64,000 nt of DNA from positions 851-64,850 of the forward strand of contig CAYTFH010000015.1 in the NCBI GenBank assembly GCA_964437095.1. Reading direction: 5' to 3'. The DNA is from an uncultured bacterium (GTDB lineage Bacteria; Sysuimicrobiota; Sysuimicrobiia; Sysuimicrobiales; Sysuimicrobiaceae). The translations under genes and the position numbers were made by a program. Each line of letters opens with the position of its first letter. Positions within the stretch are counted from its first letter, which is position 1. The notes below the pieces were generated by a model. It was given only the letters and a program-made list of their open reading frames with translations. It had not been told where the DNA came from and searched no databases. Positions 1-64,000 of the stretch are shown one piece after another.

Positions 1-1506
1 AACGCCGGGCTGGTGGGCGTTCGGGCCCCGTACTTTGTGTCGTACATCCTTCCCTTCCTCGTGGAGCGCTACGGGGAGGAGGCGGTGTACAGCGGGGGCC
101 TGCAGGTGTACACCACCCTGGACCCCAGGCTCCAGGCCCTCGCCCAGCAGGTGGTCACCCAGGGCGTGGAGGAAGCCAGGCGCGCGGGGCTGCGGGTGAC
201 CCAGGGAGCCCTGGTGGCGGCGGAACCCCGCACCGGCCGCATCCTGGCCATGGTGGGCGGGGTGGACTTCCAGCGCTCCCAGTTCAACCGGGCCTGGCAG
301 GCCCGCCGGCAGCCGGGGTCCGCCTTTAAGCCGTTCATCTATACGGCGGCCCTGGAGCACGGCGTCTCTCCAGACCGGGTCCTCCTGGACGCGCCCGTGG
401 AGTACCGCATCGCGGGCTGGGGGTACTGGCGGCCGAAGAACTACGACGGCACGTACTGGGGCCCGATCCCCCTGCGGGTGGCCCTGGAGCACTCCCGCAA
501 CATCCCTGCCATCCGTATGCTCGCCGAGCTGGGGCCGCAGGCGGTGATCGACACCGCCCGCCGCATGGGCATCCGCAGCCCCTTGCAGCCCAACCTCTCC
601 TTGGCTCTGGGAACGTCCGAGGTGACACCCCTGGAGATGGCCGCGGCCTTCGCCACCCTGGCCGCGGGCGGAGTGTACGCGGAGCCCGTGGCCGTCACCA
701 AGGTGCTGGACGGCAAGGGGAGGGTCCTGGACGAGTTCCACCCCCGGCGCCAGATGGCCCTGCGGCCCGAGGTGGCCTATTTCATGACGGACCTGCTCCG
801 GGGCGTGATCCTGCGCGGCACGGGTCGGGCGGCGGACGTGGGCCGTCCCGCGGCGGGCAAGACGGGCACCACGGACGACTACCGGAACGCGTGGTTCGTG
901 GGCTACACCCCGGAGGTGGCGGTGGCCGTTTGGGTGGGCAACGACGACAACAGCCCCACGAACCGCGTGGTGGGAGGGTCCGTACCGGCCCGGCTGTGGG
1001 CCCGGTTCGTGAAGCGCGCCTTGGCGGGCAGACCCCCTTCGGAGTTTCCGGTTCCCGAAGGCGTGGTCCACCTGCCGGTGTGCGTCAAGTACGCGCCGGA
1101 CGGGACCTGCGAACGCCAAGGGTGGAGGGCCGTGCTCCGGAGCAGCGTACCCTCCCCTTCGCCCACGCCGGAGGCCCGCACCTCCCCGGCCCCCGAGGAC
1201 AGCACCCCCGGGACCACGCCGGTGGTGATCCTGCGGCCTCCCGACGGGGCCGAGGTGACGTCCCCCTTCCTGGTGGAAGGACGCACGAGCCCTGGTGCCC
1301 GGGTGCGGCTTTCGGTGATCATGGAAGGGGGGCCGGCGCCCGTGAAGGTGGTGGACGCGGAGCTCGCTGCGGGACCGGACGGCTCTTTCGGGTACACCGT
1401 GGAGTCCAGCCTGCGCTTTTCCGGTGCCCGGTACCGGGTCACGGTCACCGCCACGGGGCCCGAAGGCCAGACGGCCACGGCGGCGGTCACGGTGCAGGAG
1501 CGCTGA
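1..1506 (+). CDS. class A penicillin-binding protein (PBP1A family), transpeptidase and C-terminal part; 5' end cut by window edge
   Basis: SAFKPF (SxxK) and KTGTT transpeptidase motifs; ORF open to window start. Confidence 0.85.
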   Translation, partial: NAGLVGVRAPYFVSYILPFLVERYGEEAVYSGGLQVYTTLDPRLQALAQQVVTQGVEEARRAGLRVTQGALVAAEPRTGRILAMVGGVDFQRSQFNRAWQARRQPGSAFKPFIYTAALEHGVSPDRVLLDAPVEYRIAGWGYWRPKNYDGTYWGPIPLRVALEHSRNIPAIRMLAELGPQAVIDTARRMGIRSPLQPNLSLALGTSEVTPLEMAAAFATLAAGGVYAEPVAVTKVLDGKGRVLDEFHPRRQMALRPEVAYFMTDLLRGVILRGTGRAADVGRPAAGKTGTTDDYRNAWFVGYTPEVAVAVWVGNDDNSPTNRVVGGSVPARLWARFVKRALAGRPPSEFPVPEGVVHLPVCVKYAPDGTCERQGWRAVLRSSVPSPSPTPEARTSPAPEDSTPGTTPVVILRPPDGAEVTSPFLVEGRTSPGARVRLSVIMEGGPAPVKVVDAELAAGPDGSFGYTVESSLRFSGARYRVTVTATGPEGQTATAAVTVQER

Positions 1507-1534
1507 GCCCCAGGAAGGTTTGGGAGGGAAGGCC

Positions 1535-2281
1535 ATGGCGGGACACTCCAAGTGGCACAACATCCGGATCAAGAAGGAGAAGATGGACAAGGTCCGGGGC
1601 CGGCTGTTCAGCAAGCTGACCCGGGAGATCATCGTGGCCGCGCGGGAGGGCGGGGGCAACCCGGAGACCAACGGGCGGCTGCGCAACGCCATCGACCGGG
1701 CCCGGGACGCGGGGATGCCCAACGACAACATCCAGCGCGCCATCGCCCGCGGCACGGGCGCTGTGGCCGGGGAGCACTACGAGGAGGTGACCTACGAGGG
1801 CTACGGCCCCGGAGGGGTGGCCATCCTGGTGCGGGCCGCCACGGACAACCGCAACCGCACCGCGGCGGAGGTGCGGGCCGTGTTCAACCGCCACGAGGGC
1901 AGCCTGGCGGAAGCCGGCGCGGTGGCGTGGATGTTCGACCTCAAGGGCGTGATCCAGGTGGACCGGTCCAGGGTGTCCGAGGACGAGCTCATGCTTCAGG
2001 CCCTGGAGGCGGGAGCCGAGGACGTGCGGGCCGAGGGCGACACCTACGAGGTCATCACCGCCCCCGAGGATCTCGTCCGCGTGCGGGACACGTTGGCCAA
2101 GGCCGGGATCCCCGTCACCAGCGCGGAGCTCCAGCAGGTGCCTAAGACCACCGTGCCCCTGTCGGGACAGGAAGCGGAACGGGTCCTGAGGCTGCTGGAT
2201 GCCCTGGAGGACTTGGACGACGTCCAGCAGGTGTACGCCAACTTCGACATCCCCGAGGAGATCCTCCAGCGGGTGGGCTGA
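1535..2281 (+). CDS. yebC: YebC/PmpR family DNA-binding transcriptional regulator
   Basis: MAGHSKWHNIRIKK signature; ATG at 1535 preceded by GGGAGGGAAGG RBS. Confidence 0.9.
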   Translation: MAGHSKWHNIRIKKEKMDKVRGRLFSKLTREIIVAAREGGGNPETNGRLRNAIDRARDAGMPNDNIQRAIARGTGAVAGEHYEEVTYEGYGPGGVAILVRAATDNRNRTAAEVRAVFNRHEGSLAEAGAVAWMFDLKGVIQVDRSRVSEDELMLQALEAGAEDVRAEGDTYEVITAPEDLVRVRDTLAKAGIPVTSAELQQVPKTTVPLSGQEAERVLRLLDALEDLDDVQQVYANFDIPEEILQRVG

Positions 2282-2346
2282 CGGATTCCGAGGCACGGCC
2301 CGCCCAGCAGGCATCCGCGCGGGCCGCGGAGAATCCCTGTTCGACC

Positions 2347-2844
2347 GTGGTGGCCGTGGGTTTGGACCCAGGGTGGACGCAGACGGGCTACGCCGTGCTG
2401 GTGGGCTCCCGCGCAGGGCTGGTGGTGCGCGAGGTGGGGGTCCTGCGGGCGACCCAGCCGGACGTGCCCGGGCGGCTGTGCGAGCTGTACCGGGAGGCGG
2501 CGGCCCTGCTGCGGGAGTGCGGGCCTGACGTGGTGGTGCTGGAGGATCTCTTCAGCCACCCGCAGCACCCGGCCACCGCGGTCCGCCTGGGCCACGTGCG
2601 CGGGGTCCTGTGCCTGGCCGCGGCCCAGGCGGGCGCGCGGGTGGAGTCCCTGGCGCCCGCGGAGGTCAAGCGGGCCATCTGCGGGAACGGCCGGGCTCCC
2701 AAGCTCCAGGTACAGGCGGCAGTGCGGGCATCCCTGGGTCTGCGGTCCGACCTGGATACCCACGCCGCGGACGCCGTAGCCCTGGCGGCCACGGCTCTCG
2801 TGCGGGCGGGGCTCCCGCTGAAAGGGCCGGTGGCCGCCCGGTGA
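2347..2844 (+). CDS. ruvC: Holliday junction resolvase RuvC
   Basis: VGLDPGWTQTGYAVL RNaseH-like N-terminus, ~165 aa. Confidence 0.85.
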   Translation: MVAVGLDPGWTQTGYAVLVGSRAGLVVREVGVLRATQPDVPGRLCELYREAAALLRECGPDVVVLEDLFSHPQHPATAVRLGHVRGVLCLAAAQAGARVESLAPAEVKRAICGNGRAPKLQVQAAVRASLGLRSDLDTHAADAVALAATALVRAGLPLKGPVAAR

Positions 2845-3473
2845 TCGCGTACCTGCGGGGCCGCGTGGTGCAGCGCGGGGAGGGAAGCCTGGTGGTGGAG
2901 TGCGGGGGCGTGGGCTACGAGGTGGCCCTGCCCGCGTACCTCGCCGCCCAGTGGAGCCCGCAGGAAGGGGAGACGGTGGAGCTGCACGTGTCGTACCAGG
3001 CCAGCGCCAACCACCCCAAGCCCCTTCTGGTGGGCTTCCTCCGGCGGGCCGAGCAGGAGTTCTTCGAGCGGTTCATCACCGTGGACGGTATGGGACCCAC
3101 CCGGGCCGTGCGGGCCATGGCCCGGCCCGTGCACGAGATCGCGGACGCCATCGAGCGCAGGGACGTGAACTTCCTCAAGCGGCTGCCGGGGTTGGGCGAG
3201 CGCACCGCCCAGAAGGTCGTCGCCGCCCTGCACGGCAAGGTGGCCAAGTACGCCCTGCTGCGGGAGGGGCCGCCCGCACCGGCTCCCGCGGTGGACTTCC
3301 GAGAGGAGGTCCTGGAGGTCCTCACCCGCCAGCTGGGCCACCGCCCTGCGGAGGCCAGGCGTATGGTGGAGGAGGCCCTGCGCCGCAACCCCCACGTGGG
3401 CAGCGCGGAGGAGCTGTTCCAGGAGGTGTACCGGGTGCAGCGGAAGAACGTGGGTGAGGAGGAAGCTCCATGA
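2841..3473 (+). CDS. ruvA: Holliday junction branch migration protein RuvA
   Basis: VIAYLRGRV...[10 protein letters not shown]; GTG start overlapping ruvC stop (GTGA). Confidence 0.85.
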
Positions 3474-4498
3474 GCCGGCAGCCGTTCCGCACCGCCCAGG
3501 TGCCACCGGAGGAGGCCAGCCTGCTGCGCCAGCTTCGGCCGCGCAGCCTCGAGGAGTGCGTGGGCCAGACCAAGGTGCGGGAGGGGCTGCGCATCGCCAT
3601 CCAGGCCGCGCGGGCCCGGGGCGAACCCCTGGACCACGTCCTGCTGCACGGGCCGCCGGGCCTGGGCAAGACCACCCTGGCCAACGTGGTGGCGGCGGAG
3701 ATGGGCACCAACCTGGTCCACACCTCCGGGCCCGCCCTGGAGCGGGGCGGGGATCTCATGGGCATCCTCACCAACCTGGAGTACGGGGACGTCCTGTTCG
3801 TGGACGAGATCCACCGCCTGCCCCGCGCGGTGGAGGAGTTCCTGTACCCGGCCATGGAGGACTTCTGCGTGCACTTCGTCCTGGACCGGGGCGTGCACGC
3901 CCGCACCCTGCGGTACACCCTGAAGCCCTTCACCCTCATCGGCGCCACCACCCGGGCGGGCCTGCTCACCTCGCCCCTAAGGGAGCGGTTCGGGTTGTTC
4001 TACCACCTGGACTTCTACTCGGAGGACGAGCTGGTGCAGGTGGTGCGCCGCTCCGCGGGCATCCTCGGTGTCCCCATCACCGAGGACGGCGCCCGGGAGA
4101 TCGCCCGCCGGTCTCGCGGCACCCCTCGGGTGGCCAACCGGCTGCTCCGCCGGGTGCGGGACTACGCCCAGGTCCGGTGCGACGGACGGGTCACCGCGGA
4201 GGTCGCCCGGGAGGCCCTGGAGTTCGAGGGCGTGGACGAGGCTGGGTTGGACGCCTTCGACCGGGAACTGCTGCGGGTGATCGCGGAGGTGTACGGGGGC
4301 GGGCCCGTGGGCGTGGAAGCCCTGGCGGCCACCCTGAACGAGGAGGCGGACACCCTGGTGGAGGTGGTGGAACCCTACCTCCTGAAGATCGGCTTCCTCA
4401 CCCGGACCCCTGCGGGCCGGCGCATCACCCCTGCGGCGTACGCCCACCTGGGGCTGCGGCCTCCCGGCGACGGCCGAACTCAAGGTACCCTCTTCTGA
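3470..4498 (+). CDS. ruvB: Holliday junction helicase RuvB
   Basis: [12 protein letters not shown] Walker A and RuvB-specific N-terminus; ATGA overlap with ruvA. Confidence 0.95.
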
Positions 4499-4536
4499 GA
4501 GGCCGATCGAGGCAACACCTCTAGCAGGAGGGCGCC

Positions 4537-4755
4537 ATGACCGAGCTGGGTCGGATGCTGGTGGCGTTCGGCGTGGTCCTGGTGCTGGTGGGCCTGTTCC
4601 TCTTGCTGGTCCCCCGGGTCAGCCTGCCGCGCCTGCCCGGGGACATCCTCATCCAGCGGGACGGCTTCACCTTCTACTTCCCCGTGGTGACCAGCATCGT
4701 CGTCAGCGTGGTCCTGACCTTGCTCCTCAACGTCCTGTGGTGGGCAAGGCGGTGA
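4537..4755 (+). CDS. small membrane protein, DUF2905-like
   Basis: 72 aa, two hydrophobic helices, follows ruvB as in many Firmicutes. Confidence 0.6.
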   Translation: MTELGRMLVAFGVVLVLVGLFLLLVPRVSLPRLPGDILIQRDGFTFYFPVVTSIVVSVVLTLLLNVLWWARR

Positions 4756-5876
4756 GGTTCTTCCTGGCCCTGGGGGCTGTGGTCCTGGCGGTAGCCTCCG
4801 GCCCTGCCGCGGGCCAGCGAGTGCAGCTGGTCCGGGTGGGGTTATTGGTGGGTCGACCGGAGGTGACCCTGAGCGCGGACGTGCCCCTGCGGGTCCTGGA
4901 CGCGCAGCTGGGCCGTCAGGACCAGCTAGCCGTGGGTGCTTGGACGTTCCGCGCCGGACCCGGCGGCATCGAGATCCCGGGAGTGGTGCGGTACGGCACG
5001 GTTGTCCGGGTGTCCGCGGAAGCCGACCAGCCGGTGCGGGTGGAAGAGAAGCTGCGGGCCTACCGAGGGGTGGTCGAACTGCGCCGCACCGAGGCGGGCT
5101 TGACGGTGGTGAACGAGCTGGACCTGGAAGCGTACCTGTACGGGGTCCTCAAGCTGGAGATCAACCCGGCCTGGCCCGTGGAGGCGGTGAAGGCGCAGGC
5201 GGTGGCGGCCAGGACCCTGACGGTGGCCAGCCTCGGTCGGTTCGCCCGGGAAGGCTACGACGTCCGGGACACCACGGACTCCCAGGTGTACGGAGGGGCC
5301 ACCTTCGAGGACCCCAGGGCCACCGCGGCGGTGGACGCCACCCGGGGCCTGGTCATGCTGTACGCGGGCCAGCCCATCCTGGCCGTCTACCACGCGGACT
5401 CCGGGGGCAGGACGGAGTCCAGCGAGTACGTGTGGGGGCGTGCGTACCCGTACCTGCGGGGGGTGGAAGACCCCTACGTGTCCGGCTCTCCGTACGAGCG
5501 GTGGACTCTGGCCGTCCCGCTGACGCAGCTGGAGGAAACCCTCCGCAGGGCCGGCCTACCCGCTCGTGAGGTGAGGGCGGTGGAGGTGGCAGAGGCGAGC
5601 GAGTCCGGCAGGGCCCTGCGGGTGCGCTTTGCGGGTCCGGGAGGGAGCTGGGAGCTTTCCGGACACCGGCTGCGGATGCTGTTGGGGCCCGAGGTGCTCC
5701 GCAGCACGCTGTTCACCGTGCGGGTGGAGGGCACCACCGCGGTGTTCGAGGGCAGGGGCTGGGGTCACGGGGTGGGCATGTCCCAGTGGGGCGCCCGCGG
5801 AATGGCCCAGCGGGGCTGGGACTTCACCCGCATCCTGCAGCACTACTACGGGGGGGTCCAGGTAGCCCCAAGGTAG
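4737..5876 (+). CDS. SpoIID/LytB domain protein (peptidoglycan remodelling)
   Basis: N-terminal signal peptide; YHADSGGRTES SpoIID motif. Confidence 0.8.
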   Translation: MVGKAVRFFLALGAVVLAVASGPAAGQRVQLVRVGLLVGRPEVTLSADVPLRVLDAQLGRQDQLAVGAWTFRAGPGGIEIPGVVRYGTVVRVSAEADQPVRVEEKLRAYRGVVELRRTEAGLTVVNELDLEAYLYGVLKLEINPAWPVEAVKAQAVAARTLTVASLGRFAREGYDVRDTTDSQVYGGATFEDPRATAAVDATRGLVMLYAGQPILAVYHADSGGRTESSEYVWGRAYPYLRGVEDPYVSGSPYERWTLAVPLTQLEETLRRAGLPAREVRAVEVAEASESGRALRVRFAGPGGSWELSGHRLRMLLGPEVLRSTLFTVRVEGTTAVFEGRGWGHGVGMSQWGARGMAQRGWDFTRILQHYYGGVQVAPR

Positions 5877-5880
5877 AGGG

Positions 5881-6396
5881 CTACGCCTCCGCGCGGACCC
5901 AGCCTCGGGTTGTGGGGTCCCACTCGTCCAGGGGGCGGCCCATGTAGTCGCGGCCCTCCACCTTGTAGCCCGCGGCCTCCAGCCGTCGCTTGGCCTCCTT
6001 CCAGTACCGGTAGTCCACCTGCCACGCTCCCCGGCGGAGCGGGTTGGGGTAGGCGCCCAGCCCTCCCAGCAGCTTGCGCAGGTTGGCCTCTTCTGAAGGT
6101 TCCGCCCGGATCTCCACGGCCTGGTTGATGGTCCCGAGCGCCACGAGGTTGGGGTTGGACAGAGGCGCCAAGGGGCTCGCGCCGGGGTTGTGGGAGGCCA
6201 CGGGCACGGGGACGTTGGGAACCTGCGCCGCGGGCTTTGCCTCTGCGGCCTTGCCGGCTGCCCCCGCCTGCACTGCCCCACCGCCTTCGGCCTTCTTGGC
6301 GGCCCACCGGGCCTTGGCCTCCTCGATGAGGCGCTTGCGCTCCGCTTCCTTCTGCGGGTCCTGCGCCGCTGCCCGCCGGGGACGTTCCTCCGCCAC
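5881..6396 (-). CDS. hypothetical protein with Lys/Ala-rich N-terminus; only minus-strand gene in the window
   Basis: GTG start preceded on minus strand by GGGAGG 7 nt upstream; genome-typical codon usage; not R/P/G-rich like the antisense artefacts. Confidence 0.55.
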   Translation of the reverse strand: MAEERPRRAAAQDPQKEAERKRLIEEAKARWAAKKAEGGGAVQAGAAGKAAEAKPAAQVPNVPVPVASHNPGASPLAPLSNPNLVALGTINQAVEIRAEPSEEANLRKLLGGLGAYPNPLRRGAWQVDYRYWKEAKRRLEAAGYKVEGRDYMGRPLDEWDPTTRGWVRAEA

Positions 6397-6572
6397 CGCT
6401 CGCCTCCCGCTTCCGGTTGGGTCTAACCCGCATTATACGGCACCACCAGTGCCCTGCCGGCCGGGCCGGCCCGCCGTGCTATACTGCACCCGGCCTCCCC
6501 GCGGCGTCCGTGGCCCGGGGCACCCGGGGGAAGTGCGCGAGCGGGGGGCCGACCACGGGCGAAGGAGGCACC

Positions 6573-6911
6573 ATGATCTTCTTGCAGGCCCAGGGTGCCC
6601 AGGGGCAGACGACCCTAGTCCCCACTCTGATCGTGTGGGCGCTGTTGCTGGTGATGTTCTACGTCCTCCTCATCCGGCCCCAGCAGCAGCAGCAGAAGCG
6701 CCGCAAGGAGATGCTGAGCAAGCTGCGGAAGGGCGACCGGGTGGTGACCGTAGGCGGGCTGCACGCCACCATCACGGACGTCCAGGACGACATGCTGACC
6801 CTGGAGCTCGCGCCCAACGTGCGCGTGCGGGCGGACCGCGCGGCCGTGGCGTCCGTGCGCAGCCGGCGTGCGGAGGGGGAGGCCAAGGAAGCCAAGGCGA
6901 AGTCGGGCTAG
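6573..6911 (+). CDS. yajC: preprotein translocase subunit YajC
   Basis: TM helix then KGDRVVTVGGLHATI motif; GAAGGAGG RBS before ATG 6573. Confidence 0.85.
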   Translation: MIFLQAQGAQGQTTLVPTLIVWALLLVMFYVLLIRPQQQQQKRRKEMLSKLRKGDRVVTVGGLHATITDVQDDMLTLELAPNVRVRADRAAVASVRSRRAEGEAKEAKAKSG

Positions 6912-7013
6912 CAGCGGGGGTGGTGAGGATGGCCACGCAACGGGGCCGGACGCGGTGGCCGGGGTCCCCGAACGCGGCGGGAGCGGTGCTTCGGGCGGTG
7001 TAGGGGGTGCGGG

Positions 7014-8279
7014 ATGTCGGTGGTGCTGGAGGCGGAGCGGGAGAACCCCTTTGAGAGCGTGTGCCGGTGGATCGACCGCGCGTCCTCCATCCTCGGGTAC
7101 GACGAGTCCACGAGCAAGCCCCTCAAGCACCCGCGCCGGTGCATCATCGTGTCCCTGCCCGTGGAGATGGACGACGGCCGGGTGGAGGTGTTCACCGGCT
7201 ACCGGGTGCAGTACGACACCGCCCGTGGGCCGTGCAAGGGCGGGCTGCGCTACCACCCCAAGGTGAACCTGGACGAGATGAAGGCCCTGGCGGCCTGGAT
7301 GTCCCTGAAGTGCGCGGTGGTGGACGTGCCCTTCGGCGGGGGCAACGGCGGAGTGGCCTGCGACCCCGCGCGGCTGTCCCAGCGGGAGCTGGAGCGCATC
7401 ACCCGGCGGTACGTGGCGGAGATCTTCGACATCATCGGGCCCGACAAGGACATCCCCGCCCCCGACGTGGGCACCAACACCCAGGTCATGGCGTGGGTCA
7501 TGGACACCATCTCCATGAAGCGGGGCTACCTGGAGCCCGGCACCGTGACGGGCAAGCCCGTGGCCCTGGGAGGGTCCCGAGGCCGGGAGGAGGCCACGGG
7601 GCGCGGGATCCTGGTGGTGGCCGGGGAGGCCTTCGCCCACCTGGGCATCCCCTTGGAGGGGGCGCGGGTGGCCGTCCAGGGGTTCGGCCACGTGGGCTAC
7701 CACGCGGCGCGGCTCCTCCACGACGCGGGCGCCCGGGTGGTGGCGGTGAGCGACGCCCACGGGGCGGTCTACCACCCCGAGGGCTTGGTGCCCCGGGCGG
7801 TGCGGGAGCACCGGGACCGCACGGGCAGCGTGGTGGGCTTCCCCGGCGCGCAGACCATCACCAACGCGGAACTGTTGGAGCTAGACTGCGACCTCCTGGT
7901 GCCCGCGGCCATCGAGAACCAGATCACCCGCCACAACGCCGCCGCGGTCAAGGCCAAGGTGGTGGTGGAGGGCGCCAACGGCCCCACCACTCCCCAGGCG
8001 GACGAGATCCTGCGCCAGCGGGGGGTGTTCGTGGTCCCGGACATCCTGGCGAACGCGGGCGGGGTGGTGGTGAGCTACTTCGAGTGGGTCCAGGACCGCT
8101 ACGGCTACTTCTGGCGGGAGGACCAGGTGCGCACGCGCCTGGAGGGGAAGATGCGCCAAGCCTTCCACGACGTGCTGGAGCTGTCCACGCAGCTGGGCGT
8201 GGACCTGCGCACGGGCGCGTACTGCCTGGGCGTCCAGCGGATCGTGGAGGCGCGGCGGCTGCGGGGGCTGTATGCCTGA
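7014..8279 (+). CDS. gdhA: Glu/Leu/Phe/Val dehydrogenase family, likely glutamate dehydrogenase
   Basis: KGGLRYHP...DVPFGGGNGG catalytic region and GFGHVG Rossmann motif. Confidence 0.85.
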   Translation: MSVVLEAERENPFESVCRWIDRASSILGYDESTSKPLKHPRRCIIVSLPVEMDDGRVEVFTGYRVQYDTARGPCKGGLRYHPKVNLDEMKALAAWMSLKCAVVDVPFGGGNGGVACDPARLSQRELERITRRYVAEIFDIIGPDKDIPAPDVGTNTQVMAWVMDTISMKRGYLEPGTVTGKPVALGGSRGREEATGRGILVVAGEAFAHLGIPLEGARVAVQGFGHVGYHAARLLHDAGARVVAVSDAHGAVYHPEGLVPRAVREHRDRTGSVVGFPGAQTITNAELLELDCDLLVPAAIENQITRHNAAAVKAKVVVEGANGPTTPQADEILRQRGVFVVPDILANAGGVVVSYFEWVQDRYGYFWREDQVRTRLEGKMRQAFHDVLELSTQLGVDLRTGAYCLGVQRIVEARRLRGLYA

Positions 8280-8964
8280 GGAGACCTCCGCCCTGGTCCC
8301 CACCCGGGTCACCGTGGAGGTGGTCCGCCACGACCCCGAGGTGGTGGCGTACGTGGAGCGGGCCAACGAGTCCTTGGGCGTGCTGGGCTACACCGAGCAC
8401 GGGGTCCGGCACGCTTCCCTGACCAGCCGCATCGCGTACAACATCCTCCGCCGGCTGGGCTACCCGGAACGGGACTGCGAGCTGGCGGCCATCGCGGCCT
8501 ACCTGCACGACATCGGTAACCTCGTCAGCCGGCTGAACCACGAGCACACGGGGGCCCTCCTGGCCGGGGCCATCCTCCAGCGCCTGGGCATGGACCCCGC
8601 GGAGCGGGCGGTGGTGATGAGCGCCATCGGCAACCACGAGGAGTCCCACGGGCAGCCCGTGAGCGCGGTGGGAGCCGCGGTGATCTTGGCGGACAAGTCC
8701 GACGTCCACCGCAGCCGGGTCCGCAACCCCGACCCCGCCACCTTCGACATCCACGACCGGGTGAACTTCGCCGTGGAGCACTCCTTCCTCCGGGTGGACG
8801 AGCGGGCCCGGGAGATCACCCTGGAGCTCACCATCAATACGGAGAAGGCACCGGTGATGGAGTACTTCGAGATCTTCCTGTCCCGCATGGTCATGTGCCG
8901 CCGGGCTGCGGAGCACCTGGGCTGCGCCTTCAAGCTGCAGATCAACGGGGTGCGGTTCCTGTAA
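8272..8964 (+). CDS. HD-domain phosphohydrolase
   Basis: H...HDIG metal-binding motif (AAYLHDIGN); 8-nt overlap with gdh. Confidence 0.7.
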   Translation: MPEETSALVPTRVTVEVVRHDPEVVAYVERANESLGVLGYTEHGVRHASLTSRIAYNILRRLGYPERDCELAAIAAYLHDIGNLVSRLNHEHTGALLAGAILQRLGMDPAERAVVMSAIGNHEESHGQPVSAVGAAVILADKSDVHRSRVRNPDPATFDIHDRVNFAVEHSFLRVDERAREITLELTINTEKAPVMEYFEIFLSRMVMCRRAAEHLGCAFKLQINGVRFL

Positions 8965-9015
8965 GCGCGGTTTGACGGGGCCGGACCAGGGGGCTATCCT
9001 CGACCCGGAGCCGCC

Positions 9016-10302
9016 ATGGACATCCTCTGCGTGGGCACCAGCCACCGCACCGCGCCGGTGCAGGTTCGCGAGCGGGTCGCCTTTCTGGCGGGCCGCGTGG
9101 GGGCGGCGTCCGCCCTGCTCCGGGCCCGGGACGGGCTGCACGAGGCCGTCCTGCTGTCCACCTGCAACCGCACCGAGGCGTACGTGGTGGCCTCCGACCC
9201 ATCCGCGGGCGCACGGTCGGTGTTGGAGTTCTGGTGCGACTACCACGGGCTGGACGGCGCGGAGGTGGAGCCGTACGTGTACAACCTGTCGGGTACGGAC
9301 GCGGTCCGGCACCTGTTCCGGGTGGCCGCGGGGTTGGACTCCATGATGGTAGGCGAGCCCCAGATCCTCGGACAGGTGCGGGAGGCCTTCAGCGCAGCCC
9401 GCAGCGCCCACGCCACGGGCCCCCTCCTGGACGCCCTGTTCCGCCACGCCATCGCCACGGGCCGGAGGGTCCGGCAGCGCACGGGCATCGAGCGCGGTTC
9501 CCTTTCGGTGCCCGCGGCCGCGGTGACCCTAGCCCGCCAGCTCCTGGGCGGTCTCGCGGGCCGCCGGGTGCTGGTCCTGGGCGCGGGCGAGATGGCCGAG
9601 CTCACCGTCCGTCACCTCGTGGAGGCGGGCTGCGGGACGGTGGTGGTCTGTAACCGCACCCTGGAGCACGCCCGCCCCCTGGCGCAGCGGCTGGGCGGGG
9701 TGGCCGTGCGGTTCGACGAGCTGTCCGCCTCCCTGCGGGAAGCGGACATCCTGGTGACCTCCACCGCGGCCCCCCACCCCGTGGTGGAGCCGGAGCTGGT
9801 GGCGCCCGCGGTGGCGGGGCGGCGGGAGCCGTTGGTGATCGTGGACATCGCGGTGCCCCGGGACGTGCACCCGGCGGTGGGCGAGCTGCCGGGGGTACGG
9901 CTGTTCAACGTGGACGACCTGGAGGCCGTGAGCCAGGCCACACGCCAGGCGCGCCAGGCCGAGATCGCGCAGGCGGAGGCCATCGTGGCGGAGGAGACCG
10001 AGCGGTTCTCCGCTTGGCTGCGCTCCCTGAGGGTGGTCCCCCTCATCACCGCCCTCCGCTCTCGGGCGGAGGCGGTGGTGGAGGAAGAGTGGCGGCGGGC
10101 CCTGCCGCGCCTGCGCCACCTCCCGCAGGAGGACCAGGAGGTGGTGCGGGCTGTGCTGCAGGCCGTGGTGAACCGGCTCTTGCACGGCCCCATCGTGCGC
10201 CTCAAGGAGATCGCACGGCGCGAGGAGGCGGTGTACGTGGAGGCCGCCCGCTCCCTGCTCGGCGTGGACGAGGCGGCCGCGGAGTCCGAAGCCGGCCGTT
10301 GA
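9016..10302 (+). CDS. hemA: glutamyl-tRNA reductase
   Basis: LSTCNRTEAYV active-site Cys motif, NAD-binding GAGEMA. Confidence 0.9.
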   Translation: MDILCVGTSHRTAPVQVRERVAFLAGRVGAASALLRARDGLHEAVLLSTCNRTEAYVVASDPSAGARSVLEFWCDYHGLDGAEVEPYVYNLSGTDAVRHLFRVAAGLDSMMVGEPQILGQVREAFSAARSAHATGPLLDALFRHAIATGRRVRQRTGIERGSLSVPAAAVTLARQLLGGLAGRRVLVLGAGEMAELTVRHLVEAGCGTVVVCNRTLEHARPLAQRLGGVAVRFDELSASLREADILVTSTAAPHPVVEPELVAPAVAGRREPLVIVDIAVPRDVHPAVGELPGVRLFNVDDLEAVSQATRQARQAEIAQAEAIVAEETERFSAWLRSLRVVPLITALRSRAEAVVEEEWRRALPRLRHLPQEDQEVVRAVLQAVVNRLLHGPIVRLKEIARREEAVYVEAARSLLGVDEAAAESEAGR

Positions 10303-11210
10303 CCCTCCGCGTCGGGACCCGGACCAGTTCCTTGAGCCGCCAGCAGACGGATTGGGTCCTGCAGCGTCTGCGGGAGCACGACCCCCGCCTGCGCTTCGAG
10401 GTGCTGCCCATCCGCACCGCGGGCGACCGATCCCGTCGGCCCATCCCCCAGCTGGGCGGGACCGGGTGGTTCACCAAGGAGCTGGAGCGGGCCCTCCTGG
10501 GGGGTGCGGTGGACCTGGTGGTGCACAGCCTCAAGGACCTGCCCACGGCACCAACCCCGGGCCTGGTGGTGGCCGCGGTGCCTGTGCGGGAGGATCCCAG
10601 GGACGCCCTGGTGGGTCCGTGGCCGGGCCTGGACCGGCTGCCCGCGGAGGCTAGGGTGGGGACCTCCAGCCCCCGGCGGAGGGCGCAGCTTCTGGCGTAC
10701 CGCAGGGACCTTCGGATCCTGCCTCTGCGCGGCAACGTGGACACGCGCCTCAAAAAAGTCGCCGCGGGAGAGGTGGACGCGGCCGTGGTGGCCGCGGCGG
10801 GGTTGTTGCGGGGCGGGTGGCGGGACCACATCCGGCAGTACGTGGACCCCGACATCCTGCTGCCGGCCCCGGGGCAGGGGGCCCTGACGGTGCAGGTGCG
10901 GGAGGGCGACCGGAGCTTCGTGGAGCTGGTGGGTGTCCTGGACCACCCGCCCACCCGGGCCGCGGTGGAGTCGGAGCGAGCCTTCCTGAGGGGCCTGGGG
11001 GGCGGGTGCACGGTGCCCGCGGCGGCCCTGGGCACGGTGCAGGGAGACCGGCTGCGCCTGCGGGTGCGGGTTCTGTCCGAGGACGGAAGCCGGCAGGTTT
11101 CCGCGGTGCGGGAAGGCCCGCTGGTAGACGCGGAAAGGCTCGGCCGGGAGGCGGCGGAGGAGGTCCGCCCGTTCCTGGCCCTCATGGGAGCCGGGCCGTG
11201 GCGGGGGTAG
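10299..11210 (+). CDS. hemC: hydroxymethylbilane synthase (porphobilinogen deaminase)
   Basis: RVGTRTSSLSRQQT N-terminus, GGGCTVP cofactor loop; TTG start overlapping hemA stop. Confidence 0.85.
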   Translation: MTLRVGTRTSSLSRQQTDWVLQRLREHDPRLRFEVLPIRTAGDRSRRPIPQLGGTGWFTKELERALLGGAVDLVVHSLKDLPTAPTPGLVVAAVPVREDPRDALVGPWPGLDRLPAEARVGTSSPRRRAQLLAYRRDLRILPLRGNVDTRLKKVAAGEVDAAVVAAAGLLRGGWRDHIRQYVDPDILLPAPGQGALTVQVREGDRSFVELVGVLDHPPTRAAVESERAFLRGLGGGCTVPAAALGTVQGDRLRLRVRVLSEDGSRQVSAVREGPLVDAERLGREAAEEVRPFLALMGAGPWRG

Positions 11211-11983
11211 CGAGCCAGCCGTTGCGGGGCCGGCGGGTGCTGGTGACCCGCCCGCGCCACCAGGCGGAGGACCTTCGGGCGCGGCTGGAAGCCCTGGGGG
11301 CGGAGGTGTACGCGGTACCCGTGATCCAGATCCTGCCACCCGAAGACCCAGAGCCGCTGAAGCAGGCCGCGGGTCGCCTGGAGAGCTACCGGTGGGTGGT
11401 GTTCACCAGCCGCAACGGGGCTGAGTCCTTCGCCCGCGCGGCGGGCAGGCCCGCCCTGCCCAGCTCCACGCGGGTCGCGTGCATCGGGCCCGCCACCGCG
11501 CGGGCAGTCCGGCAGCTCCTGGGCTGGCCGGTGCACCTGCAGCCGCGGGCGTACGTGGCGGAGGCCCTGGTGGACGCCTTCCGGGAGGCGGGGGTCCAAG
11601 GGGCTGCGGTGCTGCTGGTGCGGGCGCAGGAAGCTCGCGACACCCTCCCGGAGGGGCTGCGGGCGTGGGGTGCGCGGGTGGACGTGGTGGCCGCCTACCG
11701 CACCCTGCCCGCGTACAATGAAGCCGAGCGGCTCCAGGACGTGTTGCGCCGCGGCGTGGACCTGGCGACCTTCGCCAGCCCCTCCGCGGTGCGGGCGGCG
11801 GTGCAGCTGTGCGGGGAGCTGGAGGTGCTGCGGGCCGTCCCCGCGGCGTGCATCGGCCCGGTGACCGCCGCGGCGGCGGAGCACCTGGGCCTTCGGGTGG
11901 TGGCGGTGGCGGAAGACTTCACCCAGCAGGGTTTGGTGGAAGCCGTGGTCCGCACCCTGACGGGAGGGGAGGGAGGACGGTGA
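11198..11983 (+). CDS. hemD: uroporphyrinogen-III synthase
   Basis: RVLVTRP...VVFTSRNG HemD pattern; start overlaps hemC 3' end (GTG at 11198 or 11207). Confidence 0.75.
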   Translation: MAGVASQPLRGRRVLVTRPRHQAEDLRARLEALGAEVYAVPVIQILPPEDPEPLKQAAGRLESYRWVVFTSRNGAESFARAAGRPALPSSTRVACIGPATARAVRQLLGWPVHLQPRAYVAEALVDAFREAGVQGAAVLLVRAQEARDTLPEGLRAWGARVDVVAAYRTLPAYNEAERLQDVLRRGVDLATFASPSAVRAAVQLCGELEVLRAVPAACIGPVTAAAAEHLGLRVVAVAEDFTQQGLVEAVVRTLTGGEGGR

Positions 11984-12963
11984 GCTTTCCCGCGTTCCGC
12001 AGCCGGCGCCTGCGGCGCACGGAGGCGCTGCGGCGGCTGTCCCAGGAGGTGGACCTGCTCCCCCGCCACTTCGTGGCACCCCTGTTCGTCAAGGAGGGGA
12101 TCTCGCAGCCCGTCCCCATCCCGTCGTTGCCCGGCCAGGTCCAGCACACGGTGTCCAGCGTGGTGGAGGAAGTGGGCGAGCTGGTGGACGCAGGGGTGGC
12201 CGCGGTGATCCTGTTCGGCATCCCCGCCCGCAAGGACCCCCTGGGCAGCGGGGCGTGGGACGACGGCGGGGTCGTACAGCAGGCCCTGCGGGCCCTGCGG
12301 TCGGAGTTCGAGGACCGCGTGGTGCTGGTGGCCGACCTGTGCTTGTGCGAGTACACCGACCACGGCCACTGCGGGGTGCTGGCGGACGGCCCCGAGACCG
12401 TGGACAACGACCGCACCCTGGAACTGTACGGGACGGTGGCCGTAACCCAGGCCCGGGCGGGTGCGGACGTGGTCGCGCCCAGCGGGGTCATGGACGGCCA
12501 GGTGGCGGCTATCCGGCGGGCCCTGGATGAGGCGGGGTTCCATCAGGTGGCCATCCTCAGCTACGCGGCCAAGTTCGCCTCCGCCTTCTACGGCCCCTTC
12601 CGCGAAGCGGCGGAGTCCGCGCCCCGCTTCGGCCACCGGCGGGCCTACCAGCTGCCCCCGGGGGGCTTGCGGGCCGCCCTGCGCCGTGTGGCGCAGGACG
12701 TGGCCGAGGGCGCGGACGCGGTGATGGTGAAGCCGGCCCTCCCGTACCTGGACGTGCTGCGGGAGGTCCGGCAGAGGTTCGACGTGCCGGTGGCGGCGTA
12801 CTGTGTGAGCGGGGAGTACGCCATGGTCCACGCCGCCGCCCAGCGGGGTTGGCTGGACCTTCCCGCGGCCATGCTGGAGGTGCTCACGTCCGTCCGCCGT
12901 GCGGGCGCGGATTGGATCCTCACGTACTTCGCCAAGGAGGCCGCAAGGCTCCTGAGGGGATGA
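11980..12963 (+). CDS. hemB: porphobilinogen synthase (ALA dehydratase)
   Basis: Cys-rich metal site DLCLCEYTDHGHCG; GTGA overlap with hemD. Confidence 0.9.
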   Translation: MSFPAFRSRRLRRTEALRRLSQEVDLLPRHFVAPLFVKEGISQPVPIPSLPGQVQHTVSSVVEEVGELVDAGVAAVILFGIPARKDPLGSGAWDDGGVVQQALRALRSEFEDRVVLVADLCLCEYTDHGHCGVLADGPETVDNDRTLELYGTVAVTQARAGADVVAPSGVMDGQVAAIRRALDEAGFHQVAILSYAAKFASAFYGPFREAAESAPRFGHRRAYQLPPGGLRAALRRVAQDVAEGADAVMVKPALPYLDVLREVRQRFDVPVAAYCVSGEYAMVHAAAQRGWLDLPAAMLEVLTSVRRAGADWILTYFAKEAARLLRG

Positions 12964-14240
12964 GCCGTTCGGAGGAGCTCTTCCGGCGGGCGCGCCGCGT
13001 GATGCCCGGCGGGGTCAGCAGCCCCGTGCGGGCGTTCCGCGCGGTGGGAGGCACACCGCCGTTCTTGGTCCGGGGCGAGGGCGCGTACGTCACCGACGCG
13101 GACGGCCGGCGGTACGTGGACTGCGTCATGTCCTGGGGCGCCCTGCTGCTGGGCCACGCCCACCCCCAGGTGGTGCAGGCGGCCCAGCACGCGGTGGCGG
13201 AGGGGAGCAGCTTCGGAGCGCCCACCCCGTGGGAGGTGGAGTTCTGCGAGCGGATTCGGGCCGCGGTCCCCTCCGTGGAGGTGGTGCGGCTGGTGAGCTC
13301 GGGCACGGAGGCGGTGATGAGCGCCCTGCGGGTGGCGCGGGCCGCCACGGGCCGCGAAGGGGTGGTGAAGTTCGACGGCGGCTACCACGGCCACGTGGAC
13401 AGCCTCCTGGTGCGGGCGGGCTCGGGGGTTGCCACCTTCGACCTGCCCGACAGCGCCGGAGTGCCTCCTCCCGCGGTGCGGTCCACCTTCTCCCTGCCGT
13501 ACAACGACCTGGACTCCGTGCGCCGCTTCTTCCAGGCGCGGGGGGAGGAGGTGGCGGCGGTGCTGGTGGAGCCCGTGGCGGGCAACATGGGCACGGTTGC
13601 CCCGGAGCCGGGCTTCCTGCAGGGGCTGCGGGAACTTTCGGAGCGGTGGGGTGCCCTGCTGGTGTTCGACGAGGTCATCACCGGGTTCCGCTTCCACTAC
13701 GGCGCGGCCCAAGACCTGTTCGGGGTGCCGCCGGACCTCACGTGCTTGGGGAAGGTCATCGGCGGCGGCTTCCCCCTGGCCGCGTACGGAGGGCGGGAGG
13801 ACCTGATGCGCCTGGTGGCCCCCGACGGCCCCGTCTACCAGGCGGGCACCCTGTCCGGAAACCCCGTGGCGGTGCGGGCGGGGCTCGCCACCCTGGCGGC
13901 ACTGGAAGACGGGGACGTGTACCGGCGGTTGGAAGCATTGGGTCAGGCTCTGGAAGAGGGGCTCCGGGACGCGGCGCGTCAGGCGGGAGTCCCGGCGTGC
14001 GTGAACCGGGTGGGATCCATGCTCACGGTGTTCTTCGGCGTGGAGCGGGTGACGGACTACGACAGCGCGAGGAGGTGCGACACCGCGGCGTTCGCGCGGT
14101 TCTTCCACGCCATGCTGGCCCGGGGCACCTACCTCCCCCCGTCCCCCTTCGAGGCGTGGTTCCTTTCCGCGGCCCACGGAGAGGAAGAAGTCGAGCAGAT
14201 CCTCCGGGCGGCCCGCGAGGCCTTCCGGGAGGCCGCATGA
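12960..14240 (+). CDS. hemL: glutamate-1-semialdehyde 2,1-aminomutase
   Basis: class-III aminotransferase fold, N-terminal MPGGVSSPVRAF; ATGA overlap with hemB. Confidence 0.9.
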   Translation: MSRSEELFRRARRVMPGGVSSPVRAFRAVGGTPPFLVRGEGAYVTDADGRRYVDCVMSWGALLLGHAHPQVVQAAQHAVAEGSSFGAPTPWEVEFCERIRAAVPSVEVVRLVSSGTEAVMSALRVARAATGREGVVKFDGGYHGHVDSLLVRAGSGVATFDLPDSAGVPPPAVRSTFSLPYNDLDSVRRFFQARGEEVAAVLVEPVAGNMGTVAPEPGFLQGLRELSERWGALLVFDEVITGFRFHYGAAQDLFGVPPDLTCLGKVIGGGFPLAAYGGREDLMRLVAPDGPVYQAGTLSGNPVAVRAGLATLAALEDGDVYRRLEALGQALEEGLRDAARQAGVPACVNRVGSMLTVFFGVERVTDYDSARRCDTAAFARFFHAMLARGTYLPPSPFEAWFLSAAHGEEEVEQILRAAREAFREAA

Positions 14241-14974
14241 CCCGCGTCCTGGTGGTCATGCCCCTGTACAACGAGGAGGCCACCCTGCAGGAGGTGCTGG
14301 AAGCGGTGCTGCGGTACGCACCTCCCGGTGCGGACGTGCTGGTGGTGGACGACGGCTCCACGGACCGGTCCGCCGAGATCCTGGCCCGGTTCCCGCAGGT
14401 GCGGGTGATCCGGCACCCCGAAAACCGGGGGTACGGGGCGTCCCTGATCGACGGCTTCCGCTACGCCCTGGAGCACGGCTACGACGTGGTGGTGACCATG
14501 GACTGCGACGCTCAGCACGAACCGTACCTCATCCCCGACCTGCTGAGCGCCCTGGAGGGCGCGGACATCGTGTCCGGGAGCCGCTACCTGCCCGGCTCCT
14601 CTCGAGGCCAGGAACCTCCTCCGGACCGGCTGCGCATCAACCGGGAGGTGACCCAGCGGGTGAACACCCTCACGGGCTACCAGCTCACCGACGCCTTCTG
14701 CGGGTTCAAGGCGTACCGGGCCGAGGCGCTGCGGAAGCTGCAGCTGGACGAGCCGTCGTACGGCATGCCCTTGCAGGTGTGGCTGCAGGCGGCGCGCTGG
14801 GGCTTGCGGGTGCGGGAGATCCCCATCGGCCGCATCTACAAGAACCCCCACCGCCGCTTCTGGGGCGGGCTGGACGACCCCGAGGTGCGGCTCCGGTACT
14901 ACCTGGACGTGCTGGAGCGGGAGGCGGCCCGCTGGCTCCAGCGGGCGGCGCCCTCCGGGGAGGGAGGGCCGTGA
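14237..14974 (+). CDS. family-2 glycosyltransferase (DPM1/GtrB-like)
   Basis: VVDDGSTD and DCD(xQH) GT-A motifs; ATGA overlap with hemL. Confidence 0.8.
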   Translation: MTRVLVVMPLYNEEATLQEVLEAVLRYAPPGADVLVVDDGSTDRSAEILARFPQVRVIRHPENRGYGASLIDGFRYALEHGYDVVVTMDCDAQHEPYLIPDLLSALEGADIVSGSRYLPGSSRGQEPPPDRLRINREVTQRVNTLTGYQLTDAFCGFKAYRAEALRKLQLDEPSYGMPLQVWLQAARWGLRVREIPIGRIYKNPHRRFWGGLDDPEVRLRYYLDVLEREAARWLQRAAPSGEGGP

Positions 14975-15651
14975 AGTCGGTCCTGGTCCTCGCCCCCCAC
15001 CCCGACGACGCGGAGATCGCCATGGGCGGCACCATGGCCGCGCTGGTGGCCCAGGGCTGGCGGGTGGTGGTGTGCGACCTCACGGACGGGGAGCCCACGC
15101 CCGTGGGCACCCCCGAACGCCGTAGGCAGGAAGCCGCCCAGGCCGCCCGCATCCTGGGCGTGGAGCGCCGCATCCTCGACCTGCCCAACCGGTTCCTCCT
15201 GGACGAGGTACAGGCGCGGAAGAAGGTGGCCGCGGTGATCCGGGAGGTGCGGCCGGACTGGCTGTTCGTGCCGTACTGGGAGGACGCCCACCCCGACCAC
15301 GTGCAGGCCGCGTCCCTGTGCGAGGCGGCTCGGTTCTACGCCAAGCTCACCCACACCGACATCCCCGGAGACCCCCACTACCCACGCCGGGTGGTGCACT
15401 TCTTCTCCACCCACTACCGCATGGTCCGCCGTCCGTCCTTCGTGTTCGACATCAGCGACACCCTGGAGCGCAAGATGGAGAGCCTGCGCGCCTACCAGAG
15501 CCAGTTCGGACCGGAGCGGGGGAACTCGTGGGTGCTGGACGCGGTGCGGGACGCCAACCGCTACTTCGGCCGCCTGGTGGGCGTGCAGTACGGCGAGCCC
15601 TTCCTCCTGCGGGAGGAGCTGGGGGTGCGCAGCCTGGAGGCGCTGGTGTGA
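14971..15651 (+). CDS. PIG-L/LmbE family N-acetylglucosaminyl deacetylase
   Basis: APHPDDAEIAMGG zinc-site motif; GTGA overlap with GT2 gene. Confidence 0.8.
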   Translation: MKSVLVLAPHPDDAEIAMGGTMAALVAQGWRVVVCDLTDGEPTPVGTPERRRQEAAQAARILGVERRILDLPNRFLLDEVQARKKVAAVIREVRPDWLFVPYWEDAHPDHVQAASLCEAARFYAKLTHTDIPGDPHYPRRVVHFFSTHYRMVRRPSFVFDISDTLERKMESLRAYQSQFGPERGNSWVLDAVRDANRYFGRLVGVQYGEPFLLREELGVRSLEALV

Positions 15652-17183
15652 CGGACCTGCAAATCCCCACGCGGCACGGGGAGGTGGCGTGCGTCCCGGA
15701 GCTGGGCCGGTGGCTGGAGGTGGCGGAAGCCAACGCCCGGCGGCTGGAGCAGGCGCAGATCCGGGGCCAACCCCTGGGGGCGGTGCGGGCGCAGGCCCGC
15801 CAGGAACTGGTGGCCTGCAGCCGCCAGCTGTTGGGCCGCTGGGGCCTGCCCGCGCCCGAGGTGTCCGCAGGACCGTGGGTGGCCACCGGCCACCAGCCGA
15901 CCCCGTTCCACCCGGGCATCTGGGTGAAGACGTGGGGCGTGGACGCGTGCTGCGCCCGCGGGGCGACGGGCCTGTACGTGGTGGTGGACTCTGACGAGTG
16001 CGAGCGGTGGACGGTGCGGGTCCCGCGGCGGGACGGCTCCCTGCAGGTGGCGGAGCGGGTGCTGGTCTCCTGCGGAGCCGAGGTACCCTTCGAGGCGGCT
16101 CCACCGCCGGAGGAGGCGGCCTGGCGGGGGTTCTGCGCCCAGCTGTCCCAGGACCTGGCAACCCTGCGGCTGCCCGAGCTGGTGGAGCGTCTATCCCGGG
16201 CGGAACGGGCGGGGCTGGAGAGCGTACGGTGCGCTCGGAACCTGGGCGAGTTCGGAGCCGCGCTGCGCAGGCGGCTGGAACTGGGCTGCGGGTCCGTGCG
16301 GTACCTGGAGGTGACCGTGTCGCAACTGGCGGGCACCGGCGCGTTCCGCCACTTCGCGGGCTGGATCGCGCAGCACGCGGAGCGCTTCTGGGAGTGCCAC
16401 AACCGGGCCCTGGACCAGTACCGCCGGGAGGAAGGTCTGAGGTCTGCCGCCCAGCCCTTCCCCAACCTGCGGAAAGAGGGCGACCTGGTGGAGCTGCCCT
16501 TCTGGCTCGTGTGGGGCGGGCGCCGGCGTCCGGTGTGGGCGCAGACGGGGAGGGGTGACCCCGTGCTGGTGTGCGACGGAAGGCCTGTGGGCACGGTTCA
16601 CGACCTGCCCCGGGAGCTGAGGCCGCGGGCCCTGACCCTCACCCTGTTCTTGCGGCTGGTGGTGTGCGACCTGTTCGTTCACGGCCTGGGCGGCGCCCGC
16701 TACGACCGCGTCACGGACCGGGTCATGCACGAGTTTTTCGGCACCCCGCCGCCCCCCTTCGCGGTCCTCACCGCCACCTTCCACCTGCCCCTGGCCCGCC
16801 ACCGGGACCCCCAGGCGGAGTACGCTGCCGCCCACCGGAAGTGGCTGGATCTGCACCACAACCCGGACCGCTACCTGCCCCGGGACGGCGAGGTGGCAGC
16901 ATTGGTGGAGGAAAAGTGGCGGTGCATCCAGGCCCTGAACGCCCCGGACCTGCCCCGCCGCAGCCGCCGGGAGCTCACCCAGCGCATCCGGGCCATCAAC
17001 GATTGCCTCCGGCAGCACCTCCAGGACGTGATCCGCGAGGCGGAAGCGGAGCTTGCGGCGTTGCGCCGCGAGGTGGAAGAGCACCAGGTGGCCACCGACC
17101 GCGGCTACCCGTTCTTCCTGTTCGAGCCCGAGGAGGTGCGGGCGTCCGTGGCGATGGCGGAGGGAGTGCGGTGCGGCCGGTAG
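15648..17183 (+). CDS. hypothetical soluble 511-aa protein, possibly distant BshC-like (speculative)
   Basis: GTG overlapping LmbE stop; coiled-coil C-terminus; weak GHQP...HPG resemblance to BshC GGQQ region; no TM segments. Confidence 0.5.
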   Translation: MTDLQIPTRHGEVACVPELGRWLEVAEANARRLEQAQIRGQPLGAVRAQARQELVACSRQLLGRWGLPAPEVSAGPWVATGHQPTPFHPGIWVKTWGVDACCARGATGLYVVVDSDECERWTVRVPRRDGSLQVAERVLVSCGAEVPFEAAPPPEEAAWRGFCAQLSQDLATLRLPELVERLSRAERAGLESVRCARNLGEFGAALRRRLELGCGSVRYLEVTVSQLAGTGAFRHFAGWIAQHAERFWECHNRALDQYRREEGLRSAAQPFPNLRKEGDLVELPFWLVWGGRRRPVWAQTGRGDPVLVCDGRPVGTVHDLPRELRPRALTLTLFLRLVVCDLFVHGLGGARYDRVTDRVMHEFFGTPPPPFAVLTATFHLPLARHRDPQAEYAAAHRKWLDLHHNPDRYLPRDGEVAALVEEKWRCIQALNAPDLPRRSRRELTQRIRAINDCLRQHLQDVIREAEAELAALRREVEEHQVATDRGYPFFLFEPEEVRASVAMAEGVRCGR

Positions 17184-17848
17184 ACCCCGTGGTCACGGAG
17201 GGCCTGGGACGTCGCTTCGGCCCCGTGGTGGCTCTCGAGAACGTGTGGCTGCGGGTCCACCAGGGCCAGGGCTTGCTGCTGGTGGGGCCCAACGGCTCGG
17301 GCAAGACCACCCTGCTGCGGGTGCTGGCCACCGCCTTGCGGCCCAGCCCGGGAAGGGCGTGGGTCTGCGGGTACGACGTGACTTCCGAGGGCCACCGGGT
17401 GCGGGAGGTCTGCGCGTACCTGGGTACTTCCCCGGGCCTGTACGGGGCCCTCACGGGGTGGGAGAACCTCTGCCTGGCCGCGGACCTGTGCGGCCGGCCC
17501 CGCGCCGCGGCCCGGGACGCGCTGGCGTGGGCCGGCATGGAGTCGGTGGCGGGTAGGCCCGTGGGGACGTACAGCCTGGGAATGCGGCGGCGGCTGGCGC
17601 TGGCCCGGGTGTACCTACAGCAGGCCCGCGTGCTGCTGCTGGACGAGCCCTTCGTGGGCCTGGACGACCCGGGCGTGCGCCTGGTGCGGGAACTCGTGGA
17701 AGACACAAAGCGCCGTGGCGGCGCCGTGGTGCTGGCCACCCACGACCGGGACCGGGCCCTCGGACTGTGCGAGGCCGTGGCGGAGCTGCAGTCGGGCCGT
17801 CTGCGACCCGCCCTTGCGGGTTTGGCCGCGGTGAGGGCCGAGCGGTGA
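17171..17848 (+). CDS. ccmA: haem exporter ATPase CcmA (ABC)
   Basis: Walker A GPNGSGKTT; degenerate signature YSLGMRRRLALAR; followed by ccmBCDE. Confidence 0.8.
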   Translation: MRPVDPVVTEGLGRRFGPVVALENVWLRVHQGQGLLLVGPNGSGKTTLLRVLATALRPSPGRAWVCGYDVTSEGHRVREVCAYLGTSPGLYGALTGWENLCLAADLCGRPRAAARDALAWAGMESVAGRPVGTYSLGMRRRLALARVYLQQARVLLLDEPFVGLDDPGVRLVRELVEDTKRRGGAVVLATHDRDRALGLCEAVAELQSGRLRPALAGLAAVRAER

Positions 17849-18498
17849 GGGCGTGGCGGCGGGCGGTGGCCCTGGCCCGCAAGGATCTGCTGCTGGAGTG
17901 GCGGGTGCGGGACGCCCTGCTGCCCGCGGGCACCTTCGGCCTTGCGGTGCTGCTGGTGCTGGGCTTGGCCTCCGGCGGAGGCCCCGAGGCCGCGGCACCC
18001 GTGCTGTGGGTGTCCGTGTCCTTGGCCGCGGTGCTGGCCGTGGGCCGCACCACCGAACGGGAAGGGGAAGAGGGGACCTTGGAGGCGCTGCTGTTGTACC
18101 CGGGAAGCCGGGAAGACCTGTTCTGGGGCAAGTGGATGGCCCTGGCGAGCCTGGTGGCGCTGCTGGCCGCGGCCCTGTGGTGCGCGCAGGCGGTCTTGTT
18201 CGGCGCGGGCGTGCGGGCGTGGGGACCCTTCGCCCTCACCGTCCTGCTGGCCGCGTCGGGCCTGGGGGCGGTGGGCACCTTGCTGGCGGCGGTGCTGTGG
18301 AGCGTGCGGGCTTCCCGCCTGTTGCTGCCCCTGTTGTTCCTGCCCACGGCGCTGCCGGTGCTGCTGGCGGGCGTGCGCCTCACGGAGGCCGCGTCGCTGG
18401 GGGCCCCCTCGGGCCCCTGGCTGGGGGTGCTGGCCGCGTTCGACCTTCTGTTCTTGCTGGTGGGACCCGCGCTGTTCGAGGCGGTGGTGGAGGGCTAA
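17845..18498 (+). CDS. ccmB: haem exporter membrane protein CcmB
   Basis: 6-TM ABC-2 permease at the ccmB position; GTGA overlap with ccmA. Confidence 0.75.
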   Translation: MRAWRRAVALARKDLLLEWRVRDALLPAGTFGLAVLLVLGLASGGGPEAAAPVLWVSVSLAAVLAVGRTTEREGEEGTLEALLLYPGSREDLFWGKWMALASLVALLAAALWCAQAVLFGAGVRAWGPFALTVLLAASGLGAVGTLLAAVLWSVRASRLLLPLLFLPTALPVLLAGVRLTEAASLGAPSGPWLGVLAAFDLLFLLVGPALFEAVVEG

Positions 18499-19137
18499 GT
18501 GAGAGCGTTCCTGACCGGCGGGACCATGGCCCTGCTGTGCGCGGGGCTGTTCCTGGGCCTGTGGGCGTCCCCGCCGGACGCGTACCAGGGAGAGTACGTG
18601 CGGATCATGTACGTGCACGTGCCCGCCGCCCTGGCCGCGTACGCCGCGGCGGCGGTGGCGTGCGCCACCGGAGCCCTGTACCTGTGGCGGCGGCGGGTAG
18701 ACTACGACCTCGTGTCGCACGCGGGTGCGGAGCTAGCGGCGTTGTTCAGCGCGCTGACGTTGCTCACGGGGATGCTGTGGGGAAGGCCCGTGTGGGGGGT
18801 CTGGTGGGCCTGGGACGCGCGCCTGGTGAGCACCGCGGTGCTGTTCTTCCTGTACGTGGGGTCGCTGCTGGTGCGGGGGCTGGCGGAGGACCCCGACCGC
18901 GGGCGCAGGCTCGGCGCGGCGGTGGCGGTGGTGGCGTTCCTGGACGTCCCCCTGGTGCACTACTCGGTGGTGTGGTTCCGCACCCTGCACCAGGGGCCTT
19001 CCATCAGCCTGCAGGGTGTGAGGATCGCGCCCGAACTCCTCCTGCCGCTCTCGGTGAACGTGGTGGCCTACCTGAGCCTGCTCAGCTGGCTGCTCGTGGA
19101 GCGCAGCCGCCTCGCTCGGGCGGAGGCACAACCGTGA
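18499..19137 (+). CDS. ccmC: haem exporter protein CcmC
   Basis: WWD domain WGVWWAWDARL plus conserved His-containing loops. Confidence 0.85.
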   Translation: MRAFLTGGTMALLCAGLFLGLWASPPDAYQGEYVRIMYVHVPAALAAYAAAAVACATGALYLWRRRVDYDLVSHAGAELAALFSALTLLTGMLWGRPVWGVWWAWDARLVSTAVLFFLYVGSLLVRGLAEDPDRGRRLGAAVAVVAFLDVPLVHYSVVWFRTLHQGPSISLQGVRIAPELLLPLSVNVVAYLSLLSWLLVERSRLARAEAQP

Positions 19138-19262
19138 GCCCATGGGTGTGGGTGGCGTCCGCTTACGGGTGCGCGGCCCTGCTGGTGGGCGGATACGTGT
19201 GGTGGCTGCGGCGCAGGCTGCGCCGCGCCGCCTCGCGCGGGAACCAGGAGGTGGAGGGGTGA
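19134..19262 (+). CDS. ccmD: haem exporter protein CcmD (42 aa)
   Basis: single TM plus RRRLRR tail; GTGA overlaps at both ends. Confidence 0.6.
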   Translation: MSPWVWVASAYGCAALLVGGYVWWLRRRLRRAASRGNQEVEG

Positions 19263-19642
19263 AGCGTCTGCGCCTGGTGGCTGCGGTGGCGGTGGTGGTG
19301 GGCGCCCTGGGCTACGTGGTGGCCGGTGGCCTGCGGGAGTCGGTGGTGTACTACGTCACCCCCACGGAGCTGCGCTCCGGCAGCGTGGACGTGCGTCGGC
19401 CCGTGCGGGTGGGAGGGCAGGTGGTACCCGGGTCCCTCCACCGGGACGGCGGCACGGGGGAGCTGCGCTTCGTCCTCTCCGACGGCCGCACCACCCTGCC
19501 CGTGCGGTTCCGCGGGGACGTGGCGGGGCTGTTGGTCCAAGGTCAGGGTGCGGTGGTGGAGGGCCGGCTGGACCCGGACGGATCCTTACGGGCCCACACG
19601 GTGGTGGTCAAGCACTCCGAGGAGTACCGGCCGCCGCGCTAG
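19259..19642 (+). CDS. ccmE: cytochrome c maturation haem chaperone CcmE
   Basis: N-terminal TM, OB-fold, C-terminal VKHSEEY haem-binding His/Tyr motif. Confidence 0.8.
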   Translation: MKRLRLVAAVAVVVGALGYVVAGGLRESVVYYVTPTELRSGSVDVRRPVRVGGQVVPGSLHRDGGTGELRFVLSDGRTTLPVRFRGDVAGLLVQGQGAVVEGRLDPDGSLRAHTVVVKHSEEYRPPR

Positions 19643-19800
19643 CGGCTTGACGCGGGGGCAGTCCGGTGCGGAAAATCGTGGCCGGACCTTCACGGCGGGG
19701 GCCCGGCGGGGCCCTTGCGCGTTTTTCGGGCTCGCGAGAGAGGAGTCCGGGTCCCGGAAGTCAAAAACACACGCCGAGTTCACGGGTTTCAGGAGGCACC

Positions 19801-20700
19801 TTGCGCCGACGCCAAGCCGGGCCCCTGTGCGGCCGGCGGCCCCGCGCGGCGGGCCCCGGCGGGTTGCTGCTGGTGGCCGTCCTGTTCCTGGCGGGCTGCC
19901 AGCCCTACGTCCGCGTCAGCACTGCGGCCCGGGAGGCCTACCAGCCCCTGGAGGGGTTCGCGGTGCGCATGAACTTCATGCCCCGTAAGCCCGACGCGGA
20001 CGCGGGCAAGAAGATCTACGAAGCCCGCTGCGCCGTCTGCCACGGGCCGGAAGGGCGCGGGGACGGCCCCATGGCCCAGCAGCTCACCGCGCCGGAGAAG
20101 AACCCGTACACGGACTTTCTGAGCCTGTTCCGGATCCACCCGAAGACGGAACCCCTGCCGAGCCGTCCCGCGCGGTTCAACAACCTGGACCAGATGCGGC
20201 TGAACGCGCCCTTTGCCATGTTCGAGACCATCGCCCGGGGCCGGCCCCACACCGCCATGCCGGGGTTCCAGCACCCCGCCTACGGGGCCGTGGACGGGGG
20301 CGAGCCGAGGTTGTCCGACCAGGAGATCTGGGGCGTGCTGTTCTGGGAGTGGAGCCGGACCACCAGCCGTGAGCGCCTGGCACAGGGGCGGCGGATCTAC
20401 AACGAGATGTGCGCCAGCTGCCATGGGGTCCGCGGCGACGGCAACGGCCCGGAGGCCGCGAAGATCCGGGAGGAAGTGTGGACGTGGGCGCGGGGCGTGG
20501 GCCCCGGTATTTTCACCGACCGGGACTGGATGGCGTACCGTAAGCCCACGGAGCTGTACCAGAAGGTGGCCGAAGGGGTCCGGCGCCGCGGGCTGGAGCT
20601 CATGCCCGCGTACGCGGACAAGCTCACCCCGGACCAGATCTGGACCGTGGTAGAGTACCTGTGGACGTTCGTGTACACGCCTCCCCGGGAGATGCGGTAG
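19801..20700 (+). CDS. dihaem cytochrome c lipoprotein
   Basis: two CxxCH motifs (CAVCHG, CASCHG); lipobox LAGC; TTG start after AGGAGG (alternative ATG at 19666). Confidence 0.75.
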   Translation: MRRRQAGPLCGRRPRAAGPGGLLLVAVLFLAGCQPYVRVSTAAREAYQPLEGFAVRMNFMPRKPDADAGKKIYEARCAVCHGPEGRGDGPMAQQLTAPEKNPYTDFLSLFRIHPKTEPLPSRPARFNNLDQMRLNAPFAMFETIARGRPHTAMPGFQHPAYGAVDGGEPRLSDQEIWGVLFWEWSRTTSRERLAQGRRIYNEMCASCHGVRGDGNGPEAAKIREEVWTWARGVGPGIFTDRDWMAYRKPTELYQKVAEGVRRRGLELMPAYADKLTPDQIWTVVEYLWTFVYTPPREMR

Positions 20701-20719
20701 GCGTGCCGAGGGTGAACGG

Positions 20720-21364
20720 GTGAACCGGAGGACGTTCCTCAAGCTCCTGAGCGCAGTGCCCGCGTTGGGGGCCCTGGGCGCGTTCCTGGCCCCGGTGCTG
20801 CGGTACCTCAAGCCGAACCTGGAAGCCGGCTTGGGCGTCCCCAAGGGTAAGGTGGTGCCGGACCTGGCCGAGGGCGACCTCCCCAAGGGGGAAGCCCTGC
20901 CCATCGCCACCCTGGAGGAGCTGCGGGAGCCGTGGTCCAGCAAGTTCTTCGTGTTCACGCAGAAGTACCCCCAGTACACGCCCGAGCAGGCGAAGGCGGC
21001 TACGGTACCCGGGGTGGCCGTCAAGCTGCCGTGGAAGCTGTCGTTCCCGGGCTACAAGGGGGGCAAGGAGCCCACGGACATCGTGGTCTTCTCCCGCATC
21101 TGTCCGCACCTGGGCTGCATCTTCAACTACGTGCCCAACTGGCGGGAGGTGACCGCGGGCTACGGCGGGTACGTGCCGCCGGAGGACCGCCGCCACGGGC
21201 TGATGGCCTGCCCGTGCCACCTGTCCATCTATGACCCCGCGGACCGGGAACTGCCCGGTCGGGTGCTGTCGGGCCCCGCGCCCCGCCCGCCCCGGTTCTT
21301 CACCTACGAGATCCGCGACGGGGTCATCGTGGTGACCGGCGCGGAGCCCGGCGGGATCGCCTGA
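20720..21364 (+). CDS. Rieske [2Fe-2S] subunit of a cytochrome bc/b6f-type complex
   Basis: Tat motif RRTFLK; CPHLGC...CPCHLS Rieske boxes. Confidence 0.9.
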   Translation: MNRRTFLKLLSAVPALGALGAFLAPVLRYLKPNLEAGLGVPKGKVVPDLAEGDLPKGEALPIATLEELREPWSSKFFVFTQKYPQYTPEQAKAATVPGVAVKLPWKLSFPGYKGGKEPTDIVVFSRICPHLGCIFNYVPNWREVTAGYGGYVPPEDRRHGLMACPCHLSIYDPADRELPGRVLSGPAPRPPRFFTYEIRDGVIVVTGAEPGGIA

Positions 21365-21376
21365 GGGGGCTTCGGG

Positions 21377-22525
21377 ATGTGGGACCGGCTGCGGGAGTGG
21401 TTCCGGGAGCGCAAGGAGAAGCTGGACCTGTTCGACGAGACCCGCGTGGACCGGCAGGACAACCCCCTCTACATCCTCGGGCAGATCGTGTACTTCTCCT
21501 GGATCGCGGTGGTGGTGAGCGGCATCCTGCTCATGATCTGGTACGAGCCCACCGCCCACGGCGCGTACAACTCCATCCTCCGGATCCAGCGGGAGATCCC
21601 CTTCGGCTGGCTCATCCGCGGCGTCCACAAGTACGGCGCGGACATGCTCATCCTGGCCATCACCCTCCGCATCTACCGGATGTACTTCCTCGGCGAGTAC
21701 AAGCGGCCCCACGAGCTGTCGTGGATGATCCTGTTCGGGTCCCTGGTCCTGGCCATGATCTCCGGCCTCACGGGCTACCTGCTCATCTGGAACCAGCGGG
21801 CCTTCTGGGCCGCCAAGGTGGTGCTCACCGTGGCGGTGTACCTGGACCAGTTGCCCCTGGTCGGCCAGACGCGGTTCGGCAGCGCCATCGCCTTCGCCTT
21901 CCTCGGTGGGCCCGCGGAGGGGCAGGGGACCCTCACCCGCTTCTACGCCATCCACTTCGGCATCTCCGCCCTGTTGCTGGTGGCCACGGAGGTGTACTTC
22001 TACTTCACCCGTAGGCGCCGGTTCGTGCTGTCGCCTGCGGCCCTGGTGATCCTCGCCCTCATGCTGGTGGTCACCAGCTACGTGTTCCCCGCGGAGATGG
22101 GCCGGCGCGCCGATCCCAACCGCACCCCGCTGCCCATCCTGTCGGACTGGTACTTCCTGGCCCTGTACCAGTACGTGAAGTACACCCCGCCCCTGTGGGC
22201 GGGCCTGGGGCCGGGCCTGCTCATCGCGTACGGCATGCTGGTCCCGTTCCTGGACCGCAGCAAGGGCCGCCGGCCCTCGGAGCGGCCCTTCTTCACCGTG
22301 GTGGGCGTGATGGCCCTCACCTACTTCCTGGTGTTTACCGCCCTGATCATGTTCAACATCGCGGTGATCGGCCGGGACCCGCACGTGGTGCTGCTGGTCA
22401 CCGCGGCCACCCTGACCTTGGGCCTGGCGCTGGAGCTGCGCTACCGGAAGCGCAGGAAGCTGGCGGAGGCCGCCGCTCCATCTCCCGCGCCGCGGCCCGC
22501 CCCGGCCCGGGCCACGGCGGGGTGA
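21377..22525 (+). CDS. cytochrome b (b6 fused to subunit IV), atypical: n-side haem ligands absent
   Basis: [14 protein letters not shown] and TLTRFYAIH align to PetB, but the second His of each pair is Arg and Tyr; SDWYF subunit-IV motif. Confidence 0.85.
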   Translation: [382 protein letters not shown]

Positions 22526-22529
22526 AGCG

Positions 22530-22793
22530 GTGGACGTGGCCCGGTTCGCTGCGTCCTTTCTGGCCGCGGTGCTGAGCCTGCACGAGACCGTGCGGGCCCT
22601 CCGGGGGGCGTGGCTGCACCCGGCGCCCGATCGGTGGCTGCTGGCGGCGGGCTGGCTGGTCCTGGCAGCGGCCTCCGGGCTGTGGGCGGGGTACGTGGTG
22701 TACGCGGCGGACCGCCGGTCCGGACGCGTCCGCCGCCGGGTGGCTCTGTACGAACGGTGGATGGCGGCGCAGCGGGGAGGGAGGTGGCCGTGA
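22530..22793 (+). CDS. small two-TM membrane protein (possible bc-complex small subunit)
   Basis: GTG start 5 nt after cyt b stop; two hydrophobic helices. Confidence 0.45.
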   Translation: MDVARFAASFLAAVLSLHETVRALRGAWLHPAPDRWLLAAGWLVLAAASGLWAGYVVYAADRRSGRVRRRVALYERWMAAQRGGRWP

Positions 22794-22984
22794 ACGGACC
22801 CGGCCGGTACCTGGCCCTGGCGGGCTTCCTGGCGGCGGTGGGCCTGGTGTGCGTGGCCCTCATGGTGTACGGCGAGTGGACCGACCGGCGCCTGGTGGCC
22901 TCCGGCGCCGTGGGCGTGCTCCTGGTGCTGTACGCGGCCATCGTGGTCCTGTTCCGGAAGGCGCACCTGACCGCGGAGGAGTGA
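22790..22984 (+). CDS. small two-TM membrane protein (64 aa)
   Basis: GTGA overlap with preceding ORF, GGGGAGGGAGG RBS; two TM helices. Confidence 0.45.
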   Translation: MNGPGRYLALAGFLAAVGLVCVALMVYGEWTDRRLVASGAVGVLLVLYAAIVVLFRKAHLTAEE

Positions 22985-22985
22985 G

Positions 22986-24161
22986 GTGTACCGGCGGATC
23001 CTGAGGGGACTGCAGAGCGCCACCCTGCGGGTGGACGTGTGGATCAACGGGGTCCTGCCGCAGGATTTCAACCCCCTGTACTACACGGGCGGTCTGAGCA
23101 ACCTGTTCCTGACCATCCTGGTGGTCTCCGGGATCCTCATCTTCCTGTACTACGAGCCCAGCCTGGAGGGGGCGTACGCCTCCGTGGAGTTCCTGACCCG
23201 GGACGTGCCCTACGGGGTGGTGTTCCGCGGCATCCACCGGTACGCCGCGGACGCCTACCTGGTGGCCATCCTCCTGCACCTGTTCCGGAACTGGTTCACC
23301 GACCGCTACCGGGAGGCCCGGGACAGCCAGTGGCTGTCGGGGATGTTCCTCCTGGTGGTGTCGGCCTTCACGGGCTTCACCGGGTACCTACTGGTGTGGG
23401 ACGAGCGGGCGCAGCTGCTGAGTAGCCTCACGGTGCAGGCCCTGCGGTCGGTGCCCCTGGTCGGGCCCTGGCTGGCCCAGGTGTTCCTGGGCGGCCCGGG
23501 GGTGAGCGACACCACCCTGCCGCGCTTCCTCTTCCTGCACATCGGGCCGGCCATGACCCTGTACGTGCTCCTGTGGTGGCACTACGTCCGGCTGCGCCAC
23601 CCCAAGATCTGGCCGCCCGCGGTGTGGGTCCTGTTCAGCCTGGGATTGCTGTTCATCCTGGCGTCCGCCCTGCCTGCGGCCAGCGGCCGGCCCGCGCAGC
23701 CCGGCGCTTCCCCCGAGGGGTTCCCGGTGGACTGGTTCTTCCTGTGGCCGTACGTGCTGGCCCGTTGGATGGCCCCGGGTTGGGCCCTGGCCCTGGTGGC
23801 GGCCCTGGTGGCGTACGGCATGGTGATCCCCTACACCCTGCGGGAGACCCCGGAGGAACGGGAGGTGCGGGCCCTGGGGCAGGCGGTGGTGGTGGAGGAG
23901 AACTGCACCGGCTGCGATCTGTGCTACTACGACTGCCCGTACAACGCCATCTACATGGTGCCCAGCCCCTACCCGGGCAAGAGCCGGGCCGCGGCCAACC
24001 GCAAGCTGCTGGCCGTGGTGGTGGACTCCCGGTGCGTGGAGTGCGGCATCTGCATCGGCGCATGCCCCTTCGAGGCTCTGGAACTTCCGAGGATGTTGGA
24101 CAAGGACGTGCAGGAACGCATCCGGCGGGGGGCCCAGGCACCGGCCCCCGCCACCCCGTGA
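22986..24161 (+). CDS. cytochrome b (b6 + subunit IV-like) fused to a C-terminal 2x[4Fe-4S] ferredoxin domain
   Basis: all four haem His retained (IHRYAADAYLVAILLH; LHIGPAMTLYVLLWWH); CTGCDLCYYDCP and CVECGICIGACP motifs. Confidence 0.85.
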   Translation: MYRRILRGLQSATLRVDVWINGVLPQDFNPLYYTGGLSNLFLTILVVSGILIFLYYEPSLEGAYASVEFLTRDVPYGVVFRGIHRYAADAYLVAILLHLFRNWFTDRYREARDSQWLSGMFLLVVSAFTGFTGYLLVWDERAQLLSSLTVQALRSVPLVGPWLAQVFLGGPGVSDTTLPRFLFLHIGPAMTLYVLLWWHYVRLRHPKIWPPAVWVLFSLGLLFILASALPAASGRPAQPGASPEGFPVDWFFLWPYVLARWMAPGWALALVAALVAYGMVIPYTLRETPEEREVRALGQAVVVEENCTGCDLCYYDCPYNAIYMVPSPYPGKSRAAANRKLLAVVVDSRCVECGICIGACPFEALELPRMLDKDVQERIRRGAQAPAPATP

Positions 24162-24170
24162 GGCAGGACC

Positions 24171-24596
24171 ATGGCCACCGTACCGGAGCGAACTCCCAGC
24201 CCTGACAGCCCGCCCCGGGTGGTGGGTTTCCTGTGCGACTGGGCGGTGCGCAGCGAGGGATTGCTGAACCCCGACGACACCCTGGTGGGCATGCCTCACG
24301 TGACCGTGATCCGGGTGCCGTGTTCGGGGTTCGTGAAGCCCAGCTGGCTGGAGCTGGCCCTCCGCAGCGGCGCCGCGGGGACCTTCGTGTGCGGTTGCCC
24401 CATGGGGGACTGCCTGAACCGGGAGGGCAACTGGATCATCGAGGACCGCATCGACCAGCTCCGCAAGCGGCTCAGCCGTCAGAAGGTGGACCCCGATCGG
24501 GTGGCCTTCTTCGCCTACGGCCTGCACGACCGGGAAGCCTTCCTGCAAGCGGTGGCGGAGTTCGTGGAGCGGCTGCGGTCGGGAGGGAAGCGGTGA
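24171..24596 (+). CDS. MvhD/FlpD-like iron-sulfur protein (hydrogenase delta-subunit family), standalone
   Basis: FLCDW...VIRVPCSG...VCGCPMGDCLNREGN matches the FlpD Cys pattern (5 of 6 Cys). Confidence 0.75.
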   Translation: MATVPERTPSPDSPPRVVGFLCDWAVRSEGLLNPDDTLVGMPHVTVIRVPCSGFVKPSWLELALRSGAAGTFVCGCPMGDCLNREGNWIIEDRIDQLRKRLSRQKVDPDRVAFFAYGLHDREAFLQAVAEFVERLRSGGKR

Positions 24597-24709
24597 CGCG
24601 GTTTGGCCCCAAGCGGTGGAGGACGTACCTGTGGTACGCGGTGTTCTACCTCCTGTTCTTCGCCCTGTTGCTGTTCGTGGCGGCCTTCGGCCTGGTGGCG
24701 GAGGCGTAG
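24593..24709 (+). CDS. 38-aa single-TM peptide (FixQ/CcoQ-like position)
   Basis: GTGA overlap with MvhD-like stop; YLWYAVFYLLFFALLLFVAAFGLV helix; directly precedes CcoN-like gene. Confidence 0.4.
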   Translation: MTRFGPKRWRTYLWYAVFYLLFFALLLFVAAFGLVAEA

Positions 24710-24723
24710 GCCCGGAGGGACGG

Positions 24724-26115
24724 ATGCTGGTGTGGATGTTCACGGACGAGCGGTGGAGTTCCGCCCGGCGCTTCCTGTACACGGGCGCCCTGTGGGGACT
24801 CGTGGCCCTGGCGTACGAGGTCCTGGTGGCCCTGCAGCGAGCCTGGCCCCAGCTGCTGGCGGACGTCCCCTGGGCTGCGCACGGGCGGGCGGTGGCGGCG
24901 GCCCACGACCTGTGGGTGTACGGGGTCCTCTCGAGCTTGCTGGTGGGAGCCGCCCTTCGGGTGGTGGGCCAGGGCGACCGGGAGGGGCTGTGGAGCGAGC
25001 CGCTGGCGAACCTGAGCGTCTGGCTGTGGAACCTGGCCCAGGTGTTGGGCTGGTGGTGGTTGTCCGTGGGCTGGACCCGGGGCCGGCCGGGGGCCGAAGC
25101 GCCCTGGCCGGTGGACCTGCTGCGGCTTGCGGCGGGGCTGCTGCTGCTGTGGGTGGTCCGCAGGACCCTCGCCCGCAATCCCCGCCGGGAGCCGGGGCTC
25201 GCCCTCCTCGCGGTCGCCTTCACCGCCTTCCCCTTGGTGCTGGTGCTCGGCAAGGGGCTGTTCTGGCCCTTCGACAACCCGTACCGGGGGGTCGTGGACG
25301 CCCTGGCGCAGGCCTTCCTGCGGGCGGGCTTGGTGTGGCTGTGGCTGGCGCCCCTGGCCAGCGGGGTTTCCCTGTACGTCCTGGCAGCCTTGGGCGGACG
25401 TCCGGGGCTGTCGGAGGGGCTGGGGATGGCCGCGGTGACGGGTTTTGCGGGGTTCGGCGCCCTCGCGGGCCCCTCGGCCTTCGTGTGGGGCCCGATCCTC
25501 TTCTGGGTGCAGACCCTGGGTGCGGTGGCGCAGGCCCTGTTGCTGCTGCCGGTGGCCACCGTGCTGACCGGTGCGGTGCGGTCCCTGGAGGGGAGCTGGC
25601 ACGGGCCCGGTGACCACCCCGGGGTGGCCCTGGTGCTGGCGGGGCTTGTGGCCGTGTTGTGCGGCGCCGCCGCCTCTGCGCTCGCCTCCGTGGCGGGCCC
25701 CAGCCGGGTCATCCACCTTTCCGCCTGGCTGGAGGGAACCAGAGCCCTGACGGTGGGCGGTCTGAGCGCGGTGGCGGCGGGGTGCACGTACCTGCTGACC
25801 CCGCACGTCCTGGGGCGGGCCCTGGCCAGCAGGAGCCTGGCGTGGCGGCACCTGTGGCTCGTGGTGGGTGGCTGGGCGGTGGGCGTTCCCGCGCTGCTGC
25901 TGGCGGGGTTGAGCCAGGGAGCGGTGTGGGCCACGGGCACGGTCCCCTTCGCCCACTCCGTGGAGGCCGCGCGGCCCCTGCTGGCGGCGGGCGTGACGTG
26001 GGCAGTGCTCGGGTGGGTCGGACAGGCGGTGTTCGCGTGGAACCTGTTCCTGACCGCGGACTCAGGGGAGCCGGTGCCCGCGGCGGAGCAGGAGCTGGCG
26101 CCCGTGGCGGGCTAG
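24724..26115 (+). CDS. cbb3-type oxidase subunit I (CcoN) homologue lacking the CuB/high-spin haem His ligands
   Basis: N-terminus ALQRAWP...PWAAHGRAVAAAHDLWVYG aligns to CcoN helix I-II; 12-TM hydrophobicity; no HH pair anywhere; WWYGHN region is WWWLSV. Confidence 0.7.
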   Translation: MLVWMFTDERWSSARRFLYTGALWGLVALAYEVLVALQRAWPQLLADVPWAAHGRAVAAAHDLWVYGVLSSLLVGAALRVVGQGDREGLWSEPLANLSVWLWNLAQVLGWWWLSVGWTRGRPGAEAPWPVDLLRLAAGLLLLWVVRRTLARNPRREPGLALLAVAFTAFPLVLVLGKGLFWPFDNPYRGVVDALAQAFLRAGLVWLWLAPLASGVSLYVLAALGGRPGLSEGLGMAAVTGFAGFGALAGPSAFVWGPILFWVQTLGAVAQALLLLPVATVLTGAVRSLEGSWHGPGDHPGVALVLAGLVAVLCGAAASALASVAGPSRVIHLSAWLEGTRALTVGGLSAVAAGCTYLLTPHVLGRALASRSLAWRHLWLVVGGWAVGVPALLLAGLSQGAVWATGTVPFAHSVEAARPLLAAGVTWAVLGWVGQAVFAWNLFLTADSGEPVPAAEQELAPVAG

Positions 26116-26125
26116 GAGGCGTCGG

Positions 26126-26587
26126 GTGAGGGACCCTGTGATCCCTGTGGTGCGGTTCGTGGTGGCCGCGGTGCTGTGCGGTTTTCTGGCCACGGTGCTG
26201 CTGCCGAGGCTGGACCCCGCCGTCCGACCCGCCCGCGCTGCGCCCCTCGGGCCGCAGATCCAGCGGGGCCGGTGGGTGTACGTCCGTGAGGGCTGTGTGG
26301 CCTGCCACACCCAGCAGGTGCGGGCGGTGGAGGCCCGGTTCGGGGTGGTGCGGGGTCAAGGGGACGTGGGAGAAGCTTCCGGGCCCGCCCAGTACGCGGG
26401 ACAGAACCCCGTTCTGCTGGGGTCCTTGCGGCTGGGCCCGGACCTATCCCACGTGGGGGCCCGCAGCCAGGACCCCAACCAGCTGCGGTCGTTGCTGCGG
26501 TCCGGCAGCGTGGGGATGCCGCCGGTCCGGTACCTTTCGGAGTCCGAGCTGTCGGACCTGGTGGCGTACCTGTTAAGCCTGCGCTAG
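26126..26587 (+). CDS. cbb3-type oxidase subunit II (CcoO/FixO)-like monohaem cytochrome c
   Basis: VYVREGCVACHTQQVR and RLGPDLSHVG match CcoO signatures. Confidence 0.8.
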   Translation: MRDPVIPVVRFVVAAVLCGFLATVLLPRLDPAVRPARAAPLGPQIQRGRWVYVREGCVACHTQQVRAVEARFGVVRGQGDVGEASGPAQYAGQNPVLLGSLRLGPDLSHVGARSQDPNQLRSLLRSGSVGMPPVRYLSESELSDLVAYLLSLR

Positions 26588-26623
26588 GACCATGTCCGAG
26601 AAAGGTTCGCGGTTGACGGAATT

Positions 26624-26664
26624 GGGGTCCCCGAGGATCGCGCCTGCGATTCTCGGGGCGGTCT
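26624..26664. repeat. copy 1 of a ~40-nt palindromic intergenic motif GGGGTCCCC..GCGATTCT.GGGGCGGTCT
   Basis: imperfect hairpin CCCCGAGGATCGC/GCGATTCTCGGGG; second copy at 45415..45453. Confidence 0.6.
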
Positions 26665-26674
26665 AGGAGGAACC

Positions 26675-27214
26675 ATGGCGGAGCAGGCCCAGACCGTCCG
26701 TCCCTCTCGGTGGCTGCTGGCCCTGTACGTCCTGCTGCCCCTGTGGGCCGTGGCGTACCTGTTCGTGGCGGGAGGCCTGGTGCAGCCGGAAGTTCAGCCC
26801 GTGGCCCGCACCGTGGAGGGGGTCTCCGTGGGAGCCGGGCCCGTGGTGGACGACCCCGAGCACGTCATGGGCATCCTGGCGGTGGTCCCCGAGGACGCCC
26901 GGGACGACCGGCCGCCGCGGCCCATGACCGAGGCCATGCTGGCCCAGGCCAAGACCCAGTACGACACCCTGTGCGCCGTGTGCCACGGTCCGGAGGGCCG
27001 GGGCGACGGGCCCGCGGGCGCGGCGCTGAACCCCAAGCCCATGAACTTCCACTACCGGTCCTTCCAGGAGCGCATGCCCGTGGGCGCCACCCACTGGGTG
27101 ATCAAGAACGGCCTCGGCAACACCCCGCGGCGCAGCGGCATGCCCGCCTTCGGCCAGCTGCCCGACGACCAGATCTGGGCCCTGGTGGAGTACGTGCGCC
27201 GGCTGGGCCGCTAA
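26675..27214 (+). CDS. membrane-anchored monohaem cytochrome c
   Basis: N-terminal TM, CAVCHG, distal Met (SGMPAF); AGGAGG RBS. Confidence 0.8.
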   Translation: MAEQAQTVRPSRWLLALYVLLPLWAVAYLFVAGGLVQPEVQPVARTVEGVSVGAGPVVDDPEHVMGILAVVPEDARDDRPPRPMTEAMLAQAKTQYDTLCAVCHGPEGRGDGPAGAALNPKPMNFHYRSFQERMPVGATHWVIKNGLGNTPRRSGMPAFGQLPDDQIWALVEYVRRLGR

Positions 27215-27280
27215 GACTGTGTCCGGGAAGACCGTGGCCGTTGGCGATCCCGCCACCGGTGTGACCTGAGGAGGTCTGAC

Positions 27281-28273
27281 GTGGTGGAGCCGCAAGCTCA
27301 GGCGGCCGCGGACCAAGCCCTGGCCGCGGCGTACGCGCCGGTCCGGGAGGACCTGGAACGGCTCCAGCACCTGCTGCGGCGGGAGCTGGCGGCCCACGAC
27401 CCCTTCCTCATGGAGCTGGTCTCCCACGTCCTGCGGACGCGGGGGAAGATGGTGCGGCCCGCCCTGGCGTTCCTGTGCGCCCGGCTGGCGGGTGGGGGCG
27501 GCCCGCACCGGGACCTGGTGGCCGGAGCCGTGGAGCTGATCCACGTGGCCAGCCTGATCCACGACGACGTCATCGACGAGGCGGACCGCCGGCGGGGGCA
27601 GGTGACCCCCAACGCGCGGTGGGGCAACCACGTGGCGGTTCTGCTGGGCGACTACCTGTTCAGCAAGGCCTTCCACATGCTGGCCCGCATCGGCCGGGAC
27701 GACGTGGCCAGCCGGGTGGCCTTCGCCACGGTGCGCATGAGCCAGGCGGAGCTGCTGCAGATCAAGTACGGCAACGCTCCCCACACGGACGAGACCGTGT
27801 ACTTCGCCATCGTGGAGGGTAAGACCGCGCAGCTGGTGTCGTCCGCGTGTGCCGGCGGGGCCCTGGTGGGCGGAGGGCACGGCGACCTGGCAGAGCGCCT
27901 GGGGGAGTTCGGGCTCCACTGGGGCGTGGCCTTCCAGATCACCGACGACACCCTGGACCTCACCAGCGACCCCGAGGTGCTGGGCAAGCCCATCGGCAGC
28001 GACGTGCGGGGCGGCAAGGTGACCCTGCCCCTCATCCACGCCCTGCGGCAGGCGGACGAGGAGGGCCGCAGGAAGCTGGAGGGGTGGATCCGCACGGGGC
28101 AGCTGGAACCCCTGCGGGAGGCCCTGCAGGCGTCCGGGTCGCTGCAGTACGCCCTGGAGGTGGCCCGCCAGCACGCCCAGCGCGCCCTGCAGATCCTGGA
28201 AGGTCTGCCGCCCGGCCCCGAGCGGGACAGCCTCACCACCCTCACGGAGTTCGTGGTGTCCCGGAGGCACTGA
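27281..28273 (+). CDS. trans-polyprenyl diphosphate synthase (hepta/octaprenyl type, quinone side chain)
   Basis: two Asp-rich motifs (LIHDDVIDEAD, ITDDTLD); GTG after GGAGG. Confidence 0.85.
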   Translation: MVEPQAQAAADQALAAAYAPVREDLERLQHLLRRELAAHDPFLMELVSHVLRTRGKMVRPALAFLCARLAGGGGPHRDLVAGAVELIHVASLIHDDVIDEADRRRGQVTPNARWGNHVAVLLGDYLFSKAFHMLARIGRDDVASRVAFATVRMSQAELLQIKYGNAPHTDETVYFAIVEGKTAQLVSSACAGGALVGGGHGDLAERLGEFGLHWGVAFQITDDTLDLTSDPEVLGKPIGSDVRGGKVTLPLIHALRQADEEGRRKLEGWIRTGQLEPLREALQASGSLQYALEVARQHAQRALQILEGLPPGPERDSLTTLTEFVVSRRH

Positions 28274-28356
28274 CCCACCCCGCTCCGTCCACGGGGACGT
28301 TCGTGGGACGCGCTCCGAACTAGCCCGGCCCTGCCCGCTCCGGTACACTGCCCTCG

Positions 28357-29565
28357 GTGGGCTCGGTGCGGGGCGCGGCGGAACTGGTGTGGGCGCTGGC
28401 GGTGCGGGTGCGGGAGGCCATGGTGCGGTTCGCGGTGGCCACCACCTCCCGGCACCTGGAGCGTCACCGGGACGCGGTGCTGGCCCGCTGGCGTGCGGCC
28501 CTGCGCCGCCGGGTGGCCCGCTACGCGGAACACCAGGAGCTGGCGCAGCGCTGGGGCCAGCAGACCGTGGACCTGTTGGTCCAGGTCATGCGGGCGTGGG
28601 GGGAGGCGCAGAGCCTGGAGGCCCGGGACCAGGTGTTCGCCCACGCCCACCGGGTGGCGGCGGAGCAGCTGGAGCTGGGGTTCCGCCTGGAGGAGATCCT
28701 GCAGGCCCTCAGCCTGCTGCGCAGCAGCCTGTCCGCGCAGGTGCAGGTGATGCTGAGCCGCCGCCTGTGGGTGGCGTTCCCCCCGGATGTGATGCGGGCC
28801 ACGGAGCGCGTGCACGAGGCCATCGACCTGCAGATGCTGGCCATCGGGCAGGCCTACCTGGACGCCCGGGACCGGGTGATCCGGCAGAAGCAGCAGGACC
28901 TGGAGGAGAGCAACGAGAAGCTGCGGACCCTGCTGCGGGAGATGCACCACCGGATCAAGAACAATCTGCAGACCCTGGCGGACCTGCTGTACCTGGAGAC
29001 CCTGGACGCGGAGGGGCCCGCCCGCAAGAGCCTGCTGGACAGCATCGGCCGGGTGAAGAGCATCGCCGCGGTGCACCACATGCTCTCCGCGGACCGCATC
29101 GAGGCCGTGGAGGTCCGGCGGCTGGCGGAGCGCATCGGGGAGACCATGGGGCGGGACCTGGTGCGGGGCGGGCGGGCGGTGCAGGTGGAGGTCCGGGGAC
29201 CGGAGGTCTGGCTGCCGAGCAAGCAGGCCACGGCCCTGGCCCTGGTACTCAGCGAGCTGCTGCACAACGCCCTGGAGCACGCCTTCCCCGACGGCCGGGG
29301 GCGGGTGGAGGTGGAGCTGGGGCGGGCGGGGCCGCAGGTGTGGGTGCGGGTGAAGGACGACGGGGTGGGGCTGCCGCCGGGGTTCTCCGTGGAGCAGCAC
29401 GGCCACCTGGGCCTGCGCATCGTCCGGGACCTGGTGGCCCGGGACCTGCAGGGGGTCTTCGCGCTGCGCACGGAGGGCGGGACGGTGGCGGAGGTGAGGT
29501 TCCGGCTCCCGGAGGGCGAAGGGTGGCAGGAGGTGCGGCGGACGAGCGGGGAGGTGACGGTGTGA
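28357..29565 (+). CDS. sensor histidine kinase, HisKA_2 type, with RsbR-N/globin-like N-terminal sensor domain
   Basis: EMHHRIKNNLQTL H-box; HATPase C-terminus; no TM helices. Confidence 0.75.
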   Translation: MGSVRGAAELVWALAVRVREAMVRFAVATTSRHLERHRDAVLARWRAALRRRVARYAEHQELAQRWGQQTVDLLVQVMRAWGEAQSLEARDQVFAHAHRVAAEQLELGFRLEEILQALSLLRSSLSAQVQVMLSRRLWVAFPPDVMRATERVHEAIDLQMLAIGQAYLDARDRVIRQKQQDLEESNEKLRTLLREMHHRIKNNLQTLADLLYLETLDAEGPARKSLLDSIGRVKSIAAVHHMLSADRIEAVEVRRLAERIGETMGRDLVRGGRAVQVEVRGPEVWLPSKQATALALVLSELLHNALEHAFPDGRGRVEVELGRAGPQVWVRVKDDGVGLPPGFSVEQHGHLGLRIVRDLVARDLQGVFALRTEGGTVAEVRFRLPEGEGWQEVRRTSGEVTV

Positions 29566-30143
29566 AGGACCGGCTCCGCATCCTTATCGCGGACGACGAG
29601 GCCATCCGGGTCATGACCCTCAGGACCCAGCTGCGGGCCCTGGGGTTCGAGGTGGTGGCGGAAGCCACCAACGGCCGGGAGGCGGTGGAGCTGGCGGCCC
29701 GGTGTGAGCCGGACCTGGCCATCCTGGACATCAAGATGCCGGAGCTGGACGGTATTGCGGCCGCCCGGCAGATCACCGCGCGGCGGCCCATTCCCGTGAT
29801 CCTCCTCACCGCCTACAGCGAGCCGGAGCTGGTAGAGCGGGCCACCGAGGCGGGCGTGTTCGCGTACCTGGTGAAGCCCGTGAGCGAGGAGGACCTGCTG
29901 CCCACCATCCTCCTGGCGCGGGCCCGGTTCGAGGAGTTCCGCCTGCTCCAGCGGGAGGTGGCGGACCTGCGGGAGGCCCTGGAGGCCCGCAAGATCATCG
30001 AGCGGGCCAAGGGGATCCTGATGAAGCGGCTGGGCATCAGCGAGGCGGAGGCCTTCCGCCGCATGCAGGTGCAGAGCCAGAAGGAGAACAAGAAGCTGGT
30101 GGAGATCGCCCGGGCCATCGTCACCGCCCACGGGGTGCTGTAG
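29562..30143 (+). CDS. response regulator with ANTAR RNA-binding output domain
   Basis: receiver (ILIADDE...DIKMP...KP) plus ANTAR (KIIERAKGILMKRLGISEAEAFRRMQ); GTGA overlap with kinase. Confidence 0.85.
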   Translation: MKDRLRILIADDEAIRVMTLRTQLRALGFEVVAEATNGREAVELAARCEPDLAILDIKMPELDGIAAARQITARRPIPVILLTAYSEPELVERATEAGVFAYLVKPVSEEDLLPTILLARARFEEFRLLQREVADLREALEARKIIERAKGILMKRLGISEAEAFRRMQVQSQKENKKLVEIARAIVTAHGVL

Positions 30144-30556
30144 TGCGGGAGCCCGACAGCCAACAGACTTGGGAGGACCTTTTGGAGGACCTGGTCCGGC
30201 TGGCCCGGGCCCACGCGGAGCTGGTGGAGCTGGAGAGCCGGCAGGCGGTCCAGGACCTGTTCCGGGGAGGCATAGGGTTGGTGGCGGGGGTGGCGGCTGT
30301 GGCAGGTGCTCTGCTGTTCCTGCCCGTGCTGGTGGCCCTGGTGCTGTCCGCGTGGCTCGAGCCCTGGGCCGCGGGTCTGGTGAGCTGGGGTGCCGTGGCG
30401 GGGGCTGGGGCGGCGGCGGCGTGGTGGGGCTGGCGCCGGTTGCGCAGGCCCAAGCTGGCCCGGGTGCGGGAGGCGTTGCAGGAGGACGTCCGGTGGATCC
30501 GCGAGCTGACCGCGTCCGTGCGGAGCTCCGGGCGACCCGGCTCCGGGTCGCCCTGA
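30143..30556 (+). CDS. Holin-X-like (Phage_holin_3_6 family) two-TM membrane protein
   Basis: amphipathic N-terminus, two TM helices, basic tail; GTG overlaps the regulator stop by 1 nt (TAGTG). Confidence 0.5.
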   Translation: MREPDSQQTWEDLLEDLVRLARAHAELVELESRQAVQDLFRGGIGLVAGVAAVAGALLFLPVLVALVLSAWLEPWAAGLVSWGAVAGAGAAAAWWGWRRLRRPKLARVREALQEDVRWIRELTASVRSSGRPGSGSP

Positions 30557-30719
30557 AGGTGGCGCACCTCCTGGAGCACCGAGCGCCTCATGCGCTGCCG
30601 CCGGGGCCGGTGCTCCTGGCCACGGCGCTGGTGGCGACGGTGGTGGTGGCCTGCGCCGCCCTGCAGCGGTGGGCGGACGGGCGCCGGAAGAGCTGATACA
30701 ATGCCCGTGGAGGTGGCGG

Positions 30720-30887
30720 ATGCCCTTCGGGATCGGGACCACCGAACTCGTCATCATCCTCATCATCGCCCTGCTGATCTTCGGCCCGTCCCGCCTCGCC
30801 GGCATCGGGAGTTCCCTGGGCAAAGCCATCCGGGACTTCCGCAAGTCGGTCAAGGAAGAGGACACCGACGAGGCGGCCAAGACCTAG
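30720..30887 (+). CDS. tatA: twin-arginine translocase subunit TatA/E
   Basis: MPFGIGTTELVIILIIALLIFGP...LGKAIRDFRK. Confidence 0.9.
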   Translation: MPFGIGTTELVIILIIALLIFGPSRLAGIGSSLGKAIRDFRKSVKEEDTDEAAKT

Positions 30888-30944
30888 GCCGCGGGCGCGG
30901 GTGAGGCAGCTGAGCGGACCCTGGGGCGCCGCGGAGGCCTGCGG

Positions 30945-31205
30945 GTGACCCGGCGCAGCCGGCGTTCGTGGCTTCCTCTGCTGTTCGTGGTCCTGGCGGG
31001 GGGCGTGCTGGGGCACGTGGTGGCGGAGGCCACCTCCACCGTGACTGCTCTCGCGTTTCTCGCGCGGTCCGTGGAATCCGGGCTGGACCCCGCCCTGCAC
31101 CTGGACCTGGGCCTGTTCACCTTCACCCTCGGCTTCACCGTGCGCCTCAACCTGGCCGTGGCGTTGGGGGTGCTGTTCGCCCTGTGGGTCTGGCGGTGGG
31201 TGTAG
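30945..31205 (+). CDS. small integral membrane protein (DUF4321-like)
   Basis: 86 aa, two or three hydrophobic segments, follows tatA. Confidence 0.5.
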   Translation: MTRRSRRSWLPLLFVVLAGGVLGHVVAEATSTVTALAFLARSVESGLDPALHLDLGLFTFTLGFTVRLNLAVALGVLFALWVWRWV

Positions 31206-31247
31206 CCGTGGCCCGTTCAAAACCGCCCTGGTGGCGCGTTCAATTGA

Positions 31248-33026
<1,779 letters not shown>

Positions 33027-33041
33027 CCGGGCGGAGCAGGG

Positions 33042-33872
33042 ATGATCCTTGCGGGTTCCCGCAGGCGCGTGGGGGTGCTGGCGGCCCTGCTGGTGCTGGC
33101 GGCGTCCCTACTCACGCTCCAGCTGCGCGCGCCCGAACGCCGCGCGGTGGGGGTCTTGGGCCGCCTGGTGCTTTCCGTGGTGCTTCCGGCTCAGCTGTCC
33201 CTGAGTCGGGCCGCAGACGCGGTGGCGGGCCTGTGGCGGGCCCTCAACGAGATCGGCCAGCTGCGCATGGAGAACGCGCGGCTCCGAGAGGAAGTGGAGC
33301 GCCTGCGCCGGGAGCTGGCCCAGCTGGAGGAGTCCTCTGCGGAGGTCCACCGGCTCCGCCGCCTGCTGGGGTTCCGGTCGCCGCCCTCCTACGCGGTGGT
33401 GGCCGCCCGGGTGGTGACCCGGGACCCCAGCCGTTGGTACACCACCCTGACCGTGGACCGGGGCGCTCAGGACGGCGTGGCCCGCAACGACCCCGTGGTC
33501 ACCGCGGACGGGCTGGTGGGGCGGGTGTTCGAGGTCTACCCCACCACGTCCCGGGTCCTGCTGGTCACCGACCCGCGCAGCTCCGTGGGGGTGCTGGTGC
33601 AGAGCTCCCGGGACGCGGGGGTGGTGCAGGGGACGGGCACGGAGTTCCTCCGGCTTCGGTACCTGTCCCGCTCCTCGCCCCTCGCGGAAGGCGACGTGCT
33701 GGTGACCTCCGGCCTGGGCGGGGTCTTCCCGAGGGGGTTGAGGGTGGGCGTGGTCCGGAAGGTAGTCCGCACCCCGGGCGCCCTCTTCCAGGAGGCGGAG
33801 GTGGAGCCCGCCGCGGAGCTGGCCCGGCTGGAGGAGGTGTTGGTGATGGTCCGGCCAGGTCCCGGGAGGTGA
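33042..33872 (+). CDS. mreC: rod-shape protein MreC
   Basis: N-terminal TM, coiled coil, beta-rich C-terminus; position after mreB. Confidence 0.8.
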   Translation: MILAGSRRRVGVLAALLVLAASLLTLQLRAPERRAVGVLGRLVLSVVLPAQLSLSRAADAVAGLWRALNEIGQLRMENARLREEVERLRRELAQLEESSAEVHRLRRLLGFRSPPSYAVVAARVVTRDPSRWYTTLTVDRGAQDGVARNDPVVTADGLVGRVFEVYPTTSRVLLVTDPRSSVGVLVQSSRDAGVVQGTGTEFLRLRYLSRSSPLAEGDVLVTSGLGGVFPRGLRVGVVRKVVRTPGALFQEAEVEPAAELARLEEVLVMVRPGPGR

Positions 33873-33878
33873 GCGGCC

Positions 33879-34424
33879 GTGAGCGCTTGGCACCGGGTGG
33901 GAGCGGCCGTGGGCTTCGGCCTGCTCCTGCTGGCCGCGGTGGCCGTGGAGGGCGCGTGGGGGTGGCGGCTGGCGGGATGGGGCGGGTCGCCGGACCTGGT
34001 GCTGGCCCTGGTCCTGGCGGCGAGCCTGCGGGCCGGGCCAGAGGCCGGGGCGCTAGCGGGCTTCGCCGGCGGGTTGCTGCAGGACCTGGCCGGGGGAGGG
34101 CCTCTCGGGATTTTGGCCGTGGCCAAGCTGGTGGTGGGCTTCGGTGTGGGCTCGGCGGCGCGCGCGGTGGCCCTGGACGGGGTGTGGGTCCCCACGGCGC
34201 TGGCCTTGGCCGCCACCGCCGCGGGCGGGGTGGCGGAGCTGGGGGTTGTGTGGGTGGTGGGGGAGAGTACTCCGCACCCCTCCGTGTGGGCCCGGAGCGT
34301 GGCGGCGACCGCGTGCTATAATGTACTGATCGCGCCCCTGGTCTTCGCCGCCTTCCGCAAAGCGCAACGATGGAAGCGAAGTCAAACCTCACGACCCGGC
34401 TTGCGTCTCTGGCCGCAGCCCTGA
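33879..34424 (+). CDS. mreD: rod-shape protein MreD
   Basis: polytopic small membrane protein at the mreD position; 3' end overlaps PBP2 start. Confidence 0.65.
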   Translation: MSAWHRVGAAVGFGLLLLAAVAVEGAWGWRLAGWGGSPDLVLALVLAASLRAGPEAGALAGFAGGLLQDLAGGGPLGILAVAKLVVGFGVGSAARAVALDGVWVPTALALAATAAGGVAELGVVWVVGESTPHPSVWARSVAATACYNVLIAPLVFAAFRKAQRWKRSQTSRPGLRLWPQP

Positions 34425-36145
34425 CTCTGGCCCTCGGGGCCCTGGGCGTCCGCCTGTGGCAGCTGCAGATCCTCCAGGGCGAGTACTACGCGCAGCTGGC
34501 GGACACCAACCGGCTTCGGGTTCACCGGCTGAGCGCCCCCCGCGGGCTGGTGGTGGACCGCAGGGGAGTTCCCCTCGTCACCAACCGGCCCGCGTTCTCC
34601 GTGTCCGTCCTGCCCATGGAACTCCGCGAACCCGGCCGGGTGCTCCCGGAGCTGGCCCGCCTGCTGGACGTGCCGGAGCAGGAGCTGCGGGCCCGGTGGG
34701 AGCGCGGCCGTAAGCGGCCCTTCGAGCCCTTCAGGGTCCGCCGGGACGTGGGGATCCGGGTGGTGACGGTCCTGGAGGAGCGGCGGGAGGAGCTGCGCGG
34801 TGTGCTGGTGGAGGCGGAGCCCGTGAGGGTGTACCCCTTCGGCACGGCCGCCGCCCACGTGCTGGGCTACCTCGGAGAGGTCAGCGCGGAGGAGCTGGAG
34901 GTCCTGCGGGCCAAGGGCTACCGGGCGGGGGACCTGGTGGGCAAGGCCGGGGTGGAACGGCAGTACGACGCGGTCCTGCGCGGCGACGACGGCGAGCACG
35001 TGGTGGAGGTGGACGCCGCGGGCCGGCCCCTGAGAGTTCTGCGGGAACAGCCGGCGAGGCCGGGCGACACCCTGGTTCTCTCCCTGGACTGGGAACTGCA
35101 GCGGGAAGCCGAGCGACAGCTCCAGGGGCTTTCCGGCGCGGTGGTGGCCATGGATCCGCGCACCGGAGAGGTCCTGGCCATGGCCAACAGCCCGTCCTTC
35201 GACCCCAACCTGTTCTCAGTGGGGATCTCCCAGCGCGACTGGGAGAAGCTGTCCGGCGACCGCCGGAACCCCCTGCTGAACCGCGCCACCGCCGCCGCGG
35301 TGGAGCCCGGGTCGGTGTTCAAGATCGTCACGGGGCTGGCAGCCCTGCAGGAGGGCAAAGCCAACGCTTCCTCCACCTTTCTGTGCACCGGCTCCCTGCA
35401 GCTCGGCCGGTGGGTGTTCCGAGACCTGCAGGCGCACGGGCGCGTGGACTTCACCTCGGGCGTGGCCCAGTCGTGCAACGTGATGTTCTGGCTGCTGGGC
35501 CGTTCCGTGGGGCCGGAGGTGCTGTCGGAGTACGCGCGCCGGCTGGGGTTCGGGCAGCTCACCGGCGTGGACCTGCCCCAGGAGACGGAGGGGGTGATCC
35601 CGGATCGGGGCTACAAGGAGCGGGTGTGGAAGGAGCCGTGGTACCCCGGGGACACCCTGAACATGGCCATCGGCCAGGGATTCGTGCTGGTGACCCCCAT
35701 CCAGGTGGCGCGGGCGGTGAGCGCGGTGGCCAACGGTGGCGTCTTGTTGAGGCCTCAGGTGGCCCGGGCCGTGCTGGCTCCTGACGGCCGCGTGCTGCGC
35801 ACCTTCCCGCCCGCGGTACAGGGTCGCCTGGGGCTTTCGCCCTCCGCCCTGGCAGCCCTGCGCCGAGGCCTGGAGGCGGTGGTGGAGCGGGGCACGGGGC
35901 AGGCCGCCCGGGTGGACGGGCTGCGGGTGGCGGGCAAGACGGGCAGCGCGGAGGTGCCCCGGGGCCGGCCCCACGCGTGGTTCGCGGGCTACGCGCCCGC
36001 GGACGACCCCCGGGTGGTGGTGGTGGTTCTGGTGGAGCACGGCTACCGGGGAGGGCTGACCGCAGCACCCATCGCCAGGGCGGTGCTGTCCCGGTGGTGG
36101 GAGGGCCAGAAGCTGGCGGGAGGTGCGGTGTGGTCCGGCCGGTGA
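34370..36145 (+). CDS. mrdA: penicillin-binding protein 2 (elongasome transpeptidase)
   Basis: N-terminal anchor, SVFK (SxxK), SxN, KTGS-like (KTGSAE) motifs. Confidence 0.85.
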   Translation: MEAKSNLTTRLASLAAALTLALGALGVRLWQLQILQGEYYAQLADTNRLRVHRLSAPRGLVVDRRGVPLVTNRPAFSVSVLPMELREPGRVLPELARLLDVPEQELRARWERGRKRPFEPFRVRRDVGIRVVTVLEERREELRGVLVEAEPVRVYPFGTAAAHVLGYLGEVSAEELEVLRAKGYRAGDLVGKAGVERQYDAVLRGDDGEHVVEVDAAGRPLRVLREQPARPGDTLVLSLDWELQREAERQLQGLSGAVVAMDPRTGEVLAMANSPSFDPNLFSVGISQRDWEKLSGDRRNPLLNRATAAAVEPGSVFKIVTGLAALQEGKANASSTFLCTGSLQLGRWVFRDLQAHGRVDFTSGVAQSCNVMFWLLGRSVGPEVLSEYARRLGFGQLTGVDLPQETEGVIPDRGYKERVWKEPWYPGDTLNMAIGQGFVLVTPIQVARAVSAVANGGVLLRPQVARAVLAPDGRVLRTFPPAVQGRLGLSPSALAALRRGLEAVVERGTGQAARVDGLRVAGKTGSAEVPRGRPHAWFAGYAPADDPRVVVVVLVEHGYRGGLTAAPIARAVLSRWWEGQKLAGGAVWSGR

Positions 36146-37263
36146 GCCCACCCGCTCCGAGCCTCTCCACCGTGCGCCGGCGGCTGCGGCAGGTGGACTG
36201 GGTGCTGGCAGGTTGTACGGTAGCCCTCGTGGCCGTGGGAACGGTGGTCATCGCCAGCGCCACCAGCACCCCGGACCAGCCGCTGGGCCTGTTGCGGCCG
36301 AGGCTGGTGCACGTGGCCGTGGGGATGGTGGCCATGGTGGGCCTTGCCGCGCTGCCCTACCGGTCCGTGGGGGAGGTTTGGAAGCTCCTGTACGTGGGCA
36401 GCCTGGCCCTCCTGGCCCTCACGGATCTGGTGGGTCGCACGGCCCTGGGCGCCCAGCGGTGGTTGAGCCTGGGCCCGGTGAGCCTGCAGCCCTCGGAGCT
36501 GGCCAAGCTCTCCCTGATCGTCACCCTGGCGTGGTCGCTGAGCCGGCGGAAGGAGCCGCCGAGGCGATGGACCGAGCTGGCCCCCTACCTTCTCCAGGCT
36601 GCGCCCTTCGTGGTGCTGGTGTTCCTGCAACCCGACCTGGGAAGCGCCCTGAGCTTTGTGGCCATCCTGCTCGGGATGCTTTGGGCCGCAGGGGTGCCCA
36701 CGGCTCAACTGGCGGGCCTCCTGTTCGCCGGGCTGTTGGCGTCGCCTCTCGTGTGGCCGCTCCTGAAACCCTACCAGAGGGCGCGCCTGCTGGTGTTCCT
36801 GGACCCCGGCGTGGACCCCCTGGGAGCCGGCTACAACCTCATCCAGTCCAAGATCGCCATCGGCTCCGGAGGCTTCTGGGGCAAGGGCCTGTTCGCGGGA
36901 ACCCAGAACACCCTGCAGTTCCTCCCCATGCAGCACACGGACTTCATGTTCGCGGTCATCGGGGAGGAGCTGGGGTTCGTGGGAGCCGTGGGCGTGCTGC
37001 TCCTGTTCTGGATGTGGCTGATGCGGGTCCTGCAGGTGGCCCGCTCCGCGCGGGACGCCTTCGGCGCGTACCTGTGCGTGGGGGTGGCCAGCGCGGTGGC
37101 CTTCCACGTGCTGGTGAACGTGGGGATGACCGTGGGTCTCGCACCCGCCACGGGGATCCCCCTCCCCTTCGTGTCCTACGGGGGCACGGCCCTGGTGAGC
37201 CAGCTGGCGGCGGTGGGGGTGGTGCTCAGCGTGGCGGCGCGCGGGCCCAAGATCTCCTTCTGA
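36142..37263 (+). CDS. rodA: SEDS glycosyltransferase RodA
   Basis: FtsW/RodA family 10-TM profile, GSGGFWGKG..., PLPFVSYGGT; GTGA overlap with PBP2. Confidence 0.85.
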   Translation: MSPPAPSLSTVRRRLRQVDWVLAGCTVALVAVGTVVIASATSTPDQPLGLLRPRLVHVAVGMVAMVGLAALPYRSVGEVWKLLYVGSLALLALTDLVGRTALGAQRWLSLGPVSLQPSELAKLSLIVTLAWSLSRRKEPPRRWTELAPYLLQAAPFVVLVFLQPDLGSALSFVAILLGMLWAAGVPTAQLAGLLFAGLLASPLVWPLLKPYQRARLLVFLDPGVDPLGAGYNLIQSKIAIGSGGFWGKGLFAGTQNTLQFLPMQHTDFMFAVIGEELGFVGAVGVLLLFWMWLMRVLQVARSARDAFGAYLCVGVASAVAFHVLVNVGMTVGLAPATGIPLPFVSYGGTALVSQLAAVGVVLSVAARGPKISF

Positions 37264-37276
37264 GCGCGGAGGACCC

Positions 37277-38932
37277 ATGCGAAGGCAGATCGTGGCCAAC
37301 GTGGAGCCCTTCGAGACCCGGGTGGCCGTGTTCGAGGACGGGCAGGTGGTGAACCTGTTCGTGGAACGGGGCGAGCCGCTGGCGGGCAACGTGTACAAGG
37401 CCCGGGTGGCCAACGTGATCCGGGGCATGGACGCGGCCTTCGTCGACATCGGGCTGGAACGCAACGCCTTCCTGCAGGTGGGGGACGTGCGCAGCCAGCG
37501 CATCGGCGGCGAGGAGCTGGAGGACGCCATCGGACGGGGCGCCATCCAGCAGCGGCTGCGGGTGGGCCAGGAGATCCTGGTGCAGGTCACCAAGGAGCCC
37601 ATGGGCACCAAGGGAGCCCGGGTCACCACTTACATCGCCATCCCCGCCCACTACCTGGTCCTCATGCCCACGGTGAACTACGTGGGCGTGTCCCGGAAGA
37701 TCGAGAGCGAGAGCGAGCGGCGCCGGCTGCGGGAGATCGCTCAGCGCGTGCGGCCGGAGGGGATGGGGCTCATCGTGCGCACCGCGGCCGAGGGTGCCAC
37801 GGAGAAGGACCTGCAGGACGACCTCCGGTACCTGCTGAGCGTGTGGAACCGGGTGACGGAGCGGGCCCGCACCAGCCGTGCCCCCGCCCTCCTGTACCAG
37901 GACCTGCGGCTGCTCCGCCGGGTGGCCCGGGACCTGTTCACGGGCGAGGTGGAGCGGTTCGTGGTGGACTCCCCGCGGGAGTACGAGCGCCTGGTGGACC
38001 TGGTGAGCTCCTACGCCCCGCACCTGCGGGACCGCCTGGAGCTGTACCGGGGGCCGCAGCCCATCTTCGAACACTACGGGGTGGAGGGGGAGATCGAGAA
38101 CGCCCTGCGCCGCAAGGTGTGGCTGCCCTCGGGCGGCACCCTGGTGGTGGACCGCACCGAGGCCCTCACGGTGATCGACGTGAACACGGGCCGGTACGTA
38201 GGCGGCCGGGACCTGGCGGCCACCATCCTCCACACGAACCTGGAGGCGGTGCAGGAAGTGGTCCGGCAGATCCGCCTGCGCGACATCGGGGGCATCATCC
38301 TGGTGGACTTCATCGACATGGAGGACCCCAAGCACCGGCAGCAGGTGCTGCGGGTCCTGCAGGAGGCGGTGCGGCGCGACCGGTCCAAGACCCACGTCAT
38401 CGACCTCACCCAGCTGGGGCTGGTGGAGATCACCCGCAAGCGGGTGCACCAGGACCTGGAGACGGTGCTGCGCATGCCCTGCCCGTACTGCGACGGCCGG
38501 GGCCGGGTGCTGTCCCCGGAGACGGTGGCCAACCGCCTCCGCCGGGAGCTGCGGAGGCTCTGCGAGGCGTGCAAGGACCCCGTGCTGGTGCTGCGGGTCC
38601 ACCCCCAGGTGCACGCGGAGCTCGTGCGGGACGGGGCGTGGCTGCGGAAGGTGGAGGAGCAAACGGGTCGGACGGTGCGGCTGGTGCCCAAGGAGGGGTT
38701 GCACATCGAACAGTACGAGACGGCCTCCGCCCGCAGCCCCGAGGAGGTGGAGGTCCCTCCCGGCGCGCCGGTGCGGGCGTACCCGTGGGGTTCGGAGGAG
38801 GTCCTGGACGTGGGCGCGGAACGTGACGAGGAGATGGAGAGAGCGTTGGCGGCTGGGCCCGTGGGGTGGTGGGAGCGGGTCCGCCGGTGGCTCGCGGCCC
38901 GGAGGGCGGCCGCGCCCGGCCCGCGGATATAA
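37277..38932 (+). CDS. rng: ribonuclease E/G family (RNase G-like)
   Basis: S1 domain N-terminus; DxD catalytic region (VIDVNTGR...ILVDFIDM). Confidence 0.85.
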   Translation: MRRQIVANVEPFETRVAVFEDGQVVNLFVERGEPLAGNVYKARVANVIRGMDAAFVDIGLERNAFLQVGDVRSQRIGGEELEDAIGRGAIQQRLRVGQEILVQVTKEPMGTKGARVTTYIAIPAHYLVLMPTVNYVGVSRKIESESERRRLREIAQRVRPEGMGLIVRTAAEGATEKDLQDDLRYLLSVWNRVTERARTSRAPALLYQDLRLLRRVARDLFTGEVERFVVDSPREYERLVDLVSSYAPHLRDRLELYRGPQPIFEHYGVEGEIENALRRKVWLPSGGTLVVDRTEALTVIDVNTGRYVGGRDLAATILHTNLEAVQEVVRQIRLRDIGGIILVDFIDMEDPKHRQQVLRVLQEAVRRDRSKTHVIDLTQLGLVEITRKRVHQDLETVLRMPCPYCDGRGRVLSPETVANRLRRELRRLCEACKDPVLVLRVHPQVHAELVRDGAWLRKVEEQTGRTVRLVPKEGLHIEQYETASARSPEEVEVPPGAPVRAYPWGSEEVLDVGAERDEEMERALAAGPVGWWERVRRWLAARRAAAPGPRI

Positions 38933-38947
38933 TCGTGGTGCCGACGG

Positions 38948-41644
38948 GTGAGGAGGGAGCGCGTGAGGTCCGCCAACGAGGTCCGGGAGACCTTCCTACG
39001 GTTCTTCGAGGAGCGGGGCCACGTGCGGGTGCCCAGCATGTCCCTGGTCCCCCAGGACCCCACCCTGCTGTTCACCAACTCCGGGATGGTGCAGTTCAAG
39101 GACGTGTTCCTGGGGGTGGGCACCCGGCCCTACCGCCGCGCGGTGGACGTGCAGAAGTGCATGCGGGTGGCGGGCAAGCACAACGACCTGGAGGACGTGG
39201 GCCGGGACGGCTACCACCACACCTTCTTCGAAATGCTGGGCAACTGGTCCTTCGGGGACTACTACAAGCGCGAGGCCATCGCGTGGGCGTGGGAGCTGCT
39301 CACCCAGGTGTGGGGCCTTCCCCCGGACCGGCTGTGGGCCACCTGCTTCGAGGACGAGTACGGGGAGATCCCCCGGGACGACGAGGCGGCGGAGATCTGG
39401 CTCCAGCAACCGGGGTTCGACCCCTCCCACGTGCTGTTCTTCGGCCGCAGGGAGAACTTCTGGGAGATGGCGGAGGTGGGCCCCTGCGGGCCCGACAGCG
39501 AGATCCACATCGACCGGGGGCCTGAGTTCTGCGACCGGAAGGGCGAGCTGGGGCACACCTGCCGGGTGAACGGGGGCTGCGCGCGGTTCTTGGAGCTGTG
39601 GAACCTGGTGTTCATCCAGTACAACCGCACCGGCCCCACCACCCTGGAGCCCCTGCCCAGCAAGCACGTGGACACGGGGATGGGGTTCGAGCGGCTGCTG
39701 GCGGTGCTGCAGGGCGCCCCGGACAACTACGGCACCGACCTGTTCACGCCCCTCATGGACCGGGTGCAGGAGCTGTGCGGCCAGTGCCACGCGGAGCGGG
39801 CGCGGGACGTGGTGGCCTACCGGGTCATCGCGGACCACGGCCGCGCCGCGGCCTTCCTGGTCGCGGACGGCGTGGTGCCCGGCAACGAGGGCCGCGGGTA
39901 CGTGCTGCGCATGATCCTGCGGCGGGCCGCGCGGTTCGGCAGGAAGCTCGGGTTGACGCGGCCCTTCCTAGCGGAGGTCACGGACGTGGTGGCCGAGCGC
40001 ATGGGGCAGGCGTACCCGGAACTGACTGCCCAGCGGGAGTTCATCCGCCGGGTGGTCACCGCGGAGGAAGAGCGCTTCGCCCGCACCCTGGAGAGCGGTC
40101 TGCTGCGCCTGGAGGAACTCATCCAGGCGGCCAAGGCCCAGGGCCGCACCTGGCTGCGGGGCGAGGACGTGTTCCGGCTGTACGACACCTACGGGTTCCC
40201 GCGGGAGATGACCCTGGACGTGGCCCGGGAGGCCGGTCTGGAGGTGGACTGGGCGGGGTTCGACCGGGAGATGGAGCGCCAGCGGCAGCGGGCCAGGGCG
40301 CGGTCGGCCTTCACCGTGGTGCAGGCTCCCCCCTCCCTGCAGGCGCTGGCGGAGCGGGGCGTGCGCACGGAGTTCGTGGGCTACCGGCGGCTGCGGGCTG
40401 TGGGGAAGGTGGTGGCCATCCTCCGGGACGGCGCGGGGGTGGACGCCGCAGGCCCCGGGGAGACGGTGGACGTGGTCCTGGACCGCACCCCCTTCTACGC
40501 GGAGGCCGGTGGCCAGGTGGGGGACACCGGCTGGCTGGTGGGCAAGGCCTTGCGCTTCGAGGTCACGGACACCCAGCGGCCTGCGGGGCAGGTGGTGGTG
40601 CACCGGGGCGTGGTGCGGCACGGGACCCTGCGGGTGGGGGACCGGGTGCGGGCCGAGGTGGACGCCGCGAGGCGCAGGGAGATCATGCGGCACCACACCG
40701 CCACCCACCTGCTGCACAAAGCCCTGCGGGAGGTCTTGGGGGAGCACGCGCGACAGGCGGGGTCCCTGGTGGCCCCGGACCGGCTGCGGTTCGACTTCCT
40801 GCACCTGCAGCCCCTCACCCCGGACCAGCTGGAGGCGGTGGAGCGCCGGGTGAACGAGAAGGTCCTGGAGGCCATCCCCGTGCGGGTGGCCTTCATGTCC
40901 TACGGGGAAGCCCTACGGCGCGGCGCCGTGGCCCTGTTCGAAGAGAAGTACGGGGACGTGGTGCGGGTGGTGTCCGTGGGGGACTACAGCCGGGAGCTCT
41001 GCGGCGGCACCCACCTGCGGAACACCAGCGAGGTGGGGCTGTTCCGCATCGTGCAGGAGACGGGAGTGGCCTCCGGTGTGCGGCGCATCGAGGCGGTGGC
41101 GGGCTGGGCCGCGTACCGGTGGGCCAGGGCCCAGGGGGAGTTGCTGCAGGCAGCGGCCCAGAAGCTGCGGGCTTCGCCCGAGGAGTTCCCCGGCCGCGTG
41201 GACCGGCTGCTACACCAGTTGCGGGAGCTGGAACGCCAGTTGTCAGCCCTGCAGCAGGGCGTGGGCGCCGCGGAGCTGGACCGGGTGCTGCAGGGCGTGC
41301 GGGAAGTGGGCGGCGTCCGCGTGGTGAGCGCACGGTTCGACGGACTGCGGGAGGAAGCCCTGCGGGCCATCGGGGACCGGCTGAGGGAGCGGCTGCGCAC
41401 CGGGGCGGTGGTGCTGGGCAGCGCCCTGGACGGCCGCGTGGCCCTGGTGGCCATGGTCACCCGCGACCTCACGGACCGCCTGAAGGCGGCGGACCTCATC
41501 CAGCCCGTGGCGGAGCTGGTGGGAGGCCGGGGCGGCGGGCGTCCGGAGCTGGCCCACGCCGGCGGCAGACACCCCGACCGGCTGGACGAGGCTCTGCAGA
41601 GGGTCCCCGAGTTCGTCCAGAAGCTGCTGGAGCGCGGCCGGTGA
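38948..41644 (+). CDS. alaS: alanine--tRNA ligase
   Basis: class II core, editing-domain HxxxH/CGGTH motif, 898 aa. Confidence 0.95.
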   Translation: MRRERVRSANEVRETFLRFFEERGHVRVPSMSLVPQDPTLLFTNSGMVQFKDVFLGVGTRPYRRAVDVQKCMRVAGKHNDLEDVGRDGYHHTFFEMLGNWSFGDYYKREAIAWAWELLTQVWGLPPDRLWATCFEDEYGEIPRDDEAAEIWLQQPGFDPSHVLFFGRRENFWEMAEVGPCGPDSEIHIDRGPEFCDRKGELGHTCRVNGGCARFLELWNLVFIQYNRTGPTTLEPLPSKHVDTGMGFERLLAVLQGAPDNYGTDLFTPLMDRVQELCGQCHAERARDVVAYRVIADHGRAAAFLVADGVVPGNEGRGYVLRMILRRAARFGRKLGLTRPFLAEVTDVVAERMGQAYPELTAQREFIRRVVTAEEERFARTLESGLLRLEELIQAAKAQGRTWLRGEDVFRLYDTYGFPREMTLDVAREAGLEVDWAGFDREMERQRQRARARSAFTVVQAPPSLQALAERGVRTEFVGYRRLRAVGKVVAILRDGAGVDAAGPGETVDVVLDRTPFYAEAGGQVGDTGWLVGKALRFEVTDTQRPAGQVVVHRGVVRHGTLRVGDRVRAEVDAARRREIMRHHTATHLLHKALREVLGEHARQAGSLVAPDRLRFDFLHLQPLTPDQLEAVERRVNEKVLEAIPVRVAFMSYGEALRRGAVALFEEKYGDVVRVVSVGDYSRELCGGTHLRNTSEVGLFRIVQETGVASGVRRIEAVAGWAAYRWARAQGELLQAAAQKLRASPEEFPGRVDRLLHQLRELERQLSALQQGVGAAELDRVLQGVREVGGVRVVSARFDGLREEALRAIGDRLRERLRTGAVVLGSALDGRVALVAMVTRDLTDRLKAADLIQPVAELVGGRGGGRPELAHAGGRHPDRLDEALQRVPEFVQKLLERGR

Positions 41645-42063
41645 GGGCGCGGGTCTTGGCGGTGGACTACGGCGCCCGGCGCATCGGTCTGGCCCTCAGT
41701 GACCCCACCGGGACCGCCACGGAGCCCCTGGCCAACGTACAGCGGCGGGGCGACGACCAGGCCGCCCGGGACGTGGCAGCGGTGGCGCGGGCCCGCGGTG
41801 CGTCCGCCATCGTGGTGGGCCTGCCCCTGAGGATGGACGGCACGGAGGGGCCTCAGGCCGAGGCGGCGCGGCGGTTCGCGGACCGGCTGCGCCGCTACAC
41901 GGGGCTGCCCGTGTACCTGTGGGACGAGCGGCTGACCACGGTCCAGGTGGAGCGGATGCTGGCCGCGGGAGGCCTGAGGCACGAGCGGCGCAAGGCGGTG
42001 CGGGACGGCCTCAGCGCCGCGCTGCTGCTCCGGAGCTTCCTGGAAGCCCACCCCGACCCCTGA
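41641..42063 (+). CDS. ruvX: YqgF/RuvX Holliday-junction resolvase-like pre-16S rRNA nuclease
   Basis: VLAVDYGARRIGLALSD RNaseH-like start; GTGA overlap with alaS. Confidence 0.85.
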   Translation: MRARVLAVDYGARRIGLALSDPTGTATEPLANVQRRGDDQAARDVAAVARARGASAIVVGLPLRMDGTEGPQAEAARRFADRLRRYTGLPVYLWDERLTTVQVERMLAAGGLRHERRKAVRDGLSAALLLRSFLEAHPDP

Positions 42064-42198
42064 AGGTTCTCCCGGGAGACGGCGGCCGGCCCGGCGCGGT
42101 ACCATAGGTGGGCAAGGAGCCGGGGTGCCGCGCGCCGTGCGCCGCGGCCGCGACGGGTGGCCCTCCTGCTCTTGCCAACCCCTGGGGGAGGTGCAGAC

Positions 42199-42477
42199 GT
42201 GGGCCGCGCGGACGGCACGGAACTGGACGTCATCACCGTGAGCGACGAGGAGGGCCGCCAGCACGAGTTCACCGTGCTGGAGTACGTGGAGGTGGACGAC
42301 CGCCGGTACGTGGTGGTGGTGCCCACCGACGCGCCGGAGGACGAAGCAGCAGTGATCCTCCGGGTGGAAGGAGACACCCTCGTGAGCGTGGACGACGAGG
42401 ACGAGTTCGACCGGGTGGTGGCCGCCCTCGAGAGCGAGCAGGAGGACGTCGAGGTCGAGGTGGAGGAAGACGGGTAA
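42199..42477 (+). CDS. DUF1292 family acidic protein
   Basis: DEEGRQHEFTVLEYVEVDDRRYVV motif; GGAGG then 7 nt then GTG; position after ruvX as in Firmicutes. Confidence 0.7.
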   Translation: MGRADGTELDVITVSDEEGRQHEFTVLEYVEVDDRRYVVVVPTDAPEDEAAVILRVEGDTLVSVDDEDEFDRVVAALESEQEDVEVEVEEDG

Positions 42478-42485
42478 CGCTTCCG

Positions 42486-43469
42486 GTGAAGGGGAGGGCT
42501 TGGCTGGGTGCAGCCGCCGCGGCCGCGGCCCTGGCCGGCTTTTCCGCGTGGCTGGTGGCGCCTGCAGGCGGTGGGGGGCCGGTGGTGGTGGAGATCCCGG
42601 CGGGGGCCGACGCCTCCCGCGTGGCCGCGCTGCTGCACCGCCACGGCCTCGTCCGCAGCCCCCTGGCTTTCCGCGTATGGGCTCGGTGGCAGGGCGCAGA
42701 GGGCCGCATCCAGGCGGGTGAGTACCGGTTCTCCCCGCAGGAAGGCCTTCCGTCGATCCTGCGCCGGCTGGTCACCGGCGACGTGGTACGCCACGGGGTC
42801 ACCATCCCCGAGGGGTTCTCCGCCCGGGACGTGGCCCGGCGGCTGGCGGACCTGCGCCTAGCGGACGAGCGTGCGTTCCTGGAAGAGGTGGGCCGGGCGG
42901 ACCGGTACTGGATCCCGGAGATGGAGGGGAACGCCACCGGCAGCGTGGAGGGTTACCTGTTTCCCGACACCTACTGGTTCCCCAGAGGACTGCCGCCGGA
43001 GAGGCTGGTGGCGGCCATGCTGGCCCGCTTCCGGCAAGCCACCGCACCCCTGTGGTCGCTGCCCCGGCCCTGGGGCCTCACGCCCCACGAGGTGGTGACC
43101 GTGGCGTCGCTGGTGGAGCGGGAAGCGCGGTGGGACTCAGAGCGCGCCCGCATCGCAGGGGTGCTGTACAACCGCCTGCGCCGGGGGATGCCGTTGCAGG
43201 TGGATGCCACGGTGCTGTACGCCCTGGGGCAGCACAAGGAACGGGTGCTGTACCAGGACCTGGAGGTGGACTCTCCCTACAACACGTACCGGAGGGCGGG
43301 GCTGCCCCCCGGCCCCATCGCCAACCCGGGCCTGGCGAGCCTGCGCGCCGCCCTGCAGCCGGAGGCCCACGACTACCTGTACTACGTGGCCCGCCCGGAC
43401 GGCACCCACGCCTTCACCCGCACCCTGGCAGAACACGAGCGGGCGCGGCGGGCCCTCCAGCGGCCCTAG
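42486..43469 (+). CDS. mltG: endolytic murein transglycosylase MltG (YceG-like)
   Basis: N-terminal TM; YLFPDTYWF and SPYNTY YceG motifs. Confidence 0.85.
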   Translation: MKGRAWLGAAAAAAALAGFSAWLVAPAGGGGPVVVEIPAGADASRVAALLHRHGLVRSPLAFRVWARWQGAEGRIQAGEYRFSPQEGLPSILRRLVTGDVVRHGVTIPEGFSARDVARRLADLRLADERAFLEEVGRADRYWIPEMEGNATGSVEGYLFPDTYWFPRGLPPERLVAAMLARFRQATAPLWSLPRPWGLTPHEVVTVASLVEREARWDSERARIAGVLYNRLRRGMPLQVDATVLYALGQHKERVLYQDLEVDSPYNTYRRAGLPPGPIANPGLASLRAALQPEAHDYLYYVARPDGTHAFTRTLAEHERARRALQRP

Positions 43470-43472
43470 CCC

Positions 43473-44018
43473 ATGCGGCCGGGCCACAGCTGGGTCCCCC
43501 ACATGGCGGTGCGACGTGTGAGCGACATCCCCTTGGAGTTGCTGGTCCTCCGGGGAATCCGGGCTGTGGTGTTCGACCTGGACAACACCCTGGTGCCCTA
43601 CGGATCTTCGGAAGTCCCCGAGGATGTGGCCCGGTGGCTGGAGGAGTTCCGGCGGCGCGGCCTCGCAGGGGCGTTGGTGTCCAACACCCTGCCCGGCAGG
43701 GCGAGGGCCTTGGCGTCGCGCCTGGGCTGGCCCGCGGTCGGGGGCTGGCCCAAGCCCAACCCGGGCAGGCTCCGGCGGGCCATGGCCCTACTGGGCACAA
43801 CACCCGCCACCACGGCCTCCGTGGGGGACCAGCTGTTCACGGACGTCTGGCCGGCGAACCTCCTGGGGCTGTTCACCATCCTGGTGGAGCCCCTGCACCC
43901 CCGGGAGTTCCCCACCACCCGGCTGGTCCGCTGGCTGGAGCGCCTGGCCGGCCGGGGCAGAATCGTCCGGCAGCGTTCGGGCAGGATTTCCCCGCAGGTC
44001 GGTGGAACCAACTCCTAG
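43473..44018 (+). CDS. HAD-IIIA phosphatase, YqeG-like
   Basis: VVFDLDNTLV motif I, VSNT motif II, GDQLFTD motif IV. Confidence 0.75.
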   Translation: MRPGHSWVPHMAVRRVSDIPLELLVLRGIRAVVFDLDNTLVPYGSSEVPEDVARWLEEFRRRGLAGALVSNTLPGRARALASRLGWPAVGGWPKPNPGRLRRAMALLGTTPATTASVGDQLFTDVWPANLLGLFTILVEPLHPREFPTTRLVRWLERLAGRGRIVRQRSGRISPQVGGTNS

Positions 44019-44046
44019 TCCGGCGGGTGCGCGGGGAACAAGGGCG

Positions 44047-44418
44047 ATGTCGCTGCGGGACGTTCTGCGGGAGATCCTCTCCAGCGTGGAAGGAGCCCTG
44101 GGGGTGGCGGTGGTGCGCCTGGACGGTCAGGTGGTGGACAGCTACAGCTTGGACGGCGGGTTACGGATCGAGAAGGTGGCCCCGGATCTGGGGATCCTGG
44201 CCAAGGTGTCCGCGTACGCCGCCCGCAAGCTCAGCGCCGGGCCCGTGGACTACTCCGTGGTGTCCGCGGAGAAGTACGTCCTGTTGCTCTCCGCGGTGGA
44301 GGTGGACTACGCCCTGGTGATCGCCCTCCGCCAGGGAGGCAACCTGGGCAAGGCCCGCCTGCAGATGAAGAAGAACCTGGACCGGGTGGCCGCACAGCTG
44401 CGTACTTCGGTCTCGTGA
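44047..44418 (+). CDS. roadblock/LC7 (MglB-like) domain protein
   Basis: 123 aa; alpha-beta-alpha roadblock pattern GALGVAVVRLDGQVVDS... Confidence 0.65.
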   Translation: MSLRDVLREILSSVEGALGVAVVRLDGQVVDSYSLDGGLRIEKVAPDLGILAKVSAYAARKLSAGPVDYSVVSAEKYVLLLSAVEVDYALVIALRQGGNLGKARLQMKKNLDRVAAQLRTSVS

Positions 44419-45323
44419 AGCCCGCCCTGCGTCCCTGGCCGGTGAGCGTGGTGGCCGTGTGCGTGTGCGCTCTGGCCGCCTCCGCTGCAGGGGCGTCCCC
44501 TGACCCCGGCGCCGCAGGAAGATCCCTCTACCAGGCCGGCCGGTACCGGGAGGCCGCTCAAGCCTTCAGGGAGGCCACCCTGCGCCGGCCGTCCGACCCC
44601 GCGGCGTGGCTGTGGTACGGCGCGGCCCTGCTCATGGCGGGCCGCGCGGGGGAGGCGCTGGAGCCCCTGCGCCGCGCCGCCCACGGGCCTGGGGCGGCCC
44701 ACGCGTGGCTGTGGGCGGGGGTCGCCTACGAGCAGCTGGGCCAGGACGCCGCGGCCAGGACGGCTTACCAGACCGTCCTACGCCTACACCCCGCCAGCGA
44801 GGCCGCGTATTGGGCCGCCCGCCGCCTCCGGGCCCTGCGCGCCGCGGAGCAAGCTCAGGCCCTCGCCACGGACCCCGGTACCTACGAGAAGCTCGCGCTT
44901 CAGCACAACCCGCGCCTTGCACCCCACGAAGCCCGGCGCATCGGCCAGGCCCTGGTGCACTACGGCCGTGCCTTCGACGTGGACCCCAGGTTCGTCAGCG
45001 CCGTGGTGCTGGTGGAGTCGGGCTTCAATCCCCGCGCCGTCTCCCCCGCGGGAGCCCTGGGCCTGGGCCAGCTGATGCCCGAGGTGGCCCGGTCCGCGGG
45101 GGTGCGGGACCCCTTCTCCATCGAGGACAACCTGTACGGCACCGTGCGGGTTCTGCGGGGCCACCTGGACCGGTTCGGCTACCACTGGGTGCAGCTGGCC
45201 CTAGCCGCCTACAACGCGGGAACGGGGGCGGTGAGCCGCCACGGCGGGGTCCCGCCGTACCCGGAGACGGGGTGGTACGTGTACCACGTGAGCCGGCTTT
45301 ACCTGCGCTTCCTCGGGCCGTAG
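44415..45323 (+). CDS. secreted lytic transglycosylase (SLT domain) with N-terminal TPR repeats
   Basis: signal peptide, TPR-like repeats, SLT motifs VESGFNP...GLGQLMP...AAYNAG. Confidence 0.8.
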   Translation: MKPALRPWPVSVVAVCVCALAASAAGASPDPGAAGRSLYQAGRYREAAQAFREATLRRPSDPAAWLWYGAALLMAGRAGEALEPLRRAAHGPGAAHAWLWAGVAYEQLGQDAAARTAYQTVLRLHPASEAAYWAARRLRALRAAEQAQALATDPGTYEKLALQHNPRLAPHEARRIGQALVHYGRAFDVDPRFVSAVVLVESGFNPRAVSPAGALGLGQLMPEVARSAGVRDPFSIEDNLYGTVRVLRGHLDRFGYHWVQLALAAYNAGTGAVSRHGGVPPYPETGWYVYHVSRLYLRFLGP

Positions 45324-45414
45324 ACCACCCCGGTCCCCTTTTCGCGAAGGTGTAAGGTCTCTCGGACACCCTCCTCGGAGCGTGTCCGAAGAACGCCCGA
45401 AGTCAATGACGACC

Positions 45415-45453
45415 GGGGTCCCCAAAATCCCGCGAGCGATTCTGGGGCGGTCT
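45415..45453. repeat. copy 2 of the palindromic intergenic motif
   Basis: GGGGTCCCCAAAATCCCGCGAGCGATTCTGGGGCGGTCT; stem retains pairing through changed bases (GAGG/CTC versus AAA/TCTG). Confidence 0.6.
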
Positions 45454-45460
45454 CGTGACT

Positions 45461-45476
45461 GGCCTGGAAGTTGCTC
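45461..45476 (+). repeat. 16-mer GGCCTGGAAGTTGCTC upstream of the LivJ-like binding-protein gene
   Basis: identical 16-mer recurs at 46657..46672 upstream of the TAXI binding-protein gene. Confidence 0.55.
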
Positions 45477-45521
45477 CGCAGGAGGCCGCAGGCCGGCGTC
45501 CTCAGAAAGGGGGGAACGAGC

Positions 45522-46649
45522 GTGGTGCGACACGCGTTGCGGTGGGTTTTGGTGCTGTGGGTGCTGCTCGCCCTGGCCGGGTGCGGCGGGTCGAGCTCGT
45601 CCCAGGTGACCGTGCGGGTCGGGGTGATCCTGCCCACCACCAGCGGGATGGCCGCGGCGGCGGCCAGCGCCCTGCGGGGAGCCCAGATGGCGGCGGACGA
45701 GGTGAACGCGGAACGGCGGGTGCGCCTGGTCCTGGTCACCCACGACGACTACGGCTCGCCCCAGAAGGCCATCGAGCTGTTCCAGCGGCTGAGCTCCGAC
45801 CCGGGGGTGGCCGCGGTGATCGGGGGGGTCACGGACGCGGTGGCGGTCCAGCTGTCCGCGGTGGCCTCCGCCACCCAAACCCCCCTGTTGAGCCCGGGTG
45901 CCACCGGCCCCATCCCCTTCGCTGGCCAGTACTTCTTCCGCACGTCCTTGCCCTCTTCGGTGCAGGGCAAAGCCTTGGCGGAGTACGCCCTGAGCAAGGG
46001 GATGGGTCAGGCGTCGGTGGTCCAGGACACCAACGAATACGGCAGCGCGGTGGCCGAGGGGTTCTCCCAGGCCATGCGGGCGGGAGGGGGCACGGTGCTG
46101 AGCCAGCACCTGTTCACCGACGGCACCCGGGACTTCTCGCCCGTGGTGCGTGCCCTGCAGCGGGAGAGGCCGGACGTGGTCCTGTTCGCAGGCTACCCCG
46201 ACGAGGGGGTGATCTTCGTCCAGCAGCTGGCCCAGGCGGGCGTCCCGACGGCTCTTCTGGCGCCGGACTCGTTCGCCAGCCCGGAGCTGGCAGCCGCAGT
46301 CCCACGGCGGGGGATGGTGGTGGCCTCCGTGTTCTTCGCCGACAGCCCCATGCCGCGGGTCCGGGCCTTTGTGCGGGAGTTCCGCAGCCGCTACGGCCAG
46401 AGCCCGGACGCATTCGCCGCCCAGGCGTACGACGCGGTGAAGCTGGTGGCCGTGGCCGTGAAGCGCCTGGGCCCGGGCGCCTACCAGTCCCAGGACCGCG
46501 TGGACCGCGCCAAGCTGAGGGACGCGTTGGCCGCCACCCAGGACTTCCCCGGGGTCACGGGGACCATCACCTTCGACCGCCTAGGTAACCCGGCCCGGGA
46601 CGTGCAGCTCCTGCGGGTGGACGGGGGCAGGCTGGTGGTCCTGCCGTGA
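45522..46649 (+). CDS. lipoprotein; LivJ/LivK-type (PBP type I) ABC substrate-binding protein, orphan
   Basis: LAGCGG lipobox; Leu/Ile/Val-binding-fold pattern; no permease or ATPase adjacent. Confidence 0.75.
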   Translation: MVRHALRWVLVLWVLLALAGCGGSSSSQVTVRVGVILPTTSGMAAAAASALRGAQMAADEVNAERRVRLVLVTHDDYGSPQKAIELFQRLSSDPGVAAVIGGVTDAVAVQLSAVASATQTPLLSPGATGPIPFAGQYFFRTSLPSSVQGKALAEYALSKGMGQASVVQDTNEYGSAVAEGFSQAMRAGGGTVLSQHLFTDGTRDFSPVVRALQRERPDVVLFAGYPDEGVIFVQQLAQAGVPTALLAPDSFASPELAAAVPRRGMVVASVFFADSPMPRVRAFVREFRSRYGQSPDAFAAQAYDAVKLVAVAVKRLGPGAYQSQDRVDRAKLRDALAATQDFPGVTGTITFDRLGNPARDVQLLRVDGGRLVVLP

Positions 46650-46656
46650 ACCCGGT

Positions 46657-46672
46657 GGCCTGGAAGTTGCTC
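46657..46672 (+). repeat. 16-mer GGCCTGGAAGTTGCTC upstream of the TAXI binding-protein gene
   Basis: exact repeat of 45461..45476. Confidence 0.55.
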
Positions 46673-46776
46673 TGAAGCTTTCAGGCAGGTTCGCTGGAGC
46701 TCCCCGGAAGGATCTCGCGGGCCCAGGGGGAAAGCCTACCGGTGCGATGCAATCCAACCCGAGGGGAGGGATTCGC

Positions 46777-47757
46777 GTGAGGGCTCGGTGGGTCGTCGCT
46801 CTGGTGGGGCTGGTGCTGGGGGTGGCGGCGGTGGGGACCGCTCAGCCCCGCCGGTTCGTGAACTTGGCCACGGGCGGGACCGCGGGCGTGTACTTCCCCC
46901 TGGGTAGCGCCCTCGCCCGCCTGTGGACGGAGCGGGTCCCGGGCGTTCAGGCCACCGCGCAGACCACCGGTGCATCCGTGGCCAACGTGCGGCTGCTGCA
47001 GCGGGGCGACGTGGAGGTGGCCTTCGCGCAGAACGACATCGTGTACTACGCGTACAACGGGATCGAGATGTTCAGCCGGGACCCCCAGACCCGGCTCCGG
47101 GGCATGGCCATGCTGTACCCGGAGACCATCCAGATCGTCACCCTGCGGCAGAAGAACATCAACTCCGTGGCGGACCTGGCGGGCAAGCGGGTGGCGGTGG
47201 GGGCGCCCGGGAGCGGCACGGAGGTGAACGCCCGCCAGATCCTCCGGCTGTACGACATCGGCTACGTGCAGACCCGGCAGACCCACGGTTTGCCGCGCAC
47301 GGTGCAGGCGGACTTCCTCAGCTTCGCGGAGGCCGCGGACCAGCTCAAGGACGGGGTCATCGACGCCGCCTTCCTCACCGCGGGGGTCCCCACCGCGGCG
47401 GTGCAGGACATCGCGGCCGCCCGGGACCTCAAGATCGTGCCCATCCCGGCTCAGGACGCGGCGCGGCTGCGGGAGCGCTACCCGTACTACACGCCCGTGA
47501 CCATCCCCGCCAACAGCTACCGCGGGCAGACGGAGGCCGTGCCCACGGTGGCGGTGATGGCCATGTTGGTCACCCGGTCCGACCTACCCGAGGACCTGGT
47601 GTACGAACTCACCAAGGCCATGTGGGAGAACGTGGCCACACTCCACCAGGCCCACGCCCGGGGACGGGACGTCCGCCTGGAGACGGCGCGGGCGGGGATG
47701 CCCATCCCCGTGCACGCCGGCGCCCTGCGGTACTACCGGGAGCGGGGCGCCCGGTGA
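46777..47757 (+). CDS. TAXI-family TRAP transporter solute receptor, orphan
   Basis: signal peptide; GGTAGVYFPLG...AQND TAXI signature; GGGAGGGA then 5 nt then GTG. Confidence 0.75.
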   Translation: MRARWVVALVGLVLGVAAVGTAQPRRFVNLATGGTAGVYFPLGSALARLWTERVPGVQATAQTTGASVANVRLLQRGDVEVAFAQNDIVYYAYNGIEMFSRDPQTRLRGMAMLYPETIQIVTLRQKNINSVADLAGKRVAVGAPGSGTEVNARQILRLYDIGYVQTRQTHGLPRTVQADFLSFAEAADQLKDGVIDAAFLTAGVPTAAVQDIAAARDLKIVPIPAQDAARLRERYPYYTPVTIPANSYRGQTEAVPTVAVMAMLVTRSDLPEDLVYELTKAMWENVATLHQAHARGRDVRLETARAGMPIPVHAGALRYYRERGAR

Positions 47758-47794
47758 GGGCCGGGGGGGCGGCCCCGGGGGAGGCGGTGGACCG

Positions 47795-48082
47795 GTGAGG
47801 CGCGCTTCCGTCAGGCAGGCCCAAGGGACGGACCGTACGACGCCCATCTACCCCATCCGCACCGTGGCGCAGATGACGCAGCTTTCGCCGCAGCGGATCC
47901 GGTCGTGGGAGAGGCAGTACGGCCTCGTGCGGCCCCACCGGACGGATGGCGGGCACCGGCTGTACAGCCAGCAGGACGTGGAGCGCCTGTTGTGGATCAA
48001 GCGGATGGTTCAGGAACAGGGCCTGAGCCTCCAGGGCGTGAGGAGGCTGCTGGAGGAGAGCACCCGACGGTGGGGGCGGTGA
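47795..48082 (+). CDS. MerR-family HTH transcriptional regulator (short, DNA-binding domain only)
   Basis: YPIRTVAQMTQLSPQRIRSWERQYGL...HRLYSQQDVERL. Confidence 0.75.
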   Translation: MRRASVRQAQGTDRTTPIYPIRTVAQMTQLSPQRIRSWERQYGLVRPHRTDGGHRLYSQQDVERLLWIKRMVQEQGLSLQGVRRLLEESTRRWGR

Positions 48083-48957
48083 AGTTGGTGCAGGGCACGT
48101 GGGAGGGAGAGGACCTGGTGGCGGAAGCCCTGGAAGCCCCCGCCCTATACCGGGGGCTTTCCACGGAGTACGCGGACGTGGGGCGGCTGGTGGACTACTT
48201 GGGCGACCGGCTCTTCTCCGGACTGGTCCGGGTCACCTTGCCCGGACGGGAGGGCCACGTGCTGCTGTTCCGGGGCCGGCCTCAGGCGGCCCGCTACCGG
48301 GTGGAGGGAAGGCAGCTGGAAGCCGCGGAGGCGGTGCGGGCCCTGCTGGCGGACAGCCGGTGGATGGACGGAGAGATGTGGGTCCACCAGCTCCCGGAGG
48401 AGCTGTTCCCGGAGGACTGGGAGGATCGCCAGCCTCTGCCGTGGGACGCGGTGGAGGCGGTGCACGCCCACCCGGAGGAGGTGGACGCGAAAGCGGGGCC
48501 CGCTGAGTTGGCCGTGGACGTGCCGGCACCCGAGGTGGTGGTGCACGAGCCGACGCCGGCGCAAGAGGTCTCGGCCCCGGCCGGGCCGGTCGGGGAGCAG
48601 GTGCAGGCCCCGCACGAGGCCGCTGCCCCGGCCCAGCAGACCGTGGACGCGCTGCCGTGGGTGCGGGTGCTGGAAGGCCTCGTGGCGCGGTTCAAGCGGT
48701 ACCGGGGGCCGAGCGCGGCGAGCCGCCTGGAAGCGGAGGTGAACGCGGCGTTGCAGGGCAGCGGGCTGCGGTTGCAACGGGGGCGGGTGGAAGGCGAGGT
48801 CAGGGACCCGGAGGCCTTGAGGCTCGCCACGGTGCGGGCGGTGGGGTTCATCAAGGGGATGGCGGGTCAGACCTTCGCGGAGCAGACTCTGGCGGTGGCC
48901 ATGACGGACGCGGGCATCAAGGACCAGACAGCCCTCAGGAGCCTGTTGGGCTCGTAA
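48079..48957 (+). CDS. PATAN/DUF4388-like domain protein 1
   Basis: GTGA overlap with MerR gene; N-terminal FSGLVRVTLPGREGHVLLFRGR...EAVRALL pattern typical of DUF4388. Confidence 0.55.
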   Translation: MKLVQGTWEGEDLVAEALEAPALYRGLSTEYADVGRLVDYLGDRLFSGLVRVTLPGREGHVLLFRGRPQAARYRVEGRQLEAAEAVRALLADSRWMDGEMWVHQLPEELFPEDWEDRQPLPWDAVEAVHAHPEEVDAKAGPAELAVDVPAPEVVVHEPTPAQEVSAPAGPVGEQVQAPHEAAAPAQQTVDALPWVRVLEGLVARFKRYRGPSAASRLEAEVNAALQGSGLRLQRGRVEGEVRDPEALRLATVRAVGFIKGMAGQTFAEQTLAVAMTDAGIKDQTALRSLLGS

Positions 48958-48969
48958 GGAGGTCGACGG

Positions 48970-49746
48970 GTGCGGACGGCAGCGTGGGTCGCCGGGATCC
49001 TGCTGGTGCTGGTGGTGGCGGCGGCGGTGGTGGTGGCGCAGCGGCCGGTGCGCGCCGCGCACGTGCAGGTGCAGCACACGGCCGTGAGCGCCGCCCTGGT
49101 CCTGTTCCCTCTGGTGGCCGCGGCCGCCAGCTTCGGCGCCGCCAGCGAGTACCGGCCCGGGGACCGGGAGCGGACGGTGTGGAACAGCCTGGGAGCTGCG
49201 TGCGTGCTGTGGTCTGTGGGCCGCGCGGTGTTCTGGTACACCCAGGCCACGGGTCATCCGGCCTCCTTCCCCTCCGTGCCGGAGCTGCTCACCGCGGGCT
49301 TCTTCGCCTTGGGGCTGTGGGCCGTGTACCAGGAGTACCAGGCGGTACGGGAGCTGGTGGGACCCGCCCACCGCCTGACCATGGGCGCGGTGGCCGCGGC
49401 GGTCCTGGGGGTGGGCTACGTCCTGTTCCTCCGGCCGGTGGTGGCGGGGGGCCTGGGAGGGGCCGCGGAGTCGGTGAGCGTCGCCCTTTCCCTGGCCGGT
49501 CTGGCCATGATCCCTCTGGCCATCGCGCCGGCCTTGGCGTTCTTCGGGGGTCTGGTGGGCTACGTGTGGCTGGTGCTGTCCGCCTCCCTGGTGTGCATCG
49601 CCGTGGCGGTCATGTGGCTGAGCAACGCGGTGTTCTTCGACGTGTGGTTCGCAGGCCACCGCAGCAACGTGTTGCAGATGGTGGGGTTCGCCCTGCTGGC
49701 GGTGGGAGCCGCCTGGCACCGGGACCTCATGCGGGAGGGCGGATGA
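48970..49746 (+). CDS. polytopic membrane protein (about 6-7 TM), hypothetical
   Basis: GGAGG RBS then GTG; hydrophobic helices throughout. Confidence 0.6.
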   Translation: MRTAAWVAGILLVLVVAAAVVVAQRPVRAAHVQVQHTAVSAALVLFPLVAAAASFGAASEYRPGDRERTVWNSLGAACVLWSVGRAVFWYTQATGHPASFPSVPELLTAGFFALGLWAVYQEYQAVRELVGPAHRLTMGAVAAAVLGVGYVLFLRPVVAGGLGGAAESVSVALSLAGLAMIPLAIAPALAFFGGLVGYVWLVLSASLVCIAVAVMWLSNAVFFDVWFAGHRSNVLQMVGFALLAVGAAWHRDLMREGG

Positions 49747-50726
49747 TCCACCGACTGCCTGCCGGCGACGTGCGGGAGGAGTGGAGCAGCATCTCCTCCG
49801 CGGAGTTGCGTGCCCTGGCGGACAGCCTACGCCGCCGGGACTTCTGCGGCTACGTGGAGCTGCGCTGGCCCGACTGTGAGGGTGCCCTGATCCTGTCCGG
49901 CGACGGCAAGGTGTTCGCGGTGTTCCAGGCGGACGCGGCGGACCTCCGGGGGTCGGAGGCCCTGCGGCACATCCTGACTCGGGCGGAGCGGCTGCCCCCG
50001 CGGGCCCGGGTGGTGGCCCTGCCCCACAGCCTGGGGCCCTTGCTGGGCTCTCTGAGCGAGCTGCACCCGTTGCACACGGGCCTGCATACCCGGTTCGTGG
50101 ACCTGGACAAGCTGGCCACGCGGCTGGTGCGGGACGGGTTCTCCGGCCTGCTGATCCTGGAGGGGGAAGGTTGGTGGGCCTTCCTCCCCTTCGGCGAGGA
50201 AGGCAACGGCGCCGTGTACTACGACGGCCACACCGTCCTGGGCCGCGACCGCGGGGAGCTGGTGGACCAGCTGGTGGGGGTCGGGGCCGAGGTGGAGGTG
50301 TGGGTCAGCCCTGCGGTGCCGCCGAGCACGGTGGACCTGGAGGCCCCGCCCGCGGAGGCCGCGCCCCCCCTACCCTCGCAGCCTGCCCCGCCCGCGGAGG
50401 AAGTTGCACTGGCCCCTCCGCCGCCCCGACCGGAGGAGGCGGGGGAAGCACCGCCGGCGGACTGGTCGGCGTACAAAGGTTCGGACACCTTCGTGGTGGT
50501 CCCCGCGGTGGACGTGGAAGACCCGGACTGCGGGCCCGTACGGGAGCTGCGCCATCAGTTCGGGGAGCTGGCCGTGGAGTTGGCCCGTCGGCTGGACGGG
50601 ACCCACACCCTGGAGGAGGTTCGGCGAGAACTCGGTCGCTCCGCCCAGGAGTTGGAACCGATCTTGCTCTACCTCCAGCAGCGGAAGTGGATGGCCCGTT
50701 ACTTCCGCCGACGGGGGCAGCGGTGA
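49743..50726 (+). CDS. tandem PATAN/DUF4388-like domain protein 2 with Pro-rich linker
   Basis: ATGA overlap; two repeats of the G(F/C)xGxLxL...G.(A/G)xxYxxG...GxEAL pattern; PPAEAAPPLPSQPAPP linker. Confidence 0.55.
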   Translation: MIHRLPAGDVREEWSSISSAELRALADSLRRRDFCGYVELRWPDCEGALILSGDGKVFAVFQADAADLRGSEALRHILTRAERLPPRARVVALPHSLGPLLGSLSELHPLHTGLHTRFVDLDKLATRLVRDGFSGLLILEGEGWWAFLPFGEEGNGAVYYDGHTVLGRDRGELVDQLVGVGAEVEVWVSPAVPPSTVDLEAPPAEAAPPLPSQPAPPAEEVALAPPPPRPEEAGEAPPADWSAYKGSDTFVVVPAVDVEDPDCGPVRELRHQFGELAVELARRLDGTHTLEEVRRELGRSAQELEPILLYLQQRKWMARYFRRRGQR

Positions 50727-51484
50727 CCGGACGTGCGGCCAAGGACCTACCCGACGACGCCGAGGCGCTGGCGTTGTTCCGGGAGTACCGCGCCACCGCG
50801 GACCCGGTCCTCCACGCCCGTATCTGCGCCGCCTACGCGCCCCTGGTGGAGCGCATCGCGCGGGCGTACCGGGGGAGCGGCGAGCTGCTGGAGGACCTGG
50901 TGCAGGTGGGGTACGTGGGCCTGCTGCTGGCCGTCAACCGCTTCGACCCCGACCGCGGGGTGAAGTTCCACACGTACGCGTCCCACGTGATCGCGGGGGA
51001 GATCCGGCACTACCTCCGGGACCAGGTGGGCGTGGTGCGCCGGCCCCGGTGGCTGAGCAAGCTGAGCCGGGAGCTGGAGGCGGCGGTGGAGCGCCTGCAG
51101 CACCGGCTGGGCCGGCTGCCCACGGTGGACGAGATCGCCCAGGAGATGAACGTCACGCCGGAGGGGGTGCGGGAGATCCTGCAGGCCCGGGCCGCGTCCT
51201 CGCCCCTGTCTCTGGACGGGGCGCAGGGGGAGCGGGTGCGCCGGATCCGGCACCTGCGCTACCAGACCCTGCAGCTCCCGGTGGAGGACCGCATCGCGGT
51301 GCAGCAGGCCATGGAGCGCCTGAGCGAGCTGCAGCGCAAGGTCCTGTACTTGCTCTTCTACCGGGACCTCACGGAGACCGAAGCCGCCCGCCGGCTGCGG
51401 GTCTCCCAGAAGCACGTGTCGCGGGTGATGCACAAGGCGTTGCGGCAGATGGCGCAGCTCCTGCGGGGGGCGGCGCGCTCCTAG
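50723..51484 (+). CDS. group-3 sigma-70 factor (SigB/SigF/SigG-like)
   Basis: region 2 (LVQVGYVGLLLAVNRFDPDRGVKFHTYASHVIAGEI), region 3 and region 4 HTH (TETEAARRLRVSQKHVSR); GTGA overlap. Confidence 0.85.
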   Translation: MTGRAAKDLPDDAEALALFREYRATADPVLHARICAAYAPLVERIARAYRGSGELLEDLVQVGYVGLLLAVNRFDPDRGVKFHTYASHVIAGEIRHYLRDQVGVVRRPRWLSKLSRELEAAVERLQHRLGRLPTVDEIAQEMNVTPEGVREILQARAASSPLSLDGAQGERVRRIRHLRYQTLQLPVEDRIAVQQAMERLSELQRKVLYLLFYRDLTETEAARRLRVSQKHVSRVMHKALRQMAQLLRGAARS

Positions 51485-51521
51485 CCGCACGGAGACCGAA
51501 GGGGGAGGAGGGTCGGAGCCC

Positions 51522-51875
51522 ATGTCGGACCTTCGGAAGGTGCTGGGGGAGTTCACCCAGCTGGACGGTGTGGTGGCCGCCCTGGTGGTGGGCCGCGACG
51601 GCTTCGTCATCGAGGGCGCCGCCACCGAGGACGTGGACCTGGAGGCCCTGGGCGCGGTCACCGCCAGCAGCTTGGCCGCCTCCGACGCCCTGTCCACGGA
51701 CCTGGGGCGGGGCAAGCTGTTCGGCCTGATGCTGGAGTACGAAGGGGGTCCCCTGGTGGTGGCGCCCGTGGGTTCCGAGGCGATGCTGGTGGTGGTGGGC
51801 AACGGGACCGCCAACCTGGGCCGCATCCGCCTGGAGCTGAAGAAGCGGCACCACCTGGTGGCCGACGCCCTATAG
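51522..51875 (+). CDS. roadblock/LC7 (MglB-like) domain protein
   Basis: 117 aa; GVVAALVVGRDGFVIEGAA...GKLFGLMLEYEGGPLVVAPV roadblock pattern. Confidence 0.7.
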   Translation: MSDLRKVLGEFTQLDGVVAALVVGRDGFVIEGAATEDVDLEALGAVTASSLAASDALSTDLGRGKLFGLMLEYEGGPLVVAPVGSEAMLVVVGNGTANLGRIRLELKKRHHLVADAL

Positions 51876-51896
51876 GGCCCCCGTACAATTGAGGGC

Positions 51897-52622
51897 GTGA
51901 GGGGTGAAGGCCCGGGCGGGGAGGAGCGTCGCACCGCCTGGCGCGTGGACCTGCGGGGTCTTGCGGACTACGAGACCACCTGGCGGCTCCAGCGCCAGCT
52001 GGTGGTATGCCGCCAGCAAGGTGCAGTCCCCGATGTGCTGCTGTTGGTGGAGCACCCGCCGGTGGTCACGTGCGGCCGGGCCACCCGGCCCGAGCATCTG
52101 TTGACGCCCCGCGAGACCCTCCAGCGCCTGGGGTTCGGGGTGTTCGACGTGGAGCGGGGTGGCAGCGTCACCTACCACGGCCCCGGTCAGCTGGTGGGCT
52201 ACCCCATCGTGGACCTGCGCGCCTACGGCGAGAACGTGGTGGGCTACGTGCGGATGCTGGAGGAGAGTGTGATCCGCACCCTGGCCAGCTACGGCGTAGC
52301 CGCCGGGCGTCGGCCCGGCTTTCCCGGGGTGTGGGTGGGCGACCAGAAGATCGCGGCGGTGGGTGTGGCGGTCAAGCGCCGGGTTACCCTACACGGGTTC
52401 GCCCTCAACGTATCCACGGACTTGGACGCCTTCCGGGTCATCAACCCGTGCGGCATCGGGTACACCCCCACGTCCCTGGAACGGCTGCTGGGCCGTGGGG
52501 TGGCCCTGGAGGAGGTTCGGGATCGCTACGCCCGCAGCTTCGAGGAGGTGTTCCGGGTCCGCCTCGAGTCGGTGAGCCCGGGCCGGCTCCGGGCCGCCTG
52601 CGGACTGCCCGCCGTGGGCTAG
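51897..52622 (+). CDS. lipB: lipoyl(octanoyl) transferase
   Basis: LLLVEHPPVVTCGRAT...GGSVTYHGPGQLVGYP...KIAAVGVAVKR motifs. Confidence 0.9.
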   Translation: MRGEGPGGEERRTAWRVDLRGLADYETTWRLQRQLVVCRQQGAVPDVLLLVEHPPVVTCGRATRPEHLLTPRETLQRLGFGVFDVERGGSVTYHGPGQLVGYPIVDLRAYGENVVGYVRMLEESVIRTLASYGVAAGRRPGFPGVWVGDQKIAAVGVAVKRRVTLHGFALNVSTDLDAFRVINPCGIGYTPTSLERLLGRGVALEEVRDRYARSFEEVFRVRLESVSPGRLRAACGLPAVG

Positions 52623-52718
52623 AGTTTCCAGCTCCACCCTCCGGCCGTGATAGACTGCTGCGTAGGCGCCCGGTGGAACTCCCGGCGCCGGACGCGGTCG
52701 CGAGGAGGTGCGTTCGGA

Positions 52719-53015
52719 ATGCCCACCGTCTACCTGCCCGCACCCCTGCGCCGCCTCACGGGCGGCGCATCCCGGGTGGAAGTCCCGCCGGGGACCGTGG
52801 AGGACGTGCTGCGAGCCCTGGACGAGCGGTACCCAGGCATGCGGGCGCAGCTGTGCGAGCCGGACGGCTCGGTGCGGGCGTTCATCAACGTGTTCGTGAA
52901 CGGCTCGGAGATCCGCACCCTGCAGGGCCCGCAGACCCCCGTGGGGGAAGCCGACGAGGTGTCCATCATCCCCGCCATGGCCGGCGGGGCGGCTCGGAGG
53001 TGCCTTTGTCGGTGA
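52719..53015 (+). CDS. ThiS/MoaD/CysO-like ubiquitin-fold sulfur-carrier protein with 8-aa extension after the GG
   Basis: beta-grasp pattern ending ...IIPAMAGG followed by AARRCLCR and stop; GAGGAGG RBS. Confidence 0.7.
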   Translation: MPTVYLPAPLRRLTGGASRVEVPPGTVEDVLRALDERYPGMRAQLCEPDGSVRAFINVFVNGSEIRTLQGPQTPVGEADEVSIIPAMAGGAARRCLCR

Positions 53016-53084
53016 CCCGCAGCACCTCCACGGCCCGCGCCTGAAGCGGGCCGGTTGCGCCCGGCCTACCGGAGGGCTGGGCCG

Positions 53085-53939
53085 GTGAGCTCGCAGGGCC
53101 GAGCCGGCGCGCCGGGAGCCCAGGCCGGTGTCCTGCTGCCGGACCTGCGGTTCTTCCCCGCATCCAGCGTGCTCCTGCACGAGGAGGAGGACCCGCCGCG
53201 CGTAGACCGCCTGGTGGGCCGGCTTCGGGAAGAGGGGGTACTGCGCAACCCTCCGCTGGCCGCGGAGCTGGGCGACGGCCGCGTGGTGATCCTGGACGGT
53301 GCCAACCGGGTGACCGCCCTGCAGCGCATGGGAGCGGTCTTCGTGCTGGTGCAGGTGGTGCCCTACCACGACCCCGGGGTGGTCCTGGACCGCTGGCACC
53401 ACCTCCTGCAGGAGGTGCCGGACGGGCTGGTGGAGCACCTCCGCCGCGAGATCCCCCTGCAGCCCGAGCGTCCCGAGCGGGCTCCGGAACGGCTGGCGAG
53501 GGGCGAGCTGCTGGCCTACCTGCGGCAGGGTGAAGGCGCGTGGGCCGTCCCGCGGTCGGAAGCCCTCACGGAGGGGGCTTGGTGGCTGCGGAGCTTGGTG
53601 GCCTCGTACCGGGGACGCGTCCCGTACCACCGGGTGGACTCCGAGGACGTGGAGCTTTTGTCCGCCCGGTACGGCCAGGTGCGGGCCCTGGTGGCCTTCG
53701 GCCGGTTCAGTAAGTCCGACATCCTGGAGCTGGCGCGCAACGCCGCGAAGCTGCCCGCGGGGGTGACCCGCCACGTGGTGCCGGGCAGGGCCCTGCGGGT
53801 GAACCTGCCCCTGAAAGTGGCCTTCGGTGCGGGGACGTTGGAGGAGAAGAACGCTTGGCTGGCGGACTGGGTGCGCTGGCAGGTGCGGGAAGGGCGGGTG
53901 CGGTACTACCCCGAGCCCACGGTGCTGTTCGACGAGTGA
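53085..53939 (+). CDS. ParB/Sulfiredoxin (DGQHR-like) domain protein, function unknown
   Basis: LLPDLRF...VDRLVGRLREEGVLRNPP...VVILDGANRVTALQRMG ParB N-domain pattern; GTG after GGAGGG (alternative ATG at 53055). Confidence 0.55.
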   Translation: MSSQGRAGAPGAQAGVLLPDLRFFPASSVLLHEEEDPPRVDRLVGRLREEGVLRNPPLAAELGDGRVVILDGANRVTALQRMGAVFVLVQVVPYHDPGVVLDRWHHLLQEVPDGLVEHLRREIPLQPERPERAPERLARGELLAYLRQGEGAWAVPRSEALTEGAWWLRSLVASYRGRVPYHRVDSEDVELLSARYGQVRALVAFGRFSKSDILELARNAAKLPAGVTRHVVPGRALRVNLPLKVAFGAGTLEEKNAWLADWVRWQVREGRVRYYPEPTVLFDE

Positions 53940-53959
53940 CCAGAAGGAGCGTGTGGAGC

Positions 53960-54898
53960 GTGGCTTACCGGTTCGAGACCAAACTCCCGAGGATCGGGGA
54001 AGACCTGCTGCAACGCATCGGCAACACGCCCTTGCTGCGCCTCCGGCGGGTGACCCGGGGCCTGCCGGAGGGCGTGGAGGTGTGCGTGAAGGCGGAATGG
54101 TTCAACCCCGGCGGGTCGGTAAAGGACCGGCCCGTGCTGTGCATGATCGAGGACGCGGAGCGGGCGGGCCTGCTGACCCCCGACAAGGTCCTCCTGGACT
54201 CCACCTCGGGCAACGCGGGCATCGCGTACGCCATGATCGGCGCGGCCAAGGGCTACCGGGTGAAGCTGGTCATGCCCGCCAACGCCAGCGAGGAGCGCAA
54301 GCGCATGATCCGCGCCTACGGTGCGGAGCTGGTGTTCAGCGACCCCCTGGAGGGCTCTGACGGCGCCATCCTCCTGGCCCGCCGCATCCAGGAGGAAGAC
54401 CCCGACCGCTACTTCAAGCCCGACCAGTACAACAACCCCTCCAACTGGAAGGCCCACTACGACACCACGGGCCCGGAGATCCTGGCCCAGACCGAGGGCC
54501 GCATCACCCACTTCGTGGGCACTCTGGGCACCACGGGGACCGTGGTGGGGGTGGGCCGGCGGCTGCGGGAGTTCAACCCCGAGATCCAGATCGTGGCGGT
54601 GGAGCCCGACAGCCCCCTGCACGGCATCGAGGGGCTCAAGCACATCGCCAGCTCCATCCGTCCGGGCATCTACGACCCCTCCGTCCACCACCGCAAGTTG
54701 GGCGTGAGCACCGAGGCCGCGTACGCCATGGCCCGCCGCCTGGCCCGGGAGGAGGGGATGTTCGTGGGAGCCTCCGCGGGGGCCGCGGTGTGGGCGGCCC
54801 TGCAGGTGGCCCGGGAGCTCCGGGAGGGGCTGGTGGTGGCCCTGGCCCCGGACGGGGGCGACCGGTACCTCAGCACCGCCCTGTGGCGGGACGTGTAG
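53960..54898 (+). CDS. cysM: PLP-dependent cysteine synthase (CysM/CysK family)
   Basis: KAEWFNPGGSVKDR PLP-lysine motif; SGNAGIA; GTG 10 nt after AGAAGGAG. Confidence 0.85.
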   Translation: MAYRFETKLPRIGEDLLQRIGNTPLLRLRRVTRGLPEGVEVCVKAEWFNPGGSVKDRPVLCMIEDAERAGLLTPDKVLLDSTSGNAGIAYAMIGAAKGYRVKLVMPANASEERKRMIRAYGAELVFSDPLEGSDGAILLARRIQEEDPDRYFKPDQYNNPSNWKAHYDTTGPEILAQTEGRITHFVGTLGTTGTVVGVGRRLREFNPEIQIVAVEPDSPLHGIEGLKHIASSIRPGIYDPSVHHRKLGVSTEAAYAMARRLAREEGMFVGASAGAAVWAALQVARELREGLVVALAPDGGDRYLSTALWRDV

Positions 54899-54912
54899 TA
54901 TCCTGGGTGGGG

Positions 54913-55332
54913 ATGGGGACGCTGCGGGAGACGGAGAGCCTCCGGGTGAGCCCGGAGCACGTGCAGGCCATGGTGGAGCACGCGCGGGCGGAGGCGCCCA
55001 ACGAGTGCTGCGGCGTGCTCACCGGGCGCGACGGCCGCGTGGAGCAGGTGGTCCCGGTGGCCAACGCGGACCGCAGCCCGTACACGTACCGCATGGATCC
55101 GCGGGAGCTGTTGCGGGTGTACCAGCGGGCGGACGCGGAGGGCCTGGAGGTCCTGGGCTACTACCACTCCCACCCCTCCACCCCTGCCGTGCCGTCCCGC
55201 ACGGACGTGGCCCGGGCGGTGGACCCCTTCGCGGTGTACGTGATCGTGTCGCTGGCCACCGAGCCCCCTGAGGTCCGCGCGTACCGCATCCTGGACGGAG
55301 GGTACCGGGAGCTGGAGCTGAGCGTGCGATGA
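54913..55332 (+). CDS. JAMM/MPN+ metalloprotease (Mec+/QbsD-like)
   Basis: E...HSHPSTPAVPSRTD JAMM motif; 140 aa. Confidence 0.8.
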   Translation: MGTLRETESLRVSPEHVQAMVEHARAEAPNECCGVLTGRDGRVEQVVPVANADRSPYTYRMDPRELLRVYQRADAEGLEVLGYYHSHPSTPAVPSRTDVARAVDPFAVYVIVSLATEPPEVRAYRILDGGYRELELSVR

Positions 55333-55787
55333 GGTTCTCCACCCGAGCGGAGTACGGGTTGCGCGCCCTCATCGACCTGGCGCTGTTCGGCCATGAGGGT
55401 CCGGTGCAGACCCACGACATCGGCCGCCGCCAGGGGCTGCCCGAACCCTACCTGAACCAGCTGCTGGCCCAGCTGCGGCGGGCGGGCCTGGTGGTGAGCA
55501 AGCGCGGCCCCCACGGCGGCCACCGCCTGGCCCGGCCTCCCGAGGCCATCCGGCTGCACGAGGTGTTCCTGGTCCTGGAGGGAAGCACCTCCCCGTGGGA
55601 GTGCGTGGACCGGGACGACCCCGACTGCACGTACGCCCACGGCTGCGGCCTGCGGCCCCTCTGGCTGCGCCTCAAGGAGGCCACCGACCAGGTCCTGCGC
55701 AACACCACCCTGGCGGACCTGCTGCCCCCCTTCGTGCCCGCGGCTCCTTCCCTGGGGGAGGGACACCGGGCCCGCCCGGTGCTATAA
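55329..55787 (+). CDS. Rrf2-family transcriptional regulator (IscR/CymR-like)
   Basis: RFSTRAEYGLRALIDLA...GPHGGHRLARPP wHTH; Cys cluster CVDRDDPDCTYAHGC; ATGA overlap. Confidence 0.8.
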   Translation: MRFSTRAEYGLRALIDLALFGHEGPVQTHDIGRRQGLPEPYLNQLLAQLRRAGLVVSKRGPHGGHRLARPPEAIRLHEVFLVLEGSTSPWECVDRDDPDCTYAHGCGLRPLWLRLKEATDQVLRNTTLADLLPPFVPAAPSLGEGHRARPVL

Positions 55788-55967
55788 TCGACCCGGAAGG
55801 AGCGACCGGTCCGGTACACCATCGGGAACAGGGTTTTCCTGGAAACGCGGGTCGTGCCCGACCGAGTGGGCTTCGGGGGACAGAGCCCCACAGGTGCGTG
55901 GTCCAGGAGGGCCCTGTTCCCCTGTTTGTTGCGAGCGGGCATGCGGGCCAAGGAAGGAGTTGCGAGC

Positions 55968-56594
55968 GTGGCGGACCGGCCCGGGGCGGACGGGCAGACC
56001 GGGAGGGAGCGGGACCGCGCCCGGTTCGAGGCGCTGGTGCGGGAGCACCTGGACAGCCTGTACGGCGCGGCCCTGCGCCTCACCCGCAACCGCAGCGACG
56101 CGGAGGACCTGCTGCAGGAGACCCTCCTGAAAGCGTGGCGGTCCTTCCACACGTTCGCGGAGGGGACCAACGCCCGGGCCTGGCTGTTCCGGATCCTTAT
56201 GAACGCCCACATCGACCGCTACCGCAAGAGCGCCCGCGAGCCGGAGACCACGGACGTGGAGGACGTGGGCGACTTCTACCTGTACAGCAAGGTGCAGGAG
56301 TCCGAGCTCCTGCGGCGGGTGGGGGATCCCGAGAAGCTGCTGGAACGGGTCATGGAGCACGAGGTGCGGGAGGCCCTGGAGTCCCTGCCGGACCACTTCC
56401 GCAGCGTGGTGATCCTCGCGGACCTGCAGGGCTTCTCGTACAAGGAGATCGCGGACATCCTGGGGATCCCCCTCGGCACCGTGATGTCCCGGCTGTTCCG
56501 CGGCCGACGGCTGCTGCAGCGGAAGCTGTGGGACTACGTACGGTCCCACCACCGGATCACCACCGCGGGGGAGGGTGCCGCCCTTGGACTGTAG
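55968..56594 (+). CDS. ECF (group 4) sigma-70 factor
   Basis: region 2 ([14 protein letters not shown]) and region 4 ([26 protein letters not shown]); AAGGAAGGAG then 8 nt then GTG. Confidence 0.85.
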
Positions 56595-56811
56595 GGAGTT
56601 CGAGGCCAGGCTGTGGGCGTTCCTGGACGGGGAGCTGGACGAGGCCGTCTGCGCGGAGTTGCGGGCCCACCTGGAGCGGTGCCCCGGCTGCCTGGACCAC
56701 TACCGGTTCGAGGGCGCCCTGCGGGTGTTCGTGCGCCGCTGCTGCCACGAAACCGTCCCCGAATCGCTCCGCCACCGCCTGCACTCCCTGATCGCACGCC
56801 TCGAAGACTGA
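56575..56811 (+). CDS. zinc-binding anti-sigma factor (ZAS, RsrA-like)
   Basis: C...HLERCPGC (HxxxCxxC) motif; overlaps 3' end of the sigma gene; start may be TTG 56584. Confidence 0.7.
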
Positions 56812-56821
56812 GCTTCCGGCC

Positions 56822-57712
56822 GTGCGCCGGGCCGCCATCGACGTGGGGACCCACTCCGTGCGCCTGCTGGTGGCGGAGGTGGAAGGCAGGTCCGTGAGGC
56901 CCGTGCTGCGCCGCCTGGAGGTCACCCAGCTGGGGGAAGGGGTCGACCGCTCCCGCGTCCTCCTGCCGCAGGCCATCGGCCGCACCGTGCGGGCGGTGCG
57001 GGAGTTCTGGCAGCTGGCCCGCCAGCACGCCGCGGACGTGGTGGTGGTGGGCACCAGCGCCGTCCGGGAGGCGGCCAACCGCGCCACCCTGGTGCGCGAC
57101 CTGCACCCCATCCCCCTGCGGGTCCTGTCCGGGGAACAGGAGGCGGAACTGGGCTACCGGGGGGTGCGGGCGGGCCTGCCGGACCTTCCGGACCCCGTCC
57201 TGGTGGTGGACGTGGGCGGCGGCAGCACGGAGCTCGTCCTGGGCGTTCAGGACGAGGTGGTGGAGAAGGCGAGCCTGCCCGTGGGCTCCGTGCGGCTGAC
57301 GGAGCGCTACCTGCACGCGGACCCGCCCGCGGAGGTGGAGCTGGAAGCCGCCCGGCGGGAGGTGGCGGAGCTGTTGCGCCCTTACCGCCAGGCGTTCTCC
57401 AGCGCCCGCACCGCGGTGGGCGTGGGCGGCACGGTCACGTCGCTGGCGGCGGTGGACCTGGGCCTGGAGCCCTACGACCCCGACCGGGTGCACGGTCACA
57501 GGCTCACCGCCGCGCGGTTGTTGGACCTGTGCCGGGGCCTGTGTTCCATGCCCGCCGCCCTGCGCCGGTGCGTGCCGGGCCTGCTGCCGGAGCGGGCGGA
57601 CGTAATCTGCGGCGGCGCCCTGGTGGTACGCACGGCGCTGGAGGTGTTCCGGATCCCGGAGCTGGTGGCCAGCGAGAGCGACCTCCTGTGGGGCGCGGTG
57701 CTGCACCTGTAG
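56822..57712 (+). CDS. Ppx/GppA-family phosphatase
   Basis: AAIDVGTHSVRLLVAE actin-like ATPase fold N-terminus, VVGTSAVREAAN, DVGGGSTE. Confidence 0.75.
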   Translation: MRRAAIDVGTHSVRLLVAEVEGRSVRPVLRRLEVTQLGEGVDRSRVLLPQAIGRTVRAVREFWQLARQHAADVVVVGTSAVREAANRATLVRDLHPIPLRVLSGEQEAELGYRGVRAGLPDLPDPVLVVDVGGGSTELVLGVQDEVVEKASLPVGSVRLTERYLHADPPAEVELEAARREVAELLRPYRQAFSSARTAVGVGGTVTSLAAVDLGLEPYDPDRVHGHRLTAARLLDLCRGLCSMPAALRRCVPGLLPERADVICGGALVVRTALEVFRIPELVASESDLLWGAVLHL

Positions 57713-57721
57713 GGGACTGAA

Positions 57722-59194
57722 GTGAGGACCAAGCTCGGACTGCTGCTGGTGGTGTTGAGCGCCGTGGCTGGGCTGCTGTGGTCCCTGGGCCTGGGCTTCC
57801 CGCGGGCTCCGCAGCCCGTGGACGCCTTCCGCGTGCGCCGTGGCGACCTGGAGGTGACCCTGGCGGTAAGCGGGGTGGTGGAGGCCCGGGCCGTGGACCT
57901 GGCCTTCCCGCTGCCCGGCCGGCTCCGGGCGGTGGTGGCGGAGGGCCAGCGGGTGGCCGCAGGCCAGCTTCTGGCGGAGCTGGACGCCGGGGAGCTCCAG
58001 GCGGACGTGGCGCAGGCCCGCCAGGCCCGCCTGGCCGCGGAGGAGGAGCGGGCCCGCGCCCGGGCCCAGGTGGAGGCCAGCGTGCAGGAGCTCCGCAGGG
58101 CCCGGGCTGCCGTGGAGGCGGCTCGGGCGCAGGTGGAGCAGACCCGCGCGGCCTGGGCCGCGGCCAGGGCGAGGCTCGACGAGCTCCTGGCCTCTCCCCG
58201 GGAGGAGGACCTGCGTCAGGCGCAGGCGGCCTTGGAAGCGGCCCGCGCCGCCTGGGAGCAGGCGCGGCAGGCCCTGGAACTGCAGGAGCGGCTGTACCGG
58301 CAAGGTGCCACGAGCCGGGCGCAGGTGGATACGGCCAGAAGCCAGCACGAGGCCGCCCGGGCCCAGTACGAGCAGGCCCGGGCGGAGCTGGACCGGGTGC
58401 GCCAAGGCCCCCGCAAGGAAGCGGTGGCCGCGGCGCAGGCGCAGGTGCGGCAGGCACAGGGTGCCTACCGCGCCGCCCTGGTGCAGGTGCAGCAGGCCCA
58501 GGCCGCCGCCGCCGCGGCGGAAGCCGCGGTGGCGCAGGCCAGGGCCGTGGAGCGGGCGGCAGTTGCCCGCGCCGCGCAGGCGGCGGCCGCCCTGCAGGCC
58601 GCGCAGGAGCGCCTGGCCCGGGCCGCCCTGCGGGCTCCCTTTGCCGGCGAGGTGACGCGCGTGTACTTCCGGGAGGGTGCGTCGGTCTCCCCGGGAGTGC
58701 CCGTGGTGAGCCTGGCGGCGGCGGAGCGCTGGGCCACCGCGGAGGTGGAGGAAGCGGACGTGGGCCGGATCCGGGTCGGCCAGCGCGCCCGGGTCACCGC
58801 GGACGCCTATCCCGGCGTGGTGGTCCCCGCTCGCGTGACCCGCCTGGCGGGCCAGGTGGAGACGCGGGTAGGGAGCCGCGTGGTGCGGGTCCGCCTGGAC
58901 TTCGACCAGCCCGCGCCCTTCCGCGTGGGTACTGGGGTGGACGTGGACGTGGTCCTGCAGGTGGTCCCGCACGCGCTGCTGGTGCCCGTGGAGGCCGTGG
59001 CGTCCGCGGCGGACGGAGCAAGCCAGGTGTACGTGGTGGAGGGCGGGGTGGTGAGGGTGCGCCAGGTGCGCACCGCGGAGCGCAACGAGGACTACGTGGT
59101 GGTCGAAGGCCTGCGGGAGGGCGACCTGGTGGCCCTGGTGGAGCCCGGCTGGCTGCGGGACGGGCAGAGGGTGCAGGCGAGGTCCGTGCGATGA
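57722..59194 (+). CDS. efflux transporter periplasmic adaptor (HlyD/MacA family) with very long Ala/Gln/Arg coiled coil
   Basis: N-terminal TM, extended coiled coil, C-terminal beta-barrel ([19 protein letters not shown]). Confidence 0.8.
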
Positions 59195-59940
59195 CCCCCG
59201 TGGTGGACCTGCAGGACGTCAGCAAGGTCTACCGGCTGGGAGCGGTGGAGGTGCGGGCCCTGCGGGGTGTCCGGCTGCAGGTGTACCCGGGCGAGTTCGT
59301 GGCCATCATGGGACCTTCGGGCTCCGGCAAGTCCACCCTCCTGAACTTGGTGGGCTGCCTGGACCGGCCCACCAGCGGCGTCTACCGGTTGGACGGGCAG
59401 GACACCAGCCGGCTCAGCGACGACGCCCTCAGCGAGGTGCGCAACCGAAAGGTGGGGTTCGTGTTCCAGACCTTCAACCTGCTCCCGCGCCTGACCGCCC
59501 TGCAGAACGTGGAGCTCCCCATGCTGTACGCGGGGCTGCCCAGGCTCGCCCGCCGGCGGCGGGCCGCGGAGCTGCTGGCGCGGGTGGGCTTGGCGGACCG
59601 CATGCACCACCGCCCCCGAGAGCTCTCCGGGGGCCAGCAGCAACGGGTGGCCATCGCGCGGGCCCTGGCCAACGACCCGGCGATCCTCTTGGCGGACGAG
59701 CCCACGGGCAACCTGGACAGCCGGTCGGGGGAGGAAGTCCTGGCCGTGTTCCAGGAGCTTAACGACGCTGGAGTCACCATCGCCATGGTCACCCACGACC
59801 GGGAGGTGGCCGAGCACGCCCGGCGCATCGTGACCATCCGGGACGGCCGCGTGGTCCGGGACGAGTCCGTCCCCTCGCCCCGACGGGCCCGCGACGTCCT
59901 CCGCCAGCTTCCCTCGGAGCCCGAGCTCACTTCGCCGTGA
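59191..59940 (+). CDS. ABC transporter ATP-binding protein, MacB/LolD type
   Basis: [37 protein letters not shown]; ATGA overlap. Confidence 0.9.
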
Positions 59941-61145
59941 GCCTCCTGGAAGCCCTCCTAGCCGCCCTCGAAGCCCTCCGGGCCAATCCCCTGCGTTCCG
60001 TGCTCACCACCCTGGGGGTCGTCATCGGCGTGGCCGCGGTGATCACCCTGGTGTCCGTGGGCCAGGCAGCGCGAACCCGGGTGGTGGGCGAGTTCGCCAG
60101 CCTCGGCCCCGACCTGCTGTGGGTGCTGCCGGGGAAGGCGGAGGAAGGCCAGCAGTTCGCCACCCAGGAGGGGCGCTTCACCCTCACCTTCGAGGACGCC
60201 CAGGCCATCGAGCGGGAGGCCCGCGCGGTGGCAGGGGTGGCGCCGTGGCTGCAGACCTCCATCGAGGTCACGGGAGGCGGAAGGCGAGAGGTCACCACGG
60301 TGATCGGCACCACCGCGAGCTACCTGCAGGTCCGGGCCCTGCAGCTGCAGCACGGGCGGTTCCTGTCGGAAGCGGACCACCAGCGGCGCAAGCGGGTGGT
60401 GGTCCTGGGCCCGGTCCTGGCCCGCCAGCTGTTCCGCTCGCCGGAGCTGGCCCTGGGTCGCCGGGTGGTGATCAACGGTCGCGCCTTCGAGGTGGTGGGG
60501 GTTCTCCGCCCCCAGGGGCAGGTGCTGGGCGTGGACCTGGACGACCGCGCCTACATCCCCTTCGGCACCGCGCAGCTGCTGTTCTCCGTGAACTACGCGT
60601 CGTTCCTGTTCGTGAAGGCCCAGGACACCGCCTCCGTGCTCCGGGCCCAGCGGGAGGTGGAGAGGGTCCTGCGCCGGGAGCACGGGGAGGAGGACTTCAC
60701 GGTCCTCACCCAGAGCCAGTTCCTGGGCGCCCTGGACGCCATCCTGCGGGTCCTGACCATCGCCCTGTCGTCCATCGCGGCCATCTCCCTGGTGGTGGGC
60801 GGGATCGGGATCATGAACATCATGCTGGTGTCCGTGACCGAGCGGACCCGGGAGATCGGCATCCGCAAGGCGGTGGGCGCCAAGCGGTGGGACATCCTGG
60901 CCCAGTTCCTCATCGAGGCGGTGGCCGTCAGCCTGGTGGGCGGGGTCCTGGGGATGGCCGTGGGGTTGGGGGCGTCGTGGGCTTTGGCCGCGCGTCTGCT
61001 GGACCAGCCCCCCACCGCCTCCGGGGCGCTGCCCGTGGTGGTCCTGGCCTTCAGCTTCTCGGTCCTGGTGGGGGTGGCCTTCGGAGTGTACCCGGCTTGG
61101 CGTGCCGCCCGCCTGGATCCCATCGAGGCCCTGCGGTACGAGTGA
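59937..61145 (+). CDS. ABC transporter permease, FtsX/MacB type
   Basis: MacB_PCD periplasmic domain plus FtsX 4-TM C-terminus; GTGA overlap. Confidence 0.85.
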
Positions 61146-61155
61146 CCCGCCCCGT

Positions 61156-61183
61156 TTGACGAGTGCCGCGGACTCGCTATACT
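61156..61183 (+). promoter_or_regulatory. sigma-A-type promoter for the tRNA: TTGACG, 16 nt, TATACT
   Basis: -35 at 61156..61161 and -10 at 61178..61183, 12 nt upstream of tRNA 5' end. Confidence 0.55.
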
Positions 61184-61195
61184 AAGGGTTGGCGA

Positions 61196-61272
61196 CGCGG
61201 GGTGGAGCAGCCAGGTAGCTCGCCGGGCTCATAACCCGGAGGTCGCAGGTTCAAATCCTGCCCCCGCTACCA
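61196..61272 (+). tRNA. tRNA-Met (CAU), initiator-type
   Basis: near-identical to E. coli tRNA-fMet (CGCGGGGTGGAGCAGC...CTCATAACCCG...TTCAAATCC...CCCCCGC.ACCA); three G:C pairs in anticodon stem; C1/U72 unpaired; encoded CCA. Confidence 0.85.
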
Positions 61273-61300
61273 TTCCCCTGAGGCTTGCACAACGAGGGGT

Positions 61301-61339
61301 GGCCTGTGTCTTGCAGGCCCAGGGGTGGGGCTGTAGGCT
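61301..61339 (+). promoter_or_regulatory. candidate promoter and operator for the XRE gene: inverted repeat GGCCTG..CAGGCC overlapping TTGCAG, 17 nt, TAGGCT
   Basis: IR at 61301..61319; -35-like TTGCAG at 61311..61316; -10-like TAGGCT at 61334..61339, 12 nt before ATG 61351 (near-leaderless). Confidence 0.35.
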
Positions 61340-61350
61340 TGTGAGCGGAC

Positions 61351-61719
61351 ATGGGAACGCAGGAGGCGCCTCCGACCCTCGGGGAGTACGTGCGCCAGGC
61401 GCGGAAGCGGTCCCAGCGTACGCTGCGGGAGCTGGCGGACGCGCTGGGGATCACGCCCTCGTACCTCAGCGACATCGAGAACGATCGCCGCGTCCCCTCC
61501 CAGGAAGTCCTGGAAGGCCTCGCCAAGCACCTGCGGCTGGACCTGGACGAGCTGCTGGCCCGGGCCGGCCGCCTGGACCCGCAGACCCAGGCGTACCTGA
61601 AACGCTCCCCTGCGGCCGTCCGCCTGTTGCGCAGGGTCGCCGCCCGCCGCCTGTCGGAAGCGGACCTGGAGGAGCTCCAGCAGCGGGTGGAGAGGCTCGC
61701 GCAGCGCAAGAAGCCGTGA
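61351..61719 (+). CDS. XRE-family HTH transcriptional regulator (DdrO/phage-repressor-like)
   Basis: LRELADALGITPSYLSDIENDRRVPSQEVLEGLAKHL HTH resembles DdrO-type repressors. Confidence 0.8.
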   Translation: MGTQEAPPTLGEYVRQARKRSQRTLRELADALGITPSYLSDIENDRRVPSQEVLEGLAKHLRLDLDELLARAGRLDPQTQAYLKRSPAAVRLLRRVAARRLSEADLEELQQRVERLAQRKKP

Positions 61720-62453
61720 GACAGTACCGGGGACCGGACGGCTCTCTGCGGGTCTGGTTCGACCCTGCGGAGATCGACGCCGTCGCGGAGGACGAGTTGC
61801 AGCGGGCCGGCCTCCTGTCCACCCTTGACGCGCCCGCGGTGGACGTGGAGCGGTTCGTGGAGGTCCACCTGCAGGCGGACCTCGACCCGTACGCGCCCCT
61901 GCCGGAGGACGTGCTCGGGGCCACGGAGTTCCGTCCGGGGTTGCCGCCCCTGGTACTGGTGAACAAGGCCCTGACGGAGGCGGCGTGCGACGACCCGAGT
62001 CCTCCCCGCGGCGCGCGGGGCCGCTGGCGGGCCACCCTCGCCCACGAAGCGGCCCACATCCTCCTGCACCGAGCCCTCTCCGAGCCGGACCCCATGCAGA
62101 CACCCCTGCTCGACACGTCCTCCCTGGAGGCTGCGCCCGTCCAGCTCTTCCGGTGCCTGAAGCGCGAGGTGGTCTTCGGCGGCGGCAGCGACTGGCGGGA
62201 GTTCCAGGCGAACCGGTGCATGGCCGCCCTTCTCATGCCGCGCTCGGTCTTCCTGAAGGCCGTGGCCCGGGCCAGGGAGCAGGTGGGCCTGTTCTCCGAG
62301 GAGCCGCTGCGCGCCGAAACTCTGCCGCAGGTGGTTCGGCGGCTGGCCACCTGGTTCGACGTCTCCCGGGAGGCCGCTCGGATCCGGTTGGTGGAACTGG
62401 GTCTGGTCAGGTCCCCCGGGCAGGGGAGCCTGTACCCCGGGCGCTTCCTCTGA
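61716..62453 (+). CDS. ImmA/IrrE-family (DUF955) zinc metallopeptidase
   Basis: HEAAH zinc motif (LAHEAAHILLH); GTGA overlap with XRE gene. Confidence 0.75.
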   Translation: MRQYRGPDGSLRVWFDPAEIDAVAEDELQRAGLLSTLDAPAVDVERFVEVHLQADLDPYAPLPEDVLGATEFRPGLPPLVLVNKALTEAACDDPSPPRGARGRWRATLAHEAAHILLHRALSEPDPMQTPLLDTSSLEAAPVQLFRCLKREVVFGGGSDWREFQANRCMAALLMPRSVFLKAVARAREQVGLFSEEPLRAETLPQVVRRLATWFDVSREAARIRLVELGLVRSPGQGSLYPGRFL

Positions 62454-62503
62454 TAGGGTCCCAACCCCACTTGGACCGGCCCGCGACCTTCGGGCCGTGG
62501 TGG

Positions 62504-62532
62504 TTGACAAAGTAAGCCGACCGGCGTATTCT
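62504..62532 (+). promoter_or_regulatory. candidate sigma-A promoter: TTGACA, 17 nt, TATTCT
   Basis: consensus -35 at 62504..62509 and -10 at 62527..62532; about 330 nt upstream of rmuC ATG. Confidence 0.4.
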
Positions 62533-62866
62533 ACGACCGTGGTCTGAACGCGCCGTGCTCCTGGGTATAGCGTCCGGGGGGCCTGCGGGTACGGCAGCGC
62601 TCCGCAGGGGTTGGTGGTGTTCCGCGAGATGGTCAGAGGGGTCGGGGTGGCCTCCAAGGGGGGCTCGGGAGCCGGCACCCGCCGGCCGCGGCGGTCGGGA
62701 CCCCACGCTTAGGGACTGCGCGGGAGAGCGGCTGCGTGTGGGCGAACAACCAGGGCCGCCCGGCTGCGAAACGCCGCCTCTGCTCCGTTCAATCTGTGGG
62801 ATCGGTCCACCCAGGCGTGCTGGGGCCGAGGTCTTGCAGCACCCCCGGCCTCTGTGGGGGTAGGCG

Positions 62867-64000
62867 ATGGGCGCGTGGGTTGAGTTCGCGACAGGAGTCC
62901 TGCTGGGCGCGGCGGTGGCGGCGGCCGCTGTGGCCGCCTGGGCCGGGGCCCGCCGGCGGCACGCCGAAGCCGAGCTCGCGGCGGTACGCGAGCGGGTCCG
63001 CACCATGGAAACGGAACGCGCGGACCAAGCCCGCCGGCTGGAGGAGTCCATGCGCCGGGAGGAGGCGGCCCGGCACGAGTTGCAGCAGGAGGCGGCGCGG
63101 CGGGCCGCGGCCGAAGCCGCCGCAGCCCGGGTCCCGGACCTGGAGCAGAAGCTCGCCGACCGCGACCTCCGGCTGGCGGACCTGCAGGCCCGGGTGGCCG
63201 CGTTGCAAGCGCAGCTGGAGGAGGAGCGGCGCGCGGCGGAGGAGAAGCTGCGGCTGCTGGACGAAGCGCAAGCCAAGCTGGCCGACACCTTCCGGGCCCT
63301 GTCCGCGGAGGCCCTCACCCACAACAGCCACGCCTTCCTGCAGCTCGCCCGGGAGAGCCTGGAGAGGTTCCACCAGCTGGCCCGGGCGGACCTGGACCAG
63401 CGCCAGAGGGCGGTGGAGGAGGTCGTCCGTCCGCTGCACGAGCAGGTGGACCGGATCCGCACGTACCTGACGGAGGTGGAGAAGCAGCGGGCGGAGGCCT
63501 ACGGCGCGCTGAGCCAGCAGCTGCGGGAGCTGGCAGAGTCGCACCTCCCGCGGCTGCACCAGGAGACGGCGAACCTGGTGAAGGCCCTGCGCCAGCCCAC
63601 CGCCCGCGGCCGGTGGGGTGAGCTACAGCTGCGGCGGGTGGTGGAGATGGCCGGCATGCAGCCCCACTGCGACTTCGTGGAGCAGGCCACGGGTCAGGGG
63701 GAGGACGGCCGCCTGCGTCCGGACCTCGTGGTGCAGCTCCCGGGCGGCCGGTGCCTGGTGGTGGACGCGAAGGCGCCGGTGGACGCCTACCTGAGCGCGG
63801 TGGAGGCGGCGGACGAGGACAGCCGACGGCGATACCTGGCGCAGCACGCGAGCCAGGTGCGGACCCACATGGCCAACCTGGGGAAGAAGCAGTACTTCGA
63901 GCAGTTCGACGTGGCGCCCGACTTCGTGGTCATGTTCATCCCGGGCGAGGCGTTCTTCAGCGCCGCCCTGGAGGTGGACCCCGGCCTGATCGAGTTCGGC
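62867..64000 (+). CDS. rmuC: DNA recombination protein RmuC (3' end beyond window)
   Basis: own translation: N-terminal TM, long coiled coil, then RPDLVVQLPGGRCLVVDAKAPVDAY and DFVVMFIPGEAFF RmuC core motifs; open to window end (absent from ORF table because no stop). Confidence 0.75.
   Translation, partial: MGAWVEFATGVLLGAAVAAAAVAAWAGARRRHAEAELAAVRERVRTMETERADQARRLEESMRREEAARHELQQEAARRAAAEAAAARVPDLEQKLADRDLRLADLQARVAALQAQLEEERRAAEEKLRLLDEAQAKLADTFRALSAEALTHNSHAFLQLARESLERFHQLARADLDQRQRAVEEVVRPLHEQVDRIRTYLTEVEKQRAEAYGALSQQLRELAESHLPRLHQETANLVKALRQPTARGRWGELQLRRVVEMAGMQPHCDFVEQATGQGEDGRLRPDLVVQLPGGRCLVVDAKAPVDAYLSAVEAADEDSRRRYLAQHASQVRTHMANLGKKQYFEQFDVAPDFVVMFIPGEAFFSAALEVDPGLIEFG

Follow-up and report, generated by a model that had tools for sequence, protein, structure and literature searches.

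A predicted free L-serine kinase encoded in a CysO-type cysteine biosynthesis operon of an uncultured Sysuimicrobiota bacterium

What is a protein with a ParB/sulfiredoxin (Srx) fold doing in an operon for cysteine synthesis? The question is raised by a 64,000-nucleotide stretch of DNA from an uncultured member of the Sysuimicrobiota (the window), in which five genes, all on the forward strand, lie within positions 52719–55787 and encode, in order, a ThiS/MoaD-type sulfur carrier, a ParB/Srx-fold protein, a CysM-type cysteine synthase, a JAMM peptidase and an Rrf2-family regulator. A first-pass annotation took these genes to be a CysO/CysM/JAMM-type operon for thiocarboxylate-dependent cysteine synthesis with its own Rrf2 regulator, pointed out that the E1 enzyme (MoeZ/ThiF) was missing from the window and proposed that the ParB-like protein might activate the carrier or handle sulfur instead. 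All five genes were recovered where it had placed them, and family models and motifs bear out its reading of the operon. The part it gave to the ParB-like protein is not supported: the likeliest role of this protein is that of a free L-serine kinase, making O-phospho-L-serine (OPS) for the adjoining cysteine synthase.

The same gene order is found in the five closest species genomes (loci L004–L008), indicating that the arrangement is not a chance juxtaposition and that the extra ParB/Srx-type gene is a conserved part of the operon across relatives. Upstream lies a 22-nt block (GTGATAGACTGCTGCGTAGGCG; 52648–52669, forward strand) that is almost unchanged across six genomes, while the surrounding intergenic DNA is divergent. 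The block contains an extended −10-like element (TGATAGACT) and is likely to be the operon promoter; possibly it is an operator for the Rrf2 protein as well. The Shine–Dalgarno sequence (GAGGAGGTG), located 5–8 nt before the ATG of the carrier gene, is also invariant in the six genomes.

The 98 amino acid CysO-like carrier (52719–53015) has a ThiS/MoaD fold, matching Pfam ThiS (2.2e-14) and the NCBIfam SAMP1 model (62.8 bits, cut-off 60). Eight extra residues (AARRCLCR) extend the protein beyond its PAMAGG motif, the last residue of which is number 90, suggesting that processing is needed to expose the Gly-Gly; the homologous carriers examined have tails of 1–18 residues after the GG or are in-frame fusions. 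The Mec+-like JAMM/MPN+ metallopeptidase (139 amino acids, 54913–55332; Pfam Prok-JAB, 3.8e-30) possesses the JAMM motif (HSHPSTPAVPSRTD; H85-S-H-x10-D). Its stop codon is overlapped by the ATG of the rrf2 gene (ATGA), an overlap already reported and here read directly from the sequence; it couples translation of the two genes. The 152 amino acid regulator (55329–55787; Pfam Rrf2, 4.7e-38) clears the threshold of the superfamily model TIGR00738 (124.6 bits, cut-off 73.3) but not that of the CymR equivalog NF047409 (96 bits, cut-off 195), so that its earlier description as a CymR-like repressor holds for the Rrf2 superfamily but not for CymR itself. It carries a cysteine triad (C92-x7-C100-x5-C106). 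Three-cysteine triads of this kind are typical of Fe–S-binding Rrf2 sensors, and Bacillus subtilis CymR is not known to have one.

The CysM-type enzyme (312 amino acids, 53960–54898), a PLP enzyme of fold type II, starts 20 nt downstream of the ParB-like gene and scores 394.3 bits against TIGR01138 (cut-off 394.2), with the PLP lysine within an SVKDR motif. Its best matches in the PDB are OASS and CysM enzymes, those of Thermus thermophilus (OASS) and Escherichia coli (CysM) at approximately 255–260 bits and Mycobacterium tuberculosis CysM at 207 bits; in sequence, therefore, it is nearer to enzymes that use O-acetylserine (OAS) than to M. tuberculosis CysM. In the latter, Arg220 reportedly sets specificity for OPS. 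The aligned residue in the window enzyme is K227, and among CysM orthologues encoded next to a homologue of the ParB-like gene the position is occupied by lysine in 39 and arginine in two. E. coli CysM is also basic here, however, and the position thus has no power to separate OPS from OAS/thiosulfate. OPS is the substrate of M. tuberculosis CysM (PMC3227635), and we predict that the window enzyme uses it too.

The best-supported start of the ParB-like ORF is a GTG at 53085, with a GGAGGG sequence approximately 9–10 nt upstream, giving a protein (53085–53939) of 284 amino acids, equal in length to database protein P0001 and one residue shorter than first annotated. The ParB/Srx-type N-terminal domain and the DGANR motif (residues 71–75) ascribed to it are both present. 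No Pfam family is matched, ParBc and helix-turn-helix (HTH) families included, and the sole NCBIfam matches are SbnI (4.8e-16) and SerK (6.5e-7). Neither equivalog cut-off is passed (NF033589 for SbnI, 58.9 bits against 350; NF053625 for SerK, 28.8 bits against 380), which points to a separate family within the SerK/SbnI superfamily rather than an orthologue of either. A phmmer search of the PDB returned SbnI (2.9e-13, over residues 30–268 of the 294 amino acid ORF) and SerK (1e-8). With a profile built from 29 family sequences, SbnI was found at 2e-27 (profile positions 21–282 against residues 7–250 of the 254-residue chain) and SerK/PF0380 at about 1e-13 to 3e-13; beyond these two no PDB entry fell under E = 0.01, and neither ParB, Noc nor sulfiredoxin was found at E ≤ 1.

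Structural comparison leads to the same place. The AlphaFold2 (AF2) model of the protein (pLDDT 90, pTM 0.85) has SbnI and SerK (1VK1) as its top nine Foldseek matches in the PDB (E from 1e-18 to 4e-14), with both domains covered in alignments of 233–275 columns at target-normalised TM scores of 0.73–0.79. Only some 78 N-terminal residues align structurally with Noc, ParB and sulfiredoxin (TMq ≤ 0.25). The model, the Foldseek alignments and the full-length HMM alignments all reveal a ParB/Srx-like N-terminal domain joined to a C-terminal domain specific to SerK. Among proteins of known function, significant relatedness over the whole two-domain length is thus confined to two free L-serine kinases, SbnI and SerK.

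Identity to SbnI and SerK is low (19–22%), and this, together with scores far under the equivalog cut-offs, means that substrate specificity could differ. The key positions are H32-E33, D71-G-A-N-R75, W104, T228-R229-H230 and R273-x-Y-x-E277. E33 aligns with SerK E30, the residue mutated according to the titles of PDB entries 5X0E/G/J/K, and with SbnI E20; D71 aligns with SbnI D58 and SerK D69; W104 and T228-R229 are common to the family, SbnI and SerK. In SbnI, E20 and D58 are reportedly both essential. At all 80 homologous loci, E33, D71, W104 and T228-R229 are invariant (T or S at 228). The protein is probably a nucleotide-using enzyme, as was first suggested.

Relatives of the protein are encoded in 455 species genomes. 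The closest named ones belong to the Sysuimicrobiota (CSP1-3), and the family extends to Chloroflexota, Betaproteobacteria and other phyla. Neighbouring genes were counted at 80 homologous loci, 41 of them extending 3.5 kb or more to either side of the kinase-like gene. A co-directional fold-type-II PLP enzyme (CysM, CBS-like or TrpB2) is encoded within 3.5 kb in 28 of these 41 and within 300 nt in 24, the remaining 13 having no PLP enzyme nearby. One of the 13 (L055) is a counting artefact, a CBS-like gene abutting the kinase-like gene there. Over all 80 loci the partners are CysM (41), a CBS-like enzyme (30) and TrpB2 (6; the two tested score 646 and 629 bits against TIGR01415), and a JAMM gene co-occurs in 39. 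The TrpB2-adjacent loci come from Chloroflexota and Betaproteobacteria; three also contain trpS, and no carrier gene is found within ±10 kb in any of the six. Elsewhere the link to the carrier is physical: P0079 is a carrier–kinase fusion protein, and at some loci a carrier–CBS-like fusion is encoded directly upstream of the kinase-like gene. In the extended loci there are also transsulfuration genes, of the cystathionine gamma-lyase/synthase and CBS-like types, and at three Chloroflexota loci a PLP decarboxylase is paired with the kinase-like gene.

Coupling to an OPS-type PLP enzyme, seen in the adjoining CysM of the window and in the 28 full-flank loci, is a trait of the superfamily, as SbnI and SerK both supply OPS to CysK-family PLP enzymes (PMC12414870; PMC5120207). 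TrpB2 enzymes are likewise described as OPS-dependent (Busch 2014, as cited in PMC11917138).

Could the ParB-like protein replace the E1, adenylating or phosphorylating the C-terminus of the carrier or handling sulfur? The E1 is indeed absent from the 64-kb window, as had been stated: tblastn with a MoeB/MoeZ-type E1 gave nothing at E ≤ 1e-3, and when the six-frame translation was searched with an HMM of 10 locus-linked E1 proteins the best E was only 0.27. The position of the gene directly between carrier and synthase and the existence of the P0079 fusion also fit such a role, and sulfiredoxin, which has the same N-terminal domain fold, phosphorylates a sulfur oxyacid, to go by the title of a paper listed in PMC12704722 (ref. 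54). At 10 related loci, however, a MoeB/MoeZ-type E1 gene lies within approximately 10 kb of the kinase-like gene, and at three of them (L061, L072 and L081) directly beside it or within approximately 1–3 kb, suggesting that the ParB-like gene is a companion of the E1, not a substitute for it. The six TrpB2-adjacent loci without a carrier gene argue in the same direction, as do a whole fold and catalytic residues that agree with the serine kinases and not with sulfiredoxin. The E1 gene of M. tuberculosis is unlinked too, moeZR being Rv3206c, cysO Rv1335 and cysM Rv1336 (PMC3227635); by this analogy, an unlinked E1 appears normal for a CysO-type route. We therefore regard E1 replacement as extremely unlikely.

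A kinase of the SerK/SbnI fold might instead catalyse another reaction, acting on some other small hydroxy compound such as L-homoserine or L-threonine, or running mainly from OPS to serine, a direction that has been considered for DUF1015 'SerBK'. The low identity and failed equivalog cut-offs leave room for this, the transsulfuration genes and the PLP decarboxylase partner described above would suit it, and the direction and role of a serine kinase can be ambiguous (GapMind 2026 preprint). We nevertheless consider it unlikely: CysM, CBS-like and TrpB2 neighbours all take a serine-derived three-carbon electrophile, OPS is a documented substrate of characterised members of two of these neighbour types, and the residues common to SerK and SbnI, among them the C-terminal domain's T-R motif, are invariant. 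A purely regulatory protein, binding DNA or sensing a ligand as SbnI, VirB and Noc do and having no metabolic role, is less probable again. SbnI is also a DNA-binding regulator, bearing the NCBIfam title 'bifunctional transcriptional regulator/O-phospho-L-serine synthase', and many DNA-binding proteins contain a ParB N-terminal domain (PMC12704722), but the operon already has its own Rrf2 regulator, and no HTH or other DNA-binding domain, or any Pfam match, was detected in the protein. The SerK Glu30 counterpart and the DGxxR aspartate never vary in the 80 loci, which span several phyla, and such constancy is what an enzyme shows. A regulator dedicated to one pathway, moreover, ought to follow a single regulon, whereas this gene occurs in operons as different as those for cysteine and tryptophan.

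The reading that we prefer, a serine kinase serving the adjoining CysM, allows the operon to be interpreted as a whole, and we think it probable that the mycobacterial protein-thiocarboxylate route is present here in a self-contained variant with its own predicted serine-phosphorylating kinase. The best reading of the route overall is Ser → O-phosphoserine → CysO-Cys → Cys. The ParB-fold protein would phosphorylate L-serine to OPS, with ATP or ADP as donor, and CysM would convert OPS to a PLP-bound aminoacrylate. The JAMM peptidase would first trim the eight-residue tail beyond the Gly-Gly of the carrier, and an E1 of the MoeB/MoeZ type, its gene lying elsewhere in the genome, would adenylate and thiocarboxylate the carrier. 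The C-terminal thiocarboxylate could then attack the aminoacrylate and, after an S-to-N acyl shift, the JAMM peptidase would free cysteine from the carrier adduct. The Rrf2 protein, probably an Fe–S or redox sensor, may act at the conserved upstream block to control the operon.

Comparison with known systems shows where this operon stands. SbnI (from Staphylococcus aureus and S. pseudintermedius; staphyloferrin B synthesis; PDB 5UJD, 5UJE, 6NR6) is the best whole-protein match by profile and by Foldseek (for the latter, E 1e-18, TM 0.77–0.79). It shares the glutamate of the LHE motif, the DGxxR aspartate, the tryptophan, P-x-G-x-T-R and the C-terminal R-x-Y-x-E, and its gene too adjoins one for an OPS-consuming CysK-family PLP enzyme (SbnA). 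SbnI, however, belongs to a siderophore cluster and has a regulatory role, whereas the ParB-like proteins are found in cysteine or tryptophan biosynthetic contexts; the window protein also has approximately 18 extra, disordered N-terminal residues and H230 where SbnI has phenylalanine. SerK (Thermococcus kodakarensis TK0378, P. furiosus PF0380; PDB 5X0B, 1VK1), an ADP-dependent enzyme of cysteine biosynthesis, has the same two-domain fold (Foldseek E 5e-16, TM 0.79), with Glu30 corresponding to E33, DGHHR to DGANR and an identical TRH, and feeds a route from serine through OPS to cysteine by a PLP sulfhydrylase (PMC5120207). It is archaeal and only about 20% identical, and no carrier protein has been implicated in Thermococcus (PMC5120207), whereas the genes of the window operon point to a protein thiocarboxylate. 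The sulfur donor in Thermococcus is assumed to be free sulfide. The window protein resembles ParB/Noc CTPase clamps and sulfiredoxin in the fold of an N-terminal domain of about 80 residues and in a GxxR-type nucleotide motif; unlike ParB/Noc it has no HTH, dimerisation domain or ParBc match.

The M. tuberculosis CysO–CysM–Mec+ system (Rv1334–Rv1336) likewise has a single operon for a Gly-Gly carrier of the ThiS/MoaD fold, a JAMM peptidase and an enzyme of the CysM type. M. tuberculosis presumably draws its OPS from the SerA/SerC pathway. The window operon differs in adding the serine-kinase-like gene and the Rrf2 regulator, in the eight-residue tail of its carrier and in having lysine for Arg220 in CysM. 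TrpB2 (TIGR01415), the second OPS-consuming partner at six related loci, is absent from the window and bears on the operon only by giving separate contextual evidence of what the family makes. What is new here is the addition to the mycobacterial CysO-type pathway of a serine-kinase-like gene, whose activity is predicted.

Until now free serine kinases have been known only from Thermococcales-type archaea and from the siderophore cluster of staphylococci, both of them narrow settings. Makino et al. (PMC5120207) saw no clear homologue of SerK in bacteria. Whether the ParB-fold family is a widespread bacterial serine-phosphorylating enzyme, supplying OPS to thiocarboxylate-dependent CysM, CBS-like enzymes and TrpB2, seems to us about evenly balanced. 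If it is, serine phosphorylation would be a common bacterial alternative to CysE/O-acetylserine for cysteine synthesis, and would define a branch of cysteine (and tryptophan) synthesis independent of both O-acetylserine and 3-phosphoglycerate. Members of the Sysuimicrobiota (CSP1-3) encode the reductive glycine pathway (PMC11604079); serine made from glycine would not arise via OPS, which would give the kinase a purpose and complete the CysO/CysM route in such organisms. The puzzling OPS-dependent TrpB2 enzymes would gain a physiological source of OPS, several hundred clusters of 'hypothetical' or 'ParB N-terminal domain-containing' proteins would acquire a function, and metabolic reconstructions of uncultured phyla would be corrected.

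The operon lies in G+C-rich DNA (72% across the window) and comprises five closely spaced genes, all on the + strand, at 52719–55787. The first (52719–53015) encodes a 98 amino acid carrier of the ThiS/MoaD fold (Pfam ThiS, E = 2.2e-14; NCBIfam SAMP1, 62.8 bits against a cut-off of 60) and the second (53085–53939) a 284 amino acid protein with the sequence DGANR at residues 71–75. This second ORF begins with a GTG codon preceded by GGAGGG ~9–10 nt upstream, the same start as that of the database protein P0001. It is followed by genes for a 312 amino acid CysM (53960–54898; TIGR01138, 394.3 bits against a cut-off of 394.2), a 139 amino acid JAMM peptidase (54913–55332; Prok-JAB, E = 3.8e-30) with the motif HSHPSTPAVPSRTD, and a 152 amino acid Rrf2 regulator (55329–55787) whose start overlaps the JAMM stop codon in the sequence ATGA. 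Sequence and domain matches therefore bear out the five-gene operon described in the first-pass annotation.

The protein encoded by the second gene, initially called ParB-like, is better regarded as a predicted kinase acting on free L-serine. A Pfam scan of this protein at E ≤ 0.01 returned no family, ParBc included, and so gave nothing to the suggestion that DndB, DUF262 or sulfiredoxin (Srx) profiles might identify it; likewise, none of the 120 database homologues listed has a precomputed Pfam domain, their names being either ‘hypothetical’ or ‘ParB N-terminal domain-containing’. The only NCBIfam matches were to SbnI (4.8e-16), the ATP-dependent free L-serine kinase of Staphylococcus, and to SerK (6.5e-7), its counterpart in T. 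kodakarensis, both far under the equivalog cut-offs. A single-sequence search of the PDB found SbnI (2.9e-13) and then SerK and its P. furiosus homologue PF0380 (~1e-8). With a profile built from 29 aligned family members, the match to SbnI reached 2e-27 (profile positions 21–282 on chain residues 7–250 of 254) and those to SerK/PF0380 ranged from 1e-13 to 4e-12, with no other match below E = 0.01. An AlphaFold2 model made from the same alignment (mean pLDDT 90, pTM 0.85) was compared with the PDB using Foldseek, the first nine matches being exclusively to SbnI, SerK or PF0380 (E 1.5e-18 to 3.9e-14; target-normalised TM 0.73–0.79 over 227–275 aligned columns). The next matches, to Noc, ParB, PadC and sulfiredoxin, span ~78 residues only with query-normalised TM ≤ 0.25, so the ‘ParB/Srx fold’ assigned in the first-pass annotation fits the N-terminal domain but not the protein as a whole, which is modelled as having the two-domain serine-kinase architecture.

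The catalytic residues can be traced through the HMM alignments. H32–E33 of the family (in the sequence LHE) corresponds to H29–E30 of SerK and H19–E20 of SbnI, whilst D71-G-A-N-R75 corresponds to D69-GHHR in SerK and D58-GVHR in SbnI; W104 and T228–R229 are common to all three and H230 is shared with SerK. Work by Nagata and colleagues in 2017 reportedly established E30 as the catalytic base of SerK, and E20 and D58 of SbnI are said to have been found essential by Verstraete and colleagues in 2018. PDB entry titles also show that SerK complexes were trapped with substitutions of E30 (E30A, E30Q). Across the best 80 loci from the 455 genomes in which relatives were found, H32, E33, R39, D71, G72, R75, W104, H106, R229, H230, R273, Y275 and E277 are invariant (80/80) and position 228 is always T or S, which, judged from sequence, is the conservation expected of enzyme active sites. 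The fold, the full-length homology and the catalytic residues all place the protein in the SerK/SbnI superfamily, its kinase activity being a prediction. It fails both equivalog models and so is an orthologue of neither enzyme, sharing only ~20% identity with the characterised kinases; these proteins instead represent a family of their own, bacterial and much more widespread, for which there is no Pfam or NCBIfam model.

The 455 genomes came from a pattern scan using one genome per species, and the best 80 span Sysuimicrobiota (CSP1-3; many deposited as ‘Armatimonadota’), ‘ANGP1’, Chloroflexota (Anaerolineae, Thermoflexus), Betaproteobacteria, Latescibacterota, Eisenbacteria and Dormiibacterota. 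The closest loci (L004–L008, including that of Ca. Tepidifontimicrobium thermophilum) keep the exact gene order of the window, with 65–68% identity in the kinase-like protein and 92–97% in CysM. Neighbours within 3.5 kb of the kinase-like gene were counted in these best 80 loci by tblastn with defined queries: CysM was found in 41, the JAMM peptidase in 39, Rrf2 in 36, the carrier in 35, a CBS-like enzyme (PALP domain plus CBS pair; TIGR01137, 435 bits for the PALP part) in 30, a cystathionine gamma-lyase/synthase-type gene in 21, rhodanese in seven and TrpB2 in six. The trpB2 gene adjoins the kinase-like gene in three Chloroflexota loci (L027, L045, L075) and three from Betaproteobacteria (L030, L038, L054); the two TrpB2 proteins tested scored 646 and 629 bits with TIGR01415 and 743 and 738 bits with PRK12391. 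All six loci are devoid of carrier, CysM and JAMM genes over ±10 kb, and in the three from Chloroflexota a tryptophanyl-tRNA-synthetase-like gene (seen by tblastn and by eye only) stands beside TrpB2. Where at least 3.5 kb of sequence was available on both sides (41 loci), a co-directional fold-type-II PLP enzyme was present within 3.5 kb in 28, a slight undercount (a small overlap between genes caused L055 to be passed over), and in 24 of the 28 it lay ≤300 nt from the kinase-like gene. About a third of the full-flank loci, such as those of Thermoflexus and Latescibacterota, have no PLP neighbour; in Latescibacterota the gene sits between those for a CCA-adding enzyme and NAD salvage.

Several other arrangements were observed. 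The octanoyltransferase gene lipB (51897–52622), directly 5′ of the cysteine cluster in the window, is kept in 30 of the 80 related loci, in Sysuimicrobiota-type genomes, with no functional link evident. Four loci (L024, L043, L053, L056) have a reduced set of lipB, kinase-like, JAMM and Rrf2 genes, an operon without carrier or CysM. In a Chloroflexia locus (L066) the kinase-like gene is preceded by one (8682–9968) for a 428 amino acid protein with a C-terminal CBS pair, the N-terminal ~290 residues of which have no NCBIfam match. In L042 (3140–5596), L076 and L079 the gene downstream of the kinase-like one encodes a group-II PLP decarboxylase (diaminobutyrate-decarboxylase-like, 182 bits); that O-phospho-L-serine (OPS) might be decarboxylated to phosphoethanolamine at these loci is pure speculation.

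The first-pass annotation had proposed the ParB-like protein as a candidate for a non-canonical carrier-activating or sulfur-handling step, having seen no carrier-activating enzyme (E1) in the window. The window indeed lacks one: tblastn with a MoeB/MoeZ-type protein gave no match, and an HMM from ten locus-linked E1s run against the six-frame translation gave a best E of 0.27. In related loci, E1 genes (identified by NCBIfam as MoeB, 415 bits, MoeZ, 372 bits, and SAMP-activating E1, 348 bits) adjoin the kinase-like gene (L061, in the order JAMM, E1, kinase), lie within ~1–3 kb of it (L072, L081) or are found 5–9 kb downstream (seven Sysuimicrobiota-type loci). The two functions thus co-occur in ten loci and this context, together with the serine-kinase fold, led us to reject the protein as an E1 substitute. 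In the model system, too, the E1 is normally unlinked: in M. tuberculosis cysO (Rv1335) and cysM (Rv1336) are adjacent in number and moeZR is Rv3206c (PMC3227635). The annotation would have given up its proposal for an E1 located elsewhere combined with poor conservation of the ParB-like gene, and only half of this was seen, as the operon retains the gene with strong conservation; its conservation is explained by a function other than carrier activation.

In the window carrier Gly-Gly is not C-terminal: after PAMAGG come the residues AARRCLCR (tail at 52989–53015). The corresponding tails in the window and L004–L008 are semi-conserved (AARRCLCR, SPRRCLCR, PRRWLCR, AAGRSLCP, SCWRWLCP), with a cysteine in each. 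Every carrier adjoining a kinase-like gene has either extra residues beyond GG (mostly 1–18) or a fusion to the downstream enzyme, so JAMM-dependent carrier maturation seems obligatory. One 370 amino acid protein from a JGI metagenome (P0079) consists of a ThiS domain ending in PAMAGG followed by the full kinase-like sequence. In seven loci (L013, L014, L020, L029, L050, L069, L070) an in-frame fusion of carrier and CBS-like enzyme, with the junction PAMAGG-AEEIYD followed by a PALP domain and CBS pair, lies directly 5′ of the kinase-like gene and 3′ of a cystathionine gamma-lyase-type gene; it was confirmed as a 548 amino acid ORF in L014 (1002–2648) and L029 (7955–9601). This fusion suggests that the CBS-like enzyme may also use the carrier thiocarboxylate.

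By analogy with characterised enzymes, OPS would be the common denominator of these neighbours. M. tuberculosis CysM condenses OPS with CysO-thiocarboxylate (PMC3227635), TrpB2 enzymes are described as OPS-dependent (Busch 2014, as cited in PMC11917138), SbnA, an enzyme of the CysK family, receives its OPS from SbnI (PMC12414870) and in T. kodakarensis OPS for cysteine synthesis comes from SerK, with ADP as phosphate donor (PMC5120207). In the pathway we propose, the predicted kinase would convert L-serine to OPS, from which CysM would form aminoacrylate and then capture the carrier thiocarboxylate; the JAMM enzyme would release cysteine as well as maturing the carrier, and the E1 would be encoded elsewhere in the genome. 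The reductive glycine pathway, which is encoded in Sysuimicrobiota (PMC11604079), makes serine from glycine without passing through OPS, and we infer that this is a plausible reason for having a serine kinase. The window CysM is nearer in sequence to O-acetylserine (OAS)-type enzymes than to M. tuberculosis CysM. At the position of Arg220 in the latter it has Lys, as do 39 of 41 CysM orthologues (the other two have Arg); this position was discarded as a marker of OPS versus OAS use, E. coli CysM also being basic there.

Upstream of the carrier gene, a 22-nt block, GTGATAGACTGCTGCGTAGGCG (52648–52669), which includes the extended -10-like element TGATAGACT, is nearly invariant in six genomes in which the flanking intergenic DNA has diverged, indicating that the five genes are probably a transcription unit of their own 3′ of lipB. 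A sigma-70 consensus scan 5′ of the carrier gene found no promoter, the -10-like element being visible through conservation only, and a search there for inverted repeats that might serve as an Rrf2 operator found only weak 9-nt arms; as a putative regulatory element the conserved block is the more convincing. The region has a single strong sigma-70-like match (55760–55788), GGGACA-17-TATAAT preceded by a TG; it takes in the 3′ end of rrf2 and stands ahead of a conserved pair of genes for an ECF sigma factor and a zf-HC2 anti-sigma factor (55854–56811), after which comes a Ppx/GppA gene. The label ‘CymR-like repressor’ is valid at the level of the Rrf2 superfamily only: the Rrf2 protein scores 96 bits with the CymR equivalog model, short of its cut-off of 195, and has a C92-x7-C100-x5-C106 triad (55602–55646), which together make an Fe–S or redox-sensing regulator more likely than a CymR orthologue.

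The operon can be viewed as the CysO–CysM–Mec+ pathway of M. tuberculosis with the addition of a SerK/SbnI-like predicted serine kinase. Makino et al. did not find clear SerK homologues in bacteria (PMC5120207), a GapMind preprint from 2026 puts forward DUF1015, which is another family, as serine kinases, and our literature search, incomplete in its coverage, returned no paper in which CysO/CysM operons or TrpB2 are tied to a serine kinase. The serine-kinase prediction is specific, can be tested with a single protein and bears on pathway reconstruction in several uncultured phyla.

Follow-up and report, generated by a model that had tools for sequence, protein, structure and literature searches.

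Towards the end of the window, the stretch of 64,000 nucleotides (72% G+C) that was analysed here, an initiator tRNA-Met gene is followed by a gene for an XRE-family repressor, a gene for an M78 metallopeptidase with an HEAAH motif, and rmuC (Table 1). All these elements had been listed in this order in the initial annotation and were found again, although the repressor gene starts 78 nt behind the tRNA gene and not 79 nt as given there. The overlap of start and stop codons within the pair was likewise seen, since the GTG start of the peptidase gene shares the bases GTGA (61716-61719) with the TGA stop of the repressor gene, and the two genes are translationally coupled.

Table 1. Genes and predicted regulatory features at the repressor-peptidase locus, in window numbering
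Feature	Position	Strand	Evidence or remark
tRNA promoter TTGACG-16-TATACT	61156..61183	+	10/12 consensus matches; shuffles contain a mean of 0.0 such sites
Initiator tRNA-Met (CAT)	61196..61272	+	Rfam tRNA, 63.6 bits; neighbour, outside the switch
Inverted repeat GGCCTG-n7-CAGGCC	61301..61319	.	Operator of the initial annotation; probably not functional
XRE promoter	61311..61339	+	-35-like TTGCAG 61311-61316, 17-nt spacer, -10-like TAGGCT 61334-61339
Operator O1 (predicted) GTAGGC-TTGTGA-GCGGAC	61333..61350	.	Overlaps the -10 box, ends at the ATG
XRE-family repressor, CapH-like, 122 aa	61351..61719	+	Pfam HTH_3, E=2e-16
M78 zinc metallopeptidase, CapP-like core without GAF, 245 aa	61716..62453	+	Pfam PF06114, E=9e-10
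Cargo promoter TTGACA-17-TATTCT	62504..62532	+	10/12 consensus matches; six orthologous lineages
Operator O2 (predicted) GTAAGC-CGACCG-GCGTAT	62512..62529	.	Inside spacer and -10 box of the cargo promoter
Long non-coding rmuC leader	62533..62866	+	Conserved block CCGTTCAATCTGTGG at 62785-62799
rmuC, first cargo gene	62867..64000, runs off the window	+	Pfam RmuC, E=1e-64; 510 aa in full

The tRNA displays the hallmarks of an initiator, namely a C1xU72 mismatch, an A11:U24 pair and a GGG/CCC anticodon stem, as read from its sequence. The position of the pair next to a tRNA gene, to which attention had been drawn before, exists in the window but not in the closest orthologs: no tRNA-Met was found at the orthologous loci L003, L015, L016 and L096. 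Between the peptidase gene and rmuC lies a gap of 413 nt, and the leader between the cargo promoter and rmuC amounts to about 335 nt. This leader contained no small conserved open reading frame and has an ordinary folding energy (z-score +0.92), and neither the gap nor its orthologs matched a known RNA in Rfam at E up to 1. The diverged leader sequences that align are too few for a covariation analysis.

The repressor and its peptidase partner

The repressor combines an XRE-type helix-turn-helix (HTH) domain (residues 10-70, HTH_3 match 14-68) with a helical C-terminal domain (approximately 75-122), similar in build to CapH, which has an N-terminal XRE-type HTH and a short two-helix oligomerisation domain at the C-terminus within about 100-120 residues. 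The PADLOC capH model matched residues 8-120 with E=4.6e-12 (model positions 5-102 of 103). In comparisons with PDB structures, E-values of 8e-8 were obtained for ClgR, 5e-6 for CapH (7t5u), 7e-5 to 1e-3 for DdrO and 3e-3 for ImmR (7t8i), the latter two reflecting generic HTH similarity only. The resemblance to DdrO noted in the initial annotation thus holds for the generic HTH (E=7e-5) and does not extend to a specific relationship with DdrO.

Across the family alignment of the repressor, PSYLSDIENDRRVPS, AGR and LFRR are invariant, and so is the recognition-helix region SYLSDIENDRR, which agrees with an operator conserved across phyla. The counterpart of LFRR in the window is L91-L92-R93-R94, located in the region equivalent to the CapH cleavage site, which is in the first helix of the C-terminal domain. 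CapH of E. coli MS115-1 is cleaved by CapP at F82|R83 with single-stranded DNA present, and the CapH/CapP pair represses CBASS (10.1101/2022.04.27.489752; 10.64898/2026.05.16.725639).

The peptidase carries the motif LAHEAAHILLH, in which H110 and H114 are invariant, E111 nearly invariant and H118 conserved in the family; together with the invariant E162 this provides an M78-type HExxH domain and a downstream glutamate ligand as in CapP. The catalytic motif GRWRATLAHEAAHILLHR aligns with GRMRFTQAHELGHYILHR of CapP, including an extra H-R that is absent from IrrE, and both proteins have the motif GR-R-T-AHE--H--LHR and the zinc-ligand helix E-QA---A--LLMP in common. CapP 7t5t was the best PDB match in a profile search, in which the matches to CapP and IrrE were both sub-threshold, while a single-sequence search against PDB returned spurious cytochrome oxidase matches only. 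The top Foldseek match was IrrE 3dti (E=1.2e-3) with a moderate TM of 0.44.

No GAF domain was found in the peptidase, neither by the PADLOC capP model, which matched with E=3.8e-11 at positions 63-154 of 242 only, nor in the AlphaFold model (pLDDT 85.6), which consists of a single peptidase-plus-helical domain with terminal helices at residues 203-227 and no strand of at least three residues past residue 83. Family members have 226-249 residues. CapP, in contrast, has a C-terminal GAF domain that forms a groove for single-stranded DNA with the peptidase domain (chain length in 7t5t 291 residues versus 245 here), and IrrE consists of three domains, namely peptidase, HTH-like linker and GAF, whereas the present protein ends after the helical linker. 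It is therefore neither a canonical CapP nor a canonical IrrE, and the single-stranded-DNA groove of both is missing.

A further likeness to CapP is a cysteine in the loop that connects HExxH with the third zinc ligand. R146-C147 does not vary among family members, and C147 precedes E162 by 15 residues, compared with 16 residues between C113 and E129 of CapP (10.1101/2022.04.27.489752). About a third of CapP proteins possess an internal cysteine-switch loop, and the invariant Cys147 may act as such a switch. The loop that bears it has a pLDDT below 50 in the AlphaFold model, and the stretch from HExxH to the glutamate is longer here (47 residues) than in CapP, where 29 positions separate H100 from E129.

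A small XRE repressor with HTH and C-terminal helical domain next to an HExxH peptidase of the M78 type recalls CapH/CapP, and the switch shares its superfamily with ImmR/ImmA and DdrO/IrrE. In the DdrO/IrrE (PprI) system of Deinococcus, the metallopeptidase cuts the dimerisation domain of the XRE protein and thereby induces genes; in ImmR/ImmA of ICEBs1 and phage phi105, repressor and anti-repressor M78 peptidase are encoded side by side. The view of the initial annotation that the pair is built like a switch with a protease-cleaved repressor is supported.

Promoters and predicted operators

Directly 5' of the repressor start codon, the family has an 18-bp palindrome, GTACGC-N6-GCGTAC, from which approximately 87 of 101 loci deviate in no more than two of the 12 specified positions. 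The repressor promoter of the window is a weak match to consensus (6/12), but the pattern TTGnnn-17-TA(C/G)GCT, ending 11 nt before the repressor start, is conserved in position in about 100 loci and supports the earlier view that the gene is near-leaderless. The cargo promoter is the sole 10/12 site in 9.2 kb of L001, a longer contig identical to the window, and is conserved at L003, L098, L110, L112 and L114.

Both predicted operators of the window are degenerate, with O1 agreeing at 9 and O2 at 10 of the 12 specified positions. With a weight matrix built from distant loci only, O1 reached 15.8 bits (per-position p=2.6e-7) as the top match in the 64 kb, and O2 reached 11.3 bits as the third-best (p=0.005 when the 413-nt gap is considered and 0.0003 when only the promoter is). 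Given that the best chance match in 64 kb is expected at 12.1 +/- 2.5 bits, these scores are within or near the chance range, and O1 and O2 carry weight because of their position and the orthologs. At the orthologous loci L003/L005 (19.4 bits) and L114 (16.1 bits), the O1 and O2 sites are the two best matches in the whole locus. A match at 20610-20627 (15.1 bits) was treated as chance, since it falls within coding sequence, close to where a 344-aa open reading frame ends, and its score is in the chance range. Apart from the two local copies, neither the window nor the orthologous loci of 9-20 kb contain a well-placed operator. A second site of at least 10.8 bits was present in at least 22 of 80 distinct loci, nearly always 17-130 nt past the peptidase stop codon, where fewer than one locus is expected by chance; this estimate stems from a shuffle-based per-position rate, which was preferred because per-locus p-values are limited by locus size.

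The operator copy in the rmuC-facing promoter suggests that the pair probably controls rmuC, which had been raised before as a possibility. The operator proposed at that time was the inverted repeat GGCCTG-n7-CAGGCC. It is present, but we rejected it as an operator, since the window has on average about 0.58 perfect inverted repeats with 6-bp arms per 78 nt and this one is missing in the orthologs L003, L015, L110 and L114. Likewise discarded was GTCTTGCAG, a word upstream of both the repressor gene and rmuC that emerged from a shared-word search between the repressor upstream region and the gap and is not conserved in L003.

The rmuC-cas cargo

The rmuC product has a hydrophobic N-terminal segment followed by an RmuC nuclease domain of the PD-(D/E)XK type. 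On L001, rmuC is followed past the window by cas3, cas8g and cas7g, identified by PADLOC as Cas3g (4.9e-274), Cas8g/Csx17 (3.9e-169) and Cas7g (1.2e-38). This contig thus contains the set that defines type I-G, namely a Cas3 whose HD domain is C-terminal, Cas8g/Csx17 and Cas7g/Csb1 (GSU0053), and another locus, L005, runs on to a Cas4-Cas1 fusion. Orthologs at 64-75% identity (L003-L006, L096, L097, L110, L112 and L114) have kept the order of peptidase gene, gap and rmuC, with cas genes past rmuC wherever the contig extends. The rmuC gene overlaps with cas3 in L110 and is separated from the next cas gene by 8 nt in L003; in the window locus it heads a type I-G CRISPR-Cas operon. No CRISPR array was found within the DNA of any related locus.

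In E. coli, RmuC has a housekeeping role in recombination, and rmuC need therefore not be a defence gene here. The constant linkage of rmuC to cas genes points to its product as a candidate accessory nuclease of CRISPR. Nucleases with an RmuC domain are active in phage defence, and the membrane-anchored ShdA of the Shield system resembles the cargo RmuC in having a hydrophobic N-terminal segment and an RmuC nuclease domain; the demonstrated relation of Shield to the cargo gene concerns the RmuC domain, and Shield is described for Pseudomonas only, with no link to CRISPR-Cas or to an XRE/M78 pair (PMC10270631). In the literature library that we searched, no paper mentions type I-G, CRISPR and RmuC together.

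A type II toxin-antitoxin-like nature has also been predicted for pairs of XRE and COG2856 proteins (PMC2701414), so that the repressor could be an antitoxin and the peptidase a toxin in a selfish pair with no regulatory link to rmuC-cas. The overlap of the genes, frequent in toxin-antitoxin systems, and the name 'CapP toxin' given to 7t5t by its PDB depositors would be in line with this. Such a selfish pair is nevertheless highly improbable here, as the second operator in the cargo promoter is conserved in orthologs and the linkage to rmuC-cas is stable across lineages. In addition, L112 has an intact peptidase gene while the repressor gene is apparently deleted, a state that would be hard to tolerate were the peptidase a toxin.

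Relatives of the pair and the proposed switch

The repressor and the M78 peptidase were found together in about 100 loci of many phyla, the repressor gene being directly upstream of the peptidase gene in nearly all of about 95 loci. Distant members (40-59% identity, about eight phyla) are located upstream of, and on the same strand as, defence genes, among them CBASS, E1/E2 ubiquitin-like, TIR and GmrSD genes. IS21 and transposase genes occur near some relatives.

Another module of repressor and peptidase that has to be considered is that of mobile elements or genomic islands inserted at a tRNA, in which an ImmR/ImmA-type pair would control excision or transfer genes further out. The pair follows a tRNA directly, as does the 51%-identical relative L027 (tRNA-Met of the elongator type), and ImmA is not known to have a GAF domain, which the peptidase described here lacks as well. 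The transposon genes near relatives would also fit, as would the five different upstream neighbourhoods of the repressor-M78-rmuC-cas orthologs; neighbours that differ in every lineage indicate that this block moves. However, no att-like repeat of the tRNA 3' end was found in the window or in the 9.2 kb of L001, and no integrase gene was called in these 9.2 kb, which extend to approximately 6.4 kb past the window end; the search beyond the window proposed in the initial annotation thus yielded neither. Whereas ImmR/ImmA pairs lie beside an integrase, the genes downstream here are same-strand defence genes with an operator in their promoter and not excision or conjugation genes. Moreover, 2.9 million viral contigs contained no family member and homologs in phages reach 30% identity at most. 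A phage origin was rejected on these grounds, in agreement with the initial annotation, which favoured a chromosomal switch over a prophage. Overall, we consider control of a mobile element very unlikely.

The interpretation favoured in the initial annotation was a chromosomal damage-response switch like DdrO/IrrE, in which the repressor controls DNA-repair genes and rmuC is one target. It shares the mechanistic superfamily, the fold match to IrrE and the repressor matches to DdrO, and an operator copy precedes rmuC, the E. coli counterpart of which is a recombination protein. In Deinococcus, irrE and ddrO are apart in the genome and govern a dispersed repair regulon via the RDRM motif, whereas the present pair is adjacent, co-transcribed and local, with a defence operon as cargo. 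The peptidase without GAF, a repressor nearer to ClgR and CapH than to DdrO, the restriction of well-placed operators to the two local copies within the 64 kb of the window and the orthologous loci of 9-20 kb, the operon linkage of rmuC to type I-G cas and the position of relatives before CBASS, TIR, E1/E2 and GmrSD instead of repair genes all speak against a DdrO/IrrE-like switch, which we therefore regard as unlikely, even though CapH/CapP also responds to DNA damage (10.1101/2022.04.27.489752).

We consider it likely, on the basis of sequence comparisons, that the pair is a two-gene switch of the CapH/CapP kind that controls the adjacent rmuC and type I-G cas operon. CapH binds to a palindrome in the promoter of the immune operon with which it is associated. 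In the present locus, dimers of the repressor would bind to both palindromes and repress its own operon with the peptidase as well as rmuC-cas. Upon a stress signal connected with DNA damage or with infection by phage, the activated peptidase would cut the repressor in the first helix of the dimerisation domain, with (L/F)-R-R, here L92|R93, as candidate site; the cut repressor would leave the DNA, and the nuclease and CRISPR genes would be induced. As in CapH/CapP, an anti-phage operon adjoins the pair both in the window locus and in relatives, which include genuine CBASS and E1/multi-ubiquitin (6e-type) operons, and related pairs next to DISARM and E1/multi-ubiquitin operons have been described (10.1101/2022.04.27.489752; 10.64898/2026.05.16.725639). 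In published CapH/CapP-like systems the regulators are upstream of and divergent from their cargo (10.1101/2022.04.27.489752), whereas here, as in those relatives that were examined, pair and cargo are on the same strand, in the window with a separate operator-bearing promoter between them, and rmuC with type I-G CRISPR-Cas is a different cargo.

If this is true, a protease-cleaved repressor before a type I-G operon would connect a damage or infection signal with CRISPR induction directly and in a way open to testing; to our knowledge, little is known about the coupling of CRISPR-Cas expression to infection. More tentatively, we propose that the pair belongs to an undescribed clade of GAF-less CapP-like peptidases and their XRE partners in at least eight phyla, which may use GTACGC-N6-GCGTAC as one universal operator and serve immune operons as a portable 'promoter cassette' on the same strand. 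Type I-G CRISPR-Cas and RmuC as accessory nuclease might then be inducible by infection or DNA damage in this Sysuimicrobiota/Armatimonadota lineage, with a sensor unlike the single-stranded-DNA/GAF groove of CapP and IrrE. The GAF-less peptidase poses the question of how such a switch is triggered without the sensor of CapP and IrrE. One operator across phyla, with two copies per locus, would make binding and reporter assays easy to design and the cargo predictable in any genome. Among the downstream open reading frames (n=100), ThiF/E1 was found 12 times, SMODS cyclase four to five times, TIR four times, and SAVED, GmrSD and Multi_ubiq twice each. The cargo consists of a cyclase and TIR-SAVED in L020 and of a cyclase and patatin in L052, and L007 is part of a defence island that also contains AbiEii and MmeI-like genes.

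Gene order and the link to rmuC and cas genes

The gene layout read in the initial annotation, in which tRNA-Met, an XRE repressor gene, an overlapping HEAAH peptidase gene and rmuC follow one another, was confirmed by ARAGORN, Rfam and domain matches. Read from its sequence, the single tRNA-Met(CAT) combines a C1xU72 mismatch with an A11:U24 pair and an anticodon stem whose base has three G-C pairs, features that we take as hallmarks of initiator tRNAs in bacteria. The XRE gene starts 78 nt downstream of it, and the GTG start codon of the peptidase gene at 61716 overlaps the XRE stop (GTGA); the encoded peptidase contains the motif LAHEAAHILLH. The MacAB-like efflux set upstream of the tRNA includes, besides the permease, a 490-aa coiled-coil protein and an ABC ATPase, both assigned from translations alone.

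Features of the XRE-peptidase-rmuC locus and other sites considered in the window
Feature	Position	Details
Second-best matrix match	20610-20627	- strand, 15.1 bits; + strand sequence GTACGCGGACAAGCTCAC
MacAB-like efflux set	57722-61145	three genes
MacB_PCD/FtsX permease	59937-61145	domain scan
tRNA promoter	61156-61183	TTGACG-16-TATACT, upstream of tRNA-Met
tRNA-Met(CAT)	61196-61272	ARAGORN and Rfam
Tandem direct repeats	61277-61328	two of 26 nt, CCTGAGGCTTGCACAACGAGGGGTGG and CCTGTGTCTTGCAGGCCCAGGGGTGG, 77% identical
Inverted repeat	61301-61319	GGCCTG-n7-CAGGCC
Upstream copy of leader repeat	61301-61316	GGCCTGTGTCTTGCAG
O1, palindrome at XRE promoter	61333-61350	GTAGGCTTGTGAGCGGAC, 15.8 bits
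XRE gene	61351-61719	122 aa; HTH_3 E=2e-16
M78 peptidase gene	61716-62453	245 aa; Peptidase_M78 E=9e-10
G+C-rich hairpin	62477-62497	CGGCCCG-cgacctt-CGGGCCG
P_cargo promoter	62504-62532	TTGACA-17-TATTCT, strong; between peptidase and rmuC
O2, palindrome in P_cargo	62512-62529	GTAAGCCGACCGGCGTAT, 11.3 bits
rmuC leader	62533-62866	335 nt
Conserved leader block	62785-62799	CCGTTCAATCTGTGG
Leader repeat	62824-62839	GGCCGAGGTCTTGCAG, 28 nt before rmuC start
rmuC	from 62867	413-nt gap after peptidase; continues past window end

The peptidase sequence is present unchanged on other contigs, of which L001 extends 6.4 kb beyond the window end. In that extension the genes after rmuC (510 aa) encode a Cas3 helicase-nuclease, then a 723-aa protein and then a GSU0053 protein; their PADLOC matches to Cas3g (4.9e-274), Cas8g/Csx17 (3.9e-169) and Cas7g (1.2e-38) assign them to an effector operon of type I-G CRISPR-Cas. 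The DNA-repair role first proposed for the pair was not upheld, since rmuC is the first gene of this rmuC and type I-G cas operon and relatives of the pair adjoin varied defence genes. RmuC-domain nucleases are already known in defence from Shield (PMC10270631); a limited literature check, which is not proof of novelty, found no paper joining 'type I-G', 'CRISPR' and 'RmuC'.

Metagenomes and MAGs, from hot springs among other places, yielded orthologs 64-75% identical to the peptidase; they carry the label Armatimonadota or Candidatus Tepidifontimicrobium (NCBI: phylum Candidatus Sysuimicrobiota). The order XRE, peptidase, a gap of 320-620 nt, RmuC and cas genes was kept in every ortholog with a long enough contig, the cas genes being arranged as cas3-cas8g-cas7g or as GSU0053-GSU0054-cas3; rmuC overlaps cas3 in L110 and is separated from the next gene by 8 nt in L003. 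Upstream of XRE, by contrast, the genes vary by lineage (a tRNA and a MacB-type transporter in the window; DUF72 and an unknown gene, creatininase, xanthine-dehydrogenase-like genes or an unknown 221-aa gene elsewhere), and the tRNA was absent in all closest orthologs examined. Because rmuC-cas is kept downstream while the upstream genes differ per lineage, gene order argues that the pair is linked to rmuC-cas and not to the tRNA.

Two orthologous loci, L003 and L005, have an identical peptidase and a near-identical gap and rmuC, yet carry different cas cassettes, which suggests cassette exchange downstream of rmuC. The L005 cassette is cas3-cas8g-cas7g, 71-82% identical to that of the window. 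In L003, as in L006, L096 and L097, GSU0053-GSU0054 come first, and the Cas3 after them shares only 35% identity with the window Cas3. In a 64% ortholog (L112:8573-9001), the stretch from the operator to the start of the peptidase gene is only about 170 nt and contains no called XRE gene; the repressor seems to have been lost in whole or in part, with peptidase and rmuC left intact.

A shared palindrome at two promoters

Alignment of the DNA upstream of XRE genes across the family loci revealed a conserved promoter, TTGnnn-17-TA(C/G)GCT, and an 18-bp palindrome, GTACGC-N6-GCG(T/A/G)AC, whose left half is the XRE -10 box and which in most loci runs up to the XRE start codon. Since the -10 box ends 11 nt upstream of the start codon, the XRE leader would be at most a few nt long. 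With up to 2 mismatches over the 12 specified positions the palindrome was found in 87 of 101 loci (perfect in 12), and PSYLSDIENDRRVPS, the recognition region of XRE, hardly varies, which fits a single operator common to different phyla. In a weight matrix built without the close relatives of the window, O1 reached the top score of the 64-kb window and O2, within the spacer and -10 box of P_cargo, the third-best; a score of the O2 level anywhere in the 413-nt gap has a chance of about 0.005. The second-best match was rejected as an operator, being located within a 344-aa ORF, in its 3' end, and scoring in the 64-kb chance range.

P_cargo is the only sigma-70 consensus promoter in 9.2 kb of L001, and the promoter with its embedded palindrome is kept in six orthologous lineages. 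The two best scores of the whole locus, 19.4 and 16.8 bits in L003/L005 and 16.8 and 16.1 bits in L114, belong to just the XRE-promoter and P_cargo sites. A second site of at least 10.8 bits occurs in 22 of 80 distinct loci, nearly always 17-130 nt past the peptidase stop, where our own estimate from a shuffle-derived rate gives fewer than one locus by chance; in a further group of loci a TTGACA -35 box is followed four bases later by the right half-site. By sequence, one putative operator copy lies over the promoter of the pair itself and another over that of the cargo. The control of rmuC initially suggested for the pair holds at this level, with O2 placed between peptidase and rmuC, whereas the operator proposed with it, the inverted repeat GGCCTG-n7-CAGGCC, was discarded: the window averages 0.58 such repeats per 78 nt, and this one is missing from orthologs.

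In the 69% ortholog L110, a strong operator-like palindrome (GTTCGCGTACCAGCGGAC, L110:11607-11624) at the rmuC/cas3 junction scores 16.3 bits, as does the XRE-promoter operator, so that the two tie as top match; the four best matches include no site in the gap promoter. The tandem repeats between tRNA and XRE promoter, the second of which contains a -35-like TTGCAG, were not seen in orthologs. The hairpin just past the peptidase stop and just upstream of P_cargo may separate two transcription units; it has no T run and was not flagged by the terminator scan.

A transcript from P_cargo would have a leader ahead of rmuC, of about 300-560 nt in orthologs, in which neither a conserved ORF nor an Rfam match was found and whose folding energy is ordinary. 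A second regulatory site and a CRISPR-repeat-like element are two possible readings of its conserved block, located 45-100 nt upstream of the rmuC start. The 81% identity of GGCCGAGGTCTTGCAG to GGCCTGTGTCTTGCAG is probably chance, because the repeat is not conserved in L003.

Comparison with CapH/CapP and DdrO/IrrE

We propose that XRE would repress both its own and the cargo promoter, that the activated peptidase would cleave XRE, and that rmuC and the cas genes would then be induced. The protease-repressor switch architecture of the initial annotation was retained, but not its DdrO/IrrE identity: the peptidase has no GAF domain, and the XRE match to DdrO (7e-5) is that of a generic HTH, as among the PDB matches to ClgR (8e-8), the CapH N-terminal domain 7t5u (5e-6) and ImmR (3e-3). 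PADLOC matched the window proteins to capH (4.6e-12, covering almost the whole XRE) and capP (3.8e-11). The capP match is restricted to model positions 63-154 of 242, consistent with the absence of a GAF domain. CapH/CapP regulators were reported beside CBASS, DISARM and E1/multi-ubiquitin operons (10.1101/2022.04.27.489752), neighbourhoods matched by the varied same-strand defence cargo of the family. However, their published layout is divergent from the cargo, whereas the window pair is on the same strand. In CapP and IrrE, single-stranded DNA is bound by a groove lying between the peptidase domain and the GAF domain that defines both (10.64898/2026.05.16.725639; PMC10904395); the window peptidase lacks this groove. 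By analogy, the system would function like CapH/CapP, in the same superfamily as DdrO/IrrE and ImmR/ImmA, but it is not a canonical CapH/CapP member because it has no GAF domain and no divergent layout.

The AlphaFold model of the peptidase (pLDDT 85.6, pTM 0.82) comprises a single peptidase domain and a short helical end, stops at about residue 230 and contains no GAF domain; Foldseek retrieved IrrE 3dti (E=1.2e-3, TM 0.44) and 6cyy, a regulator of M. tuberculosis. In a PDB profile search CapP (7t5t) came out on top, followed by IrrE orthologs, no match being significant by itself (E = 0.21 to 2.7), with window GRWRATLAHEAAHVLLHR aligned opposite CapP GRMRFTQAHELGHYILHR and IrrE RQRFTLAHEISHALL. 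Family-invariant residues include GRWRAT, H110, H114, H118, R146-C147, W160, E162 and QAN..M..LLMP. Cys147 lies 15 residues before E162 in the 47-residue HEAAH-E162 loop, and CapP has a zinc-binding switch cysteine, C113, 16 residues before E129 (10.1101/2022.04.27.489752). A cysteine switch is put forward here only as a hypothesis, since the loop was modelled at pLDDT below 50. The site where CapP cuts CapH, F82|R83, is in the first helix of the dimerisation domain (10.1101/2022.04.27.489752), which makes the conserved LFRR motif in the C-terminal part of XRE (LLRR at residues 91-94 in the window) a candidate cleavage site.

Defence cargo across the family

The genes are coupled, and the pair is linked family-wide to defence cargo. 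The peptidase search returned 748 proteins at E <=0.001; identity to the query is 48% or more throughout the best 120, and the family is compact (226-249 aa). In the 80 loci from a one-genome-per-species scan, spread over Actinomycetota, Chloroflexota (many Dehalococcoidia), Myxococcota, Acidobacteriota, Planctomycetota, Gemmatimonadota, Armatimonadota and others, nearly every peptidase gene is directly preceded by a cognate XRE gene (40-57% identical). Among 100 same-strand downstream ORFs were ThiF/E1 (12), SMODS (4, or 5 by PADLOC cyclase models), TIR (4), SAVED (2), GmrSD (2) and Multi_ubiq (2), besides DNA methylases and other families. A cyclase with a TIR-SAVED effector (L020) and a DncV-like cyclase with a patatin phospholipase (L052) are plain CBASS systems. 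L007 carries small ORFs, E2 and E1, and the island around them also contains AbiEii, an MmeI-like enzyme and an SNF2 helicase; L010 and L017 carry a four-gene set with SbcC- and SbcD-like proteins. No viral member was found in 2.9 million viral contigs, the best phage homologs being at most 30% identical.

In two reference MAGs (L015 and L016) the contig ends less than 100 nt past the peptidase gene, which may reflect an assembly problem from a variable or repeated downstream region. In 'Bacterium HR12' (L027:1564-1700), a 51%-identical pair starts about 50 nt after a tRNA-Met gene; because its G1-C72 end is paired and the GGG/CCC anticodon stem is missing, this tRNA is of the elongator Met or Ile2 type and not an initiator.
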